Part shown: piece by piece, positions 1 to 64,000 of the stretch
Layout of the letters: every line of letters starts with the position of its first letter
Position numbering within the stretch: the first letter of the stretch is position 1
From: Candidatus Woesearchaeota archaeon
GTDB taxonomy: Archaea; Nanobdellota; Nanobdellia; Woesearchaeales; UBA10216
Length of the DNA stretch: 64,000 nt
Reading direction: 5' to 3'
NCBI GenBank assembly: GCA_016192915.1
Contig: JACPTF010000002.1
Coordinates: 67,530-131,529 of the forward strand
Notes under the pieces: generated by a model
Told to the model about the DNA's origin: nothing
The model's database searches: none
What the model saw: only the letters and a program-made list of their open reading frames with translations
Translations under genes and position numbers: made by a program

Positions 1-262
1 AAGCAGGCTCAGGGCTTTTGTTGAGGCTGGCGTGAAGGAATTTATTTCGACAGGCAGCCTGGTTGCCCTTGAGCTTGACCTGCTTGTGCAGCTGCTTAAG
101 CGCTCTGCGTTGCTCATACACCAGCACCCACTCTCTGTTGATGTGATACTTGGTTACGTGTTTGCCAAGGAGATTGAGGTCAGGAACCTTAAGCTTATAA
201 TGAAGGCAAAGCAGCTTGGCATTGGCGAGGGCTTTGCTGAAAAGCAGGTAGTAACTGTGTAG
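1..262 (+). CDS. atpC: A/V-type ATP synthase subunit C, C-terminal part (gene starts upstream of window)
   Basis: Open frame from base 2 with no stop; C-terminal motif ...ILGYVFAKEIEVRNLKLIMKAKQLG... resembles AtpC tails; sits just upstream of atpF-atpA-atpB-atpD. Confidence 0.5.
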   Translation, partial: SRLRAFVEAGVKEFISTGSLVALELDLLVQLLKRSALLIHQHPLSVDVILGYVFAKEIEVRNLKLIMKAKQLGIGEGFAEKQVVTV

Positions 263-273
263 AGGACGGAATT

Positions 274-564
274 ATGGAGCTTGCCGTGATTGGAAGGGAG
301 GATTTTTGCCTGGGGTTCAGCCTTGCAGGCATAAGGAACATTTTTGAGACTGATAATCCTGCTGATGCCATTAAAAAAGTAAGCGATGCCGCTGATATAG
401 GTGTTGTTGTTTTCGACGAGTCATTGTCCGGCAGGCTTGATGAGTTCGACAAGGCAAGGCTGGAGAACAGCGTGAGGCCTGTGTTTGTGATGCTCTCCCT
501 CAAAGAAGAAAGCGACGCCATCAGGAAAATGATAAAGAAGTCAATTGGTGTTGAGCTATGGTGA
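274..564 (+). CDS. atpF: A/V-type ATP synthase subunit F
   Basis: 96 aa, MELAVIGREDF...GIRN motif typical of subunit F; operon context. Confidence 0.8.
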   Translation: MELAVIGREDFCLGFSLAGIRNIFETDNPADAIKKVSDAADIGVVVFDESLSGRLDEFDKARLENSVRPVFVMLSLKEESDAIRKMIKKSIGVELW

Positions 565-584
565 TGAATGCGGTGAAATAAGGT

Positions 585-2312
585 ATGGCAAAAACAGGGA
601 AAATATATCGTGTTGCCGGGCCGGTTGTTGTTGCCGAGCTTGAAGCGGGCATGTATGATGTCTGCAAGGTCGGCAGGGAAAAGCTTCTTGGCGAGGTAAT
701 CCAGATTAACGGAAGCCGATGCACTATCCAGGTTTATGAGGACACAACAGGAATAAAGCCTGGTGAGGATGTTGAAAACACAGAGCAGCCGCTCGTTGTT
801 GAACTGGGCCCTGGCCTTTTATCTTCAATATATGATGGCATCCAGAGGCCGCTTCAGGCTCTCAGGGAAATAACAGGCGACTTCATCAGGAGGGGCGCTT
901 CAGCCCCAGGACTTGACAGGAAAAGGAAGTGGGACTTCAAGGCGACAGTAAAAGGAGGCGCAACCGTTAAGGGTGGCGATGTAATCGGGACAGTCAAGGA
1001 GAGCGAGACAGTCCTGCACAAGATTCTCGTTCCTCCGGGCGTCAGCGGAAAAGTAACAAGCATTTCAGACGGCAGCTGCACTGTTACTGACATAGTGGCC
1101 AAGCTCGACAACGGGGCAGAGCTCAAGCTGATGCAGCTTTGGCCTGTGAGGAAGCCGAGGCCTGTTAAGGAAAAGCTGCTGCCGGTTGTTCCATTAATAA
1201 CAGGACAGAGAGTTTTTGATTCACTATTTCCATTAGCTAAGGGCGGCGTGGCTGCAATTCCCGGGCCATTCGGCAGCGGGAAAACGGTCGCCCAGCAAAG
1301 CCTCGCAAAGTGGTGCGATGCCGACATCATAGTTTATGTTGGCTGCGGCGAGCGAGGCAATGAAATGACTGAGGTCCTTACCGAGTTCCCTGAAATCGTT
1401 GACCCCAGGACCGGCAAGCCTCTTATGCAGCGAACCGTACTTATTGCCAATACATCCAACATGCCTGTTGCTGCTAGGGAGGCCTCTGTTTATACCGGCA
1501 TCACCCTTGCAGAGTATTACCGCGATATGGGCTACAGCGTTGCGCTGATGGCTGATTCAACTTCAAGGTGGGCTGAGGCAATGAGGGAGATTTCATCAAG
1601 GCTTGAGGAAATGCCGGGAGAGGAGGGCTATCCTGCCTATCTTGCATCGAGGATTTCTGAATTTTACGAAAGGGCAGGCCGTGCCAGCACTTTGATGGGA
1701 GCTGAGGGCTCTGTCAGCGTCATAGGCGCCGTATCACCCCCTGGAGGGGATGTCTCAGAGCCAGTCACGCAAGGCACAAAGCGCGTGATTAAGACTTATT
1801 GGGCTTTGGATGCAAAATTGGCGCAGAGGAGGCACTTCCCGGCTATAAATTGGCTTGACTCTTACTCATTATACCTTGACTCCCTGGCAGGGTGGTATGC
1901 GGAAAAGGTCGCGCCCGACTGGATGGAGCTCATTGGCAGGACAAGGTCAATCCTGCAGGAAGAGGAAAAGCTTATGGAAATCATGCAGCTTGTCGGCTCA
2001 GACGCCCTGCCTGAAAGGGAGCAGGTCACTTTGCTTGTTGCGAGGATGTTCCGTGAATTTCTCCTGCAGCAGAACGCCTTCCACCCTGTTGACACTTACA
2101 GCGAGCTGAAGAAAACATACCTGATTATGAAGACAATACTCCGCTTCGCTGACCTTGCGAAGACCGCCCTTGATTCAGGGGTAAGGGCTCAGAGGATTGT
2201 TGCAATTAAAACAAAAGACAATGTTGCCAATGTTAAGTTCGAGAAAGACTACGAAAGCTTCCTCAATGGCGTCAACAAGGATTTGGAGAAGGAATTTTCA
2301 GGATTGAAGTGA
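585..2312 (+). CDS. atpA: A/V-type ATP synthase catalytic subunit A
   Basis: 575 aa; P-loop GPFGSGKT; strong similarity to A1 subunit A; no intein. Confidence 0.95.
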   Translation: MAKTGKIYRVAGPVVVAELEAGMYDVCKVGREKLLGEVIQINGSRCTIQVYEDTTGIKPGEDVENTEQPLVVELGPGLLSSIYDGIQRPLQALREITGDFIRRGASAPGLDRKRKWDFKATVKGGATVKGGDVIGTVKESETVLHKILVPPGVSGKVTSISDGSCTVTDIVAKLDNGAELKLMQLWPVRKPRPVKEKLLPVVPLITGQRVFDSLFPLAKGGVAAIPGPFGSGKTVAQQSLAKWCDADIIVYVGCGERGNEMTEVLTEFPEIVDPRTGKPLMQRTVLIANTSNMPVAAREASVYTGITLAEYYRDMGYSVALMADSTSRWAEAMREISSRLEEMPGEEGYPAYLASRISEFYERAGRASTLMGAEGSVSVIGAVSPPGGDVSEPVTQGTKRVIKTYWALDAKLAQRRHFPAINWLDSYSLYLDSLAGWYAEKVAPDWMELIGRTRSILQEEEKLMEIMQLVGSDALPEREQVTLLVARMFREFLLQQNAFHPVDTYSELKKTYLIMKTILRFADLAKTALDSGVRAQRIVAIKTKDNVANVKFEKDYESFLNGVNKDLEKEFSGLK

Positions 2313-2320
2313 GCTGGTGA

Positions 2321-4774
2321 TTGCGAATGAAGGAGTACAAAACTATTACAAGGGTTGCGGGCCCCTTGATTTTTGTTGAGAAAACAGACCCTGTCGGGTA
2401 TGGTGAGCTTGTGAAGATAACACTGCCCAATGGTGGCGTGAAGAGCGGCCAGGTTCTTGACACCAGTGAGGAAATCGTTGTTGTGCAGGTTTTTGAGGGC
2501 ACTTCAGGCATTGACCTTAACTCAAGGGTCAAGTTTCTTGGCGAAACAATCAAGCTGCCTGTTTCTGATGAGCTTCTTGGGAGGATTTTGAATGGCGCGG
2601 GCAAGCCCATTGACGGCGGCCCGGAGGTTGTGCCTGAAGAGCTCATGGAAATCACAGGCGCTGCCATTAATCCTTATGCCAGGGCTAACCCTTCTGATTT
2701 TATCCAGACAGGAATCTCAACCATTGATGGAACAAACACCCTTGTCAGGGGCCAGAAGCTTCCGTTGTTTTCAGGCTCAGGCCTTCCCCACAACGAGATA
2801 GCATTGCAGATTGCGAGGCAGGCGAAAGTTAGGGGGAGTGGTGAGGGCTTTGCCATTGTTTTCGCTGCAATGGGCATTACGAACGAGGAATCACAAAGGT
2901 TCATTTCAGAGTTTGAGCAGACCGGAGCTTTGAAGAGGGCTGTTGTTTTCCTTAACCTAGCTGATGACCCTGCTGTTGAGCGCCTGATTACGCCGAGGAT
3001 GGCCCTCACGGCAGCTGAGTATCTTGCTTTCAGGAAGGGGATGCACGTCCTTGTAATCCTAACTGACATGACTAATTATGCTGAGAGCCTTCGCGAGATT
3101 GGCGCTGCGCGCTCTGAAATCCCTGGAAGGAGGGGCTACCCAGGTTATATGTACAGCGTGGATGGCAGCAGAAGGGTTATTGTAAAGGACCCGGGAGGCT
3201 TTATTAGCGTTATTGAAATCAGCAAACTTTTTGAGATTTTATCGTTCGATGAGGAAGTTGCGTCAACGGACTATGAGGAACGGATTAATGTTGAAGGTTG
3301 GGAAGCTTTAAGCGCAGACAATAATGGAAAGGCCAACTTCAAGCCTATACTGCAAGCTGTTCGCCATAAGTACTCTGGTAAGTTATGCAAAATAACAACT
3401 CAGATGGGAGAGACAATAGTTACCCCTAACCACAGCATTTTCACTGTAAGAAACGGGAAAATTGAGCTATGCGAGGCGGGCAAGCTTGGAGAGGAAGACC
3501 TCATTGCTCACGTTAATAGGATACCAGAAGTCACTGAAAAAAATGTGATGAGCGATTCTCTTGCCAAATTGGCAGGCTACTATGTTTCAGAAGGACACGC
3601 CTTAAGGTATGAAGATAAGGAGAAGAGCTGTTTCTGCCATTACGTAAGAATAGATAACAATTCAAAAGAAGTCATCAGTGAGATTGTGCAAAGCTATGCC
3701 GAGGAGTTTAATGCCACTCCTTCCATATTTGTGTCTGATAAGAGGTCTGGCACAATACGTACCTCCATCGGGGGAAGGAAGTACTATGACTCTTTAGTTA
3801 GCATACTTGGCTGTGGGCATAAGTCAGCATCAAAAAGAGTTCCTAACGTGCTTTTTACAGCATCTACGAATGCAAAGCTCGCATTCTTTAAAGCATACTA
3901 CGCAGGTGATGGGAAGTCACAAGATCCGAGATATAAAGTTAAGCAGTATGATATGGTAACTGTAAGCCCCGGCCTGCGGGACGATTTAATGGTATTGTCT
4001 AGGATTTTGTTCCCAGATAGGATACCCACCTTGTATAAATGGAAGGGCAGAGATGCATGGAAGGTTTATCTGTCAACAAAGCTAAAACAAAAACGCAGTA
4101 TTGTGAATGATGTGATAGGGTGTAAAGTGAAAAAAGTTGAAATGGTTGACCCAACAGAAGAATATGTTTATGACCTATCTGTTGAGGGCAATCAGAACTT
4201 TGTGGATGCTTGCGGCAATATGCTGCTGCATAACACAGACCTCGCCATGCTCTATGAGCGGGCTGGCATGATTAAGGGGAAAAAAGGCAGCATAACCCAG
4301 CTTCCAATCCTGACGATGGTTGGCGATGACATCACCCACCCGATCCCAGACCTTACAGGCTACATCACAGAGGGCCAGATTGTTATCAGCAGGGAGCTCC
4401 ACAGCCGCAACATTTACCCACCGGTTGATGTTTTGCCTTCGCTAAGCAGGCTTATGAACCTGGGCATAGGCAAGGGAAAAACCAGGGATGACCACAAGCA
4501 GGTTTCCGACCAGCTTTACGCTTTTTATGCTGAGGGAAAAGACCTCCGCGGCCTTGTTGCAATAGTTGGCGAGGAGTCTCTTTCGGAGAGGGAGCGCCGC
4601 ATATTGAAGTTCGCAGCTGACTTTGAGGCGAAGTTTGTCAAGCAGGCAAAGGGCGAGGACCGCGATATTGAGCGGACTCTTGAGATTGGCTGGCGGCTTC
4701 TTTCAGAGTTGCCTGAGAACGAGCTCACGAGGATAAGCCCTGAGTTGAGGAAGCAGCACTATGGCAAGCATTAA
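2321..4774 (+). CDS. atpB: A/V-type ATP synthase subunit B, interrupted in frame by a 360-aa intein
   Basis: N-extein 278 aa ending ...[11 protein letters not shown] and C-extein 179 aa starting [11 protein letters not shown] match subunit B; 360 aa inserted between them. Confidence 0.9.
3155..4234 (+). mobile_element. Intein with LAGLIDADG homing-endonuclease domain inside atpB
   Basis: Starts with Ser directly after extein YMY, ends ...LLHN before +1 Thr; two LAGLIDADG-like blocks ([24 protein letters not shown]); length is a multiple of 3. Confidence 0.85.
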
Positions 4775-5387
4775 TGTCAAGCCGACAAGGTCTGAGCTTT
4801 TGCTCCTGAAGAAAAAGATTAAGCTTGCCCGCACAGGCTACAATCTCCTGAAAAAGAAGCGGGATGGCCTGATTCTGGAATTTTTCAATGTTCTCAAGCA
4901 GGCAAAGGATGTCAGGAAGGAGCTTGTTTCTTCGTATGCTGCAGCTCTCCAGAAGATAAACATTGCAAGGGCCATTGATGGCGACCTGGCAATAAAGTCA
5001 ATCTCCCTCGCCCTTAAGAGCTTGCCTGTTGTTGAGGTTGCGACTAAAAACATCATGGGCGTGAAAGTTCCCAAGATTGGCTTTCCTGAGTTCAAGAAGA
5101 GCATCTTTGAGAGGGGCTACGGCATAACGTCAGCCACGTCAAAGATAGACGAGGCCGCCATGGCTTACGAAATTGTCGTTGAGAAGGTTGTTGCGGCTGC
5201 AGAGGTTGAGCTCACCCTGAAGAAGCTGCTGAGGGAAATCGAGAGGACAAAGAGGAAAGTTAATGCGCTTGAGCTTCTGACCATTCCAAGGCTTGAGCAG
5301 GCAGCCAAGTACATCCGGCTGCGCCTGGAGGAAATGGAGCGGGAGAACTTCTCAAGGCTGAAGAGGATGAAGACGATTACGGCTTAG
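4761..5387 (+). CDS. atpD: A/V-type ATP synthase subunit D
   Basis: 208 aa coiled-coil protein [14 protein letters not shown]... typical of subunit D; operon position. Confidence 0.85.
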
Positions 5388-5444
5388 AAGCCACGGCATC
5401 TGCGGCAGAAATCTTTTTATATTACATTTATTCTCACTTGTTTC

Positions 5445-5597
5445 ATGGCAGACGAACGCATAAGCATGCCCGCTTCGCAAGGCGGCCTGGTAAGGTATTA
5501 TAATGAGTACAAGAGCAAAATCAGGATAAAGCCGATCCATGTTGTTGCTTTCGCGATAGCTGTTATTGTTCTCGAGGTTCTGTTCAGGATTCTTTGA
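5445..5597 (+). CDS. Preprotein translocase Sec61 beta subunit (too short for the supplied ORF track)
   Basis: 50 aa: MADERISMPASQGGLVRYYNEYKSKIRIKPIHVVAFAIAVIVLEVLFRIL; matches archaeal Sec61beta consensus (SMPxSxAGLxRYxDE + C-terminal TM); TATA-like tttttatatta about 26 nt upstream. Confidence 0.7.
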   Translation: MADERISMPASQGGLVRYYNEYKSKIRIKPIHVVAFAIAVIVLEVLFRIL

Positions 5598-5638
5598 GCA
5601 GTAACATTTAATAACATCTGTTCCAACCTTCTTGCATT

Positions 5639-6001
5639 ATGTTTCCGGGCATGGATAAGCGCAGTATGGAAGCTGCTATGCGCAAGTTGGGAGTGCAGCA
5701 GCTGAACGTTGATGCGGAAGAAGTTATTATAAGGCTTAAAGGCAACGGCAAGGAGATAGTCATAGCTAATCCTTCAGTTACGAAAGTCAGCATGATGGGC
5801 CAGGAGACATTCCAGGTTGCCGGGGAGTTCAGCGAGCGGCCACAGCAAGCGCAGCAACAGCAGCAATTATTCAGCGATGAGGATGTTAAGACAGTGGTTG
5901 CCCAGGCGGATGTTTCAGATGCTGAGGCAAAGGCAGCCCTTGCAAAGGTTAATGGCGACTTGGCGGCTGCCATTTTGCTGCTTGGCGAGAAAAAGGGGTG
6001 A
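5639..6001 (+). CDS. nac: Nascent polypeptide-associated complex alpha subunit (NAC domain + C-terminal UBA)
   Basis: 120 aa; NAC-domain N-terminus; poly-Q linker QQAQQQQQ; UBA-like tail DVSDAEAKAALAKVNGDLAAAILLL. Confidence 0.8.
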   Translation: MFPGMDKRSMEAAMRKLGVQQLNVDAEEVIIRLKGNGKEIVIANPSVTKVSMMGQETFQVAGEFSERPQQAQQQQQLFSDEDVKTVVAQADVSDAEAKAALAKVNGDLAAAILLLGEKKG

Positions 6002-6050
6002 GTTTGGTAACAGTGGCTATTGTCAATAATGTTTATATAAGTAGCCAGCT

Positions 6051-6575
6051 ATGCTGCCTGCGATGGAAAGGTTCCATGAGGAGCTTTCGGAGGGCAAGCG
6101 GCGATTGCATACGGCAGACCACCTGCTTTCAATCACTTACCCTTTGGTCAGGGATAACAGGCTGCTGCTGACTGCTGTTGACAACCTTCACGTTGCCGCC
6201 AGGAATTTGATGGCTTCGCTGCTTCATTATGAGGAAGCTTTTAAGAGGGTTCCTCACTTCAGGGATGAGCATGATTCGATGCTTTACTGGTTCAGGTCAA
6301 GATGCATGCCAAATTACAAGCTTGGCAGTGATTACGGTGTTGTGATTGATGAGCTTAATTCGCTTGTCAGCGAGCATAAGGCGAGCGCTGTGGAGTTTTC
6401 GCGAAAGGACAGCTTCGTCATTTGTTCTGACACTTACAGCATCAAAAAAGTCACGCTTGCCCAGCTTAAGTCTTACGCGGGCATTTTAAAGAAAATGCTT
6501 ATGGATGTTGAAGGAGTGGTGTCCAGGTATGAAGGTGTTTTTGGAAGAGGCCCGAGAGGAATTAAAGCGCGCTGA
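6051..6575 (+). CDS. Hypothetical protein, paralog 1 of a tandem pair
   Basis: 174 aa; shares motif F-EE---E-KR--ADH----S--Y with the next ORF. Confidence 0.55.
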   Translation: MLPAMERFHEELSEGKRRLHTADHLLSITYPLVRDNRLLLTAVDNLHVAARNLMASLLHYEEAFKRVPHFRDEHDSMLYWFRSRCMPNYKLGSDYGVVIDELNSLVSEHKASAVEFSRKDSFVICSDTYSIKKVTLAQLKSYAGILKKMLMDVEGVVSRYEGVFGRGPRGIKAR

Positions 6576-6993
6576 CCACATCATTTATGTCAGCCTGAAG
6601 TATACCAGGACTGTTGACGTAATTAAAAACCTGGTGGAGAGGCTGATAAACTGCCTTGACTTCGTGATAGAGAAGCTTCTCGACAGCGCTGTGGAGAAGA
6701 AGCTCATTGCCGAGAAGCCGGCCAACACTGGTTTGAAGTGCAACGCAGTGAAAAAGGCTTATGGCGAAATGTTTGCAGATATTGTTGCGTTATACGTCCA
6801 GCTTAGGAAAATCGGGCGGGCAGAGTACAAGAAGAGCAGCGAGTACAGGCGCCATGTGACTATGACGGCAACAACAGACGAGGGCACTTTCATGATAGAC
6901 ATTGACAAGTCAAAGGAGCTTTACTTCAAGGCCAGGCAATATGTTGAGGATGTTGAGAAGTTCCTGGGAGGCGGGGAAGAGGAGGAAAGTTAG
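6529..6993 (+). CDS. Hypothetical protein, paralog 2 of the tandem pair (start chosen at internal Met)
   Basis: MKVFLEEAREELKRADHIIYVSLKY... parallels ERFHEELSEGKRRLHTADHLLSITY of the upstream ORF; overlaps it out of frame. Confidence 0.55.
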   Translation: MKVFLEEAREELKRADHIIYVSLKYTRTVDVIKNLVERLINCLDFVIEKLLDSAVEKKLIAEKPANTGLKCNAVKKAYGEMFADIVALYVQLRKIGRAEYKKSSEYRRHVTMTATTDEGTFMIDIDKSKELYFKARQYVEDVEKFLGGGEEEES

Positions 6994-7046
6994 GCGTGCA
7001 TCACGCAAGTAGTTTATTTAGTTAGTTAAAAAGAGGTGCAGTAGTT

Positions 7047-7652
7047 TTGGCAAAAAAGAGGTCAAAGAGAAAGTCTGGTGAAAAAGGTAAGGGGCGCAAG
7101 GCGGCAACAGCTTCTGCCAAGAAGATAAGAAAAAAGAAGGGTGGAGGCCGCAGGAAAATAAAAATAAAATCCGCGATAGTTGTTAAGAAGCCTGTTTTGC
7201 TTGCCGCTGTTGACTCAAAATCGCACATTTCCGGCAGGGGTTCTGGGCTTGTCCTTTACTGGCTCACGCTGCTTGTTCTGGTCATCCTTAACATGTTTTC
7301 AGCTGTTGCTGTTGCCATTCTTCAGCTTGCGCTTTCGGACAACAAGCTTCTGTTCATAGTTGCTGCCATTGGGCTCTTCTTTGGCTACGTTACAAACAGG
7401 CTTGTCAACCACGTTGATAACCTTGAGCTAAAGCACCATTTCTTTGCAAGGCTGCTGGTCCCTGCCGCGGCTATCCTGAACCTTTTGGCAGTTAGTGCTG
7501 CTGCAAACGCTTTGGCACTCTCCTTGCGAATCCAGCCAGTTCATAGCCCAGTCACAATAGCTGCTGCTTACGGCATTGCCTTTGCTGTGCCGTCGCTTTT
7601 TGCCCTTTCAAGGGCTGTCGCATCTCCTTTTTTCAAATCACGGCAAAAATAA
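7047..7652 (+). CDS. Membrane protein with about 40-aa poly-basic N-terminus followed by four predicted TM helices
   Basis: N-terminus AKKRSKRKSGEKGKGRKAATASAKKIRKKKGGGRRKIKIK, then hydrophobic segments; TTG start. Confidence 0.5.
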   Translation: MAKKRSKRKSGEKGKGRKAATASAKKIRKKKGGGRRKIKIKSAIVVKKPVLLAAVDSKSHISGRGSGLVLYWLTLLVLVILNMFSAVAVAILQLALSDNKLLFIVAAIGLFFGYVTNRLVNHVDNLELKHHFFARLLVPAAAILNLLAVSAAANALALSLRIQPVHSPVTIAAAYGIAFAVPSLFALSRAVASPFFKSRQK

Positions 7653-7786
7653 CCTAAAACCATAATCTTTATAAACTACCTGCTGATTCTCGACTACAGC
7701 CTGAAAAGGAACCTTTTCAGTACGGCCTGTCCTGAGCTGTTCAGTTTTCGCGCAGAGAGTTTTTTCTGCTGCAAAATGGAATGCAA

Positions 7787-7886
7787 ACCAAATTCGTGCT
7801 GTGCACGAATGGGCCCAGTCGCAAATCGGGCAATAGCCCGATTGCGCAGTCGGCTGCTGCCGACTTGCGGCGCAAGCCGACTTGGG
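7787..7886. repeat. Modular palindromic repeat element, copy 1, intergenic upstream of rpl3
   Basis: Consecutive hairpins: caaattcgtgc-tgt-gcacgaatgg / gggcccagtcgc / aaatcgggc-aat-agcccgatt / cagtcggc-tgctg-ccgacttg / ...gccgacttggg; shares units with copies at 15922, 34645, 56330, 58321, 63463. Confidence 0.8.
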
Positions 7887-7965
7887 AGTTGCTTTTGCTC
7901 GGATTTGCATACTGGGATTCTTTTCTTGGCCTCGTTTTTGTGGAATTGTGAAGTTGTGAAGTAAA

Positions 7966-8952
7966 ATGGCTAAGGCAGGACATCCACGTCATGGAAGCTT
8001 GCAGTTTTGGCCTCGCAAGAGGGCTGCGCGCATTTATCCCAGGGTCAGGAACCATATTGTGCCTGAGGAAGGCAAATTGTCAAGCTTTGCCGGTTACAAG
8101 GCAGGCATGACCCACCTGATGATTGTTGACAACAGGCCAAACTCGATGACCAAGGGCGAGGTTGTTGCTTTTCCTGCGACAATAATCGAGTGCCCGCCTT
8201 TGAAGGTTGCTTCTGTTCGTCTTTACTCTAATTCTCCTAACGGCTTGAGGGTTGCGAAGGAAATCTTTGGCAAGGTTGACAAGGAGCTTGGCAAAAAAAT
8301 CGTGCTTCAAAAGAAAGAGCCTGTAGTATCTGCTGAAGGTTCTGACCTGGGCCAGGTTGTTGATGTCAGGGTTAATGTTTACACCCAGCCGAAGCTTGCT
8401 GCGGTAAGCAAGAGGAAGCCTGAATTTTTTGAGCTTGCAGTCGGCGGGAAGGCAATCGCTGAAAGGTTTGCCTTGGCACAGCAGCTTCTTGGAAAGGAAG
8501 TTCCTGTCAAGGATGTTTTGAAGGAGGGCCAGCAGGTTGATGTTTTTGGCGTTACATTGGGCAAGGGCTTTCAGGGCCCTGTTAAGAGGTTTGGCGTTAC
8601 ATTAAGGCATCACAAGTCTGAAAAGACCAAGAGGGGCCCTGGCAGCCTAGGCGGCTGGAGCGCCCCAAGGATGTCGACAGTAGCCCATGCCGGGCAGATG
8701 GGCGTTCATACCCGCCTTGAGAGGAACAGGTGGATTCTGAAGCTTTCGGAAAATCCGGCTGAGCTTTCCATGTCCGGAGGCATAATCCATTATGGCAGGT
8801 TGAAATCGCATTTTATTGTTGTAAAGGGCTCGGTGCAGGGCGAGCCGAAAAGGCTTTTGAGGCTTGTTCCGTCCAGGAAGCCAAGCACAGCGCTTCCGGC
8901 GCAGGCTCCAACAATTGATTATGTAAGTGTCGTTTCAAAGCAGGGAAAATAA
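7966..8952 (+). CDS. rpl3: Ribosomal protein L3
   Basis: 328 aa, strong L3 similarity; first gene of the canonical L3-L4-L23-L2-S19-L22-S3-L29 cluster. Confidence 0.95.
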   Translation: MAKAGHPRHGSLQFWPRKRAARIYPRVRNHIVPEEGKLSSFAGYKAGMTHLMIVDNRPNSMTKGEVVAFPATIIECPPLKVASVRLYSNSPNGLRVAKEIFGKVDKELGKKIVLQKKEPVVSAEGSDLGQVVDVRVNVYTQPKLAAVSKRKPEFFELAVGGKAIAERFALAQQLLGKEVPVKDVLKEGQQVDVFGVTLGKGFQGPVKRFGVTLRHHKSEKTKRGPGSLGGWSAPRMSTVAHAGQMGVHTRLERNRWILKLSENPAELSMSGGIIHYGRLKSHFIVVKGSVQGEPKRLLRLVPSRKPSTALPAQAPTIDYVSVVSKQGK

Positions 8953-8958
8953 GTTTGG

Positions 8959-9777
8959 ATGACTAAAATGAAAGTAAGTGTTGTCGATGCGGAGAAGGGG
9001 AATGTGGGCGAGGTTGAGCTTCCGCCGCAGTTTTCCGAGGAGTTTCATCCTGATTTGATAGCCCGAGCTGTTTTGTCTGTTGAGAGCAAGGAGAGGCAGC
9101 CTTACGGTTCTGACCCTGAATCGGGCAAGCGCTACTCTGCAAAGCTTTCCAGAAGGAGAAGGGATTATAAGGGCTCGTATGGCCACGGCATTTCAAGGAT
9201 TCCAAGGAAGACAATGAGCCGTTCAGGGACAAGGTTCAACTGGCAGGGTGCGCTCGCTCCGGGAACAGTTGGCGGAAGGCAGGCCCATCCTCCAAAGGCT
9301 GAGAAGGTATGGGTCAAGAAAATTAACAAGCGAGAGAACAGGAAGGCGATAAGGTCTGCGCTTGCGGCAACAATGGTTCCATCCATAGTTGGCAGCCGGG
9401 GCCATGTTGTTCCGAAGGGTTACCCGTTTATTGCAGCAGCAAAGCTCGAGGAAATTACAAAGACAAAAACAGTTGTTGATGCGTTGGGCAAGTTCGGCTT
9501 TGGTGCTGAGTTAGCCCGTGTTTCAGGCAGGACAGTTCGGGCTGGCAAGGGCAAGATGCGTGGCAGAAGGTACAAGGTGAAGCGTGGGCCTTTGATTGTT
9601 GTATCAAAGGAAGATTCAAGTATAGTGAAGGCCGCGAGAAACATCATGGGTGTTGATGTGGCTGTTGTCAACAGGCTGAACGCGAGTTTGCTGGCACCAG
9701 GAACTGCTCCTGGCAGGCTTACTCTTTTCACAGAATCGGCAATTGAAAGATTGAACAAGGAGAGGCTTTTCGCCTGA
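8959..9777 (+). CDS. rpl4: Ribosomal protein L4
   Basis: 272 aa; L4/L1e family; cluster order. Confidence 0.9.
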   Translation: MTKMKVSVVDAEKGNVGEVELPPQFSEEFHPDLIARAVLSVESKERQPYGSDPESGKRYSAKLSRRRRDYKGSYGHGISRIPRKTMSRSGTRFNWQGALAPGTVGGRQAHPPKAEKVWVKKINKRENRKAIRSALAATMVPSIVGSRGHVVPKGYPFIAAAKLEEITKTKTVVDALGKFGFGAELARVSGRTVRAGKGKMRGRRYKVKRGPLIVVSKEDSSIVKAARNIMGVDVAVVNRLNASLLAPGTAPGRLTLFTESAIERLNKERLFA

Positions 9778-9792
9778 TTTTGGTGTTGTGAA

Positions 9793-10050
9793 ATGGATGC
9801 TCAGGATGTCATCAAGTACCCGGTAAGCACGGAAAGGACGTTGAGGACCATGGAAGCAGAGAACAAGCTGCTTTTTGTGATTGACAGGAAGGCAACGAAG
9901 GCCGACGTGAAGAAGGCCGTCGAGTCATTGTTCAAGGTCAAGGTTGTGGATGTTAACACTTACATAATGCTTGGGAAGAAGAAGGCTTATGTGAAGTTAA
10001 GCAAAGACAACCCTGCCATTGATATTGCAACCCAATTGGGAATGATGTAA
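9793..10050 (+). CDS. rpl23: Ribosomal protein L23
   Basis: 85 aa; cluster order. Confidence 0.9.
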   Translation: MDAQDVIKYPVSTERTLRTMEAENKLLFVIDRKATKADVKKAVESLFKVKVVDVNTYIMLGKKKAYVKLSKDNPAIDIATQLGMM

Positions 10051-10051
10051 A

Positions 10052-10780
10052 ATGGGAAAGAACCTGATTCAGCAGCGGAGGGGAAAGGGAACGATTAGGT
10101 TCAGGGCTCCAAGCTTCAGGTACATCGGCGAGGCAAGGCACAGGAACTTCACAGAGGCCGAGAGGAACGCCAAGGTTACTGGCACAGTTGTTGCGATTGA
10201 GCACAGCTCAGGCCACTATACGCCCATAGCCCGGGTTCGGTATGATGATAATCAGGAGTCTCTCATGATTGCGCCTGAGGGCGTTAAGATTGGTGATGAG
10301 CTCGAGTCAGGTTTTTCGGCAGTCATTGCAAGCGGCAACACGCTGCCTCTGCTGCAGATTCCTGAGGGCACTCTCGTTTTCAACATTGAAAGCTCTCCTG
10401 GAGATGGCGGGAAGTTTGTAAGAACAACTGGTTTAGCTGCCAAGGTTGTTGAGAGGACTGATAAAAATGTAACTGTTTTGCTGCCGTCTAAAAAGCAGCA
10501 CACCTTTAACCTTTGGTGCCGGGCTACAGTCGGCCTTGTTGCTGGCGCTGGCAGGACAGAGAAGCCCCTGCTCAGGGCAGGCACTAACATGTTCAAGAAG
10601 ATGGCCAGGAATAAGTTCTGGCCTCAGGTCAAGGGCCAGTCTATGAACGCTGTCGCCCACCCTCATGGCGGCTCCCGCTCCTCAAAGAAGAACAAGCCAA
10701 CCATTGCGAAGAGGTTTGCGTCGTCTGGCGGAAATGTTGGCCACTTGAGGCCGAGACGAACTGGAAGAAGAAAGTTGTAG
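10052..10780 (+). CDS. rpl2: Ribosomal protein L2
   Basis: 242 aa; conserved ...AHPHGGS.. L2 motif. Confidence 0.95.
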   Translation: MGKNLIQQRRGKGTIRFRAPSFRYIGEARHRNFTEAERNAKVTGTVVAIEHSSGHYTPIARVRYDDNQESLMIAPEGVKIGDELESGFSAVIASGNTLPLLQIPEGTLVFNIESSPGDGGKFVRTTGLAAKVVERTDKNVTVLLPSKKQHTFNLWCRATVGLVAGAGRTEKPLLRAGTNMFKKMARNKFWPQVKGQSMNAVAHPHGGSRSSKKNKPTIAKRFASSGGNVGHLRPRRTGRRKL

Positions 10781-10793
10781 GCTGTGATTAAGA

Positions 10794-11174
10794 ATGGCAA
10801 GGAAAGAGTTTGTTTTTCACGGGAAGGTCATGGACGAGCTCAAAAATATGAGCTTGAAAGAGTTTGCCCAGCTTTTGCCCGCGAGGCAAAGGAGGACTTT
10901 GCTTAAGGGGCTGAGCGACCTGAACAAGAAGCTGCTTGAGGACATTAAAACCAGCAACAATGTCAGGACGCACTGCAGGGACGTCATCATACTTCCGGAG
11001 ATGGTTGGCAAGACTGTGAAGGTTTACAGCGGCAAGGAGTTTGTGCCTGTCTTGATCATGGCCGAGATGCTGGGCCATTACCTTGGGGAGTTTGTGCTCT
11101 CAAGGAGAAAGGTAGTGCATCACGCTCCGGGCATAGGCGCAACAAAGTCAAGCGCTGCGCTCTCGGTAAGGTGA
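10794..11174 (+). CDS. rps19: Ribosomal protein S19
   Basis: 126 aa; S19/S15e family; cluster order. Confidence 0.9.
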
Positions 11175-11695
11175 TTATAATGAAATACGCAACAGCATAT
11201 GATAAGAAGAGTATGGCTAGGGCAATGGGAGTTGCCATTCCGGTTTCCACTAAGAAGACTGTGGAGGTCTGCAGCTTTGTTAAAGGAAGGGAGCTTTCGA
11301 AAGCCATAAGGCTGCTTGAGGGCGTTATTGCCGAGCAGGTTGCTGTGCCTTTTCATAAGTATGCCAAGGGCGGCACCGGCCACAGGCCAGGCATCGGCAC
11401 TGGAAGGTATCCAAAGAATGTCTGTACAGAGGTCATCAAGCTGCTAAGGCAGGCCGAGGCAAACGCGAGGAACAAGGGCATCAACGCTACAGGGCTTGTT
11501 GTCAGCAGCATCCTTGCCAAGAAGGCTGCCAAGGCGTGGCATTTTGGCAGGCAGAGGCGAAGGCAAATGAAGCGAACACATGTTGAGGTTGTTGTGTCAG
11601 AAGCTGCCGAAGCTGCTAAAACAGCAGAGGCAGCAGCACTTGTTGCAAAATCATCAAACCAGAAGGTTAGCAAGCAGGCGAGTGTGAAAAAATGA
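11171..11695 (+). CDS. rpl22: Ribosomal protein L22 with Ala/Lys-rich C-terminal tail
   Basis: 174 aa; L22/L17e core plus tail [17 protein letters not shown]. Confidence 0.9.
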
Positions 11696-12558
11696 TTGAA
11701 AGGGAATTTGTGGAGCAGAAGAAGAAGGAGTTCCAGATTCAGGAGTTTGTGTCAGAGACTTTGAAGAATGCCGGCCACAGCCATACCAAGCTTCAGAGGA
11801 CTCCTCTCGGCGAGAAAGTTGTCATTTACACCTCAAGGCCGGGCCTTATTGTTGGCAGGAAGGGACAGACAATCTCTAAGCTCACTGAGGTTTTGAAGAG
11901 GAAGTTCGGCCTTGAGAACCCCCAGGTTGAGATCGCTGAGGTTCCAAATCCTCTGCTTGATTCAAGGATTGTTGCAGAGCGGATTGCTTCGGAGCTTGAG
12001 AGGTTCGGCGCTAACAGGTTTAAGGGCATTATGCACAAGGCAGCAGAAGATGTTGTTGCCGGAGGTGCCGTTGGTGTAGAGATTAGGCTGTCCGGCAAGC
12101 TTCCGGGCGCACGAGCCAAGAGCTGGAGGGTCGCTGTCGGTTATTTAAGGAAGTGCGGCGATGCTGCAATGACTTTCGTTGACAAAAAAATAATTTCAGC
12201 CCAGCTTAAGCCAGGCATCATCGGAATCCAGGTCAGGATAATGCCTCCTGGTTTGGTTATGCCTGATGAGATAAGGCTTGCTGATTTAGAGCCGAAGCCT
12301 GAGGCCTCGGCTGTGCAGGGAACAGCGCCAGAGGCTGCAACTGCAACAGTGGACGAAAAAGCCGGCTCTGAAGGGAACAAAGAGACCGTTATTGAGGAAG
12401 TGAAAGAGAAGGAAAAACCTGCAAGAAAGAGAAAATCTGCGGCTGCAAAACCCAAATCCAAAACAGCACCGGCTGCAGCTGAAACAGCAAGTGAAGCATC
12501 TGTTGAAACTAAAGAGGAAAAAGAAGCCCAAGTCGTTGAAACAGGGGAAGAAAAATGA
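11692..12558 (+). CDS. rps3: Ribosomal protein S3 (KH domain) with long K/E/A-rich C-terminal extension
   Basis: 288 aa; KH-domain S3 core; roughly 90-aa low-complexity tail. Confidence 0.9.
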   Translation: MIEREFVEQKKKEFQIQEFVSETLKNAGHSHTKLQRTPLGEKVVIYTSRPGLIVGRKGQTISKLTEVLKRKFGLENPQVEIAEVPNPLLDSRIVAERIASELERFGANRFKGIMHKAAEDVVAGGAVGVEIRLSGKLPGARAKSWRVAVGYLRKCGDAAMTFVDKKIISAQLKPGIIGIQVRIMPPGLVMPDEIRLADLEPKPEASAVQGTAPEAATATVDEKAGSEGNKETVIEEVKEKEKPARKRKSAAAKPKSKTAPAAAETASEASVETKEEKEAQVVETGEEK

Positions 12559-12761
12559 AGGTCGTGAAGGAGCTTAGGTCGCTTGCTGATAATGCTTTGA
12601 AATCGAGGATAACTGAGCTGAAGAAGGAGCTCATGAAGTACAATGCACAGGTTGCCATAGGCACTGTGCCTAAGAATCCTGGCGCTATCCGGAAGGACAA
12701 GCGCATGATTGCGAGGATAATGACGCTGTTAAATGAGAGGAGGCTGGAGCCGAAAGCATGA
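12555..12761 (+). CDS. rpl29: Ribosomal protein L29
   Basis: 68 aa; cluster order. Confidence 0.85.
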   Translation: MKVVKELRSLADNALKSRITELKKELMKYNAQVAIGTVPKNPGAIRKDKRMIARIMTLLNERRLEPKA

Positions 12762-13066
12762 GTGAAACGTGCCCAAAGTGCGGATTGCCAAAGCCGATAT
12801 GCGTCTGCGAGACCATCGCAAAGGAGAGCCAGCGCATACGCGTTTACATGGTCAAGAAGAAATTTGACAAGTTCAGCACGATAGTGGAGGGCTTGGAGAA
12901 AAAATCGATTGATATCAAGGACGTTGCCCGCAAGCTGAAATCTGACCTTGCCTGCGGCGGAACCGTAAAGGCCGGGAGGATTGAGCTTCAGGGGGACCAC
13001 AGGCAGAAAACAAAGAGCTCGCTGGTTAAGATGGGCTTTGCGCCTGAAACAATTGAGGTTCGCTGA
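12758..13066 (+). CDS. sui1: Translation initiation factor SUI1 (aIF1)
   Basis: 102 aa; SUI1 fold motifs; N-terminal CPKCG...CVC zinc knuckle; position after L29 as in archaeal clusters. Confidence 0.85.
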   Translation: MSETCPKCGLPKPICVCETIAKESQRIRVYMVKKKFDKFSTIVEGLEKKSIDIKDVARKLKSDLACGGTVKAGRIELQGDHRQKTKSSLVKMGFAPETIEVR

Positions 13067-13074
13067 GTTACAGG

Positions 13075-13536
13075 GTGGTTATGTTGGCAAAAAAAGCAAA
13101 GGAAGGAACAGCATCGGCGCAGCCGATGCGTAGAGACAGCTTGGCTGTCTCTAAAAATGAAAGTGATGCTGTGGGAGTAGCTGCAGCCGCGCCTGCTTCG
13201 AAACCAGGCGGCAGCCAGCATGACGCAACAGGACTTGGCCTTTCTGTTCCGGATGCGCCCTGCACCGACGGAAACTGCCCGTTCCATGGCAGGCTTAGGC
13301 TGCATGGCCGGCGCCTTACCGGTGTTGTAGCATCTGCAAGGATGAGGAGAACGGCCAACATTGTGATTGAGCGGATGGCATTCGTGAAGAAATATGATAG
13401 GTATGACAGGAGAAAGTCCAAGCTGAAGGTGCATAACCCTGAGTGCATATCCGCAAAGGAAGGGGATAAGGTTGATGTTGTTGAGTGCAGGCCACTCAGC
13501 AAGACAAAGCATTTCGTGATTGTGAGGAAATTGTAA
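13075..13536 (+). CDS. rps17: Ribosomal protein S17 with about 45-aa N-terminal extension
   Basis: Core ...CTDGNCPFHGRLRLHGRRLTGVV...HNPECI...ECRPLSKTKHFVIV matches S17. No RNase P Rpp29 gene lies between sui1 and rps17. Confidence 0.85.
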   Translation: MVMLAKKAKEGTASAQPMRRDSLAVSKNESDAVGVAAAAPASKPGGSQHDATGLGLSVPDAPCTDGNCPFHGRLRLHGRRLTGVVASARMRRTANIVIERMAFVKKYDRYDRRKSKLKVHNPECISAKEGDKVDVVECRPLSKTKHFVIVRKL

Positions 13537-13537
13537 G

Positions 13538-13939
13538 ATGCAGCCAATAAAATCAAGGATAACGAAAGCACTTAACCACGGAAGCTACGTGGAAACGTGC
13601 GATAACTCTGGAGCCAAGCTGCTCAGGGTTATGACATTCATGGGTTCCAAGGGAGTTGCCGGAAGAAAGCCCGCAGGTGGCGTTGGCAGCCTCATAATGG
13701 CATCTGTCAGGAGAGGCACTCCTGAGATGAGGAAGCAGGTGGTCTTTGCAGTCATAGTCAGGCAGCGCAAAGAGTTCAGGAGGCCTTCAGGCGAGAGGAT
13801 AAAGTTTGAGGACAACGCCGCAGTTGTTTTGAAGGATGAGAGCGGCAGCCCAAAAGGCACCCTAATCAAGGGCGCTATTCCGAGGGAGATTGCCGAGCGC
13901 TGGCCCATGGTGTCAAAGCTCGCCACAATCATAGTTTGA
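13538..13939 (+). CDS. rpl14: Ribosomal protein L14
   Basis: 133 aa; strong L14 similarity. Confidence 0.95.
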   Translation: MQPIKSRITKALNHGSYVETCDNSGAKLLRVMTFMGSKGVAGRKPAGGVGSLIMASVRRGTPEMRKQVVFAVIVRQRKEFRRPSGERIKFEDNAAVVLKDESGSPKGTLIKGAIPREIAERWPMVSKLATIIV

Positions 13940-13958
13940 CGTTGCAAGGTAAAGAAAA

Positions 13959-14381
13959 ATGAAACTGTTTTCATTGGCGTGGAAATCAAGTAAGAGGCCC
14001 TCCAAGCAGAGGAAGTACAGGTATAACTCACCTCTTCATTTGAAGAGGAGCTTCCTTGCCGCTCATCTGGCTCCTAACCTTAGCGCAAAGTACAGCACGG
14101 CAAGCATCAATGTAAGGGAGGGCGACACAGTGAAGGTCATGAGAGGGGAATTCAGTGGCTTGACAGGCAAGATTAACAGCGTAAGCACGAGGAAAGGCCT
14201 TGTTTATGTTGACGGCGCTGAGCGCATTAGGAAGGACGGCACAAAGTCGTTCATGCCGCTAAGGCCATCGAACCTTTTGGTTGTGGAAGCAACTATTGAG
14301 GACAAGCGCAGAATTGAGTCATTAACAAGGAAATCTGACGCTAACAGAGGCAAAAACAGTAGGCAAAAGCTTGGAAGTTAG
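13959..14381 (+). CDS. rpl24: Ribosomal protein L24 (KOW)
   Basis: 140 aa; KOW motif GDTVKVMRGEFSG. Confidence 0.9.
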   Translation: MKLFSLAWKSSKRPSKQRKYRYNSPLHLKRSFLAAHLAPNLSAKYSTASINVREGDTVKVMRGEFSGLTGKINSVSTRKGLVYVDGAERIRKDGTKSFMPLRPSNLLVVEATIEDKRRIESLTRKSDANRGKNSRQKLGS

Positions 14382-14384
14382 GGG

Positions 14385-15086
14385 TTGATGATCGTGGCTA
14401 AGAAACACTTGAAGAGGGTCGCTGCACCGGCAACATGGATGATTGGCAGGAAGGAATCTAAGTTCATAGCGATGCCTCGCGGCTCATATAGCCTTGAGCA
14501 GGGGATGCCCCTCATTGCCGTGCTGAAGGATGTGCTTAATCTTGTTAGCACGAGGAAGGAAGGCAAGCGCGTTCTCAATAGCAGGGAAATACTGGTAAAC
14601 GGCATTAGAAGGAAGGATGAGAAGTTCATGATTGGCCTGATGGACGTGCTCACAGTAAAAGAGACAGGCAAGTCTTACAGGATGCTTCTCAACAGGAATA
14701 ACGTGCTGGTACTGGTGCCAATAAGCGAAGCAGAATGTGGAATTAAGCTTTGCAAGATAACCGGCAAGAGTGTAATTAGCAAAGGGAAGCTTCAGCTTTC
14801 GCTCCATGACGGCAGGAGCATTATGGGCTCAAATGAGCACAGGACAGGCGACAGCTTGGTGCTTGAAATGCCTGCCGGCAAGATAAAGCACCACCTCAAG
14901 CTTGAGAAGGGCTGCCAGGCATATCTTATCGGGGGGAGCAATGTTGGCCGCAATGCCATTGTTGAAAATATCTCCGGCGATAAAGTCGCAATCAAGATTG
15001 GCGATGGTGTTGTTGAAGCCGCGCGCAGGTTCGTATTTGTTACGGGCTCTGACAAGCCAGTCATAAAGTCAGTGGTTTCGGTTTAA
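14385..15086 (+). CDS. rps4e: Ribosomal protein S4e
   Basis: 233 aa; S4e family; cluster order. Confidence 0.9.
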   Translation: MMIVAKKHLKRVAAPATWMIGRKESKFIAMPRGSYSLEQGMPLIAVLKDVLNLVSTRKEGKRVLNSREILVNGIRRKDEKFMIGLMDVLTVKETGKSYRMLLNRNNVLVLVPISEAECGIKLCKITGKSVISKGKLQLSLHDGRSIMGSNEHRTGDSLVLEMPAGKIKHHLKLEKGCQAYLIGGSNVGRNAIVENISGDKVAIKIGDGVVEAARRFVFVTGSDKPVIKSVVSV

Positions 15087-15109
15087 TGATTTGAGCAATA
15101 GAGGACAAA

Positions 15110-15688
15110 ATGGCTACAGCTGCAATGCGTGCAACAGGGCAGGCAGTGGTTGCTAGTCAGAGGAATGATGAACAGAATAACGTCATGCGACAGCTCAGGG
15201 TGGCAAAGGTAACTTTGAATATCGGGGCTGGGAAAAGCACTGAGAAGCTTGAGAAGGGCTTGAAGCTGCTTAAGGCTGTTACCGGGTTAGCTCCTGTTAA
15301 AACTTTCACAAACAAGCGCATACCGAACTGGGGATTGAGGCCGGGCTTGCCAATTGGCTGTAAGCTCACCCTGAGAAAGGCCAAGTCATTGGAGCTTCTC
15401 AGGAGGCTTATTCAATCCAGGGACAACAAGCTGAGCAACAGCCAGTTCGATGATGAGGGCAATGTTTCGTTCGGCATTCCGGAATACATAGACATTCCAG
15501 GAGTGAACTATGATCCTTCAATAGGAATAATGGGCCTTGAGGTCTGCATAACCCTTGAAAGGGCGGGCTTCAGGATTAAGAGGAGGAAGGTCATGAAGAG
15601 GAAGATTCCAGCAAGGCACAGGGTGAGCAAGCCTGACGCCATTGGCTTTATGAAAGACAAGTTCGGGGTTACGGTGATTTCAGAATGA
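15110..15688 (+). CDS. rpl5: Ribosomal protein L5
   Basis: 192 aa; L5/L11e family. Confidence 0.9.
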
Positions 15689-15915
15689 CAGTGAGCAGCT
15701 TCAAGAAAATGTTTACACAGCTTAAGGCAAAGCCCGTAATTTTGCAGCGCTACCTTAAGTTCAACAAGCCGAAGGCCAGGAAGTTTGGAAAGGGAATAAA
15801 GCAGTGCCTGCGCTGCGGAAACACACGCGGCTTTATTGAAAAGTATGGCCTTAACCTTTGCAGGAAATGCTTCAGGGACATTGCCACAAACATTGGCTTC
15901 AAGAAATACAGCTGA
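15685..15915 (+). CDS. rps14: Ribosomal protein S14 (zinc-binding type Z)
   Basis: 76 aa; C-x2-C...C-x2-C zinc ribbon; cluster order. Confidence 0.85.
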
Positions 15916-15921
15916 CCTTTT

Positions 15922-16019
15922 CCCAAGTCGACAGCAGTCGCAATTCCGCTCATAGCAGAATGCGCAATCGGGCTTGCCCCGATTTGCGACTGGGCCCAGT
16001 CGCCCAAAGGTGGCTTGGG
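15922..16019. repeat. Modular palindromic repeat element, copy 2, between rps14 and rps8
   Basis: cccaagtcgacagcagtcgc / aattccgc..gaatgcgc / caatcgggc-ttg-ccccgattt / perfect 18-bp palindrome gcgactgggcccagtcgc / ...ggcttggg. Confidence 0.8.
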
Positions 16020-16023
16020 TTAT

Positions 16024-16042
16024 AAAAAGGTCAATCAAAAAA
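16024..16042. repeat. Partial copy of second conserved motif (aaaaggtcaatcaaaaaa)
   Basis: Matches aaaagg(g/t)tcaatccaaaaa seen at 33698, 34742, 63513; lies directly 3' of palindromic copy 2. Confidence 0.5.
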
Positions 16043-16086
16043 CGAAATAAAAAACGAAAATGAACTAAGAAGTGAAGTGATGAAAA

Positions 16087-16476
16087 ATGCTTAATGACCC
16101 GTTGGCTAACGTGCTCTCGGTAATGAACAACGCCGACCAGAAAGGAATGAAGCAGTGCTCTATCAAGCCTTCATCGAAGCTTATTTTGAGCGTGCTAGAA
16201 ATACTTAATGCCAGGCGCTACATCGGCAGCCATAATGTCATTGAGGACGGGCGTGGGGGTATTGTGCAGATCAACCTTATTGGTGCAATCAACAAGTGCG
16301 GCGCGATAAAGCCGAGGTTCTCGGTCGGCAGGGGAAACTACGAGAAGTTCGAGACGCGCTTCCTTCCTGCCAAGGACTTTGGCTTTCTCATTGTCAGCAC
16401 GCCGAAGGGCATAATGACCCACACCGAGGCAAAGGCAAAGGGCTTTGGGGGCAGGTTGCTTGCTTACTGCTACTAG
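16087..16476 (+). CDS. rps8: Ribosomal protein S8
   Basis: 129 aa; S8 family. Confidence 0.9.
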   Translation: MLNDPLANVLSVMNNADQKGMKQCSIKPSSKLILSVLEILNARRYIGSHNVIEDGRGGIVQINLIGAINKCGAIKPRFSVGRGNYEKFETRFLPAKDFGFLIVSTPKGIMTHTEAKAKGFGGRLLAYCY

Positions 16477-16483
16477 ATTAGCA

Positions 16484-17080
16484 ATGAAAACAAAGATGGC
16501 AAAGAATAACAGCAAAACGGGAAAGGGAAATGGTGAATCAGCCAGGATGACTGAGGAGCTTGAGCTGCCAGCTGGCGTGACGGCCGCAGTTACTGTGGGA
16601 GTTCTAACCCTGAATGGCCCTAAGGGTGAGGCTTCTAGAGAGATTAAGGAGCGGAATGCTTTCGTTACAGTGGAAGGTGGCAAGGTCATCATTTCAGCAG
16701 CGAAGGCCGGCAAGCGCGAGAAAAAAACCATGGGCAGCTTGAGGGCACACGTCCTAAACATGGCAAGGGGAGTCAGCGAGGGGCATGTTTACAAGCTCAA
16801 GGTATGCTTTACGCATTTCCCGATTACAGTGCTTGTTTCAGGTAGCCAGCTGCTTGTCAAGAATTTCCTCGGCGAAAAAACGCCGCGCAAGATGAGCCTG
16901 TCTAAGGATGTCAAGGTGAAGGTTGAGGGCGCTGATATTGTCGTTGAGTCTGTGAGCAAGGAAGCCGCAGGGCAGACCGCCGCGGCAATAGAGCAGATTA
17001 CGAAAAGGGCAAACTTTGACACGAGGGTTTTTGCAGATGGCATTTACATTACCGTGAAAGACGGGAAGGATTTTAAGTAA
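16484..17080 (+). CDS. rpl6: Ribosomal protein L6 (start trimmed to internal ATG after rps8 stop)
   Basis: L6 family with duplicated alpha/beta domains; the ORF-track start at 16445 overlaps rps8. Confidence 0.85.
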   Translation: MKTKMAKNNSKTGKGNGESARMTEELELPAGVTAAVTVGVLTLNGPKGEASREIKERNAFVTVEGGKVIISAAKAGKREKKTMGSLRAHVLNMARGVSEGHVYKLKVCFTHFPITVLVSGSQLLVKNFLGEKTPRKMSLSKDVKVKVEGADIVVESVSKEAAGQTAAAIEQITKRANFDTRVFADGIYITVKDGKDFK

Positions 17081-17096
17081 AGTTAAGTGAATTGAA

Positions 17097-17729
17097 ATGG
17101 TTGACGCTAAGTTGCTTGAAGTGAGGAAGGCTGTGAAGAGAAGGAAGCCTAATTTCCAGATTCAGAACTCCAACGACCCCAAGAAAAGGTGGCCTGGGAG
17201 GTGGAAGAGGCCTAAGGGCTTGCAGTCAAAGATGCGCGAGAGGAGAAAGGGCAACCCGAGGTACATTGAGCCAGGCTACGGCTCGCCTGCTGCCTTAAGG
17301 GGCGCAACCACTGAAGGCTTGTTCCCTGTTATTGTGAACAACGTTAGCGGCCTTGGCAATGTGAATGGTGACAGCGGTGTTGTTGTCTCTTCAACAACCG
17401 GGATGAGAAAGAAAACTGGGATAGTCAGGGCCGCGGTTGAACAAAAGCTAAAGCTGCTTAATGTTGATGCTGCCAAGTTCATTAAAGGCGTTGAGGAAAG
17501 TATTGGCTCAAGAAAGAAGAGAAGGCATGAGCTCTTGCAGAAGAGAAAATTCAGGGCGGAATCAAAGAAGCCGCAGCCTGCAGAGGCAACAGCTGCCACA
17601 TCCGCAACAGCAGTGAAAAGTGATGTTAAACCTGCAAAAGATGATATAGAGAGCAAGGTTGATGATGAGGAGAGAAAGAAAGCTGAGAAGGCTGAAAAGG
17701 ACAGGATACTTACAAAACGAAGTGATTGA
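17097..17729 (+). CDS. rpl32e: Ribosomal protein L32e with K/E-rich C-terminal extension
   Basis: 210 aa; L32e core in the N-terminal half; acidic/basic low-complexity tail. Confidence 0.85.
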   Translation: MVDAKLLEVRKAVKRRKPNFQIQNSNDPKKRWPGRWKRPKGLQSKMRERRKGNPRYIEPGYGSPAALRGATTEGLFPVIVNNVSGLGNVNGDSGVVVSSTTGMRKKTGIVRAAVEQKLKLLNVDAAKFIKGVEESIGSRKKRRHELLQKRKFRAESKKPQPAEATAATSATAVKSDVKPAKDDIESKVDDEERKKAEKAEKDRILTKRSD

Positions 17730-17730
17730 A

Positions 17731-18195
17731 ATGATGCTGAATGTTCAAAAGCGATTGGCCTCTGGAATCTTAGGGTGCTCCCCGAAGAGGGTGGTTTTTG
17801 ATACTGAGCGCCTTTCAGACATCAAGGAGGCCATTACAAAGTCTGATCTGAGGGCTTTGATAGAGCAGGGCGCCATAAGGAAGCTTCCCGCTCGCGGCAT
17901 TTCCAGGGGAAGGATCAGGTTCTCCAACGCCCAGAAGAGGAAAGGCAAGAGAAAGGGCCATGGCAGCAGGAAAGGTGCTGCAGGCGCTAGGACTGTCAGG
18001 AAGACAGCTTGGGTTAACAGGGTCAGGCTGCAGAGGCGCTACCTTGCCGGGCTTAGGGAGCGCAAGGTTGTTGATGCTGCCCAGTTTTTTGAGATTTACA
18101 GGAAGATTAAGGGCGGTTTTTTCAGGAGCAAGAGGCACATGGAGCTTTACCTTACGGAAAAGGGAATCTTGAAGAATGCTGGTGATAAAAAATGA
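17731..18195 (+). CDS. rpl19e: Ribosomal protein L19e
   Basis: Start MMLNVQKRLAS matches the L19e N-terminus; the ORF-track start at 17659 is an upstream extension overlapping rpl32e. Confidence 0.85.
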   Translation: MMLNVQKRLASGILGCSPKRVVFDTERLSDIKEAITKSDLRALIEQGAIRKLPARGISRGRIRFSNAQKRKGKRKGHGSRKGAAGARTVRKTAWVNRVRLQRRYLAGLRERKVVDAAQFFEIYRKIKGGFFRSKRHMELYLTEKGILKNAGDKK

Positions 18196-18794
18196 AAAGC
18201 GTGATTGCCATCCCTTTCAGGAGAAGGCTGTCGGGCAGGACTAATTATAGGAGGAGGCTTGCCTTGCTGAAGTCAAGCACCCCAAGGTTGGTTGTGAGAA
18301 AGACATTGACAAGCATAATCTTCCAGGTTGTTGATTTAGCCGAGGGCGGCGATAAGGTTGTGCTCTCCATGACTTCAAAGAAACTGAAGGAGCTCGGCTG
18401 GAATCACAGCTTCAAGAACATTCCTGCAGCTTACCTCGCCGGCTTAATGCTTGGGAAGATGGCCCTGGCGAATGGCGTGGGCGAGGTTATACCTGATATA
18501 GGGTTCCAGAGCGTTACCAGGGGCGGGAAGATTTTTGCGGCAATCAAGGGGGCCAGGGACGCTGGCCTGAATGTCCAGGTTTCGGATGATGTTGTTCCAA
18601 GTAGCGACGCAATTACCGGCTCAAAGATAGCCACATACGCAAAGGCAGCCAAGCCAGTGCAGTTTGCAAGCGCTGGCACCGCTGCGGTTAAGATTACTGA
18701 GGACTTTGAGAAGGCAAAGGTGGCGATTGCTGCCTGGCAATTTAAGAAGGCAGCCCCCGAAAAAAATGTGGATGCTGCCTCTAAGAGGAAGTGA
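18192..18794 (+). CDS. rpl18: Ribosomal protein L18
   Basis: 200 aa; L18/L5e family. Confidence 0.85.
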   Translation: MKSVIAIPFRRRLSGRTNYRRRLALLKSSTPRLVVRKTLTSIIFQVVDLAEGGDKVVLSMTSKKLKELGWNHSFKNIPAAYLAGLMLGKMALANGVGEVIPDIGFQSVTRGGKIFAAIKGARDAGLNVQVSDDVVPSSDAITGSKIATYAKAAKPVQFASAGTAAVKITEDFEKAKVAIAAWQFKKAAPEKNVDAASKRK

Positions 18795-19609
18795 GTTGGA
18801 AGAATATGGATAAGCGCAATACATTTAGAACAAGAAAGCCGGTAAGGCGAAAGGACCGTTTCAAGCCTGTTGAGCTTACAGAAGAGGAACGGCTGCGGCA
18901 GGCTGAGCGCATGAAGGTCAGCATTGAGGCCTGGAAGCCCAGGACAGAGCTTGGCAGGAAAGTCAAGAGTGGCGAGATAACGTCCATTGACCAGATACTT
19001 GACGCGGGCCAGCGCATTATGGAACAGGAAATCGTTGACGCGCTTATGAGTAACTTGAGCAGCGACTTGTTGATGATTGGCCAGTCAAAGGGAAAGTTTG
19101 GTGGCGGCCAGCGAAGGGCTTTCAAGCAAACCCAGAAAAAGACAGCCGAGGGCAACAAGCCCAGCTTTGCAACGATGGTTGTTATTGGCAACAGGAATGG
19201 TTACATAGGCATGGGCTATGGAAAGTCCAAGGAAACTGTTCTTTCAAGAGAGAAGGCTCTCAGGAACGCCAAGCTTAACATAATCAAGATCAGAAGGGGA
19301 TGCGGAAGCTGGCAGTGCGGCTGCAAAACCGCCCACACGATTCCGTTCAAGGTTGTCGGCAAGTGCGGCTCTGTCAAGATTGAGCTCATGCCAGCTCCAA
19401 AGGGCAGCGGCCTTACGGTTGCTAAGGAGTGCAGGAAGATTCTTGCCCTTGCAGGCATTCAGGATGTCTGGAGCAAGACATTCGGCCAGACCGGGACAAC
19501 AATTAACCTGTCTACGGCCTGCTTTGAGGCGCTGAAAAGCCTTGGCGAGAGAAAGGTTCAGCCCGAGAATATTGAAAGCCTTGGCATTGTTGATGGCGCT
19601 AAGGCATAA
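18791..19609 (+). CDS. rps5: Ribosomal protein S5
   Basis: 272 aa; S5 dsRBD and C-terminal domain. Confidence 0.9.
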   Translation: MSWKNMDKRNTFRTRKPVRRKDRFKPVELTEEERLRQAERMKVSIEAWKPRTELGRKVKSGEITSIDQILDAGQRIMEQEIVDALMSNLSSDLLMIGQSKGKFGGGQRRAFKQTQKKTAEGNKPSFATMVVIGNRNGYIGMGYGKSKETVLSREKALRNAKLNIIKIRRGCGSWQCGCKTAHTIPFKVVGKCGSVKIELMPAPKGSGLTVAKECRKILALAGIQDVWSKTFGQTGTTINLSTACFEALKSLGERKVQPENIESLGIVDGAKA

Positions 19610-19635
19610 ACTTATTGTTACACCGAGTGGTAAAT

Positions 19636-20082
19636 ATGGAAAAAACAAAATCCGGAATTGGAAGGCAGCTGGCCGTCATCCGCTTGAGGGGCAGAACAGG
19701 GCTCAATCATAGTGTTGCGGTTACGCTTGACCTGCTTAACATACGGCGCGTCAACCACTGTGCTGTAGTTCCGGACACTCCGGAAGTGGTTGGAATGGTG
19801 AAGAAGGCAAAGGATTACATAACGTGGGGCCCGATAGACGATGACACGCTGAAGGCCATTGTTGAAAAGCGAGGCGAGGCAGTTGAGGCGGCAACAGCTC
19901 CCGGTACGAAGTCAAATAAAAAATCTTTTGCTTTCAACGGGAAGAATTACAGGCCTTATTTCAGGCTTAGCCCTGCCAAAGGCGGCCTTGGCAAGAGGGG
20001 GATAAAAGCATCTTTCACCAATTCAGGCGCCCTTGGCGATAGGAAGGAAAAGATAAATGATTTGATTAAGAAGATGCTGTGA
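19636..20082 (+). CDS. rpl30: Ribosomal protein L30
   Basis: LAVIRLRGR motif near N-terminus; cluster order. Confidence 0.85.
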   Translation: MEKTKSGIGRQLAVIRLRGRTGLNHSVAVTLDLLNIRRVNHCAVVPDTPEVVGMVKKAKDYITWGPIDDDTLKAIVEKRGEAVEAATAPGTKSNKKSFAFNGKNYRPYFRLSPAKGGLGKRGIKASFTNSGALGDRKEKINDLIKKML

Positions 20083-20088
20083 TGTGCC

Positions 20089-20568
20089 ATGACGGTAAAC
20101 AGAAGAAAGAAGGACGTGAAGCAGCGCGGCAGCCACACACACGGCTGGGGCAGCAAGAAGAAGCACCGTGGCTCAGGCAACCGCGGCGGGAAGGGCATGG
20201 CCGGAACCGGAAAAAGGGGCGATGCGAAGAAGCCTTCAATCTGGCAGGAAGAGTATTTTGGGAAGCACGGCTTTGTCCACAAGAACGCAACGCAGGTTGA
20301 GGCAGTTAATGTGGAGTTTATTGACCAAAACATTGAAAAGCTTGTTAAGCTGAATGCTGCAAAACAGCAGGATGGTGTTTTTGTTGTCAACATTGCTGAT
20401 CTGGGCTTCGATAAGCTGCTCGGAAAGGGCAAAGTCACAAAAAAGCTCAGGGTAACAGCAGATTATGCCTCGGCAGGAGCTGTTGAGGCTGTGAAGTCTG
20501 CCGGTGGCGAAGTTGTTTTGCCATCGCAGGCAGCAACTAGAACAAAAGGCGTGAAGGTTTTGGATTGA
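20089..20568 (+). CDS. rpl15: Ribosomal protein L15
   Basis: 159 aa; Gly/Arg-rich N-terminus GSHTHGWGSKKKHRGSGNRGG. Confidence 0.9.
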   Translation: MTVNRRKKDVKQRGSHTHGWGSKKKHRGSGNRGGKGMAGTGKRGDAKKPSIWQEEYFGKHGFVHKNATQVEAVNVEFIDQNIEKLVKLNAAKQQDGVFVVNIADLGFDKLLGKGKVTKKLRVTADYASAGAVEAVKSAGGEVVLPSQAATRTKGVKVLD

Positions 20569-20589
20569 ACCTTTTCGCAAAAGGGACAA

Positions 20590-21969
20590 ATGGGACTTAA
20601 AGACATACTGCTCAATCTGCCTGAGGTTTCCTCGCCTGCCGAGCGCAAGCTGCCTTTCAAGGAGAAGCTCAAGTGGACTGGCATTATCCTTTTATTATTC
20701 TTTGCGCTCGGGCTCATATCCCTCCATGGCTTGGGCGCGAACTCTTTGGCACAGTTCCAGTTCCTTTCCATCATCCTCGGAGCAGAGTTCGGTTCCATAA
20801 TTTCTTTGGGCATTGGCCCTATTGTTACGGCTTCCATCCTGCTGCAGCTGCTTAACGGCTCCGGAGTTTTGAAGTTTGACCTTACAACCCCTGACGGCAA
20901 AAGGATGTTCCAGGGCGTGCAGAAGGCTCTGGTTTTTGCATTCATTATTTTTGAGTCTGCCATTTATGTTTACACTGGCGGGCTTTCTCCCGGTCCTCAA
21001 GGCAGCAACCTGTCACTTGTGCTTCAGCTCATAATAGGGGGTTTGCTTATCCTGTTCATGGATGAGGTTGTGAGCAAGTGGGGCTTTGGCTCTGGTGTCA
21101 GCCTGTTTATTGCAGCTGGTGTTTCAAAAGAGATAATGATAAGGCTGCTCAGCCCTCTTAGCTCTTCCGGAAGCCTTGCTTTTGCCTCTGGAGAGGCTCC
21201 TGTTGGCGCCCTACTTGCCATGCTTTACTTTTTTGTGCAGGGTGATTTTCGCGAGGTCCTTGCCAACCTGCTGGTCATTGGCACAACGCTCCTTGTTTTT
21301 GTCATAGCTGTTTACGCCCAGTCAATGAAGGTTGAGCTGCCCCTGTCCTTTGGAAGGATTCGCGGCCACGGCATCAGGTGGCCCCTTGCTTTCATCTACA
21401 CTAGCAATATTCCGGTTATTCTTACTGCGGCGCTCCTTGCCAATATCCAGCTCTGGGCAAGGCTGCTGCAGAACAGGGGATTTACATTTTTGGGAACAAT
21501 TAACCCTGACGGGGGCGCAACAGGGTTCATCTCACTAATACAGCCCCTTAATCTTGTCAGTACATTCTCTACAGGCGGCGTTAACTGGGCTGATGCAGTT
21601 CCCAGGATAGTTGTCTTCACCCTTTTGATGATACTTGGGGCAATCCTGTTCTCGCTTTTCTGGGTTAAGACAGCAGGTATGGACGCAAGGAGCCAGGCAA
21701 GGCAGATAATGTCCTCCGGGCTGCAGATTCCTGGCTTCAGGAGGGATGAGCGTGTTGTTGAAAGCCTGCTGGACAGGTACATTCCTGCACTGACTGTGAT
21801 GGGGGCAATAACAGTTGGCTTCCTTGCGGCTTTTGCAGATGTAATGGGTGCATTGACCTCCGGCACAGGCCTGCTCCTGACCGTCATGATTGTTTACAAG
21901 CTGTATGAGGAGATTGCGCAGCAGCACGCTGTTGACATGAACCCAATGCTGAGGAAATTCATTCAGTAA
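20590..21969 (+). CDS. secY: Preprotein translocase SecY (Sec61 alpha)
   Basis: 459 aa; 10 TM helices; position after rpl15. Confidence 0.95.
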   Translation: MGLKDILLNLPEVSSPAERKLPFKEKLKWTGIILLLFFALGLISLHGLGANSLAQFQFLSIILGAEFGSIISLGIGPIVTASILLQLLNGSGVLKFDLTTPDGKRMFQGVQKALVFAFIIFESAIYVYTGGLSPGPQGSNLSLVLQLIIGGLLILFMDEVVSKWGFGSGVSLFIAAGVSKEIMIRLLSPLSSSGSLAFASGEAPVGALLAMLYFFVQGDFREVLANLLVIGTTLLVFVIAVYAQSMKVELPLSFGRIRGHGIRWPLAFIYTSNIPVILTAALLANIQLWARLLQNRGFTFLGTINPDGGATGFISLIQPLNLVSTFSTGGVNWADAVPRIVVFTLLMILGAILFSLFWVKTAGMDARSQARQIMSSGLQIPGFRRDERVVESLLDRYIPALTVMGAITVGFLAAFADVMGALTSGTGLLLTVMIVYKLYEEIAQQHAVDMNPMLRKFIQ

Positions 21970-22014
21970 GATAAGTTTTTAAGTTACGGCAAAATTGATA
22001 AGCATTCAGCGGAA

Positions 22015-22785
22015 GTGATAAAAATGGGCATGCTTGATTTTATGGACATTGTGCTGAATTTACCTCCTGCCATTTCCATCCTTATTGTTTCGGTGTTTGT
22101 CTCTTTGGTTACAACCCTGGTTTACAAGTACACGACCAACCAGAAGGTTATGAAGGAGATTAAGGATGATGTTAAAAGGATGCAGGCTGAGGTTCGCTCG
22201 ACAAAAGAGCCTGGCAGGGCAGCCCAGCTGCAGAAGGAGATGATGGGCAGGTCTATGCAGCAGATGAACTCTTCCTGGAAGTCTATGCTCATAACAATGG
22301 TTCCGCTTTTCCTGATTTTCGGCTGGATGAGCTCAAACATGGCTTATGAGCCTATAATGCCTGGTGAAGAGTTTGCAACAATAGCTAATTTTGCTGAAGG
22401 AACAGAAGGATTTGCCTCCCTCGAAGCTGCTGGCGGGCTGCAGTTGCTCACAAACTCGACACAAGCCATTTCAGGCAGTAAAGCAGTTTGGCGCTTGAAG
22501 GCTGAAGGCGAAGGCACTTACCTGCTGAGCTTCAGCTTTGGGGATGAAGTTTACACTAAAAAAGTTTTAGTGACAATGCAGCAAAGGTATGAGAAGCCTG
22601 TCCTTGACAAGTCAAGCGGAATAAAGAAAGACAGCAAGGTTAAAAGCATCTTGACAGGCCTGAAGCCTGTAAGGCCCTTCGGAAGCCTCTCCTTGTTTGG
22701 CTGGATGCCTGGCTGGCTTGCTACCTACCTCATATATTCAATTGTCGCATCAATTCTTGCAAGAAAGTGGCTTAAGGTCCACTAA
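22015..22785 (+). CDS. DUF106/EMC3-like membrane protein (archaeal YidC/Oxa1-family insertase homolog) with about 100-aa internal insertion
   Basis: N-terminal TM + coiled coil + C-terminal TMs as in the MJ0480-like family; positioned after secY; no adk gene between them. Confidence 0.6.
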   Translation: MIKMGMLDFMDIVLNLPPAISILIVSVFVSLVTTLVYKYTTNQKVMKEIKDDVKRMQAEVRSTKEPGRAAQLQKEMMGRSMQQMNSSWKSMLITMVPLFLIFGWMSSNMAYEPIMPGEEFATIANFAEGTEGFASLEAAGGLQLLTNSTQAISGSKAVWRLKAEGEGTYLLSFSFGDEVYTKKVLVTMQQRYEKPVLDKSSGIKKDSKVKSILTGLKPVRPFGSLSLFGWMPGWLATYLIYSIVASILARKWLKVH

Positions 22786-22818
22786 CACATACGTGCTAGT
22801 GGCTGGCGGTGATGGAGA

Positions 22819-23100
22819 ATGATTGACGTTGGAAGGCTGTGCGTTAAGACCGCAGGCAAGGACGCAGGCAAGAGCTGTGTCGTGGTTGAGGTTGTTGACG
22901 ATAATTTTGTTGTTGTTGATGGCCAGCTGAAACGGAAGAGGTGCAACGTAGACCACCTTGAGCCTTCACATCACCAGCTTCCGGTGGCGGCCGGCTCTTC
23001 TCATGAGGAGGTTGTTGACGCCCTCGGGGCTGTTGGCATTGATGTTGCTGTTCCTGAGAAAAGAGCTAAGAGGCCAAAGGCTGAAAAATCTAAAGGCTAA
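22819..23100 (+). CDS. rpl14e: Ribosomal protein L14e (KOW)
   Basis: MIDVGRLCVKTAGKDAGKSCVVVEVVDDNFVVV matches L14e. Confidence 0.85.
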   Translation: MIDVGRLCVKTAGKDAGKSCVVVEVVDDNFVVVDGQLKRKRCNVDHLEPSHHQLPVAAGSSHEEVVDALGAVGIDVAVPEKRAKRPKAEKSKG

Positions 23101-24724
23101 GAAGCAGGTTCAGATTAATCTCAAGCGCCGCAGCCGGAGTTTCTATCCCCCATTTGCTGAGCACAGACGGGCTGATTTCTCCTATGATACCAACGCTTCT
23201 CTTGTTGACAACAATGCTACCAGCCCTTCCTTTTATGAAGGCTGGGTGCTCTGCCGGCAGGATCTCGAATTTTGCAGCTGCAGCAGCTAGCAGTGCCGTC
23301 ACGTATTGCTTCATTTCTGTAAAGTCTGCTTTGGAGTGCGCTGTTATGAACGCAACAGAGTGCCATTCGCTAATCCTGCTGCCTTCCCTTGCAGCCACAA
23401 TGCCTTCCTCAAATATCTTCTGGGGGTAATCCACGTGCTTGTTTTTCGCGAGAACATCAAGCAGCTGCGGCAGCACAGAGTTTCTTACAGCAGAATAAGT
23501 CTCTGACATAAAGTTTTCAAGTTCAACAGCTCCTACTCCCGTTATTAACGAATTTTTGTCTGTGAGTATGTGGCTGAAGATTTCCTGGAAGCCCATTCCA
23601 ATGATGGTTTTTCTCAGCAGGTTTATGGCCGGTGCAGAATCTACAGGCATGCCTATTGTGTAGCTACTGAGCGGCTCATCAGCTATTTTGTCGTAGCCGT
23701 AAGCTATTGCCACGTCCTCAATGACGTCAACAGGGTGCATTATGTCCGCCCTGTAGTGGGGCACAGAAGCGTAACTGCCCACAAAGTCATAGCCCGCTCT
23801 TTCCAGCAGCTGCTTGAGCTGGGGGTTGTTAAGCTTTAAGCCGGTGCCTTGTTCAACCATCTCTGGCGTTATTTTCACCTTTTCCGGTTTCAAGAGGGGG
23901 GTTATTACGTTTCTTCCTTTATATGCGATAGTTGCTGAGAATATTTCAAACCCCCTGTCGGCAAGATTCTGTGCAAATATGCTGGCTGCAAGGTTTACCG
24001 ATTCCTCATCAGTGCCTGTTGCTTCGAAAAGAAGCTCGTTGTCACCAATCTCAAGCCTTCCTGTAGAGCTTGAGTTTATTATCGGCGGGAAGCTGAGTGC
24101 TTCACCCTTGTCATCCAAAAGCAGGGGGTATGCGGAAAATCCCTTAAGTATCCAGCTGTACTGCTGCCCTTTAGGATGCTGCTGCAGTATCTGGTTGAGG
24201 TTCATTTCCTTGTTGAAATCAAGGGGGACAAACCTTGCGGATGCCGGATCAACAGCCTTGTAATGCACTGGGAAGGTTATTTTTTTGTAGGCATACATGC
24301 CTATTGAAACCTTCTGCCTTCTGCGGCCGTAGCTTTCGCAGAACTTTTCCTGCATCTGCACAAGCTGCTTCAGGGTATAGTCATCAATCCTCTTCCCTTT
24401 GGCAACAAAAGCTGTGATGTATGGCCTTACATTCCTAACAGAATCTTCAACAAGTATTTTGTATCTGCTGTTGCTCACTTTTAATTTTGGCATTCCTTTT
24501 TGCTGCCCAAGGATGCCTTTGAATAACCTGGCCAGGCCTTCAGGGCACCAAAGGTACGGGAGGTTTGTGTCGTCCAGCTTTACTGCTATCTCGTCTGTTC
24601 TTTTGTCGTAGCTTTCAACTTCTGCCTTTGCATAAAGAAGCAGAATGTTTTCAAACTCCTCAACAGGCATTCTCTTCCCAAGCAGTTGCTGAAAATCCTT
24701 GAACAAAAAGCTTATCGTCGGCAT
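23090..24724 (-). CDS. pheT: Phenylalanine--tRNA ligase beta subunit (archaeal type)
   Basis: 544 aa; archaeal PheT B3/4 and B5 domains; adjacent to pheS. Confidence 0.9.
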   Translation of the reverse strand: MPTISFLFKDFQQLLGKRMPVEEFENILLLYAKAEVESYDKRTDEIAVKLDDTNLPYLWCPEGLARLFKGILGQQKGMPKLKVSNSRYKILVEDSVRNVRPYITAFVAKGKRIDDYTLKQLVQMQEKFCESYGRRRQKVSIGMYAYKKITFPVHYKAVDPASARFVPLDFNKEMNLNQILQQHPKGQQYSWILKGFSAYPLLLDDKGEALSFPPIINSSSTGRLEIGDNELLFEATGTDEESVNLAASIFAQNLADRGFEIFSATIAYKGRNVITPLLKPEKVKITPEMVEQGTGLKLNNPQLKQLLERAGYDFVGSYASVPHYRADIMHPVDVIEDVAIAYGYDKIADEPLSSYTIGMPVDSAPAINLLRKTIIGMGFQEIFSHILTDKNSLITGVGAVELENFMSETYSAVRNSVLPQLLDVLAKNKHVDYPQKIFEEGIVAAREGSRISEWHSVAFITAHSKADFTEMKQYVTALLAAAAAKFEILPAEHPAFIKGRAGSIVVNKRSVGIIGEISPSVLSKWGIETPAAALEINLNLLLSL

Positions 24725-24728
24725 TTTT

Positions 24729-26288
24729 CTAAACCACCTTTGAGCTTCTCAAAAAGTTGAGGTCATGGCTGAAAAGCTCCCTTATGTCATTCAGGCCAAG
24801 CTTGAACATGGCTATCCTGTCGATGCCTATGCCCCATGCTATTACGGGGACTTGCTTTCCGATGAGCGGCTTTACCATTTCCGGCCTGAATATTCCGGCT
24901 CCTGCCAGTTCCATCCATCCAAGCTCGGGATGTTTGGCATAAAGCGCTGCTGATGGCTCTGTGAATGGGAAATATGATGGCACTACTTTTACCTTGTCTG
25001 TATTGCAGAACTCCCTTGCAAAGAGTTTCAGCAGTCCAATCATGTGCCTCAGGTTCACTCCTTCTTCCAGAACTATGCCTTCAACCTGGTTGAAGTCTGC
25101 AAGGTGCTTCACGTCTATCACATCGTAGCGGAAGCACCTGCCTATTGCGAAATACTTTCCCGGTATTTTCAGGTCTTCGGATGCCAGCTTTCTTGAGCTG
25201 CACGCTGTGGTCTGGGAACGCATAAGCAGCCTTGATGTTTTTTCCTCGCTGAACTCATACCTCCATCCCTTGCTTCCGGTACCAAAGCCGTTTTCATGCG
25301 CTGTCTTGACTTTTTTAACAAGTTGCCGCGGCAAGTCTGTTGCGTATTTCGGCTCTTTAATGTAGTAAGCGTCGTGAATGTCCCTTGCAGAGTGGAACTG
25401 CGGCATGAACAGGGCGTCCATGTTCCAGAACTCGCTCTCTACAATCGGCCCGGTCATCTCCTCAAAGCCCATTGAAACAAACTTCTCCCTTATCTCTTCA
25501 AGGAATTCCCTGTAGGGCTGTGGCTTTCCGAAGAATACTCTTGGCGCAGCCGCTGTTAAGTTGTAGCTTCTGAATTCTGCGCTCTTCCATTTTCCTGTGA
25601 CAAGCATCTCTGGCGTAAGCCTGTCAACAGTTTCTGTCGCCGTTGATGCCTTTTTCAGTACTTCTTTGCCAAGTTCTGTTATGGCAGCAGTCCTTTTCTT
25701 TACGACTTCTTCCTCTATCACGTCTTTTCTCTTTTTCAGTTCGGCAACAATGTTCTTTTCCTCATCTGACAGGTCATTGATGCCAACCGGGAAGTTTCTT
25801 CCGGAAAGGAATCGTTGTGCCCTGAGCCCTGCTTTTGCAATCTGCCTTCCGCTTTCAGTTATTTTAAATGTCTTTTCAGCCGCAGCCGCAACAGGTTCTA
25901 TGGCTTTGACCCTCATCAGTGCGCCAATGCTTGCGCCTATCTCCTCATCGCTGAGGTTTGCCGCTTTTTTTATCACAGCCAGTGTTTGTGGTTTGTTTGC
26001 AATAGAATTCAGGAATCTCGCTTCCGGCAACAGTAATTTCACGTAGTTCTTGCCGTTTTCGCCAAGCCGAATAATCTCCTCAATCTTCTCAGTTAACTTG
26101 GCAAGCCCCTTGTTCTGGAGCCACTGCAATGCGCGTAGAACTTCTACCTCCTGCATCCTTGCTGCCGCCACTATGTCTTTCACAGAGCTGAGCTTGCTGA
26201 GATGGGGCAGCACTGCCCTTTCAAGCCTGTGCAGCGATGCTGCCATTTCCGCTGTTTTTCCTGCTATCATGGTTGAATCATTCAACAC
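24729..26288 (-). CDS. pheS: Phenylalanine--tRNA ligase alpha subunit
   Basis: 519 aa; class II motifs (FRYD...DFNQVEG); N-terminal winged-helix repeats. Confidence 0.9.
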   Translation of the reverse strand: MLNDSTMIAGKTAEMAASLHRLERAVLPHLSKLSSVKDIVAAARMQEVEVLRALQWLQNKGLAKLTEKIEEIIRLGENGKNYVKLLLPEARFLNSIANKPQTLAVIKKAANLSDEEIGASIGALMRVKAIEPVAAAAEKTFKITESGRQIAKAGLRAQRFLSGRNFPVGINDLSDEEKNIVAELKKRKDVIEEEVVKKRTAAITELGKEVLKKASTATETVDRLTPEMLVTGKWKSAEFRSYNLTAAAPRVFFGKPQPYREFLEEIREKFVSMGFEEMTGPIVESEFWNMDALFMPQFHSARDIHDAYYIKEPKYATDLPRQLVKKVKTAHENGFGTGSKGWRYEFSEEKTSRLLMRSQTTACSSRKLASEDLKIPGKYFAIGRCFRYDVIDVKHLADFNQVEGIVLEEGVNLRHMIGLLKLFAREFCNTDKVKVVPSYFPFTEPSAALYAKHPELGWMELAGAGIFRPEMVKPLIGKQVPVIAWGIGIDRIAMFKLGLNDIRELFSHDLNFLRSSKVV

Positions 26289-26368
26289 CGGTGTGCTTAT
26301 TTAAAGGTTTTGGGGCACGCTCTGCAAAAGATTAATAAGGCTGCAGAAATAGAAGATTTTGAAAGAAA

Positions 26369-26920
26369 ATGAGTGGCGTGGGCAGCATTATTAAAAAACT
26401 GAAGGAAGGCGACATTATCCTGGTAAGCGAGAAAGGGCTGAAGCACAGCCTGAACAGGGCATTAGGCAGGAGCAGGTGGCACCATATCATGCTATACATA
26501 GGGCAGGGCAGGGTGCTTGAGGCAACCCCGAGAAAAGGCTGCCATATTTCAAAGCTTGACCTGGCAAAAGAGTGTTATCTGGGGTTCAAAGCGCTGCGAC
26601 CTGCCAAGATTAATGATTTATCACGAAGAAAGGTAGCGGCAACAGCTGTCAAGATATTCCTTGGCAGAAAGTTTGACTGGCGGCAACTGATAAAGGTCTT
26701 TTTCAGAAGGCAACTAGTGTTTGCAGGCAATAACGGCAGGGCGTGCAGGCCTGGCTACAAATGCAATTTCGGCAGCGTTATATGCTCAAACCTTGTAGCT
26801 ATGTCATACCACCTGGAAGGCTGCAGCATAAGTGACAAGTGGGCTCCAGAATATGTAATGCCAAGGGATTACGACAAGGTAAAGGAATTTGACATAGTAC
26901 TTGAAAGAAAGCTTGAGTGA
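26369..26920 (+). CDS. Putative permuted papain-fold hydrolase (YiiX/NlpC-P60-like), tandem paralog 1
   Basis: GDIILV...WHHIMLYIG (His block) followed by C.PG.KC....CSNLVAM (Cys block): His-before-Cys order as in the YiiX-type permuted NlpC/P60 fold. Confidence 0.5.
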   Translation: MSGVGSIIKKLKEGDIILVSEKGLKHSLNRALGRSRWHHIMLYIGQGRVLEATPRKGCHISKLDLAKECYLGFKALRPAKINDLSRRKVAATAVKIFLGRKFDWRQLIKVFFRRQLVFAGNNGRACRPGYKCNFGSVICSNLVAMSYHLEGCSISDKWAPEYVMPRDYDKVKEFDIVLERKLE

Positions 26921-27530
26921 TGTTGAGGGAAAAATGCAACTCGGATCAGAGATGAAAAGGCTCAGGGATGCGCATAACCTAATTAAAAGGCTTCGTGAAG
27001 CTGACATCATCCTGGTAAGCGAGAAAGGGCTGCTTCATGACATCAACAGGATGTTGCAAAGGAGCAAGTGGCACCACGTAATGCTATACATAGGGAATGG
27101 CCGCACAATTGAAGCCACCCCGAAAAAAGGCGCTCATATATGCGACCTTATGTATGACCTTACAGAAAAGGAATACTTTGCTTACAAAGTCTTAAGAAAT
27201 AAAAAACTCACCAAAGCTCAAAAGAAGAAAGTGGTAAGCGTGGCACTGAAGTTCTTTTTGGGCAAAAAGTTCTCATGGGTTCAGTATGCGAAAATAGTTT
27301 TAGGCAGGTCGCTGCGCTGGAGAAAGGAAGGCAACAAAAGCCTTGTGTGCAAGCCTGGGCACAAGTGCGTCATTGAAAGCGTTGCGTGCTCAAACATGGT
27401 GGCAATGGCTTATTATGAAGCTGGCTTTCCAATAAGCGAGCGCTACATGCCCGAATACGTTGTGCCTAAGGACTATGAAGAATCGAAAGCGCTTTCTAAA
27501 CTAACAGAAGGCAAGATATTGTCGCGTTAG
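26901..27530 (+). CDS. Putative permuted papain-fold hydrolase (YiiX/NlpC-P60-like), tandem paralog 2
   Basis: About 50% identical to the upstream ORF over the core (ADIILVSEKGL, WHHVMLYIGNG, CSNMVAMAYY, PEYVVPKDY). Confidence 0.5.
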   Translation: MKESLSDVEGKMQLGSEMKRLRDAHNLIKRLREADIILVSEKGLLHDINRMLQRSKWHHVMLYIGNGRTIEATPKKGAHICDLMYDLTEKEYFAYKVLRNKKLTKAQKKKVVSVALKFFLGKKFSWVQYAKIVLGRSLRWRKEGNKSLVCKPGHKCVIESVACSNMVAMAYYEAGFPISERYMPEYVVPKDYEESKALSKLTEGKILSR

Positions 27531-28393
27531 AATTTCATGCTTCTTAACCTTTGTAGGCGGGCTTCGAGCGGAGGGTGCGTTGAAAACAACGATATTAAGC
27601 CGTGCCCCTTCAACGGATTCACAATAAACAAACTGGCTGTTGCCTCGTTGCCCATGCCCATTTTGTGGTGAAGGGCTGCCTTGTCAAGCTTAGCAAGGGC
27701 AGAAGCCAAGGGCTCAGAATCCCTTATTATGGCAGCACCGCTGTGGTCAGCGAGGTACTCCCTGGAGCGGGAAATCGCGAGCTGCAAAATCATGGCTATA
27801 ATTGGGGTAATTATCGCGAGGGCAAGAAGGGTAATAGCGTTGCCACCTCCCCTATCATCCCGCCTGCCGCCACCGAATATTGCAGCGAACTGTGCCATGT
27901 GAGCAAGGTAAGAGATAACACCAGCTATTGTGGCTGCAATTGTTGTGACAAGGATATCCCTGTTCTTTACATGGCTGATTTCATGGGCAATAACGCCTTT
28001 AAGCTCCTTATCTGTGAGAAGTTTCATAATGCCTTCTGTGCAGGCAACAGCCGCATTTTTGGGATTCCTGCCTGTGGCAAATGCATTAGCTGCTTCTGTT
28101 GGAATAATGTAGACTTTCGGCTTTGGAATATTAGCTGCTGCTACAACTTCTTCAACGATTTTGTGAAGATGGGCATGCGTTTTTTTGTCAGCTGGCTTGG
28201 CCCTGTACATTGCCAGCACAATCTTGTCAGAAAACCAGTAAGCGCCAAAGTTCATCAGGACAGAGAATATTAAGGCTGCGAAAAGCCCTGCCTGACCGCC
28301 AAGAAGCCTGCCAACTGCCAAAAGAAGGCCTGTCAAGAGGCCAAGCAGCACTACAGTCTTAATCTGGTTGCCAAAACTCACGTTTTTGGGCAA
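27527..28393 (-). CDS. htpX: M48 zinc metalloprotease HtpX
   Basis: HEISHVKNRD HExxH motif; N-terminal TM helices. Confidence 0.85.
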   Translation of the reverse strand: MPKNVSFGNQIKTVVLLGLLTGLLLAVGRLLGGQAGLFAALIFSVLMNFGAYWFSDKIVLAMYRAKPADKKTHAHLHKIVEEVVAAANIPKPKVYIIPTEAANAFATGRNPKNAAVACTEGIMKLLTDKELKGVIAHEISHVKNRDILVTTIAATIAGVISYLAHMAQFAAIFGGGRRDDRGGGNAITLLALAIITPIIAMILQLAISRSREYLADHSGAAIIRDSEPLASALAKLDKAALHHKMGMGNEATASLFIVNPLKGHGLISLFSTHPPLEARLQRLRSMKF

Positions 28394-28548
28394 AGAGCCT
28401 TGAGTTTAAAAAGATTGTTGAAATACACTCGGCAAGATTATACGAATTATAACTGCCATACTATAACAGTTGTTTTATAAAATATATTTTTAAGAAACAG
28501 TAAAGTATTTATACAAATCTTGCCAGGTAATAAAATAAGGTTGGGGGG

Positions 28549-29127
28549 ATGAATAAATTGGTTAAATCCAAGGTATACAGAAAAGTATACAAAATAAGCA
28601 GCGGCAAAACTAAAGCCAGGCCAATCAAGAAGCTTGAGGCCAAAATAGTTGATGCTATCATATCATCTGCCGGGGAGGGCGCTGCCAAGCTTGCCGGGCT
28701 AATGACAGAGCAGAGAAACGTTTCTGAGTTCGAGATAGCCAGAAGCACGCGGCTTGACATACAAACTGTAAGGAACACACTTTACAAGCTCCACAGCAGC
28801 AACCTTGCCGATTACAAAAGGGTAAAGGATAATACTGAAGGGATATACATAAGCTACTGGACATTCAACAAGGCAACCGCAAAAGAGCTTTTCGTGAAAC
28901 TGCAAAAAGAAAAGCTGCAAAGGTTCAGGGAAAGGCTGGAAGCAGAGACAAGCAATGTAAACTGCTACTTCATATGCCCATCTGCCTGTACAAGGGCTGA
29001 TTTCACCATGGCCGAGCAACAGAGATTCAGGTGCGAGGAGTGCGGAAAGCTCATGATGCAGGATGACAACACGAGAACCATTGACTTCTTAAGGGAAAAA
29101 GTCAGGGAGATGGAGGCTGTTGCATGA
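28549..29127 (+). CDS. tfe: Transcription factor E (TFIIE-alpha homolog)
   Basis: Winged helix N-domain; C-terminal zinc ribbon CPSAC...CEECG; AT-rich promoter with TATA-like gtatttataca upstream. Confidence 0.8.
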   Translation: MNKLVKSKVYRKVYKISSGKTKARPIKKLEAKIVDAIISSAGEGAAKLAGLMTEQRNVSEFEIARSTRLDIQTVRNTLYKLHSSNLADYKRVKDNTEGIYISYWTFNKATAKELFVKLQKEKLQRFRERLEAETSNVNCYFICPSACTRADFTMAEQQRFRCEECGKLMMQDDNTRTIDFLREKVREMEAVA

Positions 29128-29231
29128 CCCCTTTTTCTTTTGCGAAAAGAAAAAGCCGTCAATGGGAAAAAGAAAACAACGAAAAACGATAAGCATTTAA
29201 GCAACCTGCTGTGCCGCGTTTGCAAGGAAAA

Positions 29232-29348
29232 ATGCTTAAGTGCGACAAGTGCGGGTTTCTTCTTACGATGATGCGCGTTCATAAGAACAGGGCTTTCTGC
29301 GATAACTGCAAGGCTTGGCTCGCATGGGCAATTATTATTGCCGAATGA
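29232..29348 (+). CDS. Candidate small zinc-ribbon protein (38 aa)
   Basis: MLKCDKCGFLLTMMRVHKNRAFCDNCKAWLAWAIIIAE; two CxxC pairs; too short for the ORF track; overlaps the 3' end of the minus-strand Toprim gene. Confidence 0.3.
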   Translation: MLKCDKCGFLLTMMRVHKNRAFCDNCKAWLAWAIIIAE

Positions 29349-29700
29349 TATTTGCAATACCTTCTATCTGCCTAAGCTTCGTGTTTTTGAAAAGAAAATT
29401 TCTGAAGCGGTTGTCAACTTTCACACCCAGCTGCTGCAGCAGCGTGTTAAGCCTGCCGTAAAGCTTCCTGCCCTCTGCATCAAGGTCTGTAAGAATTGCA
29501 ACCCGGTCATAATCTTTTGCAACAGCTTCAGCAACAACAAAAAGAGGCTTCTTATTAAGCACGAGGATTAGGCCGCTGTCAACTCCGAGCTTTTCAAGCG
29601 CGGCCTTGTCCTTTTTGCCTTCGACAATCAGGGCTGCCCCTGATTCCAGTGTTTTCAGCAGCAGCTGCCTAAACTCCGAAGCTATTCCTGGCGCAATCAT
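29335..29700 (-). CDS. Small Toprim-domain protein
   Basis: EGKKD...ILTDLDAEG acidic Toprim motifs; 121 aa. Confidence 0.6.
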   Translation of the reverse strand: MIAPGIASEFRQLLLKTLESGAALIVEGKKDKAALEKLGVDSGLILVLNKKPLFVVAEAVAKDYDRVAILTDLDAEGRKLYGRLNTLLQQLGVKVDNRFRNFLFKNTKLRQIEGIANIIRQ

Positions 29701-29778
29701 CGCACCTGCCGTAGATGCCGGAAGTTAAATACGTTTGCTAAGAAGTTATTTAAACGAAAAAGAGCCACCCACTAGATA

Positions 29779-31140
29779 ATGATACACCTGAGCACATCGC
29801 TGAAGTATTACAAAAGGGAAGACGTACAGATGGCTCTTGTAGAGCACGGAAGGGACAAGGAGGTAGCTGCCAGGTTTAATGAGCAGTTCGGGAAAAGGCC
29901 TGACACGCTCACGTATCCTGGTGATATTCTTGAGCTGGCAAAACAGGGAGCAACATCCTTCCACTGCTCTGAAGAGTTATGGACAAACCCGCTACAGCTG
30001 GTGCCCCAGATGCCGAAGGCAGAGCTGGACAAGCTCAGGAAGGGGTGGGACCTGCTTCTTGATGTTGACTGTGCCATAGTTGATTACTCAAAAATAGCTG
30101 CCGACCTGATTGTAAAGGAGCTGAAGCTGCAAGGGGTAAGGAGCGTGACGGCAAAGTTTAGCGGCAATAAAGGTTTTCACATAGCTGTGCCTTACGAGGC
30201 TTTCCCGCAGAACGTCCTAGGAAAGGAAACCCAGGAGCTTTTTCCGGAAGCGCCAAAAAAGATAGCACTCTACATCAAAGAAAGGATTAAAAAAAGGCTC
30301 GGAAATGAGATACTTAAGAAAGAAAGCAACTCATTCACCAACGTTGCGGTGAAGACTGGCAAAAAAGTTGCTGAAATAACAAGCAGGAACGAAAGCAGCG
30401 AAGTGACGGCAACAGATAAGCCACTCCTGAATCCTGAGCCATTCCTTGTCATAGACACCCTCCTAATCTCATCACGGCACATGTACAGGATGCCGTACTC
30501 GCTTCATGAGAAATCGGGGCTTGTTTCTGTGCCAGTGGGTGTTGACAGAATCATGGAGTTTTCAAAAGAGCATGCTGTTGCAGAAAAAGTAAAGGCCGGG
30601 GCTTACCCCTTCATGGAGAGGAAAAATGCGAGGCAGGATGAGGCAGAACGGCTTTTCCTCGCTGCGTACGACTTTGGCAAAAAGCAAACTGTAAAAGTTG
30701 AAGTAGAAAAAGACAGCAGCTACCGTGGAGAATACGAGGAGATTGAAGGCAAAATACCAGAGCAGTATTTCCCGCCATGCATCAAAAAAATTCTTGAAGG
30801 CGTTGCTGACGGAAGGAAAAGGGCGCTGTTTGTGCTGGTGAATTTCCTCAGCAGCTGCAATTGGGGTCCTGCAGAGATTGAGACCCTGGTAAAGGAATGG
30901 AACCAACGAAACAAGGAGCCACTGCCTCATCTTGCCATCAGCTCACATCTCAACTACCACAAGCAGCAAAGCAAGAAGGCACTGCCACCAAACTGCAGCA
31001 ACGCAAGCTACTACAAGGAACTGGGGATAGAATGCACGCCTGAATGCGGCAACTGCAAGAACCCTGTTGCTGAAGCAAAGCAGATTTACAGGAGAGCGAT
31101 GAGAATGGCTACTTCTACCAACAGCAAGAAATCAAAGTAA
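29779..31140 (+). CDS. priS: DNA primase: small catalytic subunit (PriS) fused to a PriL C-terminal-domain-like Fe-S module
   Basis: N-terminal half has primase motifs LLDVD and SGNKGFHI. C-terminal half has the PriL-CTD signature YFPPCIKKILEG...GRKRALFVLVNFL plus a Cys cluster CSNASYYKELGIECTPECGNC. Confidence 0.75.
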   Translation: MIHLSTSLKYYKREDVQMALVEHGRDKEVAARFNEQFGKRPDTLTYPGDILELAKQGATSFHCSEELWTNPLQLVPQMPKAELDKLRKGWDLLLDVDCAIVDYSKIAADLIVKELKLQGVRSVTAKFSGNKGFHIAVPYEAFPQNVLGKETQELFPEAPKKIALYIKERIKKRLGNEILKKESNSFTNVAVKTGKKVAEITSRNESSEVTATDKPLLNPEPFLVIDTLLISSRHMYRMPYSLHEKSGLVSVPVGVDRIMEFSKEHAVAEKVKAGAYPFMERKNARQDEAERLFLAAYDFGKKQTVKVEVEKDSSYRGEYEEIEGKIPEQYFPPCIKKILEGVADGRKRALFVLVNFLSSCNWGPAEIETLVKEWNQRNKEPLPHLAISSHLNYHKQQSKKALPPNCSNASYYKELGIECTPECGNCKNPVAEAKQIYRRAMRMATSTNSKKSK

Positions 31141-31142
31141 TT

Positions 31143-31925
31143 TTAGTTTTTTGCGTTACTAATCTCGTAAATAGCCTGCCTGCCATAAAAAAAGCTGTCG
31201 GGGTGTGACATCTCGGAAAACGCCTTGCCGGAAATAACAACTTCTCTAGAACTAGGCCAGTAATCTGGAAATATGTTAAATACGCGCAATTGATTCAGTT
31301 TGGAATCAGATAATAAAAAGAAGTTGCCGACCGAGCCTAGCCAGCCTATTGCAGCAGCACCAGCAGCTGTACTCAGTAGGCCAAACCCCCATTTAAACCA
31401 AGTAGGAGCTATAGCGGCAGGAGTCTTAAAAGTAGCTGGAGCGACAATACCTCCAAAAACCCCCCCAGCAATAGCTCCGATTGCAGTGCTTATTTTAGTA
31501 ACCGTTCCGGCTCTAAGCCGCCTCTCAATAAGCCCTGAAGAGAGCTGCTGTGCGTTTGAAACAATTTCGTCAAGGGAGGGCGTGTCGGCTTCAGGATTGG
31601 ACATGAAAACATAACCGAGCTTGCCTTTGGCATCAGTGTAGTATGCAACGACAGAAGCGAAACGGGCCTGCTCAGTGCCTGAGGAAAACAGTGGATAATC
31701 GTCTCTTGCCATAACTTTCCAAAGTCCTTTACGTGTTGGCACTTCCCGTTCAGGCACATAGCCTAAGGAAACCAAGACAGAATCAAGACTCTTTGGAGTC
31801 TCATATTCAAATTTGTAATCAATAATTGCGTCATTGATTGCGCGTATGGTTCTGATTCTTGTGCTCTTACTACTATCTACCACATCGACACTAACAGCTT
31901 GCGAAGCCACAGTGATTATGACCAA
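31143..31925 (-). CDS. Hypothetical membrane protein with N-terminal signal/TM and glycine-zipper C-terminal TM segments
   Basis: 260 aa; GxxxG-rich hydrophobic stretch AIGAIAGGVFGGIVAPA...AAGAAAIGWLGSVG; TATA-like box upstream on the minus strand. Confidence 0.5.
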   Translation of the reverse strand: MVIITVASQAVSVDVVDSSKSTRIRTIRAINDAIIDYKFEYETPKSLDSVLVSLGYVPEREVPTRKGLWKVMARDDYPLFSSGTEQARFASVVAYYTDAKGKLGYVFMSNPEADTPSLDEIVSNAQQLSSGLIERRLRAGTVTKISTAIGAIAGGVFGGIVAPATFKTPAAIAPTWFKWGFGLLSTAAGAAAIGWLGSVGNFFLLSDSKLNQLRVFNIFPDYWPSSREVVISGKAFSEMSHPDSFFYGRQAIYEISNAKN

Positions 31926-32124
31926 TATAAGTTAAGTTTATATATTTTTAGCAAAGGAAACGCAAAGTTGGCAGTAACCTTTAAATACCACCCCTTAGTT
32001 TCTCCTCTATAACTTATCCGCCCGAGTTCTGGGAAGAGCGATTGAGGGCGTGTGACCTTTTTTGCTGCGGCCAAAAAGCTCAACCAAAAACAGACTTCTC
32101 AGAACTGATTTTGTAACGTTGAAA

Positions 32125-32652
32125 ATGGAACAGGCACAAACAGAACAACAATTCAAGCACATAGTGCGCATAGCAAACACAGACCTAGACGGTAATAGAA
32201 AGGTATCTGATGCGATAAGAAAAATCAAGGGAATAGGATTTTCCTTCGCAAACGCCATATGCCAGCTCGCGCAGATAAACGGCGACAAAAAGGCAGGCAA
32301 CCTCATCCCTGAAGAGGTTAAAAGAATTGACGAAACAATAGCGAATGCAGGCAAGACTATTCCTGTATGGATGCTAAACAGGAGAAAAGACCTCGAGGAT
32401 GGCACGGACAAGCACCTAATCGGGGCAGGCCTCACATTTGCGCAGGAAAGTGACATAAGGTTCATGAAGCAGATAAGAAGCTACAAAGGCGTAAGGCACG
32501 CGATGGGCGCGCCGGTAAGGGGCCAGAGAACAAGGTCAAACTTCAGAAGGAACAAAGGAAAGGTAATCGGCGTAATAAAGAAGAAGGAAGCCGCGGCAGC
32601 AGCTCCGGCAAAGGAAGAGAAAGGCGGGAAGGAAAAGAAAGAGAAAAAGTGA
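32125..32652 (+). CDS. rps13: Ribosomal protein S13 with K/E-rich C-terminal tail
   Basis: Start MEQAQTEQQFKHIVRIANTDLDG typical of S13; the ORF-track start at 32062 is an upstream extension. Confidence 0.85.
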   Translation: MEQAQTEQQFKHIVRIANTDLDGNRKVSDAIRKIKGIGFSFANAICQLAQINGDKKAGNLIPEEVKRIDETIANAGKTIPVWMLNRRKDLEDGTDKHLIGAGLTFAQESDIRFMKQIRSYKGVRHAMGAPVRGQRTRSNFRRNKGKVIGVIKKKEAAAAAPAKEEKGGKEKKEKK

Positions 32653-32675
32653 AGCATAAGGCAAGGTAACTCAAA

Positions 32676-33296
32676 ATGGGAGACACAAGACGATTCAAGA
32701 AAAGCTACACACGCCCCTTAAAGGTGTGGGATGATGTGAGAATAGAAGAGGAAAAAAAGCTTACGAAGGGCTACGGCCTCAAAAACAAGAAAGAAATCTG
32801 GAAGGCAGAATCCATGCTAAGAGGGTTTAAGGCACAGGCAAAAAAGCTCATAGCAACAAGGGGAAAGCAGGCTGAAAAAGAAAAACAGCAGCTGCTCACA
32901 AAGCTCGCTTCACTAGGATTAACAACACAAAACGCGGACCTCGACACAGTGCTTGGGCTCACAATGAGCAACATACTGGACAGGCGGCTGCAAACAATTG
33001 TCAACAACAAGAAACTGGCAAGGTCAATCACTCAGGCAAGGCAATTCATAGTGCACGAGCACATACTGGTAGGCGGCAAGAAGGTATCAGTGCCATCCTA
33101 CCTCGTAAGGAAAAATGAGGAAGACACGATAGTATTCAGCCAGGCATCAAAGCTTTCCAGCGACATGCATCCGGAAAGGGTGCAAAAACAGGCTGCAACG
33201 CCAACAGACACAGAAGTTGTTGCAGAGACAAAGGCTGAAAAAGAAGCGGAAGCAGCCGAAACAGAAGTTAAGGTGGAAACGAAAGCAGAGGCGTGA
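32676..33296 (+). CDS. rps4: Ribosomal protein S4 with E/A/K-rich C-terminal tail
   Basis: 206 aa; S4 domain; S13-S4-S11-rpoD order. Confidence 0.85.
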
Positions 33297-33700
33297 AAAT
33301 GGAAAGGGAAAGAACAACACGGTGGGGAATAGCTCACATATTCAGCTCATACAACAACACAATCATACACATAACAGACGTAACAGGCACAGAAACACTG
33401 GGCAAGGCCACAGGCGGAATGGTCGTGAAAGCTGACAGGCTTGAAGGCTCGCCAACAGCAGCCATGGCGGCAGCCAAAAGGGCAGCCGAACAGGCAATGG
33501 AGAAGGGCATAACAGGGATACACGTAAAAATAAAGGCGCCAGGGGGTCACAACGGCCCAAACACGCCAGGGCCAGGGGCACAGGCAGCCGTAAGGGCGCT
33601 ATCAAGAATGGGGCTAAGGATAGGAACAATAGAAGATGTAACACCATTGCCTCACGACAGCTGCAGAAAGAAAGGCGGCAAACGCGGCAGAAGGGTATGA
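33293..33700 (+). CDS. rps11: Ribosomal protein S11
   Basis: 135 aa; strong S11 similarity. Confidence 0.9.
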
Positions 33701-33731
33701 CCCTTTTCGTGGAAAAGGTTCAATCCAAAAA
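33698..33731. repeat. Second conserved motif, copy a (tgacccttttcgtggaaaaggttcaatccaaaaa) between rps11 and rpoD
   Basis: Hairpin cctttt-N5-aaaagg followed by ttcaatccaaaaa; near-identical to the copy inside the tRNA-Leu intron. Confidence 0.7.
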
Positions 33732-33768
33732 CGACACTAGGTGAAACAACAACATCGGCAAGAAGCCG

Positions 33769-34590
33769 ATGAGTTTTAACCAGGAGGTTAAAATGACGGA
33801 GATTGAAGTCATAAAGGCGGACAAGAAAAACAACAGGCTCACACTGCTAATCAGGAAATCAAACGCACCATTCGTAAACGCAGTAAGAAGGGCAATAGTG
33901 GAAAGCGTGCCCACAATGGCAATAGAAGACGTTGAGATAAGAAAAAACAGCTCAGTGCTTTACGACGAGGTAATAGCGCACAGATTAGGGCTACTCCCGC
34001 TGACAACAGACTTAGAATCATACAACCTCCAGGCAAAATGCAAATGCAACGGCGAGGGATGCGCAAACTGCCAGGTCAAGCTCACGCTTGAGTCAGAAGG
34101 GCCGGGAATAATAACGGCCTCAGAGATAAAATCAAAAGATCCCAAAATAAAACCGGTATTCCCCGAAACACCAATAGTAAAGCTCCTCAAAGGGCAAAAG
34201 GTAGAAGTTGAAGCAACAGCAGTGCTCGGCACAGGAAAAGTCCACGCAAAATGGAGCCCGGCACACGTCTGGTATAAGCACAAGCCTATACTAAAAATTG
34301 GCAGCGTCAAAGAGCCCCAAAAAGTAGTGGATGCGTGCCCGCCCGGAGTCTTTGAAATCAAAAACGGGAAGCTGGTCGCGAATGAGGAAAAACTGCTCAC
34401 AACAGACCTTGCCGGGCTTGCCGAAGAAGCAAGCAATGGCGAAGTAAACATAGAAAAGTCGGATGACTTTGTAATGTTCATAGAAAGCTTCGGGCAGCTT
34501 GACTGCAAGGAAATACTGGAGCAGGCCACAAAATCGCTTGACGAAGACCTGGAAGAGTTCGAAAAACTCCTCAAAGAAACCAAAGAATAA
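33769..34590 (+). CDS. rpoD: DNA-directed RNA polymerase subunit D
   Basis: 273 aa; RpoD/Rpb3 fold with Cys cluster CKCNGEGCANCQ; cluster order. Confidence 0.9.
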   Translation: MSFNQEVKMTEIEVIKADKKNNRLTLLIRKSNAPFVNAVRRAIVESVPTMAIEDVEIRKNSSVLYDEVIAHRLGLLPLTTDLESYNLQAKCKCNGEGCANCQVKLTLESEGPGIITASEIKSKDPKIKPVFPETPIVKLLKGQKVEVEATAVLGTGKVHAKWSPAHVWYKHKPILKIGSVKEPQKVVDACPPGVFEIKNGKLVANEEKLLTTDLAGLAEEASNGEVNIEKSDDFVMFIESFGQLDCKEILEQATKSLDEDLEEFEKLLKETKE

Positions 34591-34644
34591 GCATTTGCAC
34601 TCACTCCTCACAGCGAGGGTTGGGGTTGATAAGGGGGCGTAGAG

Positions 34645-34694
34645 CACAATTCCGCCAAGGCGGAATGTGCAATCGGGTTTTCCCCGATTTGCAC
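34645..34694. repeat. Modular palindromic repeat element, copy 3, between rpoD and tRNA-Leu
   Basis: Perfect hairpin cacaattccgcc-aag-gcggaatgtg, then caatcggg-ttttc-cccgatttg; same two units as the in-frame copy inside gatA. Confidence 0.8.
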
Positions 34695-34701
34695 CCTTAT
34701 A

Positions 34702-34841
34702 GCGGGGGTGGCAGAGCCTGGTCAAATGCGCTACCTTGAGGTGACCCTTTTTGGAACAAAAAGGTTCAATCCAAAAAAGTTGAAGGGTTGCGAACGGGTA
34801 GTCCCTTAGTGGGTGCGCGTGTTCGAATCACGTCCCCCGCA
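34702..34841 (+). tRNA. tRNA-Leu(GAG) with 54-nt intron at the canonical 37/38 position
   Basis: Manual fold: acceptor GCGGGGG/CCCCCGC (7 bp), D-arm GCAG...AUGC, anticodon stem CUACC/GGUAG with loop UUGAGG (anticodon GAG), long variable arm UCCCUUAGUGGGUGC, T-arm GCGUG-UUCGAAU-CACGU, discriminator A; CCA not encoded; intron 34742-34795. Confidence 0.8.
34742..34778 (+). repeat. Second conserved motif, copy b, inside the tRNA-Leu intron
   Basis: tgaccctttttggaacaaaaaggttcaatccaaaaaa; same hairpin stem (cctttt/aaaagg) and ttcaatccaaaaa tail as copies a and c. Confidence 0.7.
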
Positions 34842-34863
34842 CTCATAATAAAAGTGAGAAACG

Positions 34864-35214
34864 ATGGTAAAACCTGATTCACAAAGGCACACGGCAATAA
34901 TTGCCATAAAAACTACCGAAGGGGAAGACCTCGCGGCTGTTGTAAAGGCGGAAGCGCTGAAACTGAGAAGGCATGCAGGTTTAAGGCACAAGCCTCTCTG
35001 GCACAGCGGAAACTACATTGTGCTTAGAGCAAGCAGAAATTATGCGCTTGAAATTGTCGCGGCACAAACGCAAGAAGCTGGAGTTGTGAGGCTGACAATC
35101 AACAGCACAGGAACTGGTGCAATGCCGAAGCATGTTACAGACACCTTGCGGAAACAAGGCTACACGCCATTAGCCAAACAACATGTGCAGTTAGATGCAC
35201 TGTACAGACTATGA
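34864..35214 (+). CDS. Hypothetical small protein (weak resemblance to RNase P Pop5-like fold)
   Basis: 116 aa; host-like GC; pattern TAIIAIK..., LWHSGNYIVLRASRNYALEIVAA, VRLTINSTGTG loosely parallels Pop5 blocks; not verifiable here. Confidence 0.35.
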   Translation: MVKPDSQRHTAIIAIKTTEGEDLAAVVKAEALKLRRHAGLRHKPLWHSGNYIVLRASRNYALEIVAAQTQEAGVVRLTINSTGTGAMPKHVTDTLRKQGYTPLAKQHVQLDALYRL

Positions 35215-35218
35215 TAAG

Positions 35219-35578
35219 ATGAGAACCGGACCAACAAACATAAACCTGAAGAGCCTGATAGGCGAGCTCAGGAAGAAGGCCTATGCAGAGAACTCACCGC
35301 TACTTGCAAGAATAGCAGAGGACCTTGAGAAGTCAACAAGGCAGAGAAGGGCTGTTAACCTTTCCAAGATAAGCAGGTATGCCAAGAAGGGAGAGCTGGT
35401 TGTAGTCCCTGGAAAAGTGCTGGCGGCAGGAGAGCTGAACCAGAGCTTAACAATAGCCGCCTGGAAGTTTTCTGAACAGGCCCTCGATAAGATATCAAAG
35501 GCAAACGCCAAGGCAATAACAATCAATGATCTTATGAAGAACAGGGTAAAAAACACGGCAGTGAGGATAATAGGCTGA
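35219..35578 (+). CDS. rpl18e: Ribosomal protein L18e
   Basis: Start MRTGPTNINL; the ORF-track start at 35195 is an upstream extension; rpoD-L18e-L13-S9-rpoN order. Confidence 0.8.
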   Translation: MRTGPTNINLKSLIGELRKKAYAENSPLLARIAEDLEKSTRQRRAVNLSKISRYAKKGELVVVPGKVLAAGELNQSLTIAAWKFSEQALDKISKANAKAITINDLMKNRVKNTAVRIIG

Positions 35579-35596
35579 AAGATAAAGTGATAAAAA

Positions 35597-36016
35597 ATGG
35601 CCATAATTGACGCAACAAACATGATCCTTGGAAGGCTCGCCACACAGGCAGCCAAGCAGGCACTCAAAGGGGAGGAAGTTACGGTCGTGAACTGCGAAAA
35701 GGCCGTCGTGACGGGAAACAAGGAAAACATATATGAAAACTACATGAAAAAGTTTGATGTAGGGCAGGTAAACCAGGGGCCGTACTTCCCGAAAAGGCCA
35801 GACATGCTCGTAAGAAGAACAATAAGGGGAATGCTGCCTAGAAAAAAGCCAAGGGGAAGGTCTGCATTCGAAAGGGTAAAATGCTACGTAGGCATGCCAC
35901 AGGGTATAAAGGCGGAAGACGCCAAAATAGTGCCTGGGGCAAGCATAGAAAAGGCAAAAAAAGTGCCATTCATGACTGTTAGCCAGTTATGCAAGCACAT
36001 AGGCTACAAAGGGTAA
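35597..36016 (+). CDS. rpl13: Ribosomal protein L13
   Basis: 139 aa; L13 family. Confidence 0.9.
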   Translation: MAIIDATNMILGRLATQAAKQALKGEEVTVVNCEKAVVTGNKENIYENYMKKFDVGQVNQGPYFPKRPDMLVRRTIRGMLPRKKPRGRSAFERVKCYVGMPQGIKAEDAKIVPGASIEKAKKVPFMTVSQLCKHIGYKG

Positions 36017-36021
36017 CAAAA

Positions 36022-36432
36022 ATGACAGCAAGCAAGGTTATAGTTGTCTCAGGAAAAAGGAAAAGCGCCATAGCAAGGGCAATAGTAAGGCCTGGCAGCG
36101 GAAAGGTCACTGTAAACGGCAAGATGCTCGACTATTATGAGCCAGCTATTGCAAGAATGAAGCTTCAGGAGCCAATCCTGCTTGCAGGAGATGGCGCTGC
36201 AAAGGTTGACGTAGAAATTAACGTAAGAGGAGGGGGCGTGATGGGCCAGGCAGAGGCAGCAAGGCTAGCCATGGCAAAAGGCGTGGTGGCCTTCCTTAGG
36301 GACAAAAAGCTTGAGAAGGCATTCCTCGAGTATGACAGGCACTTGCTTGTTGCCGACGTAAGAAGGAAAGAAGTCAGGAAGCCGAACAGGCACGGAAAAG
36401 CCAGGGCAGCGGTTCAGAAAAGTTATAGATAA
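36022..36432 (+). CDS. rps9: Ribosomal protein S9
   Basis: Start MTASKVIVVSGKRKSAIA...; ends ...QKSYR as in S9. Confidence 0.9.
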   Translation: MTASKVIVVSGKRKSAIARAIVRPGSGKVTVNGKMLDYYEPAIARMKLQEPILLAGDGAAKVDVEINVRGGGVMGQAEAARLAMAKGVVAFLRDKKLEKAFLEYDRHLLVADVRRKEVRKPNRHGKARAAVQKSYR

Positions 36433-37856
36433 TTTTCAATTTTTTGGAATTCTTCCGTATTTTTAATTTCTCACTGGACACTGGACATGTGCCCGGCGAG
36501 GGTATTTAAGCTAGTTCTGCTGCGTGTTTCAGAGATCAGAAAAATGGATAAAAAAGATACCAGAGTTGTGTTAAAACCTGAATTCCAGAGAGAATTGTTT
36601 ACAAAGCTATTGAAAACTTATGCAAGAATGAAACTTGCGAAACTTATAGGCATATCTTCAGCAATGCTATACCACTACAAGAATTTGAGAGTTAGGAACA
36701 TTTCTCTTGCTACACTTGAAAGAGGGGCTATGCTTCTCGAAATAGAAATGAACAAAATAGAGGGATATATACTCAACACATATTCATTTAAAGAGAGTGT
36801 TCAAGATATTATGAAAGAAGGAAGTGCTAAACGCCATCAGCTACTAAAAGATTTTAGGAACGAAATTCCTAAAATTTCGGAAATTGCCTCAAATGGGCAG
36901 TTAGATGTTGAGAAATGGTTCTTAGCCTATAAGAAGCTCATAGATTTTGGGGCAAGGCAGTTTACTAAAATAAGAGAAAAGGGTAATCGGCTGCTGCTTG
37001 AATATACAAATTTCGCCAATGGCAAGCAAAAGGCGTTCAAAACCGTTTTACCGCGAAAAATAGAGGTTGATAGAGATTTTCTCTACTTCTTTGGACTTTG
37101 GCTTGGTGACAAGGCCGGAGGGGGAAGGATTGGTGTAGTAAACAAAGAACCTAAAATTAATTTTGAAACTTCAAAATTATTGCAAAAGTATCGCCAAACC
37201 CCGTTTTTCGAATTATATGTGGATAGAAATGTAGAGATTCCAAAAACAATCAAGGTAGATAAAATAACAAAAAAAGGGCTGACGGGTTGGGCCATTAGTG
37301 TTTATTCTGTCAATAGTATCTTTAAACGCTTTTTTGAATATTTAGAAGCTAATTTGGATGAATTTCTAAATCTTATGCCAAATAAAGCTGTGGTATTTGC
37401 TGGACTGTTTGATGCAGAGGGCAATATACTTTTAGAAGATAAATGTTTTAGGTGGGCTTGTAAAGATAAAGTAAAGATAGAAATTTACAAAAAGCATCTT
37501 TTTGAGATGGGGCTTTATAGAAGGTTTGATGGTGGCAATTTGGTTGGTTACGACCTTAATAAGTTCAGAAGTTTAGTGTTTCCTCATTTAAGGCATCCTA
37601 AGAAAATAAATGCGTGTAATTTGCTCTTTTTTAAACAAGGAAATCTTGAAGACCGGTTTATGCGGATTTTAGAGTTCATTCAGGCCAGACCTGGTCAAAC
37701 AAACCGAGAGGTGGCAAAAGCTTTAAAAAGAGCCAAGCGTTCCTCCCAGTTAAAATTTTTGGAGTACTTGGACTTGATTAAGATGACCGATTATCCTAAA
37801 AGAATGTTTATCACTGAAAAAGGTTTGGCTTCTCTTAGCCAAGGGGGCAAGGACAT
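36433..37856 (+). mobile_element. Low-GC (about 36-38%) island carrying a free-standing LAGLIDADG homing-endonuclease-like gene, inserted between rps9 and rpoN
   Basis: Abrupt drop from about 50% GC exactly at the rps9 stop; the island ends at the rpoN start codon; interrupts an otherwise universally conserved archaeal gene order. Confidence 0.7.
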
Positions 37857-37860
37857 ATGA
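36544..37860 (+). CDS. Free-standing double-motif LAGLIDADG homing endonuclease-like protein with flanking HTH/winged-helix domains
   Basis: Two LAGLIDADG blocks (FFGLWLGDKAGGG and VFAGLFDAEGN) about 100 aa apart; N-terminal HTH-like region; AT-rich codon usage; start chosen at MDKKDTR (36544). Confidence 0.7.
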   Translation: MDKKDTRVVLKPEFQRELFTKLLKTYARMKLAKLIGISSAMLYHYKNLRVRNISLATLERGAMLLEIEMNKIEGYILNTYSFKESVQDIMKEGSAKRHQLLKDFRNEIPKISEIASNGQLDVEKWFLAYKKLIDFGARQFTKIREKGNRLLLEYTNFANGKQKAFKTVLPRKIEVDRDFLYFFGLWLGDKAGGGRIGVVNKEPKINFETSKLLQKYRQTPFFELYVDRNVEIPKTIKVDKITKKGLTGWAISVYSVNSIFKRFFEYLEANLDEFLNLMPNKAVVFAGLFDAEGNILLEDKCFRWACKDKVKIEIYKKHLFEMGLYRRFDGGNLVGYDLNKFRSLVFPHLRHPKKINACNLLFFKQGNLEDRFMRILEFIQARPGQTNREVAKALKRAKRSSQLKFLEYLDLIKMTDYPKRMFITEKGLASLSQGGKDI

Positions 37861-38055
37861 TCATACCAGTCCGTTGTTTTTAGCTGCGGAAAACCAGTCG
37901 CGCAGTTTTGGGAGCAGTTTAAGGAAAGGGTTGCCAAGGGAGAAAACGGCAAGAAGGTGCTGGACGAGCTTGGCATGGAAAGGTACTGCTGCAGGGCGCT
38001 GTTCCTGGGGCATGTTGACCTGACAGACATCGCTGCAGAGTTCAAGAAGGCGTAA
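37857..38055 (+). pseudogene. rpoN: RNA polymerase subunit N gene interrupted by a +1 frameshift in a T5 run (37877-37881)
   Basis: ATG-ATC-ATA-CCA-GTC-CGT-TGT-TTT then TAG (MIIPVRCF*). Removing one T gives ...CFSCGKPVAQFWEQFKERVAKGENGKKVLDELGMERYCCRALFLGHVDLTDIAAEFKKA*, a full RpoN. Confidence 0.7.
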
Positions 38056-38452
38056 ACGGGGGTTTGATTAAAAAGGCACAAGCTGGAACGCCATTTTTTG
38101 GGTGAACTTGTGGTTTTCGCAGACAGGCCAGCTTACCTGGCCTGCCACCCTGTTTCAGAAGAGTGGGTGACTTATTTCGAACCAAACGATAGCTACTGGG
38201 ATTCTAACTTCACAAAAAGGTGGGAACAGTTTTGAATAGAAACGGTCAATGAACTGGCTGGACTTGTAGCTTCCGCCCCAGAAGAAAGGGAAGCCATCGT
38301 GGCAACAGTCGAAAACACATTCGGGCTCTCATGGTATGGGCAGCCGCCACAAACCAACCCTGCGGCGGGAAAAGCAGCCGAAGTACTATACAATGCAATC
38401 AAAGTCGTAGCGCTAAGCAAAGTTTAAAAACACTCAGCAGTTCTATCGAGCC

Positions 38453-41164
38453 ATGGAAGACGAAGCCAGAATAGACTACAACAAGATAGCCCAAAAGTGG
38501 CAGAAGAAATGGGCAGATTCTGGAATATTCAAGGTAAAGGAAGACGCTAAGAAGAAGAAATTTTTTCTGTTGGAGATGTTTCCGTACCCGTCGGGAAGCG
38601 GGCTTCACATGGGCCACGTTCGAAACTACGCTATTGGCGACTGCTACGCCAGATACAAAAGAATGAGGGGATTTAACGTTCTTTACCCTATGGGTTATGA
38701 TGCTTTCGGGCTGCCGGCAGAAAATGCGGCCATAAAAAACAAGGTTAACCCGAAAAAGTGGACAGAAGAAAACATGGCCCTTATGAAGTCGCAGCAGAAG
38801 CTGCTCGGGCTAAGCTACGACTGGGACAGGGAACTTGCAACCTGCTATCCAGAATATTACAAATGGAACCAGTGGATATTCCTCAAGATGCTGGAGAAAG
38901 GGCTTGCCTACAAGAAAAAGGCTGCTGCAAACTGGTGTCCGAGCTGCAAAACAGTACTTGCCAATGAACAAGTGCACGAGGGAACATGCTGGAGATGCCA
39001 CAGCCCTGTTGAGCAGAAAGAACTTGAGCAGTGGTTCCTAAAAATAACAGCATACGCAGACCAGCTCCTTAACGACCTTGACAAGCTTGGAAACTGGCCT
39101 GAACGGGTAAAGGTAATGCAGAAGAACTGGATTGGAAAGAGCGAGGGCGTGGAGATATTCTTTCCTGTTGACGGGATGAAAAAGGCAATGCCTACTTTTA
39201 CAACAAGGCCTGACACAATATTCTCTGTAACTTTTGTTGTTTTGGCACCAGAACATTCGCTTGTCAGCGAACTCACAAAGGGCACGAAACATGAAAAAGA
39301 GGTTGCAGAATTCGTGAAAAGCGCTATAAGGGAAAGCACAATTGACAGATTGAATGAAGAGAAGGAAAAGAAAGGTGTGTTCACAGGGCGTTACGCCATT
39401 AACCCTGCCTCAAAGGAAAAAATACCAATTTGGGTTGCAAACTTTGCGGTAATGGAATACGGTACAGGAGCAGTAATGTGTGATGCCCACGACAAAAGGG
39501 ACTTTAAATTTGCAAAGAAGTATGGAATACCACTCAAAATTGTAATAAGGCCTGCTGACAAGCCTGATTTTAGCGTCGAACAGCTTTCAGAGGCTTATAC
39601 CGAAGCTGGCATAATGATTAATTCTGACCAGTTTAACGGTCAGACAAATGCTGAAGCGTTACCGAAGATTGCAGAGTGGCTTGTGAAAAATAAGAATGCT
39701 AAGAAGGTTACAAACTACAAGCTCCGCGACTGGCTCATATCAAGGCAAAGGTATTGGGGCACGCCAATCCCTATCATATACTGCAAAAAATGCGGAATAG
39801 TGCCTGTGCCTGAAAAAGAGCTGCCGGTTATGCTTCCGGAGCCTGAAAAGGCAAAGTTTACTGGCGAAGGCAATCCTCTCAACAGCTGCGGCGAGTTTGT
39901 TAACGTAAAGTGCCCAAAGTGCAAGGCTAACGCAAGGAGAGAAACGGACACGATGGACACTTTTGTAGACAGCTCGTGGTATTTCCTCCGTTATTGCAGC
40001 AACAAAGAACAGAAAATGCCGTTTGACAAAAAGGCAGCAGAATATTGGATGCCTGTAGACCAGTACATTGGCGGGATAGAGCACGCTGTGATGCATCTTC
40101 TTTACGCGAGGTTTTTCACGAAGGTGCTAAGGGACTTTAAGCTGGTTGATGTAGCTGAGCCTTTCAGCAACCTGCTATGCCAGGGAATGGTTCTAAAAGA
40201 TGGGGCGGTCATGAGCAAGAGCCGCGGCAATGTTGTTGACCCGAGGGAAATAATTTCCAAATACGGGCCTGACACGGCAAGGATGTTCATACTGTTCATG
40301 GCCATGCCTGAAAAAGAGCTCGAGTGGTCGGACAAGGGTGTGGAGGGGAGTTTTAGACTGCTAAGGAAGATTTATTCCCTGGCAACGAAGAAGTTGAGTT
40401 ACGGCAGCGGGAAAGAGCTGACATCCAAAGATAAGCAAGTTCTGAGCAAGACACACTCGACGATAAAGAAAACAACAGAGCTTGTTGAGGAATTCCGGCT
40501 GAATGCCGCAATAGGGGCTGTTATAGAGATGGTAAACGTGCTTTCAAAATACGGCGATGGGCAGGTTAATAAGCAAGTTTACAGTGAAGCCCTTAAAAAT
40601 CTTACACTGCTCATTTCGCCGTTTGCACCGCACATTGCTGAGGAGCTGTGGGAGATTCAAGGCCGCAAAGGATTCATATCATTGCAGAGCTGGCCAGAAT
40701 ACGAAGAAGAGAAAATAGACAAAGAAGCGGAAGCAATGGAACAGCTTTTTCACACAACGCTTTCGGATTTTGAGACTGTGTTGCAGCTGGCGAGGATAGA
40801 AAAACCAAAAGAAGTTGTGCTCGTTGTCGCGCCAAGCTGGAAATACGAGCTGGTGAGGATTTTGAAAGAGGAGCTGACAAAGACAAGAGACCAAAGGGCG
40901 CTCATAAGCGCATGCCTTGCGGAAAAGGACCTGAAGCCACACGGAGAGGAAGTAGCCAAGATAGTGCAGGCAGTGCTGAAGGACCCGGCGAAGCTGCCAG
41001 AAACAGTAATTGACAGGGAAAAGGAGCTTGAGACTTACAATTCAGCAAAGGATGAGATTGAAAAGGATTACAAGGCCAAGGTAGTTATTTCCGATGCGGA
41101 CACGTCAAAAGAGCAGAAGGCAAGGCAGGCAATGCCCGGGAAGCCTGCAATAATAGTCAAATAA
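38453..41164 (+). CDS. leuS: Leucine--tRNA ligase (archaeal type)
   Basis: 903 aa; HMGH (HIGH-class) and KMSKS-like motifs; CP1 editing domain. Confidence 0.95.
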   Translation: MEDEARIDYNKIAQKWQKKWADSGIFKVKEDAKKKKFFLLEMFPYPSGSGLHMGHVRNYAIGDCYARYKRMRGFNVLYPMGYDAFGLPAENAAIKNKVNPKKWTEENMALMKSQQKLLGLSYDWDRELATCYPEYYKWNQWIFLKMLEKGLAYKKKAAANWCPSCKTVLANEQVHEGTCWRCHSPVEQKELEQWFLKITAYADQLLNDLDKLGNWPERVKVMQKNWIGKSEGVEIFFPVDGMKKAMPTFTTRPDTIFSVTFVVLAPEHSLVSELTKGTKHEKEVAEFVKSAIRESTIDRLNEEKEKKGVFTGRYAINPASKEKIPIWVANFAVMEYGTGAVMCDAHDKRDFKFAKKYGIPLKIVIRPADKPDFSVEQLSEAYTEAGIMINSDQFNGQTNAEALPKIAEWLVKNKNAKKVTNYKLRDWLISRQRYWGTPIPIIYCKKCGIVPVPEKELPVMLPEPEKAKFTGEGNPLNSCGEFVNVKCPKCKANARRETDTMDTFVDSSWYFLRYCSNKEQKMPFDKKAAEYWMPVDQYIGGIEHAVMHLLYARFFTKVLRDFKLVDVAEPFSNLLCQGMVLKDGAVMSKSRGNVVDPREIISKYGPDTARMFILFMAMPEKELEWSDKGVEGSFRLLRKIYSLATKKLSYGSGKELTSKDKQVLSKTHSTIKKTTELVEEFRLNAAIGAVIEMVNVLSKYGDGQVNKQVYSEALKNLTLLISPFAPHIAEELWEIQGRKGFISLQSWPEYEEEKIDKEAEAMEQLFHTTLSDFETVLQLARIEKPKEVVLVVAPSWKYELVRILKEELTKTRDQRALISACLAEKDLKPHGEEVAKIVQAVLKDPAKLPETVIDREKELETYNSAKDEIEKDYKAKVVISDADTSKEQKARQAMPGKPAIIVK

Positions 41165-41166
41165 AA

Positions 41167-41958
41167 ATGAAAAAAGTAAAAAAGGCGCTTGTTGTATATT
41201 ATGCCAGAAACTACGGCACCCTCAACGTGGTAAAAAAGGCGCTGCAGAAAAACAAAATAGCCGCTTCCTACATTAAAAGGGAAAGTGAATCAGCAATAAA
41301 AAAAGCCGCCCTTAAAGCTGATTGTGCTGTTGTTGTTGGCGGCGATGGAACGCTGCTCAGGGCATCACACTTAATAGAAAGCACCCCTGTCCTTCACGTA
41401 AGCTCCAATTTGAGCATAAACGAAGCATTCTTTGCAAGGGCAACAACAAAAGACATAAGCAGGAAAATAAAACTCCTTACCAAAGGAAAATATAAGCTGC
41501 TGCCGCTGCTGAGGCTTGAAGCTGAAATTAACGGAAAAAAGCTCCCATTCAAGGCCCTTAACGAAGTCTATGCGGGCAGTAAGGAGCCGTATCACACCGC
41601 CCGATATAAACTAATAATCGGCAACAAGACAGAGGAGCAGAAAAGCTCCGGAATCCTGATTTCAACTCCTGCTGGGAGTTATGCGTGGGCAAGAAGCGCA
41701 GGGGGAAGAACCTTGTCGTTGACGGCAAAAAAGATGCAGTTTGTAGTAAGAGAGCCTTATGTTGGAAGGCTCACAAAACCGAAGATGACAAAGGGCGTTC
41801 TGAGCAGCAGCCAGAGCATAACGGTAATTTCAAACATCTGGGAAAGGCACAAAGGGATAGTTGTTGTTGATTCTTACAAAAAGAATTTTGGGTTTAACAA
41901 CGGGGACAAGCTTCTTGTAAAAGCCGCGAAGCAGCCTCTGAATCTGATGGGCTTTTAA
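41167..41958 (+). CDS. nadK: NAD kinase
   Basis: 263 aa; GGDGT motif (VVVGGDGTLL). Confidence 0.85.
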   Translation: MKKVKKALVVYYARNYGTLNVVKKALQKNKIAASYIKRESESAIKKAALKADCAVVVGGDGTLLRASHLIESTPVLHVSSNLSINEAFFARATTKDISRKIKLLTKGKYKLLPLLRLEAEINGKKLPFKALNEVYAGSKEPYHTARYKLIIGNKTEEQKSSGILISTPAGSYAWARSAGGRTLSLTAKKMQFVVREPYVGRLTKPKMTKGVLSSSQSITVISNIWERHKGIVVVDSYKKNFGFNNGDKLLVKAAKQPLNLMGF

Positions 41959-41969
41959 TATCTGTGGCA

Positions 41970-42884
41970 CTATTTACTAAAACGCAGCTGCAGCATCCTC
42001 TTTCCATAAAGCCATGCATAGCCAAAAAGGAACCCAAGCCTCTCGGCAGACTTTGACTTGCCCTCCTCCCGAAAGTTGTAAACAAAAGGAACTTCAGAGA
42101 TGCTAAATCCCGCATTCATGGCCCTGTAAAGAAGCTCGAGGTCAAACTCCCCCCACTTCGAAGGATACCTGAAGTCGAGCGCAAGCAGCTTCGCCCGCCT
42201 TATTGCATGAAAGCCGCCAGTCCAATCCGTAATTCCGTGACCCATCACAAAACGAATCACGCTGTTAAAAAGAACAGTAGCAGCCTTTCTTAAAAAAGGA
42301 GCTTCAATGCCTCCTCCAGCCATAAACCTTGAGGCTGAAACCATGTCAAGATTCTTATCAACAAGATTTTTTATAAGCTCAGGAACCTTGGAAGGAGGAT
42401 GGGATGCGTCAGCATCCATAATTACAACAAGATCGCCCCGTGCGACTTTAACGCCGTCCATAATGGCCGAAAATATGCCCCTTATGTTGTAACGGTGAAC
42501 CGCAGCAACCCTGCCAGACGCGGCGCTCTTATCAATAATTGAAGGTGTTTCGTCCCTTGAGTCGTCATCTACGACAATAATCTCAAAATAATTAATGCCT
42601 GCCGATTCAAGGCTTAAAGACAATGCTCCAATCAGCCTTCCAACATTACCCTCCTCATTATATGTGGGCACAACCACAGAAACAAAATGTTTATTGGCGA
42701 CAGCAGCCACTCTAGAGATGCCTTGCCGCAGCTCAGCTACTGAACCGGCTTCAATATTAACCTTGCCAGACTTGTAAGCGTATCTGGCCGCATTGGTGTC
42801 CTTGCCCGTTGCATTACTCATAATTTCTGGGATAATCCTAAAGTATAAAAATCTACCCACAGAAAAAACTAACAGTAATTTCAA
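41970..42884 (-). CDS. Family 2 glycosyltransferase (dolichyl-phosphate mannose/glucose synthase-like)
   Basis: VSVVVPTYNEEGN...VVDDDSRDET...DADASHPP GT-A fold motifs (DxD). Confidence 0.8.
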   Translation of the reverse strand: MKLLLVFSVGRFLYFRIIPEIMSNATGKDTNAARYAYKSGKVNIEAGSVAELRQGISRVAAVANKHFVSVVVPTYNEEGNVGRLIGALSLSLESAGINYFEIIVVDDDSRDETPSIIDKSAASGRVAAVHRYNIRGIFSAIMDGVKVARGDLVVIMDADASHPPSKVPELIKNLVDKNLDMVSASRFMAGGGIEAPFLRKAATVLFNSVIRFVMGHGITDWTGGFHAIRRAKLLALDFRYPSKWGEFDLELLYRAMNAGFSISEVPFVYNFREEGKSKSAERLGFLFGYAWLYGKRMLQLRFSK

Positions 42885-42993
42885 ACATCTGGGAAAGCCA
42901 CAAAGGCGTTGTCGTCATCTACTCCTACAAGAAAGAGTTCAGGTTCAACAATGGGGACAGGCTTATTGTCAGGGCTTCAAAGCAGTCGCTTAA
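42856..42993 (+). pseudogene. Duplicated 3' fragment of nadK (about 75% nt identity to 41822-41958), no start codon
   Basis: Translates in frame to VISNIWESHKGVVVIYSYKKEFRFNNGDRLIVRASKQSLNLM vs nadK C-terminus VISNIWERHKGIVVVDSYKKNFGFNNGDKLLVKAAKQPLNLMGF; flanks the minus-strand GT2 gene. Confidence 0.7.
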
Positions 42994-42995
42994 CC

Positions 42996-43841
42996 TTATG
43001 TGCCTGCGAGGCCGGCGTTATTATTTTCGTACTCTTGGAGTCTTCCCAATATCCCATCAAGTATTCTTTGGCGCGCTTCAGGCGGTCGCGGTGCACTCCT
43101 AATTCGCGCCTGCAGGTAAGCAAATCTCTCTAACAAACTGAGTGTTGTTTCCCGCCCACCTACAAAAAGCCAAGGATATCTTCGAGGAAAATTTTGCTTA
43201 ATGGATTCAGGCCTCATGCCAAGAATTCCGGCAATAACTTCTATATCCTTGACAACAACCTGGGGGTTTTGCAAGACGCTCACGTATTCAATTTTCGGGA
43301 CGGCAGTCTTGAGTTTAATTCTCGGGCCTGCTCCCGGGGCTTTTAAAACCTTAAAATTCTGCCTCGAATACTGAAACTCCAATGCCAGGGCTGTTTTGCC
43401 CTCTTGAGGTATGATTATTGAACCTAGAAGCGGCGGCGCATGTTCTGTTTCGGGCGTATAGCCAACAATCATAACTTCTGGCAATGAATCAAAGCCGAAC
43501 CTGAAATCTTTAACAGGAAGCTGCATTAAAACGTGCTTTTGCTCTTGCAGTGTGTTGTACAAAGCCACAGCAATGTCCTCTGTGAGCCTTTGAAATTCAA
43601 GGAACTTTTGTGAAAGCGTTGAGCCATCAGGCTGCCCACGCATGCGCAACGAATAAAGGCAGCGCCCGTATGGCATCTTAATCAGACGTGCTTCAGAATA
43701 AGCCATAAAAGGATTTTTAGGGTCAAAAGGCGCGCCAGAAGCCGAAACGTACCCCACACTATGAGAGGTAGTCGCAATTCTTTGAATTTCGGAGAGCTGC
43801 CCTTCAACTAAGTTTTCAAGCCGGACTGATAAGGGATTCAT
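42996..43841 (-). CDS. Hypothetical protein
   Basis: 281 aa; no recognisable motif. Confidence 0.5.
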   Translation of the reverse strand: MNPLSVRLENLVEGQLSEIQRIATTSHSVGYVSASGAPFDPKNPFMAYSEARLIKMPYGRCLYSLRMRGQPDGSTLSQKFLEFQRLTEDIAVALYNTLQEQKHVLMQLPVKDFRFGFDSLPEVMIVGYTPETEHAPPLLGSIIIPQEGKTALALEFQYSRQNFKVLKAPGAGPRIKLKTAVPKIEYVSVLQNPQVVVKDIEVIAGILGMRPESIKQNFPRRYPWLFVGGRETTLSLLERFAYLQARIRSAPRPPEARQRILDGILGRLQEYENNNAGLAGT

Positions 43842-43882
43842 TTACAGGACAATGGGTTGAGCAAATGCTTAAAAATGTTGTT

Positions 43883-43891
43883 TAAAAAAAA
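43883..43891 (-). terminator. Oligo-T terminator of the SRP RNA gene
   Basis: Run of 9 T on the minus strand immediately 3' of the SRP RNA terminal helix. Confidence 0.5.
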
Positions 43892-44170
43892 AGCGGGAGA
43901 CGCGCCTGAAAGTTGGTAAGGCTTGAACCTTTCGGTTTGCTCCGCCATCGCTCCTCTCCGCTACCCTCCAAGCGCAAACACTTACGATTCGTGCTGCTTC
44001 CTTCCGGACCTGACACTTTGACCATAAATGCTAACCCTGCAGGACAGAGACTCAACGCTTTAGCAAAGGCCTACAGGCCAATACCAGACCGCCCCTCAAG
44101 CTTCGGTCCACCCATGAAGCCCGTATGGTGCAACAGCGCAGGGCTGGCGCGCCAACCTAGTCTCCCGGCG
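43892..44170 (-). ncRNA. ffs: Signal recognition particle RNA (7S/SRP RNA)
   Basis: Minus strand carries GUCAGGUCCGGAAGGAAGCAGC (conserved helix-8 SRP54-binding motif) at 43994-44015. 5' GCCGGGAGAC pairs with 3' GUCUCCCGC (terminal helix 5). TATA-like aacctttaaa about 25 nt upstream; T-run downstream; no protein gene on this strand. Confidence 0.8.
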
Positions 44171-44201
44171 AAGGGTAATGAAGAAGTGGTTTTAAAGGTT
44201 T

Positions 44202-45134
44202 CTAAAATAGCAAAAGACTGCCATACCCAACAAAACACCCCGCAGCAATAAACGGCATGGCCGGGTAGAACTTGCCTCTCTTGCCTATCATCAGGAGCAC
44301 GGCTAAAGCTCCTGTGGCTGCAACTGGGATTATTAGCGCCTTGTACAACCCGAAGGTGGCCAAGGCAGTGCCTGCAAACAAGAGAGGGAAGCCAATATCT
44401 CCCCCACCAACAACAGCATAACTGCCAGAATCAGAATATTTATCGGCTTTAAGCTTCGGTTGTGAGGGCTTTGTGGAAGTAGATGATGATGTGATTGGTG
44501 AAACTGCAGACTTGGCAGAAAGCTTCTTTGGAACGAACAGGCCGGCAAAGATTCTGTTTTCTGTCTGGAACTTTGCCAGGGTTATCATGTGCTTGCTGTG
44601 GAAAACCGCGAAGATGTCGTAAGCGGCTATTATGAGCAACAGGATGGCAGCGGATTTGACGTTCATTACTGGAACAAAGATTGCTGCCATGCCGCCATAA
44701 ATGAAAAGCTCGCTAAGGTTATGGGCAAGGACATTTGGCCTAAAGACCTTGAAATAAGCCAGGGCTAAGGACAACACTGCTGCTGCCAAACTTGGAATAA
44801 AAGCCGAAAACGCGGCTGCAAGGGTTATCACAACAGCAAGGAAGAACCAAACCTTCCAAAGGGAGAGCTTTCGTAGCTTGATTATCAGCAGAAGCAGCAC
44901 GGTACCAATGGCGATAGCAGCCCCAAAAAAGAGGAAGGAGATGTCTGGGGCAATGCTGGGCCTCTCAACGCCATAAGGCAGCTGCCCGTAAACCACGACA
45001 GGCTTTCCGGCTTCCTTTGATGCCTGCTCAGAGGCGGCATCGTCAATATATGAGTGAACAACAAAAAGCCCGATAAACTGTGCAGCGAGGAAAATTGACA
45101 GAAGAACAGCCGAAACCTGCCATGAATGTTTCAT
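44202..45134 (-). CDS. Presenilin/signal-peptide-peptidase-like intramembrane aspartyl protease (A22 family)
   Basis: Multi-TM protein with YD (AAYDIFAVF) and GxGD (VGGGDIGFP) catalytic motifs and a PAM (PAL-like) motif near the C-terminus. Confidence 0.65.
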   Translation of the reverse strand: MKHSWQVSAVLLSIFLAAQFIGLFVVHSYIDDAASEQASKEAGKPVVVYGQLPYGVERPSIAPDISFLFFGAAIAIGTVLLLLIIKLRKLSLWKVWFFLAVVITLAAAFSAFIPSLAAAVLSLALAYFKVFRPNVLAHNLSELFIYGGMAAIFVPVMNVKSAAILLLIIAAYDIFAVFHSKHMITLAKFQTENRIFAGLFVPKKLSAKSAVSPITSSSTSTKPSQPKLKADKYSDSGSYAVVGGGDIGFPLLFAGTALATFGLYKALIIPVAATGALAVLLMIGKRGKFYPAMPFIAAGCFVGYGSLLLF

Positions 45135-45641
45135 GCTTTCACTGCGGCAAAGATTTATATAAAAAATATTCTACACAAAGAAAAAGTGGGAATTGCGCAT
45201 ACTGTTGCGATAAGGGTATTCTGCGGGCAGGAAGAAAACGAAAACGAGATAGTGAATGGGTTAAAATCTCTGCTCCCTTTTGACCTGGAGAAGGAGAAGA
45301 TATTGATACGGAGGCAGAACGCACTCGGGTTCAATGACAGAAAGATTGTAATATTTGAGGCTGTGCTGAACAAAAACAGGCACGTAAAGGCGTTTCTTGA
45401 AAACATTCTGGAGAAAGTTTCTGGACCTGACAAGCAGATGCTGCTGCGGCAGCTTGACTCACGAGTGGATGATGATGCAAACTTCTTCGTGAGGTTTGAA
45501 AAGGAGACGCTGGCAAAGCACAACGAACTTCTGGTAACCGATAACGGCAACTGCTACCATGTCAAAATAAAGATGGCTGCTTATCCAAGCAGCAAGCAGG
45601 CAGCCATAGCCGTAATGAAAGAAGTGCTGGAAAAGGCATAA
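45126..45641 (+). CDS. Conserved hypothetical protein (possibly RNA-binding)
   Basis: 171 aa; host-like GC; no recognisable motif; start uncertain (overlaps the divergent gene start). Confidence 0.45.
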   Translation: MFHAFTAAKIYIKNILHKEKVGIAHTVAIRVFCGQEENENEIVNGLKSLLPFDLEKEKILIRRQNALGFNDRKIVIFEAVLNKNRHVKAFLENILEKVSGPDKQMLLRQLDSRVDDDANFFVRFEKETLAKHNELLVTDNGNCYHVKIKMAAYPSSKQAAIAVMKEVLEKA

Positions 45642-45693
45642 AACCACAAACAATATATTCAGGCGCAAAACTTGCTCTTGTAAGGGTGTTTCT

Positions 45694-46518
45694 ATGGCAG
45701 ATGCTACGACTGTTGCAAAGCTAAAAGAAAAGGCAAAGCAGCTGCGAATTGAGTCAGTTAAGCTCGTTTACCAAGCTGGTTCAGGCCATCCCGGAGGCTC
45801 ACTTTCGGCAGCAGACATAATGGCCGCGCTGTTCTACCACCACATGAAGTACGACCCTAAAAGGCCCGACTGGCCTAGCAGGGACAGGTTCATACTGAGC
45901 AAAGGGCACTGCACACCACTTCTTTACTCTGTTTTTGCTGATGTCGGATACTTCCCCAAAGAAGAACTTGCAACATACAGGAGGCTCGGAAGGCTTACTG
46001 GACACCCAAACCCGAAGTTGCCTGGGGTTGAGATAGCAACAGGCTCGCTTGGGCAGGGGCTCTCTGTCGGGCACGGCATGGCCCTCGCCGGAAAGCTTGA
46101 CAAAAAAGACTTCTACGTTTACGTGCTGCTCGGCGATGGCGAACTGAACGAGGGGCAGGTCTGGGAGGCGGCAATGAGCGCTGCGCAATACAAATCTGAC
46201 CATTTGATTGCGCTAGTTGACAACAATAAAGTTGCGCAGGATAATTTAACTGCAAACCTGAAGAATATTGAGCCTGTTGACAAAAAGTTCGAGGCATTCG
46301 GCTGGCAGACATTCAGGATAAACGGTCATGACATTGCAGCAATAATTGACGCGTTGGCGGCAGCAAAGAAAATACGAGGTAAGCCTGTCATAATAGTTGC
46401 CGACACGATAAAAGGAAAAGGCGTTTCTTACATGGAAGGCAAGCCGGACTGGCACGGCAAGGCGCCAAACGAGGAATTGTTCAGGAAGGCAATGGAAGAA
46501 CTGGAAAAAGGTGGCTAA
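45694..46518 (+). CDS. tkt: Transketolase, N-terminal (TPP-binding) subunit
   Basis: 274 aa; GSGHPGGSLS and GDGELNEG TPP motifs; split transketolase typical of archaea. Confidence 0.9.
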   Translation: MADATTVAKLKEKAKQLRIESVKLVYQAGSGHPGGSLSAADIMAALFYHHMKYDPKRPDWPSRDRFILSKGHCTPLLYSVFADVGYFPKEELATYRRLGRLTGHPNPKLPGVEIATGSLGQGLSVGHGMALAGKLDKKDFYVYVLLGDGELNEGQVWEAAMSAAQYKSDHLIALVDNNKVAQDNLTANLKNIEPVDKKFEAFGWQTFRINGHDIAAIIDALAAAKKIRGKPVIIVADTIKGKGVSYMEGKPDWHGKAPNEELFRKAMEELEKGG

Positions 46519-47476
46519 AATGGGAGGAAATGCAACGACACCTGCAATGGCCGCAACGAGGGACGGCTACGGAAACGCGCTGCTGAAAATCGGCAGCGAC
46601 ACAAACATAGTAGTTCTTGATGCCGGAGTGTCAGATTCCACCAGAACGAATAAGTTTGCCGAGAAGTGGCCTGAAAGGTTCTTCAACATGGGAATAAGCG
46701 AGGGGGACATGGTCTGCACGGCGGCAGGACTGGCGAAGTGCGGCAAAACCGCTTTTGCAACCAGCTTCATATGCTTCCTTCTCGGAAGGTCAATGGACCA
46801 GATACTCGTTTCAGTAGCTTACTCAGACAGCAACGTGAAAATAATCGGAACGCATGCCGGATTAGCTATTGGAGAGGATGGCCCTACTGCGCAGGCAATT
46901 GGTGATGTTTCTTACATGAGGGCGATGCCGAACTTTATCGTGATTTGCCCTGCTGATGTTGTAGAGGCGGAGAAGGCGACACTTGCTGTTGCAAAAAGGA
47001 AAGGGCCTGCATATCTGAGGCTGGGAAGGCCTGCTGTCAAAACTATTTACGACGACAGCTACAAGTTTGAAATTGGCAAAGCATCTGTTGTTGCTGAGGG
47101 AAACGACGCTGCAATAATCGCTTCTGGAATAATGGTGCAGGAGTCAATGGCTGCTGCCGAGATTTTGAGGAAAGAAGGCGTTAATGTGAGAGTAATAAAC
47201 ATGTCAACGATAAAGCCGCTTGACAGAAAGGCGGTTGCCGAGGCTGCCAAAACAGGCGCGATAGTTACTGCTGAGGACCATAACATCTACGGCGGGCTGG
47301 GAAGCGCTGTGGCTGAAGTCATTGCTGAAGAAGGCCTCAACGTGAAGTTTGGCATGATGGGTGTCAAGGACCGATTTGCCGAATCAGACACGCAGAAAGT
47401 GCTTTTCAAGAAGTACGGTCTGGATGCGGAAGCGATAGCAGCTGCCGTGAGAAAAGCAGTTGTAGCGAAGAAATGA
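46511..47476 (+). CDS. tkt: Transketolase, C-terminal subunit
   Basis: 321 aa; pyrimidine-binding and C-terminal domains; overlaps the N-terminal subunit gene by 8 nt. Confidence 0.9.
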   Translation: MAKMGGNATTPAMAATRDGYGNALLKIGSDTNIVVLDAGVSDSTRTNKFAEKWPERFFNMGISEGDMVCTAAGLAKCGKTAFATSFICFLLGRSMDQILVSVAYSDSNVKIIGTHAGLAIGEDGPTAQAIGDVSYMRAMPNFIVICPADVVEAEKATLAVAKRKGPAYLRLGRPAVKTIYDDSYKFEIGKASVVAEGNDAAIIASGIMVQESMAAAEILRKEGVNVRVINMSTIKPLDRKAVAEAAKTGAIVTAEDHNIYGGLGSAVAEVIAEEGLNVKFGMMGVKDRFAESDTQKVLFKKYGLDAEAIAAAVRKAVVAKK

Positions 47477-47605
47477 TTTCGCACTATACGATATAGGCAC
47501 AAATTTAATAAACCGCCTTATAAATCTGGTTCTTATGTTGAAACGAAGTGATTGCCTTTGGGGGTAGCCGCTTTTTCTTAGATGCATCACCAAACTTAAG
47601 CCGAA

Positions 47606-48349
47606 GTGATTTTCGGTGGCAATAACAACCTTCGCATCGGGGTCCTCGGAGGAATAGGGCCGGAATCAACAGCTGTTTTCTACAGCAAGCTGATAGAAAA
47701 GCTACAGGCAATCGGACTTATAAAAAGCAACACAGACTTCCCGCAGGTAATCATAAACAGCATACCAGCACCTGAACTTATAAGCGGCAACCACAGAGCC
47801 ATCAAGCACTATGAAAAGGGGCTAAAAGAGCTGGACTCTTTCGGAGTTGACTTTATTGTTATGGTGTGCAATACTGTGCATCTCTTCCTACCTAGGCTGC
47901 AGCGCGGCGTTAAAGCAAGGATACTGGACCTGAGGGAAGCGGTTTATAAAGAGCTGAAGAATAGAAAAATCTCACGCATAGCTGTGCTAGCCACAGAGAA
48001 CACCATCAGGCTGCGGCTCTATGAGTTCGGTGACTTAATGACAATTCGGCTGGAAACCGCAGACATAAAAGCCCTAAACAACGCAATAATAAATTTCAAC
48101 ATCGGAAAGGAAAAAAACAAACAGCGGCTTACATGCGAACGCATTGCGGAAAAGTGCTATGACGAAGGGGCGCAGCTTATTGTCCTTGGCTGCACTGAGC
48201 TGGCAGTCATGCTGGGAAAGTGCAGACTCCCTTCCCTCAACACCATCGATGTTCTTGTGCATGCTGTCATCAGTGAATACAGGAATCATATTAACAATTG
48301 TATGAACCAACAATATTTAAATAGCAACAGAACGGAGGCAAGGGTATGA
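47606..48349 (+). CDS. Asp/Glu/hydantoin racemase family protein (aspartate racemase-like)
   Basis: IGVLGGIGPEST and VLGCTEL motifs (two catalytic Cys regions). Confidence 0.7.
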   Translation: MIFGGNNNLRIGVLGGIGPESTAVFYSKLIEKLQAIGLIKSNTDFPQVIINSIPAPELISGNHRAIKHYEKGLKELDSFGVDFIVMVCNTVHLFLPRLQRGVKARILDLREAVYKELKNRKISRIAVLATENTIRLRLYEFGDLMTIRLETADIKALNNAIINFNIGKEKNKQRLTCERIAEKCYDEGAQLIVLGCTELAVMLGKCRLPSLNTIDVLVHAVISEYRNHINNCMNQQYLNSNRTEARV

Positions 48350-49443
48350 CAAAAATCATAGACCCCTGGGGCTCTGTCCTCGTTGAGGACTACGCGAAGC
48401 TGATAAAGGATTTTGGCTTGGAGCAATTCTCGCAGTACTTGGAGCTTTTCCCCAATCCGAACAGGCTGATGAGAAGGGATGTTGTGTTTGCTGGAAGGGA
48501 CGTGAAGAGAATAGCTGATGCCATAAAGAAGAAAGAGGACTTCTATGTGCTGTCTGGGATAATGCCCTCTGCGGAGAAGATACACCTTGGCACTAAGATG
48601 GTGATTGAGGACATAAGGTACTTCCAGGACCACGGAGCTGATACTTATGTGCTGGTTGCAGACCTTGAGGCGGCAGCCGCGAGGGGCGTAACTCTTGAAG
48701 AAGGCAGAAAAAGGGCACTGGAATTCTACATTCCGGCTTACATAGCCCTCGGATTGGACCCCAAAAAGACGACGTTTTATTTCCAGTCTGAAAATAAGGA
48801 AGTAATGCACCTTGCTTACGAATTTGCCAAGAAGATAACGGCAAATGAATTTGAGGCAATTTATGGCAGCAATGACCCCGGCAAGATGTTCAGCGCACTA
48901 ACACAGGTTGGTGACATACTCTACCCGCAGCTGAAGAAAAGAAGGCCAGGAGTCATACCTGTCGGGATTGACCAGGACCCGCACATAAGGCTGACAAGGG
49001 ACATAGTAGCAAGAACAAAGTCAAAGTACAACTTTGTGCCGCCCTCAAGCATCTACAACAAGTACACGCCCTCACTAAGCGGGAAGCTGAAGATGTCCAA
49101 GTCTGAGCCGGAAAGCTGCATCGAGCTACCAGAAGACACGAAAAGCGTGTGCAGGAAGATAAAAAATGCTATGAGCGGTGGAAGGGACACGCTTGAGGAA
49201 CACAAAAAGCTAGGCGCGGTTATAGAGAAAGATATGGTATTTGAGCTGCTGAAGCAGCACTTGGTTGAAGACGACAGGGAACTGCAAAGGATACATGACG
49301 ACTACAAGTCTGGGAAGATGACAAGCGGCGAGCTGAAGCAGATAGCCTGTGACAAGATGACTGAATTCCTAGCTGATTTCTCTGCAAAGCTGGAAAAGGC
49401 GAGGCAGAATATCGGCAAATTGAAGTTTATTTCTTTCAACTAA
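48346..49443 (+). CDS. trpS: Tryptophan--tRNA ligase (archaeal/eukaryotic type)
   Basis: DPWGS...DYAKLIKDFG N-terminus, KMSKS, and C-terminal SGGRDTLEEHKKLG...DDYKSGKMTSGELKQ closely parallel eukaryotic TrpRS. Confidence 0.85.
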   Translation: MTKIIDPWGSVLVEDYAKLIKDFGLEQFSQYLELFPNPNRLMRRDVVFAGRDVKRIADAIKKKEDFYVLSGIMPSAEKIHLGTKMVIEDIRYFQDHGADTYVLVADLEAAAARGVTLEEGRKRALEFYIPAYIALGLDPKKTTFYFQSENKEVMHLAYEFAKKITANEFEAIYGSNDPGKMFSALTQVGDILYPQLKKRRPGVIPVGIDQDPHIRLTRDIVARTKSKYNFVPPSSIYNKYTPSLSGKLKMSKSEPESCIELPEDTKSVCRKIKNAMSGGRDTLEEHKKLGAVIEKDMVFELLKQHLVEDDRELQRIHDDYKSGKMTSGELKQIACDKMTEFLADFSAKLEKARQNIGKLKFISFN

Positions 49444-49475
49444 GCCCTTTTTCGGCAGGTTTTTATACAACCCTG

Positions 49476-51689
49476 TTGTTTCTTACTTTTATGGTGGAAT
49501 TAATTATAGCCGAAAAACCAAAGGCTGCACAGCGTATAGCAGAATCTCTAGCTGAAGGCAAAGTTGTGAAAAAGGGCGTGCATGGTGTTTATTACTATGA
49601 AATTTCAAGAGGCAAAAATGACATAATTGTTGCCTGCGCCGTAGGTCACTTGTTTGGTCTTGCTGAAAAAGAGAAGAAAAAAGGTATGGCTTACCCTGTT
49701 TTTGATGTTGAATGGAAGCCACTATATGAAACAACAAAGACAGCTGCGTTCTCCAAGAAGTATTATGATATGTTAAAGAAGTTGTCCAAAGATGCAACAA
49801 CCTTTACCGTTAGCTGCGACTACGATATTGAGGGAAGCACTCTTGGAATGAATATAATTCGTTTTATCTGCAAGCAAAAAGATGCTAGAAGAATGAAGTT
49901 TTCTACATTGACCAAACCAGACCTTATTCAAGCTTACGAAAGCGTTTCACAAAGTTTGGACTGGGGGCAGGCGCACGCAGGCGAAACCAGACATGAGCTG
50001 GATTGGTACTGGGGCATCAACCTGAGCAGGGCATTGACCTCAGCAATAAAGAAAGCAGGCTTATTCAAGATACTCAGCATAGGCAGAGTACAAGGCCCTG
50101 CACTGCAGATTATTGTGCAAAGGGAGAAGGAAATAAAGGCGTTCAAGCCGCAGCCGTTCTGGCAGCTGGAGCTGCAGGGCAAGGTGAAGAATGGCGAGCT
50201 GACTGCGCTGCACGAAAAGGACAAGTTCTGGGACAAGAAAGAAGCTGATTTGGTGTATGCAAAAGTTAAAGGAAAAAACGGCACTATTTCAGAGGTAAAA
50301 CGGGACGAGTTTCAGCAGCAAACACCATACCCATTTGACCTGACAACGCTGCAGACAGAAGCTTACAGGTGCTTTGGCGCGCCTCCGAAAGCGACGCTTG
50401 AAATAGCACAGGAATTGTATACTTCGGGGCTCATCTCGTACCCAAGAACATCGTCCCAGCAGCTGCCGCCTACAATCGGCTACTCAAAGATAATAGCAGC
50501 ACTCTCTCAGCAAGAGAACTACAGCGCGCTATGCAAGCGGTTGCTGGCGAAAGGAGGTCTGAAACCGAACAACGGAAAGAAGACAGACCCCGCGCACCCG
50601 GCAATCTATCCGACAGGGCTGAAGCCGAAGAGCCTTGACAAGAGGGGCCAGAGAATCTATGACCTGATTGCCCGGAGATTCCTTGCCACTTTTGCGGATG
50701 CAGCCACCAGGGAAACAGTATCAGCGAGAATTGACGTAAATAAAGAAATTTTTGTTGCTGCCGGAACGACAACAAAGTACAGGGGGTGGCACGAGTTCTA
50801 TGGGCCTTATGCGAGGTTCAAGGAAGAGGAACTGCCACAGGTGACAAAAGGCGAAACAGTTGTTGTGAAAAAGCTGGAGCTCCTGGCAAAAGAGACGAAG
50901 CCTCCGGCGAGGTACACGGAGGCTTCTATAATAAGGGAGCTTGAAAAGAGGAACCTGGGCACAAAGGCGACAAGGGCTGAGATTATTGACACATTGCACA
51001 AAAGAGGATATGTTAACGGAAGGGCGATAGAAGCGACAGACCTCGGGATAAAGATTGTTGAAACATTGGGGAAGTACAGCCCAGAAATAATAGATGAGGA
51101 GCTGACAAGGCACTTCGAGGGCGAGATGGAGGAAATACAGGAAGACAAGAAAAAAGGGGAAGATGTGCTGGAAGAGGCAAAAGGGGTGCTGGTTAAAATC
51201 CTTGACAGCTTCAAGAAAAAGGAGAAAGGGATAGGAGACGAGCTGATAACTGCAACGAAAGAATCTGAAACAAAGGAGAATACCATTGGAAGATGCCCTG
51301 TCTGCGGTGAAGGGACACTTATGATGAAAAGAGGCAAGTTTGGCAGGTTCATAGCGTGCAGCTGCTATCCGGACTGCAAGGCGACATTCAAGCTGCCATC
51401 AAACGGGCTTGTCAAGAACACCGACAAGGTGTGCGAAACGTGCAAGCACCCCGTAATAACGGTGATAAGGAGCGCCAGAAAGCCGCAGGAGGTATGCATA
51501 AACCCCGACTGCCAAAGCAAGATTTCGCCAGACGCAAGAAAGCTGATAAGACAGAATGAAAACAGCAGCTGCAAAAAATGCGGCGAGGGGAAAATGGTTC
51601 TCAGAAGAAGCGTTTACGGGAGCTTCCTCGGGTGCGATAAGTTCCCGAAATGCAGGAATATAGTGAAGATAAATGGCGGAATACGATAA
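49476..51689 (+). CDS. topA: DNA topoisomerase I (type IA) with C-terminal zinc ribbons
   Basis: N-terminal Toprim (ELIIAEKPKAA), topo IA core, three C4 zinc-ribbon repeats at the C-terminus. Confidence 0.9.
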   Translation: MFLTFMVELIIAEKPKAAQRIAESLAEGKVVKKGVHGVYYYEISRGKNDIIVACAVGHLFGLAEKEKKKGMAYPVFDVEWKPLYETTKTAAFSKKYYDMLKKLSKDATTFTVSCDYDIEGSTLGMNIIRFICKQKDARRMKFSTLTKPDLIQAYESVSQSLDWGQAHAGETRHELDWYWGINLSRALTSAIKKAGLFKILSIGRVQGPALQIIVQREKEIKAFKPQPFWQLELQGKVKNGELTALHEKDKFWDKKEADLVYAKVKGKNGTISEVKRDEFQQQTPYPFDLTTLQTEAYRCFGAPPKATLEIAQELYTSGLISYPRTSSQQLPPTIGYSKIIAALSQQENYSALCKRLLAKGGLKPNNGKKTDPAHPAIYPTGLKPKSLDKRGQRIYDLIARRFLATFADAATRETVSARIDVNKEIFVAAGTTTKYRGWHEFYGPYARFKEEELPQVTKGETVVVKKLELLAKETKPPARYTEASIIRELEKRNLGTKATRAEIIDTLHKRGYVNGRAIEATDLGIKIVETLGKYSPEIIDEELTRHFEGEMEEIQEDKKKGEDVLEEAKGVLVKILDSFKKKEKGIGDELITATKESETKENTIGRCPVCGEGTLMMKRGKFGRFIACSCYPDCKATFKLPSNGLVKNTDKVCETCKHPVITVIRSARKPQEVCINPDCQSKISPDARKLIRQNENSSCKKCGEGKMVLRRSVYGSFLGCDKFPKCRNIVKINGGIR

Positions 51690-51700
51690 AGGTGTTTATA

Positions 51701-52774
51701 ATGGCCTCTGTAATTAATGAATTCAGGAAAGTTTCTTCTTTGATGGCAAATTTTATGCTAAGCAGACCATTCTATGCATCAGTTGATATAACCAATTTCT
51801 GTAACTTGCGCTGCGATGGATGTGACTACCCCTTGCTTCTCGGACAGAAGCAACTCGGCAAAGACTTGCCGCTTGAGGGGATTGAAGCAAGGATTGAGGC
51901 ACTGCATAAGGCATTTGGAAGCTTGGTTGTTGTACTGGCCGGGTTTGAGCCAACCGTGAGAACAGACTTGGCAAGCATCATTACCGCTGCATCTCGACAT
52001 AATTACGTTGGAATTGTAACTAATGGAACGCTTATTGACAGGGAAAAAGCAAAGAGCTACTGGAAAGCCGGGCTCTTGTTTGCAAGCGTTTCTTTACCTA
52101 CAACGGATGATAAAAGATTCAGGGAAATAACACAGGTGCAACGCTACGGTGTCAGGGACGTTAAAAATGCAATTGAAACGCTGATTGAGACTGCACCAAT
52201 ATTCGGAAAAGTAGCAATAACTGTGACAGTCGACAACCAAACAACGCCAGCACAAATGGAGGAAATTATCGTTTACGCGAAGAATGTGAGAGCTGCAGTT
52301 TCATTCCAACCATACTCAGCATCAAAACCTGCTTCGGCCCTGATTAGCTATGATATTGCTGGTGACAAAAGAAGAATCACAGAGGAAACACTCGAAACGG
52401 TTTTTGCCGGAAGTTTAGCCGGCATAATTCTAGAGTTGAAAAGAAAATATGGCAATGTTATCGGTCGAACTGTTGCCTTAAGAAATTTTGATACTTTCAT
52501 TAGAGAGGGAATGATACCATTTAAGCCCCGTTCACTCAAACTTTACACAAATGGGAATATTAGCCTATACCCTGAAAGGCAAGCGTTCAGCAATATTGAC
52601 GCTAGATTGCCGGAACAGGTCTGGCAAGATTATAGGCAACATGTTGAGGAATTAAGGGCACAGGGGCCATTTAAGGCAAATAACTGCTACCGATGCGTTA
52701 ATTTAACTAATCCAACAACGCCGATGGGTGACATGGTTGGAACTGTATGGAGAGCGATTGCGAAGGTAGTCTAA
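51701..52774 (+). CDS. Radical SAM protein
   Basis: CNLRCDGCDY (CxxxCxxC) near N-terminus; start trimmed to MASVINEF to avoid overlap with topA. Confidence 0.7.
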   Translation: MASVINEFRKVSSLMANFMLSRPFYASVDITNFCNLRCDGCDYPLLLGQKQLGKDLPLEGIEARIEALHKAFGSLVVVLAGFEPTVRTDLASIITAASRHNYVGIVTNGTLIDREKAKSYWKAGLLFASVSLPTTDDKRFREITQVQRYGVRDVKNAIETLIETAPIFGKVAITVTVDNQTTPAQMEEIIVYAKNVRAAVSFQPYSASKPASALISYDIAGDKRRITEETLETVFAGSLAGIILELKRKYGNVIGRTVALRNFDTFIREGMIPFKPRSLKLYTNGNISLYPERQAFSNIDARLPEQVWQDYRQHVEELRAQGPFKANNCYRCVNLTNPTTPMGDMVGTVWRAIAKVV

Positions 52775-52843
52775 GCTAAATGTTGTCGTAATTCTATAAT
52801 AGCCAGAAAGGTTTAAATCGTGGCATCAGCAATAATTGGCTGA

Positions 52844-53211
52844 ATGCTTGCAAACGAGGATGTAATAATAAGACTGGCGCTCGCCGTATTAGTGGGTGCT
52901 TTGATAGGATTGGAAAGAGAGAAAACAAAGCATGCCGCAGGGCTACGAACCCACCTGCTTGTATGCATAGGCTCAACACTGATAACCCTCACTTCAATTG
53001 ACATGTTCCCGCAGAACCCGGCTCCGATAACGGCTGCCATAATAACAGGAATAGGCTTTCTCGGAGCATATGGGCAGTAGCCGGGTTGGGGCTTGCTCTG
53101 GGCGCAGGAGCTTACATAATAGCGGCATTTGGAACATTGGCGATGATGTTCACGCTGGAATTTGGGCGGATACAGTACTTAATAACAAAGAAAAAGCGGA
53201 AGTGGAGCTAA
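52844..53211 (+). pseudogene. mgtC: mgtC/SapB-family membrane protein gene, disrupted (internal deletion + frameshift)
   Basis: N-terminal part ...LVGALIGLEREKTKHAAGLRTHLLVCIGS...GIGFLGA ends at TAG. The conserved C-terminal block AVAGLGLALGAGAYIIAAFGTLAMMFTLEFG continues in the +1 frame with about 20 residues missing. Confidence 0.7.
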
Positions 53212-53214
53212 AAT

Positions 53215-54534
53215 CTAAAATTCAAGGATACCCTTGGCTTCTGCAACAAGGCTGGGGCTGCTGCCGCCGTGCCAGGTTGACCTTGGGCGGACTCTCATCG
53301 GATAAAGGCGCTCATTGGTATCGTCAAAAAGGAGAGCTGCGCCTTTTACCCTCGGCAGGTCGTTGAGCGACTTGTCAAGGCCCTCGCGCATGTAGCTCTG
53401 CATCAGGGCGCCAAGGGCGTCAACGTCAATCTTTGCAGTAACACGATGGGAGATAACGATATCCGATTGTGTCATGACGTCGGTATGAATCTGGCCTGGC
53501 TGCTGCGATGCAAGAACCAGGGAAATGCCGGGCTGCCTGCCCTCCCTGAGGACAGTGATTAGGGAATTCGACGCCGGCGTGATGCCCTGCTTGGGAAGGA
53601 ATTCGTGGGCCTCATCGAGAAAAAGCCAAATCAACGGGACTTCCTTCTTCTCGCCTGCAAGCTTCCTAGAGAAGGATGTTGCCTGTTTTATTGAGGCCAT
53701 TTCCTCAGCCTTCCTTATGAGCATCCTTTCGTTAAACAGCTTCTTTGAAACAAGGCCAATGACCAATGCACGGATGTTGTTCTTGCCCCCAGAGACGGCA
53801 TAAGGGCTTATGTCAAGTATTGTAATCTGCCCGCCAACAGCCAGGTCGCTGATTAGCGTTGATTTCTCGCTGAAAAGCCCCCAATCTTCAGCTGAGAGGA
53901 ACATGTTTTCAACAGCCGCCCTTGTCTCATTGCTTGTCCTGTCATCCTTCCTTACCTCAGCCACGATGTCGTTTAATGAAAAATCCGCCTGCTGCTTCCT
54001 GAGCCCGGAGACAACCCTTCCGATAAGAGTGCCAAACTCGCTTGTGATGTCAACCTCGAAAATGCCGCACCAGTCGCCAATGGTGAGCTCTGCCGGGTTG
54101 ATTGAGAAAGGCAGGTCAACCGGTATGCCGCGGTCCTTGAACTCCTGGTAGCTGCCCAGGGGCACGTAAACCCGCGCGTTAAAGTGCTGGTAAGGAATCT
54201 GCCACTCCCTGAGAAGGGCTTCGTCCTTCCTGTTCTCGTACTTGGTTGTCCAGAAAATTCCCATGGTGTCAAAAACTACGAGGCTGAGGTTTTTTGTGAG
54301 CTCTGGCTCAAGGGACATCATGCCTTCAGCCATTGCCATAATAGAATAGCTTTTCCCGCTTCCCCTCTTGCCAAAAACTGAAACAACATGGCTTCTCAGA
54401 ACGTCCATGTAAATTCCTGTTGACAGCGAGGTTGTCTGGCCCATCTTGACGTAATGCTTGCCAATAAGGAAGGTGCCCTTATCGCCAAAAGCCCTCCTGT
54501 CTTCCTCATCCCTTCCGACAATTATCTCGTACAC
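53215..54534 (-). CDS. HerA/FtsK-like P-loop ATPase (DUF87-type)
   Basis: 439 aa; Walker A FGKRGSGKSY; Walker B LFLDEAHEF; no adjacent NurA-like nuclease. Confidence 0.65.
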   Translation of the reverse strand: MYEIIVGRDEEDRRAFGDKGTFLIGKHYVKMGQTTSLSTGIYMDVLRSHVVSVFGKRGSGKSYSIMAMAEGMMSLEPELTKNLSLVVFDTMGIFWTTKYENRKDEALLREWQIPYQHFNARVYVPLGSYQEFKDRGIPVDLPFSINPAELTIGDWCGIFEVDITSEFGTLIGRVVSGLRKQQADFSLNDIVAEVRKDDRTSNETRAAVENMFLSAEDWGLFSEKSTLISDLAVGGQITILDISPYAVSGGKNNIRALVIGLVSKKLFNERMLIRKAEEMASIKQATSFSRKLAGEKKEVPLIWLFLDEAHEFLPKQGITPASNSLITVLREGRQPGISLVLASQQPGQIHTDVMTQSDIVISHRVTAKIDVDALGALMQSYMREGLDKSLNDLPRVKGAALLFDDTNERLYPMRVRPRSTWHGGSSPSLVAEAKGILEF

Positions 54535-54607
54535 GCACTAACCTCTTTTGCAGCTATTCCAGCTGTTCTGCTGTTGTGGCAATAAATACTTTGCGCTAGT
54601 GGGGTGC

Positions 54608-54744
54608 TTTCAAGTTAATTGGCAAAGCCGACTTTGGTGCTGCGCACTTCCTTTCCCTCCCCTACGCTTAGCGTGGGGAGAGGAAAGCAACCCAAATGCA
54701 GTTTGGGCAAAGTCGGCAACAAAAGACACTTAACTTGACATTAT
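54608..54744. mobile_element. MITE-like element: about 135 bp with terminal inverted repeats, flanked by imperfect 17-bp direct repeats
   Basis: Ends tcaagttaa ... ttaacttga; internal long hairpin with perfect 13-bp arms cctttccctcccc / ggggagaggaaag around tacgcttagcgt. Flanks cgctagtggggtgcttt (54592-54608) and cgctagtgggaagcttt (54752-54768). Shares gccgactttgg / caaagtcggc with the palindromic family. Confidence 0.65.
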
Positions 54745-54790
54745 CCGCTAGTGGGAAGCTTTATAAAATCGCTGTGGCTTCACAGGAGAA

Positions 54791-55390
54791 ATGGCAAAAA
54801 GCATTGGGGAAGGGAACGGCATCAGCGAAGAGTTCGCAAGTCTCAAAAAGGAGATAGAAACTATTGACTCTAAAAGAGAAGCTCTCATCGCCAGCACAAG
54901 GGAAATACTGAAGGCATCCAAAGGAGCGATCTATTCCTTGCAACGAGGCGATAACAAGGCGGCGGAAAAGGCGCTTGCTGAACTGAAGCCAAAGATTGCC
55001 GCGCTAAAGCCTTATTCTGAAGATGCAAACTATGCGAGCGTCACAAAGCCTCCAATCCAGGAATATGTTGAGGCAGCCTGCTTCAGCGAATTCATCAACA
55101 ATGGAAAGATACTGCCACGGGAAAAGCTTGGAGTTTCGGCGGAAAACTATATCGCCGGGCTTTGCGACCTGTCAGGCGAGATTGTGCGCAAGGCAGTCAA
55201 CGCCGCCATAAACGATGATGCCAAGACGGTAATTTCGGGAAAAAAATTCATTGAAAACCTCTACTATGGCCTGATGCAATTTGACTTCAGGAATGGGGAC
55301 TTAAGGAGGAAGTTTGACGGCCTGAAATACGACCTGAAGAAGATGGAAGACCTGCTTCTCAGCCTGAAGCTGCAGGGGAAGGTGAAGTGA
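54791..55390 (+). CDS. Translin-family protein
   Basis: C-terminal FDGLKYDLKKMEDLLLSLKLQG parallels human translin YDGLKYDVKKVEEVVYDLSIRG; YIAGLCDLSGE matches the translin YVCGLADLTGE block. Confidence 0.8.
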   Translation: MAKSIGEGNGISEEFASLKKEIETIDSKREALIASTREILKASKGAIYSLQRGDNKAAEKALAELKPKIAALKPYSEDANYASVTKPPIQEYVEAACFSEFINNGKILPREKLGVSAENYIAGLCDLSGEIVRKAVNAAINDDAKTVISGKKFIENLYYGLMQFDFRNGDLRRKFDGLKYDLKKMEDLLLSLKLQGKVK

Positions 55391-55393
55391 AAA

Positions 55394-55624
55394 ATGGTCA
55401 TAGACCATGAAAGGGTAAGGAAACAGGCAAAAGCCGTTATGGATGAGTTTGTGAAGGCACTTGATAAAATTGGAGGGGTTTCTGGAGAGGTTGGCATTGA
55501 AAGGGATGAGCAAACAAGGGCTGCGAAGGCAACAAAGCAGGACAGCGGCTTCAGGGGGAGGATGCTTGGAAACGCCCCTAAAAAGGACAGCTCACACATA
55601 ATTGCCGAGAAGAAAAGCTGGTAA
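55394..55624 (+). CDS. gatC: Putative Asp-tRNA(Asn)/Glu-tRNA(Gln) amidotransferase subunit C
   Basis: 76-aa ORF ending 3 nt before gatA; sequence similarity to GatC is weak, call rests mainly on position. Confidence 0.5.
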   Translation: MVIDHERVRKQAKAVMDEFVKALDKIGGVSGEVGIERDEQTRAAKATKQDSGFRGRMLGNAPKKDSSHIIAEKKSW

Positions 55625-55626
55625 AA

Positions 55627-57054
55627 ATGACCTATTCAACAGAAGAAAAAAAATCACTCATTAAGAAAGGCAAAATAACGGCATCGAAAAACATCAAAGG
55701 ATTTCTAAACGCCGTAAGGAAGAAAAATGGCAGCGTGAACGCCATATTGCACGTTAATGAAAATGCTGTTGCCGAGGCAGAGGCTGCTGACAGGAAGATA
55801 AAGGCCGGGAAAGCCGGAAGGCTGGCAGGGCTAGCAATAGTGGTGAAGTCAAACATTTCTGTAACAGGGTTGCCTGTTACTTGCGCTTCGAAAACGCTGG
55901 AAAATTATTACGGGACTTTTGACGCTGACGTTATCGCTAAGATAAAGGCCGAGGACGGCATAATAATCGGGATGGCAAACATGGACGAGTTCGCCTGCGG
56001 AAGCTCAGGAGAGACCTCGGCATTTGGGGCAACACACAACCCTGCGGCCCCGGGAAGAATACCGGGAGGGACAAGCTCTGGCTCAGCTGCGGCTGTCGCG
56101 GCAGGATTCTGCGACCTGGCCCTTGGCTCAGACACAGGCGGCTCAATCAGGAATCCAGCCTCGCATTGCGGCGTTGTAGGCATAAAGCCAAGCTACGGAA
56201 GGGTTTCAAGGTATGGACTGGTTGACATGACAATGAGCTTTGACCAGATAGGGCCTCTCAGCAACGATGCTTACGGGGCAGCACTGCTTATGGAGGTAAT
56301 CGCCGGGAAAAGCGAGAACGACGGCACAACACAATTCCGCGATGAGCGGAATGTGCAATCGGGCAATGCCCGATTTGCAACTGCAAATAAAGTTCCGGAT
56401 TACCTGAAGCTTCTGCAGAATGGCGTGAAGGGGATAAAAATAGGCATGAGCCCGGAATTTGAGGAGATGTGCAGTGACAAAAGGATATATGGGCTGATAG
56501 AAGACGCCGCGCATAAATTTGCTGCTGCAACGAAAAGCACGATAAAACAAATAAAGTTGCCTTATGTTGACATGGCAATACAGGCCTACTACCCGATAGT
56601 TTACGTCGAGTTCTTCTCGGGAACCAGGAAATTTGACGGGAGGAAGTACGGCAAGAAAATAGAAGACAGCTGCGGTGAAGAGGTGCTGAGAAGGATACTT
56701 GGCGGCAGGGAAATATCAAAAGCTGAGCACCACGGCACTTATTACAGAAAGGCGCTGATGGCAAAGAAGCGGATAGCTGAAGGCTTTGAAAGCGCATTCA
56801 AGGATGTTGACATCATAATATCGCCAACAACGCCCATGCTGCCGCACAGGATTGGAACGAAAATAAGTGACCCGATGGTAATGTATGCTTATGACGCTTA
56901 TACCATCCCGGTGAATTTGGCGGGGGTTTGCGCGGGGGTTGTGCCTGCAGGGAAAATAGATGGTATACCTGTTGGGCTGCAGACTATGACGCCTGCTTTC
57001 AGGGAGGAATTGCTGCTTCAGACACTTGCCGGAATAGAAAAACAATCTTTATAA
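55627..57054 (+). CDS. gatA: Asp-tRNA(Asn)/Glu-tRNA(Gln) amidotransferase subunit A, carrying an in-frame 57-nt repeat insertion
   Basis: Amidase signature GGSSGGSAAAVA; 475 aa. Segment TQFRDERNVQSGNARFATA (56329-56385) is encoded by a palindromic repeat copy. Confidence 0.9.
   Translation: MTYSTEEKKSLIKKGKITASKNIKGFLNAVRKKNGSVNAILHVNENAVAEAEAADRKIKAGKAGRLAGLAIVVKSNISVTGLPVTCASKTLENYYGTFDADVIAKIKAEDGIIIGMANMDEFACGSSGETSAFGATHNPAAPGRIPGGTSSGSAAAVAAGFCDLALGSDTGGSIRNPASHCGVVGIKPSYGRVSRYGLVDMTMSFDQIGPLSNDAYGAALLMEVIAGKSENDGTTQFRDERNVQSGNARFATANKVPDYLKLLQNGVKGIKIGMSPEFEEMCSDKRIYGLIEDAAHKFAAATKSTIKQIKLPYVDMAIQAYYPIVYVEFFSGTRKFDGRKYGKKIEDSCGEEVLRRILGGREISKAEHHGTYYRKALMAKKRIAEGFESAFKDVDIIISPTTPMLPHRIGTKISDPMVMYAYDAYTIPVNLAGVCAGVVPAGKIDGIPVGLQTMTPAFREELLLQTLAGIEKQSL
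56330..56380. repeat. Modular palindromic repeat element, copy 5, in frame inside gatA
   Basis: cacaattccgc-gatga-gcggaatgtg + caatcgggc-aat-gcccgatttg; near-identical to intergenic copy 3 (34645). Confidence 0.85.
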
Positions 57055-57078
57055 ACGCTTTCTTGCTCTCTGGAATGC

Positions 57079-58875
57079 ATGTTAAGAACCAATACCTGCG
57101 GGGAGCTGACTGCCAAAGACATAGGCAGGATTGTTACGCTGGCCGGCTGGTGCCATTCCAGAAGGGACCACGGCGGGGTAATCTTTATTGACTTGCGTGA
57201 CAGGTATGGATTAACGCAGGTAGTTCTTGACCCAAGCCACAGCAAAAAAGTCCACAAGCTGGGCGAGCACATAGGGAGGGAGTGGGTCATTTCTGCAAAA
57301 GGCAAGGTGAGGAACAGGCCTAAGGACATGGTCAATCCTAAAATGGCCACGGGTGAAATAGAGGTCCTTGTTGATGAGCTTCAGATAATAACGAAAGCCG
57401 CTGTTCCGCCAATTGAAGTGGATGACAGGGTGGAAGCCTCTGAAGATATCAGGATGAAGTACAAGTACCTTGACCTGAGAAGGCCAATGATGCAGCAACG
57501 GCTGATTTTCAGGCATAAAGCGGCTGAAGCAGTGAGGGAGTACTTCAGCAAAAACAGCTTTATTGAGATTGAAACGCCTCTCCTCGTCAGGTCAACCCCT
57601 GAGGGGGCAAGGGACTATGTCGTTCCAAGCCGGGTTAGTCCTGGAAAGTTCTATGCCCTGCCGCAAAGCCCGCAGCTGTATAAACAGATTCTGATGATAG
57701 CTGGGTTCGATAAGTATTTTCAGCTTGCAAAATGCCTCAGGGATGAGGACTTAAGAGCAGACAGGCAGCCTGAGCACACCCAGATTGACTTTGAGATAAG
57801 CTTCGTTGACGAGAAAGACGTAATGCTGTTCGTTGAGGGGCTCTACAAGCACCTGTTCAAGGAAATGCTGGAGATTGACTTAAAAACGCCGTTCCAAGTG
57901 CTGACGCACGCCGAAACAATGGCAAAATATGGCACTGACAAGCCAGACTTAAGGTTCGGCATGGAACTTACTGATGTAACAGAGATTGTGAGAAAATCAG
58001 ACTTCAAAACATTTGCATCTGAGGAGCAAGTCAAATGCGTGGTTGCTGAAAAAGACTTCAGCAGAAACGAGATAGACGAGCTAATAGGATGGGCAAAGGA
58101 AAATGGCGCAAAAGGGCTTGCGTGGATGAAAGCAACCGACAAAGGGTTGGAGTCATCAATCGTAAAGTTCTTCAGCACAGAAATACAGAAGCAGCTGCTT
58201 CTGAAAACAAAGGCAAAGAAGGGCTCGGTTCTGTTCTTCGTTGCAGACAGCAAGAAAAAGGTTGCGGAAGTCCTTGGAAAACTAAGGGTTGAGCTGGGGC
58301 AAAGGTTTGGGCTGATACCCAAATCGGCCGCTACCGATTGGGCCCAGTCGCAGCAGCGACTTGGGAATGACAAGGAATTCAAGTTCTGCTGGGTAGTTGC
58401 TTTTCCTTTGTTTGAATGGAATGCTGACGTGAATAGGTGGGAGGCAGCGCACCACATGTTCACATCGCCAAAGCCTGAGCACGCAGATTTGCTTGAGAAA
58501 GACCCGGGTAAGGTTCTCGGAAACCTTTACGACCTCGTGCTCAACGGAACAGAGTTGGGTTCTGGCTCAATACGCATTAACAGCCCAGATCTGCAGGAAA
58601 GGGTGATGAAGGTTGTTGGCTTAAGCCATGAAGCTGCCCAGGCAAAGTTTGGGTTTCTTCTTGAGGCATACAAGTTTGGAGCTCCTGTTCATGGTGGGAT
58701 GGGGATAGGATTTGACAGGACAGTAGCGCTCATGCAGGGGCTGCACGACATAAGGGAGGTTATTGCTTTTCCGAAAAACAAAAAGGCTGAGAGTCCGATG
58801 GACGGCTCGCCATCAGAAGTTGAAGAGAGGCAGCTTAAGGAGCTGCACATCAAGAGTGATGTGGTTGGAAAATGA
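57079..58875 (+). CDS. aspS: Aspartate--tRNA ligase, bacterial type (with GAD insertion domain), carrying an in-frame repeat insertion
   Basis: 598 aa; class II motifs; bacterial-type length. Adjacent gatCA suggests the non-discriminating enzyme. Segment KSAATDWAQSQQRLGN is encoded by a repeat copy. Confidence 0.9.
   Translation: MLRTNTCGELTAKDIGRIVTLAGWCHSRRDHGGVIFIDLRDRYGLTQVVLDPSHSKKVHKLGEHIGREWVISAKGKVRNRPKDMVNPKMATGEIEVLVDELQIITKAAVPPIEVDDRVEASEDIRMKYKYLDLRRPMMQQRLIFRHKAAEAVREYFSKNSFIEIETPLLVRSTPEGARDYVVPSRVSPGKFYALPQSPQLYKQILMIAGFDKYFQLAKCLRDEDLRADRQPEHTQIDFEISFVDEKDVMLFVEGLYKHLFKEMLEIDLKTPFQVLTHAETMAKYGTDKPDLRFGMELTDVTEIVRKSDFKTFASEEQVKCVVAEKDFSRNEIDELIGWAKENGAKGLAWMKATDKGLESSIVKFFSTEIQKQLLLKTKAKKGSVLFFVADSKKKVAEVLGKLRVELGQRFGLIPKSAATDWAQSQQRLGNDKEFKFCWVVAFPLFEWNADVNRWEAAHHMFTSPKPEHADLLEKDPGKVLGNLYDLVLNGTELGSGSIRINSPDLQERVMKVVGLSHEAAQAKFGFLLEAYKFGAPVHGGMGIGFDRTVALMQGLHDIREVIAFPKNKKAESPMDGSPSEVEERQLKELHIKSDVVGK
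58321..58365. repeat. Modular palindromic repeat element, copy 6, in frame inside aspS
   Basis: ccgattgggcccagtcgc-agcag-cgacttggg; same units as intergenic copies 1, 2 and 7. Confidence 0.85.
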
Positions 58876-59093
58876 ACCGGCTTCTGCGTTTATTTCTCTA
58901 CCTTTGTGTTAGTGTGTTGATTTTTGTTTTGATATTAATACCTGTCGGCTTTTTAGTGCAAACAGTTTCCGGCACCTGTGAATTTTCGGAAGGCACATGC
59001 GGTTCACTTCGATTATCGATCGATCTGTTAATTTTAATCGCTGTTGTGGCTGCTTCACAACTAATAACCTACAAAATTTTTACAAAATTTTGA
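58872..59093 (+). CDS. Small membrane protein (hypothetical)
   Basis: 73 aa; two hydrophobic segments; 4-nt overlap with the aspS stop. Confidence 0.4.
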   Translation: MNRLLRLFLYLCVSVLIFVLILIPVGFLVQTVSGTCEFSEGTCGSLRLSIDLLILIAVVAASQLITYKIFTKF

Positions 59094-59102
59094 GGCTGCC
59101 GA

Positions 59103-59645
59103 ATGTTTGTTCTGGTAACCAGCAACGAAAGGAAGCTTGAGGAATTCAGAGAGCTGCTGAAAGGGCTAAACTTTGAAGTTCTGAAAACAGAAAAGCCTGA
59201 GCTTAGGTCTGATGACATCTGCGAGGTTGCAAAAACAGCTGCTAAAGCTATTTGCGGGAAAATACAGAAGCCGGTTGTTGTTGAGGACTCAGGACTGTTC
59301 ATTGATGCCTTAAAGGGCTTTCCTGGAACGTGCACTGCTTACGCCTTCAAAAGGATAGGCAACAGAGGCATTCTGGAGTTAATGAAAGGAGTAAAAAACA
59401 GGCGGTGCTGGTACAAATCTGCTGTCGGCTACTGCGAGCCGGGAAAAGAGCCGGCATGCTTCCTTGGCAGCGAGGAAGGAAGAATTTCTGAGAGGGAAAA
59501 AGGCAAGGGCGGCTGGGGGCAGGACCCGATATTCGTACCGAAAGGAAAAAGCAGGACTTACGGCGAACTGAGGAAGAAGGGTGATGTTAATTTGTTTAGG
59601 AAGGAAGCGATTGAGAAGTTGAAAAGTTTTTTGGAGACAAAATGA
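59103..59645 (+). CDS. Non-canonical purine NTP pyrophosphatase (Ham1/RdgB/ITPase family)
   Basis: VLVTSNERKLEEF...VVEDSGLFIDALKGFPG motifs. Confidence 0.8.
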   Translation: MFVLVTSNERKLEEFRELLKGLNFEVLKTEKPELRSDDICEVAKTAAKAICGKIQKPVVVEDSGLFIDALKGFPGTCTAYAFKRIGNRGILELMKGVKNRRCWYKSAVGYCEPGKEPACFLGSEEGRISEREKGKGGWGQDPIFVPKGKSRTYGELRKKGDVNLFRKEAIEKLKSFLETK

Positions 59646-60316
59646 GGACGGTAGATAGCCTTGTAAAGCTCGCAATGATGAATTTTCTAAAAGCTAGTGC
59701 TGTTTTCTATGGCGTAAAAATTTACGGTCTTGAAAATGTCGAAACTGAAAAAGGGAGTGTTTTTGGAGTCAAACACGCCAATAGTGTTGACCTTCCACTC
59801 ATGGTTCACGTGCTTCAAGGCAAAGCAACAATATTTGCATCCAGTCATATTTTCAAGAATCCGGCAGCAAACTATATGCTCACAGTGGCTGGCGCCGTAC
59901 CCCTCTATACAGCTCCAGATTATAAAGTGTTGAGATTAAACGGGGAATTGACCTCTCAGGCAGAATTAATAAAAAATGGATTGGAAGCACAAAAATGGCT
60001 GGCTTATGCACCAGAGGGAAACGTAGGCATGGGCTTTGTACGAGAGGATATTTACCCACAAATGCTAATAAAAGCAGCCAGCCACGGTCATCACACTTAC
60101 CTTGTTGGCATAAAGTTTAGGCATACTTACCACCCGTGGTTTTCTTTCGTGCGATGGCCATGGCAAAACGGAATTGAAGTTAGGATTGAGGAATACAATG
60201 CTGCTGGTAAACCACTTGGACTGGTTAAGGAAGAGGTAAGGGAATATCTAGCAAGGCTTAGCGGGCTTGATTGTTTAGAACAAAGAGTTAAACAACTAGC
60301 CCCCAGAAATAACTGA
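59642..60316 (+). CDS. PlsC/LPLAT-like acyltransferase (HX4D motif)
   Basis: VKHANSVDLPL contains H-x4-D; followed by the conserved ...YAPEGN.. block (EGxR-like). Confidence 0.5.
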   Translation: MRTVDSLVKLAMMNFLKASAVFYGVKIYGLENVETEKGSVFGVKHANSVDLPLMVHVLQGKATIFASSHIFKNPAANYMLTVAGAVPLYTAPDYKVLRLNGELTSQAELIKNGLEAQKWLAYAPEGNVGMGFVREDIYPQMLIKAASHGHHTYLVGIKFRHTYHPWFSFVRWPWQNGIEVRIEEYNAAGKPLGLVKEEVREYLARLSGLDCLEQRVKQLAPRNN

Positions 60317-60532
60317 CAGGATTTTAACCTCGTCTTTATCGCTCAGTGTGTCGTCTTCCGTAACAAGGCCGTTATTTTTCGCAACCAAGACTGCCGCAGG
60401 ATTGAGATTAAGCTTTTTCAGCAAAGCAGAGACCTTGCCGCTGAACTTAAGCTTCTTCCTTGCGTTTTCGCGCTCAATAAAGATTTCCATGTTTTTGAAA
60501 AAGACAGTCCTGCTTAATAAGTTTTTGAACAA
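60296..60532 (-). CDS. MoaD/ThiS/SAMP-like ubiquitin-fold protein ending in Gly-Gly
   Basis: 78 aa; C-terminus ...KILSVISGG; beta-grasp-like pattern. Confidence 0.6.
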   Translation of the reverse strand: MFKNLLSRTVFFKNMEIFIERENARKKLKFSGKVSALLKKLNLNPAAVLVAKNNGLVTEDDTLSDKDEVKILSVISGG

Positions 60533-60736
60533 TTTCCAAAAATTTCCGTAAAAACAGGCATTCCTGCATTTATAAATACTAATATGGACTGGTTGCTGGC
60601 GGTTTTAGGCAAAGCTTTGCGAATTTTAGCTCTGCAGGCTCTGGAAGGGCTTTTTTCCATGGGAAAGTATGGGGTTATGCTTACTTGAAAGGTCTTGTTT
60701 AAAAATAGCAGTGTTTATAAATAAGAACAGATAAGT

Positions 60737-60748
60737 GCTTATAAATAG
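60737..60748 (+). promoter_or_regulatory. TATA box (gcttataaatag) for tbp; consistent with a leaderless transcript
   Basis: Centre about 29 nt upstream of the ATG at 60771; a second TATA-like gtttataaata lies at 60713-60723. Confidence 0.4.
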
Positions 60749-60770
60749 AGTTTAGGGGGTGTTTAACAGA

Positions 60771-61328
60771 ATGGGCAAGAGAGAAATCACTGTAGTGAAC
60801 ATAGTAGTAAGCACTTCTTTGGGTCATGACATTCCTCTTGAGAAGATGAATGCCATGCTTTCAAACACAGAGTACAACCCTGAGCAGTTCCCGGGGCTGG
60901 TTATAAGGATAAAGGAGCCGAAAACATCTGCCCTTGTCTTCAGCAGCGGAAAGGTTGTCTGCACAGGCGCAAGGTCTATGGATAAGGTTGAGGAGTCAAT
61001 AAAGAAGATTATCAAGAGCCTTGAGAAGATTGGCATAAAGATAACGATAAAGCCAGAAATCAAGATTCAGAACATTGTCGCTTCAGGAACGGTGGGAATG
61101 GACCTTAACCTGAACACGCTAGCAATGAAGCTCAGCAACACAGAGTACGAGCCGGAGCAGTTCCCGGGGCTTGTTTACAAGCTCATAGACGGGCCTGTAA
61201 AGGCGACATTCCTCCTTTTCAGCAACGGAAAGGTTGTCTGCACAGGAACAAAGAGCGAAGAGGAAGTCAACAAATCACTTGACAAGCTTATTGACAACCT
61301 GAAGAAGGCTTCGGGGAAGAAAGGATAA
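60771..61328 (+). CDS. tbp: TATA-box binding protein
   Basis: Two direct TBP repeats (NTEYNPEQFPGLVIRIKEPK... and NTEYEPEQFPGLVYKLIDGP...); start moved to the ATG at 60771. Confidence 0.9.
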   Translation: MGKREITVVNIVVSTSLGHDIPLEKMNAMLSNTEYNPEQFPGLVIRIKEPKTSALVFSSGKVVCTGARSMDKVEESIKKIIKSLEKIGIKITIKPEIKIQNIVASGTVGMDLNLNTLAMKLSNTEYEPEQFPGLVYKLIDGPVKATFLLFSNGKVVCTGTKSEEEVNKSLDKLIDNLKKASGKKG

Positions 61329-61404
61329 ATTTTGCAGGGCTTAAGCACTCTTACTCTAAAACATGTTGCGGCCATGCTGAAGCAGGAATCGGCAGGCGTC
61401 AAAA

Positions 61405-63462
61405 ATGGGCGAAAAGGACATAACCGCGAAAGGCATCATGATGCTCGAAGCCACAGAGCAGATAGAGCGGTTCAAGGAATTCTTTGAAGAAATTGAAAAG
61501 AAAAACATGCTTGAAGCCGTATCATCGGGCAGGGCTTCGATAACAACTGATTTTGCAAAGCTTTCGGCGTTTGACCCAAAACTGGCTGTGGACTTGCTCG
61601 ACTATCCTGAAGAGGTAATCAAAGCCGCTGAACTGTCGATAAGGGAGATAGAGCTTCCAACAGATGTAAACAAGCTCAGGGTCAGGGTAAAAAACCTTCC
61701 GGAATCCCAGAAGCTGATGATAAGGGAGATAAGAAGCAACCACCTGGGAAGGCTCCTGGTTCTGGACGGGATTGTGAGAAGGAAATCAGATGTGAGGCCG
61801 CAAGTCATAAAAACCGAGTTTGAATGCCCTAACTGCGGGAGGATAATATCACTCCTGCAGACAGAAGCCACGTTCAAAGAGCCGAGGAGTTGCAGCTGCG
61901 GCAGAAAGGGAAACTTCAGGCTCATGGGTAAGGAGATGGTTGACGCTCAAAGCATGGTGCTGGAAGAAAACCCGGAGATGCTTGAAGGAGGAGACCAGCC
62001 AAAGCGAATAGGGGTTTTCCTTAAAGAGGACCTTGTAAGCCCGATAAGCGAGAAAAGGACTAACCCCGGAAACAGGGTAAGGGTAGTCGGAATACTGAAA
62101 GACGTGCCAGTGATAAAGCAGGGAAGCCGCTCAACAAACTACGAACTTTTAATCGATACGAATTACATAGAAACGATAGATGAGGATTTTTATGATATAA
62201 ACATTTCAAAAGAGGACGAAGAGCGCATAATGGCCCTGGCAAAAGACCCAAGAGTGTATGACAAGCTGGTTGCTGCCATTGCGCCGTCAATTTACGGCTA
62301 TGAAAAAGTGAAGGAGTCCCTCATGCTGCAGCTTATGGGTGGTGTGCAGAAAAAGCGTTCCGACGGGATTGTCTCAAGAGGGGATATCCACGTTTTGCTG
62401 GTGGGCGACCCTGGATCAGGAAAAAGCCAGCTCCTGAAAAGGGTAAGCGTCATAGCGCCGAAAGGAAGATACGTAAGCGGAGGGGGCGTAAGCGGGGCAG
62501 GCATAACGGCTGCAGTAGTCAAAGATGAAATCCTTGGGGGCTGGAGCCTTGAGGCGGGAGCACTGGTCCTTGCAAACAACGGCGTTTGCTCAATAGATGA
62601 GATGGACAAGATGAGCGAGGAGGACACAGGAGCCATGCACGAGGCGCTGGAACAGCAGAGTGTTAGTATTGCGAAGGCAAACATACAGGCAACGCTCATG
62701 GCCCGCACAACAGTCCTTGCCGCAGCAAACCCGAAATTCGGAAGGTTTGACCCGTACGGAAACATAGCAGAGCAGATAAACCTCCCGCCTGCGCTTATAA
62801 ACAGATTCGACTTGATATTCACAATAAAAGACATGCCACAGAAAGAAAATGATGAAAAGATAGCAGGCCACATACTGCAGCTGCACCAAACCCCGGACGT
62901 GCACGAGCCTGAGATTTCAACAGAATTCCTGAAAAAGTACATTTCGTATGCGAGGCAGAAAGTAAGGCCGTTTCTGGAGGATAATGCAATAGATGAAATA
63001 AAAGAATTCTACGTGCAGCTTAGAAACAGGGCAGTCAGCGACGAAAGGGCGGCAAGGGCAATACCAATATCAGCAAGGCAGCTTGAAGCCCTGGTCAGGA
63101 TGAGCGAGGCATCGGCAAAGGTAAGGCTGTCAGACAAGGTAACAAGGGAAGATGCTAAGAGGGCAATTGAGCTGTTGATGTACTGCCTGATGGAAGTAGG
63201 AAGGGAGAAAGAAACGGGCCAGATCGACATAGATAGGATAGCCACTGGCATACCGGCATCGCAAAGAGAGAAGATGTTCCTGATAAAGCAAATACTGGAC
63301 GACCTTGAAAAAGAACTAGGGAAAACTATCCCTGTAGAGGACGTTGCAAGGATTGCTGTTGAAAAAGGCCTAAGCAAGGCAGAAGTGGATGAAATAATAG
63401 AAAGGCTCAAGAGAATAGGCGATGTTTACGAGCCAAGATACGGCTTCCTGTCCAGAGTGTGA
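61405..63462 (+). CDS. mcm: Minichromosome maintenance (MCM) replicative helicase
   Basis: 685 aa; zinc finger CPNCG...CSCG; Walker A GDPGSGKSQ; Walker B IDEMDKM; arginine finger SARQ; no intein. Confidence 0.95.
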   Translation: MGEKDITAKGIMMLEATEQIERFKEFFEEIEKKNMLEAVSSGRASITTDFAKLSAFDPKLAVDLLDYPEEVIKAAELSIREIELPTDVNKLRVRVKNLPESQKLMIREIRSNHLGRLLVLDGIVRRKSDVRPQVIKTEFECPNCGRIISLLQTEATFKEPRSCSCGRKGNFRLMGKEMVDAQSMVLEENPEMLEGGDQPKRIGVFLKEDLVSPISEKRTNPGNRVRVVGILKDVPVIKQGSRSTNYELLIDTNYIETIDEDFYDINISKEDEERIMALAKDPRVYDKLVAAIAPSIYGYEKVKESLMLQLMGGVQKKRSDGIVSRGDIHVLLVGDPGSGKSQLLKRVSVIAPKGRYVSGGGVSGAGITAAVVKDEILGGWSLEAGALVLANNGVCSIDEMDKMSEEDTGAMHEALEQQSVSIAKANIQATLMARTTVLAAANPKFGRFDPYGNIAEQINLPPALINRFDLIFTIKDMPQKENDEKIAGHILQLHQTPDVHEPEISTEFLKKYISYARQKVRPFLEDNAIDEIKEFYVQLRNRAVSDERAARAIPISARQLEALVRMSEASAKVRLSDKVTREDAKRAIELLMYCLMEVGREKETGQIDIDRIATGIPASQREKMFLIKQILDDLEKELGKTIPVEDVARIAVEKGLSKAEVDEIIERLKRIGDVYEPRYGFLSRV

Positions 63463-63512
63463 CCCCCAATTCGCTTTGGCGAATGGGCCCAGTCGACGCA
63501 AGTCAACTTGGG
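63463..63512. repeat. Modular palindromic repeat element, copy 7, directly after the mcm stop
   Basis: ccaattcgc-tttg-gcgaatgg + gcccagtcgacgcaagtcaacttggg. Confidence 0.75.
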
Positions 63513-63539
63513 CTTTTCCTAAAAGGGTCAATCCAAAAA
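63513..63539. repeat. Second conserved motif, copy c (cttttcctaaaagggtcaatccaaaaa)
   Basis: Hairpin cctttt-ccta-aaaagg + gtcaatccaaaaa; immediately 3' of palindromic copy 7 and about 20 nt upstream of the next ATG. Confidence 0.65.
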
Positions 63540-63557
63540 CTAATTCGAAAATGAACA

Positions 63558-64000
63558 ATGCAGCAGGAAAATCAGTTCAAAAGGGAAGTTGCCAGAAAAG
63601 CAAGCGTGGCTGACATTCTTAGAGGGGCGTTTGCCGAAAATGAGGAAGGAAGCCGCACATTGCTCATAAGCGGCAAACATGCAAGAAGGGTTAACATACT
63701 TGCAACGATAGTTGACAAAAGTGGCCAAGAAAACCAGGCTTACAAAAGCGCAGTGATTGACGACGGAACAGCACGGATAAGGCTCAGGTTCTTCGATAAT
63801 GAGCCATGGCTTTTCGAAAAAGCTGGGGTAGGGGATTTTGCACTAATAGTGGGAAAGCCAAGAAGCTACGGCAGCGAAAGCTACATTGCACCGGAGATAA
63901 TAAAGCCGCTAAAGGATGTCAAGTGGGCTGAAGTGAGGAAGCTGGAACTCAAGGCATTGCAAACGCCCATGAGGGAAGGAACAGAGGAGGGCAATGCTGT
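63558..64000 (+). CDS. OB-fold (RPA/SSB-like) nucleic-acid-binding protein, partial (runs off the window end)
   Basis: Open frame from ATG 63558 with no stop to the window end (absent from the ORF track); ...RVNILATIVDKSGQENQAYKSAVIDDGTARIRLRFFDNEPWLFEKAGVGDFALIVGKPRSYG is an OB-fold pattern; next to mcm. Confidence 0.5.
   Translation, partial: MQQENQFKREVARKASVADILRGAFAENEEGSRTLLISGKHARRVNILATIVDKSGQENQAYKSAVIDDGTARIRLRFFDNEPWLFEKAGVGDFALIVGKPRSYGSESYIAPEIIKPLKDVKWAEVRKLELKALQTPMREGTEEGNA

Follow-up and report, generated by a model that had tools for sequence, protein, structure and literature searches.

How a strongly palindromic segment came to lie between two divergent genes, and whether it is or was mobile, is the question raised by this locus in the window, i.e. 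the whole 64-kb stretch of DNA that was analysed. The two genes encode a HerA-like ATPase and translin, with gatC, gatA, and aspS downstream of the latter, and the spacer between their divergent starts measures 256 bp in the window and 86–108 bp in relatives. The initial annotation had read this spacer as carrying a MITE-like mobile insertion of about 135 bp, with terminal inverted repeats and 17-bp direct repeats on its flanks. The features of the locus are as follows.

53215–54534, − strand: gene for a HerA-like DUF87 ATPase, 439 aa (Pfam PF01935, E = 8e-10)
54580–54589, − strand: putative TATA box of the HerA-like gene, CAATAAATAC on the + strand, equal to GTATTTATTG on the − strand
54594–54603, unstranded: left target copy, CGCTAGTGG(G), the 17-mer reaching 54610
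54603–54745 (54603/4–54745), + strand: inserted element, with no counterpart in 12 of 12 related spacers
54746–54755, unstranded: right target copy, CGCTAGTGG(G), the 17-mer reaching 54762
54760–54768, + strand: putative TATA box of translin, TTTATAAAA, conserved as CTTTATAAAA or GTTTATAAAA in all relatives
54791–55390, + strand: gene for translin, 199 aa (Pfam PF01997, E = 5e-28)

The two 17-mers, CGCTAGTGGGGTGCTTT (54594–54610) and CGCTAGTGGGAAGCTTT (54746–54762), match at 15 of 17 positions with a spacing of 152 bp, and the first 3 nt of the putative translin TATA box fall within the right one. The 17-mer has no other match in the 64 kb, where 0.12 would be expected, and the direct repeat is non-random. 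A direct repeat of 15/17 was reached in none of 300 spacer shuffles, and its perfect part of 10 bp, CGCTAGTGGG, in 4 of 300.

Empty sites in related genomes

We compared the spacer with those of 12 related herA–translin loci (L002–L006, L081/L082, L084–L087, and L097), and also with L090–L096, which belong to the clade of locus L011 described below. None of the 12 related spacers contains the element, and the covariance models R1 and R2 find no match there. In four of these loci (L084, L002, L003, and L097), a single 17-mer lies exactly where the window has two, which is the empty site that the initial annotation had proposed to look for. The junction in L084 (...CAATAAATACTTTGCGCTAGTGGGAAGCTTTATAAAATCGCTGTGGCTTCACAGGAGAAATGG) equals the flanks of the window minus 152 bp, and its empty site, GGCAATAAATACTTTGCGCTAGTGGGAAGCTTTATAAAATCGCTGTGGCTTCACAGGAGAAATGG, reproduces the left and right flanks base for base with one 17-mer; L002, L003, and L097 have the same site but for 1–2 substitutions. 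A neighbour-joining tree built from translin DNA places the window with L003 (88% nucleotide identity), and then with L084 and L002, while L005, L004, L081, L085, L087, and L006 fall outside this group and are empty in every case. As the window is nested among genomes with empty sites, the element must have been gained, and one gain is simpler than at least four independent precise losses, which places it on the window's branch. These data show that the element was gained in the window lineage, with duplication of its target.

The alternative would be an ancestral element, not or no longer mobile, that recombination between the direct repeats removed precisely from the relatives. Recombination of one 17-mer with the other would yield the exact single-copy site seen in L084, L002, L003, and L097, but at least four independent deletions of this precision would be required, the six outgroup loci included, several of which are without any 17-mer; furthermore, homologous elements are present at other loci of another genome. 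Ancestral presence followed by repeated deletion was rejected on parsimony using the translin tree, and we regard it as hardly credible. With a filled site set against four exact empty sites, the locus documents recent DNA transposition in Woesearchaeota cleanly and at the level of sequence. For these uncultivated archaea of reduced genome, mobile elements have so far been recorded only in bulk censuses.

The block GGCAATAAATACTTTG is kept in ten related spacers and in L097, with the variant TCAATAAATAATTTG in L006, and this block and CTTTATAAAA probably represent the TATA boxes of the two divergent genes. The element occupies the short variable stretch between the two blocks (~20 bp in the empty form) and leaves both untouched, its right end (54745) being followed 14 bp downstream by the start of the translin TATA-like box. 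The insertion placed the element between the putative divergent core promoters of herA and translin and duplicated the target (CGCTAGTGG(G)), so that each promoter kept its own upstream bases. Insertion into about the sole tolerated spot between two promoters, with the upstream bases of both duplicated, is in effect a natural experiment on the spacing of archaeal promoters.

The window translin is 88–92% identical to translins of groundwater Woesearchaeota MAGs, some of whose records are labelled 'uncultured Methanosarcinales', and the collections searched hold no genome of the same species. For the exact window translin protein, the only record is a 2.3-kb Logan contig that begins inside the element, and a look-up of the exact HerA protein found no record. 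In two relatives, L007 (~1120–1330) and L009 (~5790–5960), the herA–translin spacer carries a short ORF encoding a hydrophobic peptide in place of the element, which suggests that gains recur in this spacer. Unrelated long palindromes lie upstream of translin in L012 (~5100–5300) and L017 (~5880–5950), examples in those Woesearchaeota spacers being AGCAAATCAC...GTGATTTGCT and TAGTAAATAACCTT...AAGGTTATTTACTA; judging from these, hairpin elements of several kinds seem common in such intergenic regions.

Ends of the element, related copies, and the target duplication

The terminal inverted repeats that had been annotated, TCAAGTTAA (54610–54618) and TTAACTTGA (54730–54738), are present as 9 perfect base pairs, lengthen to 12 nt at 92% complementarity (one mismatch), and sit 6–7 nt inside the tips of the element. 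An inner inverted repeat, GCCGACTTTG (54627–54636) with CAAAGTCGGC (54708–54717), is complementary at 10 of 10 positions. The GC content of the element is 0.486, compared to 0.479 for the window. Its parts, from left to right, are the following.

54610–54626, + strand: left subterminal inverted repeat with its conserved extension, TCAAGTTAATTGGCAAA, preceded by the terminal GGTGCTT
54627–54717, + strand: four-way-junction core, supported by folds, covariance-model matches of 46–79 bits, and covariation counts
54627–54636 / 54708–54717, + strand: lower stem of the core, from the fold
54637–54647, + strand: arm 1 of the core, a small arm, from the fold
54651–54687, + strand: central arm of the core, a long arm with the conserved tip CCCCTACGCTTAGCGTGGGG
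54691–54707, + strand: arm 3 of the core, a small arm, from the fold
54727–54745, + strand: right subterminal inverted repeat, CACTTAACTTGA, followed by the terminal 7 nt CATTATC

Among the loci retrieved, a BLAST search with the element as query singled out L011 (= L088), 11.7 kb of the MAG JACPIG01 (GCA_016188205.1), whose translin is 46% identical to that of the window. It contains two copies: L011-A (~964–1118) lies upstream of translin and adjoins a HepT/MNT pair instead of herA, and L011-B (~6995–7156) lies upstream of a gene of 695 aa. A covariance model built from one copy, L011-A, recovers exactly three elements, each on both strands, with 46–47 bits and E ~1e-9 for the window copy. 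After the model was rebuilt on model-guided alignments, MAFFT alignments of the three copies being structurally wrong, the same three elements were found in ~370 kb of Woesearchaeota DNA. The known copies are therefore one in the 64-kb window, two in the 11.7 kb of JACPIG01, and one partial copy of L011-A in L089 (a Logan contig of a sister sample), with no further copies found by the covariance models in ~300 kb of other relatives. Global alignment orients them as window(+) = L011-B(+) = L011-A(−), at identities of 55–62%; the score is 105 for the + strand of the window copy against L011-B(+) and 78 for its − strand.

The ends of the family follow the pattern GGTGnnnTCAAGTTrATTGGC...TTGACnTTnTC, and both tips are common to the window copy and L011-B, the left being GGTG nnn TCAAGTT(A/G)ATTGGCAAA and the right TTGAC nTTnTC. 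Positions 54610–54626 of the window match L011-B 7002–7018 (TCAAGTTGATTGGCAAA) at 16 of 17 bases, and the right end of L011-B, TTAGTTGA followed by CTTTGTC, has the same geometry as that of the window copy. The end motif recurs neither in the 64 kb nor in the 51 loci searched, and the 29 matches to TCAAGTTRATTGGCAAA in IMG/VR include none with the element. A metagenome-wide scan with the conserved tip TCCCCNNCGCTTANCGTGGGG returned 10 matches, none of which is the element, the best (L048) being an unrelated hairpin of high GC; in IMG/VR, the same tip has 0 matches. L090 lacks L011-B together with an 86-aa ORF, and the junction there is too diverged, A-rich, and of low complexity to be defined.

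Two side observations concern these copies. In JACPIG01 (L088, 237–878), the HepT/MNT (nucleotidyltransferase) toxin–antitoxin pair replaces herA, which the more distant L090 retains; the swap is apparently a local rearrangement beside copy A. Two independent Logan assemblies break within elements of the family, L001 beginning at window position 54715 and L089 at the centre of the L011-A hairpin. Such breaks could be palindrome- or repeat-induced breaks of the assembly graph, or could reflect presence/absence polymorphism in the population.

The length of the target duplication sets the length of the element, which is 143 bp with a duplication of 9 bp, 142 bp with 10 bp, and 135 bp (54611–54745) with 17 bp. 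Beyond the perfect 10 bp, 5 of the next 7 positions match (binomial estimate, p ~0.013), giving 15/17 overall. Read as one long duplication, this would point to att-like site-specific recombination, or to microhomology-guided repair or template switching, rather than to a staggered-cut transposase, as duplications of more than 10 bp are atypical of MITEs (2–10 bp in PMC11602168). However, the mismatch on the left makes GGTG, which is the terminal tetranucleotide of L011-B, and both lie 7 nt from the same inverted repeat; because GGTG is shared at an equal distance, GGTGCTT is better read as element sequence. The best flanking 9-mer of the window, CGCTAGTGG/CGCTAGTGG, was reached in 4 of 2000 shuffles, and candidate 9-mers flank L011-A (CATTGTCAC/CAGTGTCAC, 39 of 2000) and L011-B (TCTTAAAAG/TCTCAAAAG, 60 of 2000), all three pairs lying 5–9 nt outside the outer inverted repeat. 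The empty sites back the duplication of the window copy only, so that the L011 repeats are to be taken as candidates; neither of these candidates carries the extension, and no integrase or recombinase gene is found among the window neighbours. We consider such a recombination or repair origin highly unlikely, and a 17-bp duplication that later acquired two substitutions less likely than a shorter one.

The target duplication is probably 9 bp, and at most 10 bp, rather than 17 bp, with the further similarity in GCTTT favoured as coincidence or target preference. The annotated 17-bp direct repeats stand as a 15/17 match 152 bp apart, although the duplication itself is probably the shorter one, and the annotated element is a real insert whose length would be 142–143 bp with a 9–10-bp duplication, the ~135 bp given for it holding only for 17 bp.

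Fold and conservation of the core

The element region folds at −59.6 kcal/mol on the + strand (RNA parameters, z = −6.4 against shuffles) and almost equally well on the − strand (z = −6.2); with DNA parameters, the window copy reaches z = −6.9, and the L011 copies have z = −11.9 and −10.5. The fold is a four-way junction of perfect stems and loops of 3–5 nt instead of the one long imperfect hairpin of the initial annotation. Nor are the 13-nt arms cctttccctcccc and ggggagaggaaag perfect, as had been claimed: a bulged A at 54681 divides their pairing into 6 + 6 bp, and the supposedly palindromic centre, tacgcttagcgt, is only a near-palindrome with a 4-bp stem and a UUA loop. As the + and − strands fold and score alike, no RNA strand is identified.

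In the model-guided alignment, 95.7% of the cells are paired, compared to 75.1% in shuffles and 36–52% when the 3′ partners are slid by 1–3 columns, and 26 of the 44 base pairs change on both sides; these figures derive from three independent elements, with both strands counted and the alignment fitted to the structure. Variation is almost complete in the lower stem and in both small arms, and the central arm with its tip, CCCC(N)CGCTTA(C/G)CGTGGGG, is nearly fixed, the tip CCCC(N)CGCTTASCGTGGGG being almost invariant among copies that are 55–60% identical overall. A four-way junction kept by double changes in copies of such low identity is unusual for a MITE.

This conservation suggests another reading, in which the core itself is functional, as a small RNA or a protein-bound DNA cruciform that, for example, insulates or modulates promoters or yields a stable RNA, with the ends as a mere vehicle. 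The doubly changed pairs and the 95.7% of paired cells, the almost invariant tip, and the fold z-scores (−6.4, −11.9, and −10.5) speak for this reading, and of the three copies, two directly precede translin and all lie 13–21 bp upstream of a TATA-like box. However, every locus was fetched through translin, so that this association is biased by ascertainment, and 12 of 12 closer relatives are without the element at the same locus, which argues that it is not a conserved part of it. Furthermore, the strands are equal in fold and score, with no G–U asymmetry that points to an RNA strand, perfect stems with 3–5-nt loops are typical of DNA palindromes, no Rfam family matches, and the covariation comes from only three elements, read on both strands in a model-fitted alignment. 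A functional core of this kind is unlikely. We find it quite unlikely, too, that the family is propagated or maintained via its folded form and not its sequence, with a protein that recognises the four-way junction and the invariant tip hairpin. Correction within the folded single strand, or selection acting on a functional structure of RNA or DNA beside core promoters, could then keep the stems perfect, a prospect that we rate similarly low. If true, the family would be a mobile module of DPANN archaea that is specified by its structure, rather than a decayed IS.

Known RNA classes gave no better account of the core. At the element, Rfam 15 returned nothing credible, only noise at E ≤ 10, and ARAGORN found no tRNA or tmRNA in the 64-kb window. 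An ACA at 54719–54721, after the lower stem, prompted a comparison with H/ACA guide RNAs, which was rejected: there is no Rfam match at E ≤ 10, no K-turn is visible, the strands of the 'pocket' are themselves hairpins, and the ACA lies ~31 nt from the upper stem, compared to the ~14–15 nt from the pocket that would be expected. The sole Rfam match at gathering level in the 64 kb is an archaeal SRP RNA (43894–44167, − strand, 126.7 bits).

Relation to known elements and to other repeats in the window

By published definitions, MITEs are small and combine inverted and direct repeats with a stable stem-loop fold (PMC10969869, PMC11602168), with the inverted repeats usually quoted as 10–15 bp (PMC11602168). 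The element, at 142–143 bp, falls within the usual size range of about 50–800 bp and is non-coding: a search of 5.8 billion proteins gave no homologue of the only ORF across it (54548–54733, 61 aa, TTG start). It has inverted repeats of 9–12 bp with ends kept in L011-B, a target-site duplication with the undisrupted target in relatives, and a stable stem-loop fold. We therefore consider it likely, at a probability of roughly 75%, that the element is a miniature, non-coding, MITE-like DNA transposon of Woesearchaeota (DPANN), mobilised in trans with staggered cuts of ~9 bp. The mobile insertion proposed by the initial annotation is borne out in this respect by the 12 of 12 empty relatives, by the nested position of the window in the tree, and by the kin elements at unrelated sites in L011.

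Several observations argue against the MITE reading. There are only three copies and one partial copy in ~370 kb, with just one in the 64-kb window; conservation is highest in the central hairpin rather than in the ends, unusually for a MITE bound by a transposase; the perfect inverted repeat is short and lies 6–7 nt inside the tips; and no autonomous element with the same ends is found in the window or the loci searched. With the MITE-like transposon as the preferred reading, a transposase acting in trans would have mobilised the element by ~9-bp staggered cuts, presumably recognising the family ends given above. The four-way junction in the interior, on either strand, would probably be needed for, or maintained by, a transposition or replication intermediate and not a host function, and a folded single-strand intermediate might, speculatively, explain the perfect stems in diverged copies. 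The GGTG ends and 9-bp repeats might resemble those of IS1, whose ends begin with GGTG and whose duplications are mostly 9 bp.

Among described prokaryotic MITEs mobilised by DDE transposases, MITEAba12 of Acinetobacter has 113 bp, imperfect inverted repeats of 16 bp, a core of 81 bp, and 9-bp target duplications. The type strain carries 1–2 copies of this low-copy element (PMC6382973). A second example, QMITE2 of Coxiella, has direct repeats of 7–9 bp, a core of 113–145 bp, and a strong stem-loop fold (PMC10969869). Like these two, the element is small, non-coding, intergenic, and promoter-proximal, with inverted repeats near its ends, a short target duplication, and a strong predicted secondary structure, and its low copy number thus has precedent. 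Unlike them, its inverted repeats are of 9–12 bp and lie 6–7 nt inside the tips, its locally self-complementary arms fold into a four-way junction instead of an end-to-end rod, its central hairpin and not its ends are most conserved, its host is a DPANN archaeon, and no partner IS is known.

Archaeal MITEs are listed for Sulfolobus, Halobacterium, and Haloquadratum (PMC10969869), and a MITE-Tracker census of archaeal MAGs gives a Woesearchaea genome with 105 MITEs per Mb (PMC11602168). The element resembles these in being non-autonomous and lying in archaeal intergenic DNA, and the census indicates that Woesearchaeota genomes can be MITE-rich, although it is without description at the family level, and the Sulfolobus and Halobacterium hosts are unrelated to that of the element. 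The family is apparently previously undescribed, and the element is a real but fairly ordinary miniature transposon. The MITEs of Sulfolobus and Halobacterium derive from identified IS families.

REP/REPIN elements with their RAYT and the palindromic elements of IS200/IS605 are similar in being hairpin-based, with structure conserved over sequence and both strands able to fold. These elements make no target duplication and depend on a Y1/HUH transposase, whereas the element has a flanking duplication and an empty site, with no such transposase gene seen nearby: a scan of the neighbouring genes revealed none of the HUH type. An origin as a REP/REPIN or IS200/IS605-derived element was ruled out by the flanking duplication together with the matching empty site. 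The element also differs from Rickettsia palindromic elements (RPE) in being intergenic, with its own ends and a target duplication.

The window contains a separate family of two hairpins, CAATTCCGC-N5-GCGGAATGnGCAATCGGG-N4-CCCGATTTGCA, made up of short tandem hairpins (ATTCCGC/GCGGAAT, GCAATCGGG/CCCGATTTGC, and CGACTGGGCCCAGTCG) that lie mostly just upstream of genes. Its copies are located as follows.

15941–15988: two-hairpin copy
34648–34693: two-hairpin copy
56332–56379: two-hairpin copy
7778–7915: complex cluster
63466–63516: related cluster

The link that had been drawn between the element and a palindromic repeat family of the window proved weak and unproven. The covariance models of the element match none of the two-hairpin copies, nor anything elsewhere in the window, and the element has only two short words in common with the 7.8-kb cluster, GTGCTGYGCAC at 7796 (one extra exact match) and GCCGACTTGGG at 7876; the cluster itself has a multi-branched fold (z = −6.3). 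The word gccgactttgg, at up to 1 mismatch, has 4 matches in the window compared to 1.16 expected, and two of these are the element itself. In gatA (55627–57054), the copy at 56332–56379 is a 48-bp in-frame two-hairpin repeat, CAATTCCGCGATGAGCGGAATGTGCAATCGGGCAATGCCCGATTTGCA, which adds 16 residues (QFRDERNVQSGNARFA) that are lacking from GatA of L081, L084, L085, and L087. As an in-frame coding insertion, this copy is comparable to RPE and is not detectably of the same family as the element; the two-hairpin family is independently mobile. Finally, a conserved 20-mer, AAAAGG(T)TCAATCCAAAAAC, occurs four times (16024–16043, 33713–33732, 34759–34778, and 63521–63540), with at least two of the copies shortly upstream of an ATG, and may be a shared promoter or leader motif.

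Follow-up and report, generated by a model that had tools for sequence, protein, structure and literature searches.

The window, meaning the whole 64-kb stretch of Woesearchaeota DNA that we analysed, carries on its forward strand a small gene in the gatC position (55394..55624, +; 76 aa, uninterrupted; no Pfam match on record) directly 5' of gatA, which encodes amidotransferase subunit A (55627..57054, +). Also on this strand is aspS, which encodes a bacterial-type aspartyl-tRNA synthetase with a GAD insertion domain (57079..58875, +). GatA is 475 aa long, against ~459 aa in relatives, and AspRS is 598 aa long, against ~582–584 aa. The original prediction, that palindromic repeats lie in frame in both gatA and aspS, two essential genes of translation, was confirmed by 16-residue gaps in homologs and 48-nt gaps in the DNA of three relatives.

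The gatA insert is exactly 48 nt long (56330–56377, +), and not 57 nt (56329–56385) as first proposed; because CA stands at both ends, its boundary is ambiguous by 2 nt, and 56332–56379 is an equivalent placement. It is a double hairpin of the 'A-B' type, CA-CAATTCCGC-gatga-GCGGAATG-TG-CAATCGGGC-aat-GCCCGATTTG, and encodes QFRDERNVQSGNARFA, residues 236–251 of the protein. This segment coincides with a 16-column gap in 24/24 aligned GatA homologs. The gatA DNA of three syntenic relatives (L004, L005 and L006) has a clean 48-nt gap at the same position, with an empty site that reads ..AA/CA/AC... The insert folds computationally as two hairpins (z = −4.0 to −4.85, the range of both folding runs). 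All of its stem positions match those of an intergenic copy at 34645–34693, the differences being confined to the two loops, and a third copy is at 15939–15988. The combined motif is expected 0.00 times by chance. The insert was found in three independent single-run assemblies (SRR12113418, SRR12113426, SRR12113428) as well as in the NCBI metagenome-assembled genome. The L006 assembly looks chimeric or recombinant close to the gatA insertion site.

The aspS insert, initially placed at 58321–58365 with a length of ~45–48 nt, is also exactly 48 nt (58318–58365, +) and encodes PKSAATDWAQSQQRLG, residues 414–429. It is a double hairpin of the 'CCC/GGG' type, CC-CAAATCGG-ccgcta-CCGATTG-GGCC-CAGTCGC-agca-GCGACTTG-GG, whose ends are CC and GG and which lacks a direct dinucleotide repeat at its flanks. 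A hairpin in the gatC-position insert of L005 (below) is identical at 23/23 positions to the second hairpin of the aspS insert. The 16-residue segment is a gap in 54/54 AspRS homologs, and the aspS DNA of the same three relatives has a 48-nt gap at the insert position. As predicted, the extra residues of both proteins are unique relative to the homologs; they are insertions, not ancestral loops.

Architecture and sequence rules of the element

The element unit comprises two short imperfect hairpins in mirror orientation, with the consensus CGCAATTCCGC..GCGGAATGCGCAATCGGG..CCCGATTTGCG and CAAnT/AnTTG as the feet. Hairpin 1 begins with CAAnT, its 5' arm being longer by a single A; hairpin 2 ends with AnTTG, its 3' arm being longer by a single T. 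The stems were invariant over 25 copies from many genomes and the loops were variable. The core was 46 nt long in 32/42 pairs, and the net insertion was 48 nt in every reconstructable case. Elements were often nested in hairpins of other family members.

The spacer between the hairpins is 2 nt (4 nt in one subtype), and its sequence complements the dinucleotide at each outer edge of the pair. Flank, spacer and flank were complementary in 34/40 copies, which fall into five dinucleotide classes. For each of the four pairs concerned, 4–5 of the 23 distinct sequences showed compensatory changes, and 23/23 were still paired. Because the 2-nt flank repeat is complementary to the spacer in so many copies, its sequence is not arbitrary and it is not an ordinary target-site duplication. 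The target dinucleotide pre-exists, as CA at the gatA empty site and as CG in reconstructed host hairpins. Since the aspS insert ends in CC/GG and has no direct dinucleotide, the 2-nt-match rule may fail for some subtypes.

A net insertion of 48 nt always keeps the reading frame. The earlier statement that the frame is preserved is therefore correct, but preservation follows from the length and not from selection on these two copies. Stop codons are strongly depleted in every one of the six frames: a mean of 5.15/6 frames was open per element versus 3.42/6 in shuffles, and all six frames were open in 20/40 elements versus 2.7% of shuffles. With this length and near stop-free stems, an intragenic insertion would give an intact protein with 16 extra residues. 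The elements use all six frames and so encode unrelated peptides.

Circular permutation of each insert (gatA and aspS) gave one continuous 19–20 bp stem, with −20.5 and −20.8 kcal/mol and z ~ −7.5. On this folding model, a 48-nt circle would adopt the form of a closed dumbbell.

Copies in the window and in related genomes

Besides gatA and aspS, the repeat family occupies four intergenic sites in the window, so that 2/6 insertion loci are coding. An A-B copy (34645..34693, +) follows a stop codon by ~55 nt and closely precedes a tRNA gene with an intron. Between rps14 and rps8 there is a composite element (15922..16019), in which an outer pair (CCCAAGTCGAC..GTCGACTGGG plus CCCAGTCGCC..GGTGGCTTGGG) carries a 48-nt A-B element (15939–15986) nested within its first hairpin. 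In a further composite upstream of rpl3 (7788..7886), the nested 48-nt pair (7820–7867; CAAATCGGGC..GCCCGATTG-CG-CAGTCGGC..GCCGACTTG) sits in the 5' arm of the outer pair's second hairpin. The remaining site is a 48-nt pair of the CCC/GGG type (63465..63512) that begins 2 nt past the MCM stop codon; L004 has no element at the matching site. Intergenic copies were seen directly past stop codons and next to a promoter-like motif. Two adjacent hairpins spanning 46 nt (13108..13153), within the rps17 ORF in either its 5' part or an N-terminal extension, are a possible divergent member of the family; their hairpin type (GCATCGGC..GCCGATGC) is a host hairpin for A-B insertions in other genomes. A hairpin inside the transketolase gene (46183–46213) was rejected as an element, being native conserved sequence.

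The window contains 10 family-signature hairpins versus 0.14 in shuffles, and 5 hairpin pairs versus 0.0. Over 102 kb of Woesearchaeota loci 12 pairs were counted, and 760 kb of non-Woesearchaeota genomes gave 0. We found 42 mirror-image bulged pairs in ~260 kb of related sequence, and 21 metagenome contigs carried the A-B pair; the family is widespread in related groundwater Woesearchaeota. When genome contigs were scanned with a pattern for one hairpin (17 specified bases), most matches were single, bacterial and due to chance, and only the 10 Woesearchaeota loci were informative. Short-read contigs of the source population end at or near repeats.

In related genomes, numerous further genes that are clearly real also carry the family in frame. 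At least 7 of the ~19 distinct metagenomic A-B copies lay inside ORFs with Pfam domains or >200 aa, and in-frame inserts were present in at least seven further Pfam-supported genes, besides gatA, aspS and the gatC-position gene of L005. The Pfam families represented are Radical_SAM, Metallophos_2, FAD_binding_3, NFACT-R_1, Asn_synthase, DEAD/Lhr and GDP_Man_Dehyd, and the host genes include those for a radical SAM enzyme, an MJ0936-like phosphodiesterase, an Lhr helicase and an epimerase. The phosphodiesterase insert corresponds to an exact 16-residue gap relative to the solved MJ0936 structure. Copies occur in unrelated genes and in all orientations and frames.

The L005 ortholog of the gatC-position gene (92 aa) has an independent 48-nt in-frame insert of the family. 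Three different insertions are found in the gatC-position/gatA/aspS cluster across two genomes; this concentration is a search bias, because the loci were fetched via gatA. One intragenic element at an orthologous site is 50/50 identical although its two host genes are only ~79% identical, which suggests site-specific re-insertion, gene conversion or selection. Such identity is not predicted for a decaying selfish insert.

Viral contigs gave 0 matches to the A-B pair, and therefore no virus link; the other pattern gave one chance match only, in a high-GC phage helicase gene. A six-frame concatenated element peptide produced no scorable candidates in a protein database. A search of 1.84 billion representatives with a 31-residue peptide encoded by an element gave only a chance match to a fungal ankyrin protein, short peptides having low statistical power. 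Neither Rfam (gathering and E-value thresholds) nor ARAGORN (default settings) reported anything for the elements.

Fate of the inserts in protein and competing explanations

The expected location of the inserts in loops is supported by predicted structures and by alignments to solved ones. Both lie in poorly conserved linkers with AlphaFold2 pLDDT <50 between confident flanks, and the inserts coincide with gaps in alignments to the solved structures. We infer that the inserts are translated and tolerated as solvent-exposed 16-residue loops. The predicted junction-spanning peptides of the insert-bearing proteins are ...NDGTTQFRDER... and ...FGLIPKSAATDWAQSQQR....

Because the majority of element frames have no stop codon, open frames in the coding copies are only weak evidence for translation. 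This point favours a rival view in which the inserts are lost at the RNA level through intron-like excision, or passed over by translational bypass, so that mature GatA and AspRS are without the extra residues. The inserts also form very stable RNA hairpins, an archaeal splicing endonuclease exists and there is an intron-containing tRNA in the window. Nonetheless, we consider RNA-level removal very unlikely. In an archaeal bulge-helix-bulge intron the excision boundaries lie at two 3-nt bulges with a 4-bp helix between them, whereas the inserts are two plain hairpins with 1-nt bulges, their exon junctions are outside 3-nt bulges and no Rfam family matches them; an intron of this kind was rejected. 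Moreover, the 48-nt net length and six-frame stop depletion fit read-through and would be unneeded if the inserts were spliced. An intein was also considered and rejected.

The invariance of the stems in 25 copies from many genomes could instead indicate that the hairpin pairs are cis elements that benefit the host (mRNA stabilisers, terminators or protein-binding sites), with the intragenic copies in the gatC-position gene, gatA and aspS tuning expression or mRNA decay. This would suit the intergenic copies directly past stop codons and beside a promoter-like motif, the 100% conservation of an orthologous intragenic copy in a host gene that is only ~79% identical, and the three insertions in one three-gene cluster in two genomes. 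However, the clustering reflects the retrieval of loci via gatA, presence is sporadic and the closest relatives are without inserts. Nesting, and residence in unrelated genes in all orientations and frames, are the pattern of transposition and not of a conserved regulatory site; a host-beneficial role for the pairs is improbable. Next to no weight is given to lineage-specific loop expansions or assembly artefacts unrelated to the repeats, for which one can cite only the prior that loop indels are common and the chimeric or recombinant appearance of L006 near the gatA site. The inserts match intergenic copies stem for stem at the nucleotide level, have an identical 48-nt size and recur in other genes and genomes. 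Both an ancestral loop and an artefact were rejected on the empty sites in close relatives and the presence of the gatA insert in three independent assemblies and the NCBI genome.

Our preferred reading, to which we assign a probability of roughly 0.8, is that the copies are a selfish, non-autonomous mobile DNA element specific to one groundwater Woesearchaeota clade, which inserts 48 nt in frame and adds 16 residues that are tolerated as loops.

Relation to known elements and possible mobilisation

By analogy, the element is best read as resembling REPIN elements and Rickettsia palindromic elements (RPEs). RPEs are described in outline as palindromic repeats that lie in frame in unrelated, often essential protein genes and also between genes (Ogata et al. 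2000, 2002; PMC10969869); they come from bacteria, measure ~100–150 bp and encode a conserved peptide in each family (PMC10969869). Like them, the Woesearchaeota element inserts in frame in genes, keeps the ORF, encodes a putatively fold-compatible peptide and has intergenic copies too, and its host is a host-dependent microbe with a small, gene-dense genome. By description it is nevertheless set apart, as it adds 48 nt, is archaeal (DPANN), uses all six frames with unrelated peptides, and consists of two mirror-image bulged hairpins with variable loops that nest in their own family. The analogy to RPEs drawn in the original prediction is thus apt for behaviour but does not extend to membership. 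We found no paper describing such in-frame elements in archaea or DPANN, in agreement with the supposed lack of an archaeal precedent.

With REP, BIME and REPIN sequences, which RAYT (TnpA-REP) transposases mobilise, the element shares short bulged imperfect palindromes, inverted doublets, many dispersed copies, conserved stems and variable loops and spacers. Its intergenic copies lie just past genes, as do REPs, and REP hairpins are known insertion targets of other elements. The foot of a REP hairpin is marked by the tetranucleotide GTAG or CGTC (PMC3733652, PMC6006769), whereas the Woesearchaeota element has no such tag and has CAAnT/AnTTG feet instead. REPINs are ~100 nt, extragenic and reported undetected in archaea (bioRxiv 10.1101/2021.07.10.451892), whereas a large fraction of the copies here are intragenic. 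REP-associated TnpA subclasses are reported from Bacteria only (PMC6006769); no RAYT gene was found in the window, and none by motif in ~259 kb of related sequence.

IS200/IS605 elements, the only Y1 transposase class known in archaea, have subterminal hairpins, choose sites by base pairing with a short guide, and integrate seamlessly through a circular single-strand intermediate (PMC6006769). The paired end hairpins, and a spacer that co-varies with both flanks in the manner of a guide, recall this group (e.g. haloarchaeal PATEs), but known derivatives are several-fold larger than 48 nt. Their ends are same-orientation hairpins on one strand, and the left and right ends use different tetra- or pentanucleotide targets, whereas the Woesearchaeota element has mirror-image hairpins and one dinucleotide common to both flanks, complementary to the central spacer. 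A census of MITEs considered elements of 50–800 bp, found ~89% of archaeal MITEs to be intergenic and placed one Woesearchaeal genome among the archaeal genomes of highest MITE density; in-frame residence within genes is not described there (PMC11602168). Classical MITEs have terminal inverted repeats and duplicate a target site of arbitrary sequence. The element is non-autonomous, multicopy and small like a classical MITE, but it adds 48 nt and its CCC/GGG subtype has no direct flank repeat.

Pfam searches of the 10 unassigned window ORFs revealed no transposase or recombinase, and the IS200-type TnpA motif (DH[VI]H...Y[IV]xNQ) was absent from ~259 kb of related sequence; neither search gave a full-length IS in the window or in that sequence. 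Serine recombinases (IS607-type) and IS110-family enzymes join a circular donor to a target that shares a 2-nt core. The core then stands once on either side of the inserted DNA, and the target gains the full length of the circle. IS110-family elements often target REP hairpins. To our knowledge no 48-nt substrate of such enzymes has been described. The likeness is a mechanistic analogy only, and no such gene was found near the elements.

We suggest that the element may move as a single strand or hairpin, perhaps as a closed dumbbell circle of 48 nt, and may be integrated by a 2-nt match with a recombinase supplied in trans. Candidates would be an IS200/IS605- or RAYT-like HUH enzyme, or a serine- or IS110-type enzyme. 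Insertion would add exactly 48 nt at a target dinucleotide matching the element's terminal dinucleotide, and the insertion would presumably survive where it falls in a tolerant linker or loop. A bolder and more doubtful proposal is that of a new class of minimal transposon: a 48-nt covalently closed single-stranded dumbbell that matches a 2-nt target to its own junction and is moved by an enzyme unrelated to RAYTs, its length, a multiple of three, and lack of stops in six frames being element-level adaptations to the coding sequence of ultra-compact DPANN genomes. If this were true, the core proteins of these organisms would keep acquiring new 16-residue loops.

Few mobile units so far described are as small as this element. 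Its sequence rules, namely a 48-nt insertion, mirror bulged hairpins and dinucleotides that co-vary three ways, are clear and testable, and genes that co-occur with the element from genome to genome should point to the enzyme that moves it. The inserts are strain-specific indels in phylogenetic marker genes (tRNA synthetases and possibly ribosomal proteins). The findings would extend 'protein-coding palindromes', so far known mainly from Rickettsia, to Archaea, and their recurrence in the small, gene-dense genome of a host-dependent organism suggests a general survival route for selfish DNA where intergenic space is scarce.

In-frame inserts in gatA and aspS

The gatA gene (55627-57054) lies between a small gene at the gatC position (55394-55624) and a bacterial-type aspS (57079-58875), with housekeeping genes around them that include a translin-like gene, a Ham1-like gene, TBP and MCM; the top protein matches of the region carry the label Candidatus Woesearchaeota. 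When GatA was aligned with 24 homologs (64-89% identity), there was one 16-column gap, filled only by the window protein with QFRDERNVQSGNARFA. With 54 AspRS homologs, the 16-residue segment PKSAATDWAQSQQRLG was likewise present in the window protein alone. Among the aligned homologs, the extra residues are limited to the window proteins, as the original prediction held, with 16 residues in each. At the nucleotide level, three syntenic relatives (L004, L005 and L006, the last being GCA_964491245.1, CAZBFZ010000045.1) have clean 48-nt gaps at both sites, which set the limits of the inserts at 56330-56377 in gatA (a position uncertain by up to 2 nt, with CA at both ends) and 58318-58365 in aspS. 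The 57 nt first given for the gatA insert was thus too long, and of the ~45-48 nt given for aspS only the upper end stands: each insert is exactly 48 nt. The proposed resemblance of the gatA insert to an intergenic copy holds for 34645-34693, and there is a further such copy at 15939-15988; in both, essentially all stem positions match and the differences are in the loops. The joint motif is expected 0.00 times by chance.

The exact GatA was found on a 259,782-bp NCBI contig and in the single-run assemblies SRR12113418, SRR12113426 and SRR12113428. These three assemblies are independent and each contains the gatA insert, so we rejected an assembly artefact. Within 55627-56290, L006 matches the window at 100% identity for the initial ~630 nt of gatA; it turns L004-like ~45-70 nt upstream of the insertion site, is without the insert and is 98.6% identical to L004 overall. 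Either natural recombination or chimeric co-assembly produced L006.

Aligned with Thermotoga GatA (2GI3, 3AL0), the GatA insert falls in a gap that has ...NDATT on one side and VNRK... on the other, at about residues 227/228 of the T. maritima protein (3AL0) and in a segment weakly conserved across homologs. The AspRS insert is immediately ahead of the conserved WV(V/I)DFPL, in an alignment gap relative to 6WOM and 1EFW, at about residues 412-414 of T. thermophilus AspRS (1EFW); in bacterial-type AspRS, the GAD insertion domain returns to the catalytic core at this point. In AlphaFold2 models, the pLDDT was <50 for GatA residues 233-254 (in a model that is mediocre overall, mean pLDDT 64) and for AspRS residues 416-431, with flanks of 84-92 in AspRS; pLDDT is no measure of exposure, and the models are consistent with the inserts being surface loops. 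If translated, junction-spanning peptides would be TTQFRDER, NARFATANK, FGLIPK, SAATDWAQSQQR and LGNDKEFK.

A family of paired hairpins

Copies of the element are always a pair of short hairpins: hairpin 1 starts CAAnT, closes AnTG and carries an additional A in its 5' arm; hairpin 2 starts CAnT, closes AnTTG and carries an additional T in its 3' arm. Read as its reverse complement, the element keeps this layout. There are 10 signature hairpins in the window versus 0.14 in shuffles, and five adjacent pairs versus 0.0. Across 102 kb of Woesearchaeota loci we counted 12 pairs, and in 760 kb of unrelated genomes none. Intergenic pairs of the window are at 34645-34693 and at 63465-63512, the latter beginning 2 nt past the MCM stop codon and missing there in L004. 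In two composites (7788-7886 and 15922-16019), a 48-nt pair is nested within a hairpin of another pair, and deleting the inner 48 nt leaves a perfect host hairpin.

Two adjacent hairpins also lie at 13105-13153 within the rps17 ORF (13075-13536), where 13105-13152 would encode GTASAQPMRRDSLAVS as part of the N-terminal extension of the S17 ORF. This type of hairpin recurs inside an NFACT gene on contig L127, read in the same frame (..TASAE[A-B insert]PMRRGS.., where A-B is the subtype of the gatA insert). The rps17 hairpins may be the window's third in-frame insertion, depending on where S17 translation really starts.

A single-hairpin pattern run over 185,579 species genomes gave hits that were mostly chance, together with ten loci in five groundwater Woesearchaeota genomes in which the hairpins were again paired; the specific A-B pattern was found on 21 metagenome contigs. 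Genomes related to the source genome include GCA_016180025.1, GCA_016188155.1 and the JACPCV, JACPIJ, JACPBY and JAHFTU assemblies. Many of the copies in metagenomes and relatives are in frame within long ORFs. Pfam backs the host genes as real, with domains that span the element or are split by it: Radical_SAM, Metallophos_2, FAD_binding_3, NFACT-R_1, Asn_synthase, a DEAD/Lhr helicase (with a nested composite insert) and a GDP_Man_Dehyd epimerase (with a nested insert). An element-bearing phosphodiesterase aligned with the solved MJ0936 has an exact 16-residue gap. The gatC-position gene of L005 encodes 92 aa versus 76, from an independent 48-nt insert whose second hairpin is identical (23/23) to hairpin 2 of the window aspS insert and whose peptide, PTSATVDGAQSQQRLG, is in the same frame as that insert. 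Each of the six frames of the element is used in some gene.

Reviews show in-frame palindromes mainly through the Rickettsia palindromic elements (RPE), and list archaeal MITEs without in-frame behaviour. REPINs were reported as undetected in archaea (bioRxiv 10.1101/2021.07.10.451892). In a large MITE census (PMC11602168), one Woesearchaeal genome is among the densest in MITEs; archaeal MITEs are ~89% intergenic there, and genic in-frame copies are not described. We found no paper that brings RPE-type elements together with DPANN, within a literature coverage that is incomplete, so that an earlier description is possible.

Other repeats and interrupted genes

The motif AAAGG(G/T)TCAATC(A/C)AAAA occurs five times in the window versus 0.19 expected (at 16025, 20558(-), 33714, 34760 and 63522). 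Because three copies precede a gene start by ~15-60 nt, it looks promoter-like. Hairpin elements often adjoin it, both in the window and in the relatives L017, L070, L016 and L130. Only with its intron search did ARAGORN detect a tRNA gene at 34702-34842, interrupted by a predicted 43-nt intron; default ARAGORN and Rfam missed it. Oddly, a copy of the promoter-like motif is inside or beside the predicted intron, which could hint at a 3' half that is split off or transcribed separately.

The V/A-type ATPase B subunit gene (2321-4774) owes its length of 817 codons to an intein that carries a LAGLIDADG homing-endonuclease domain (Pfam matches at 324-638 for Intein_splicing and at 414-493 for LAGLIDADG_3). 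Two diverged duplication pairs (73-75% identical over 134-158 nt) are at 26369-27530, covering adjacent ORFs of which the first matches NlpC/P60 and C92 amidase weakly, below the cut-off, and at 41819-43003, taking in the last part of the 41167-41958 ORF and the gene of a family-2 glycosyltransferase beside an unassigned ORF. Among Logan contigs assembled from single runs of the source population (L001-L003 and L142), short-read contigs stop at or near the repeat elements, L142 for instance beginning within the 7788-7886 composite. The family may therefore fragment assemblies of these genomes.

Junctions, folding and probable mobility

Measured from CAA to TTG, the core has 46 nt in 32 of 42 pairs, despite differing stem sequences, and all reconstructable cases show a net gain of 48 nt. 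In 34 of 40 copies, the dinucleotide 5' of the element is the same as that 3' of it, and the inter-hairpin spacer is their reverse complement. The flank/spacer/flank classes are CG/CG/CG, CA/TG/CA, TG/CA/TG, AG/CT/AG and CT/AG/CT, with CC/GGCC/GG in the 4-nt-spacer subtype (that of the aspS insert). Among 25 aligned A-B copies, the flank and spacer are the sole stem positions to vary repeatedly, with their pairing kept in all 23 distinct sequences and compensatory changes in 4-5 at each such pair. The empty gatA site of the relatives reads AA-CA-AC, i.e. one flank CA is already there, and the reconstructed host hairpins of nested copies require exactly one CG. As one flank dinucleotide pre-exists in the target, the element appears to integrate at targets that match its own junction. 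Ordinary target duplication was rejected, since the sequence of a duplicated target would vary independently of an internal spacer. A matching 2-nt core at integration is reminiscent of serine- or IS110-type recombination.

When its own ends are joined head to tail, each 48-mer is predicted to fold as an unbroken stem of 19-20 bp that has two 1-nt bulges (-20.5 and -20.8 kcal/mol, versus -16.7 and -15.3 kcal/mol for the linear forms). On this modelling, the element as a 48-nt circle would take the form of a closed dumbbell, with a junction that would read ...CCCGATTTG-CA-CAATTCCGC.... The hairpin ends, conserved bulge and guide-like pairing beside the hairpin foot resemble IS200/IS605 and REP/RAYT chemistry, as do the seamless integration and the possible circular form (PMC6006769). 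A HUH single-strand mechanism specifically is a tentative proposal that we regard as somewhat doubtful; no candidate mobilising enzyme was found in the window or in ~259 kb of related sequence.

Orthologous MJ0936-like phosphodiesterase genes on contigs L107 and L121 are ~79% DNA-identical and carry the element at the identical site (2438-2487 and 1305-1354, respectively), where it is 50/50 identical; with divergence equal to that of the host gene, this would have a probability of ~1e-5. Site-specific re-insertion, gene conversion among copies and selection on the element are all possible explanations.

The elements have a mean of 5.15 open frames out of six versus 3.42 in shuffles, and all six are open in 20 of 40 elements (2.7% of shuffles). 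The in-frame repeat insertion originally proposed for gatA and aspS is supported, and extends well beyond these two genes. The family would be a non-autonomous mobile element whose stems are held by the need for recognition while the loops drift, and we consider it probable (~0.8) that it is a mobile selfish element, tolerated in frame.
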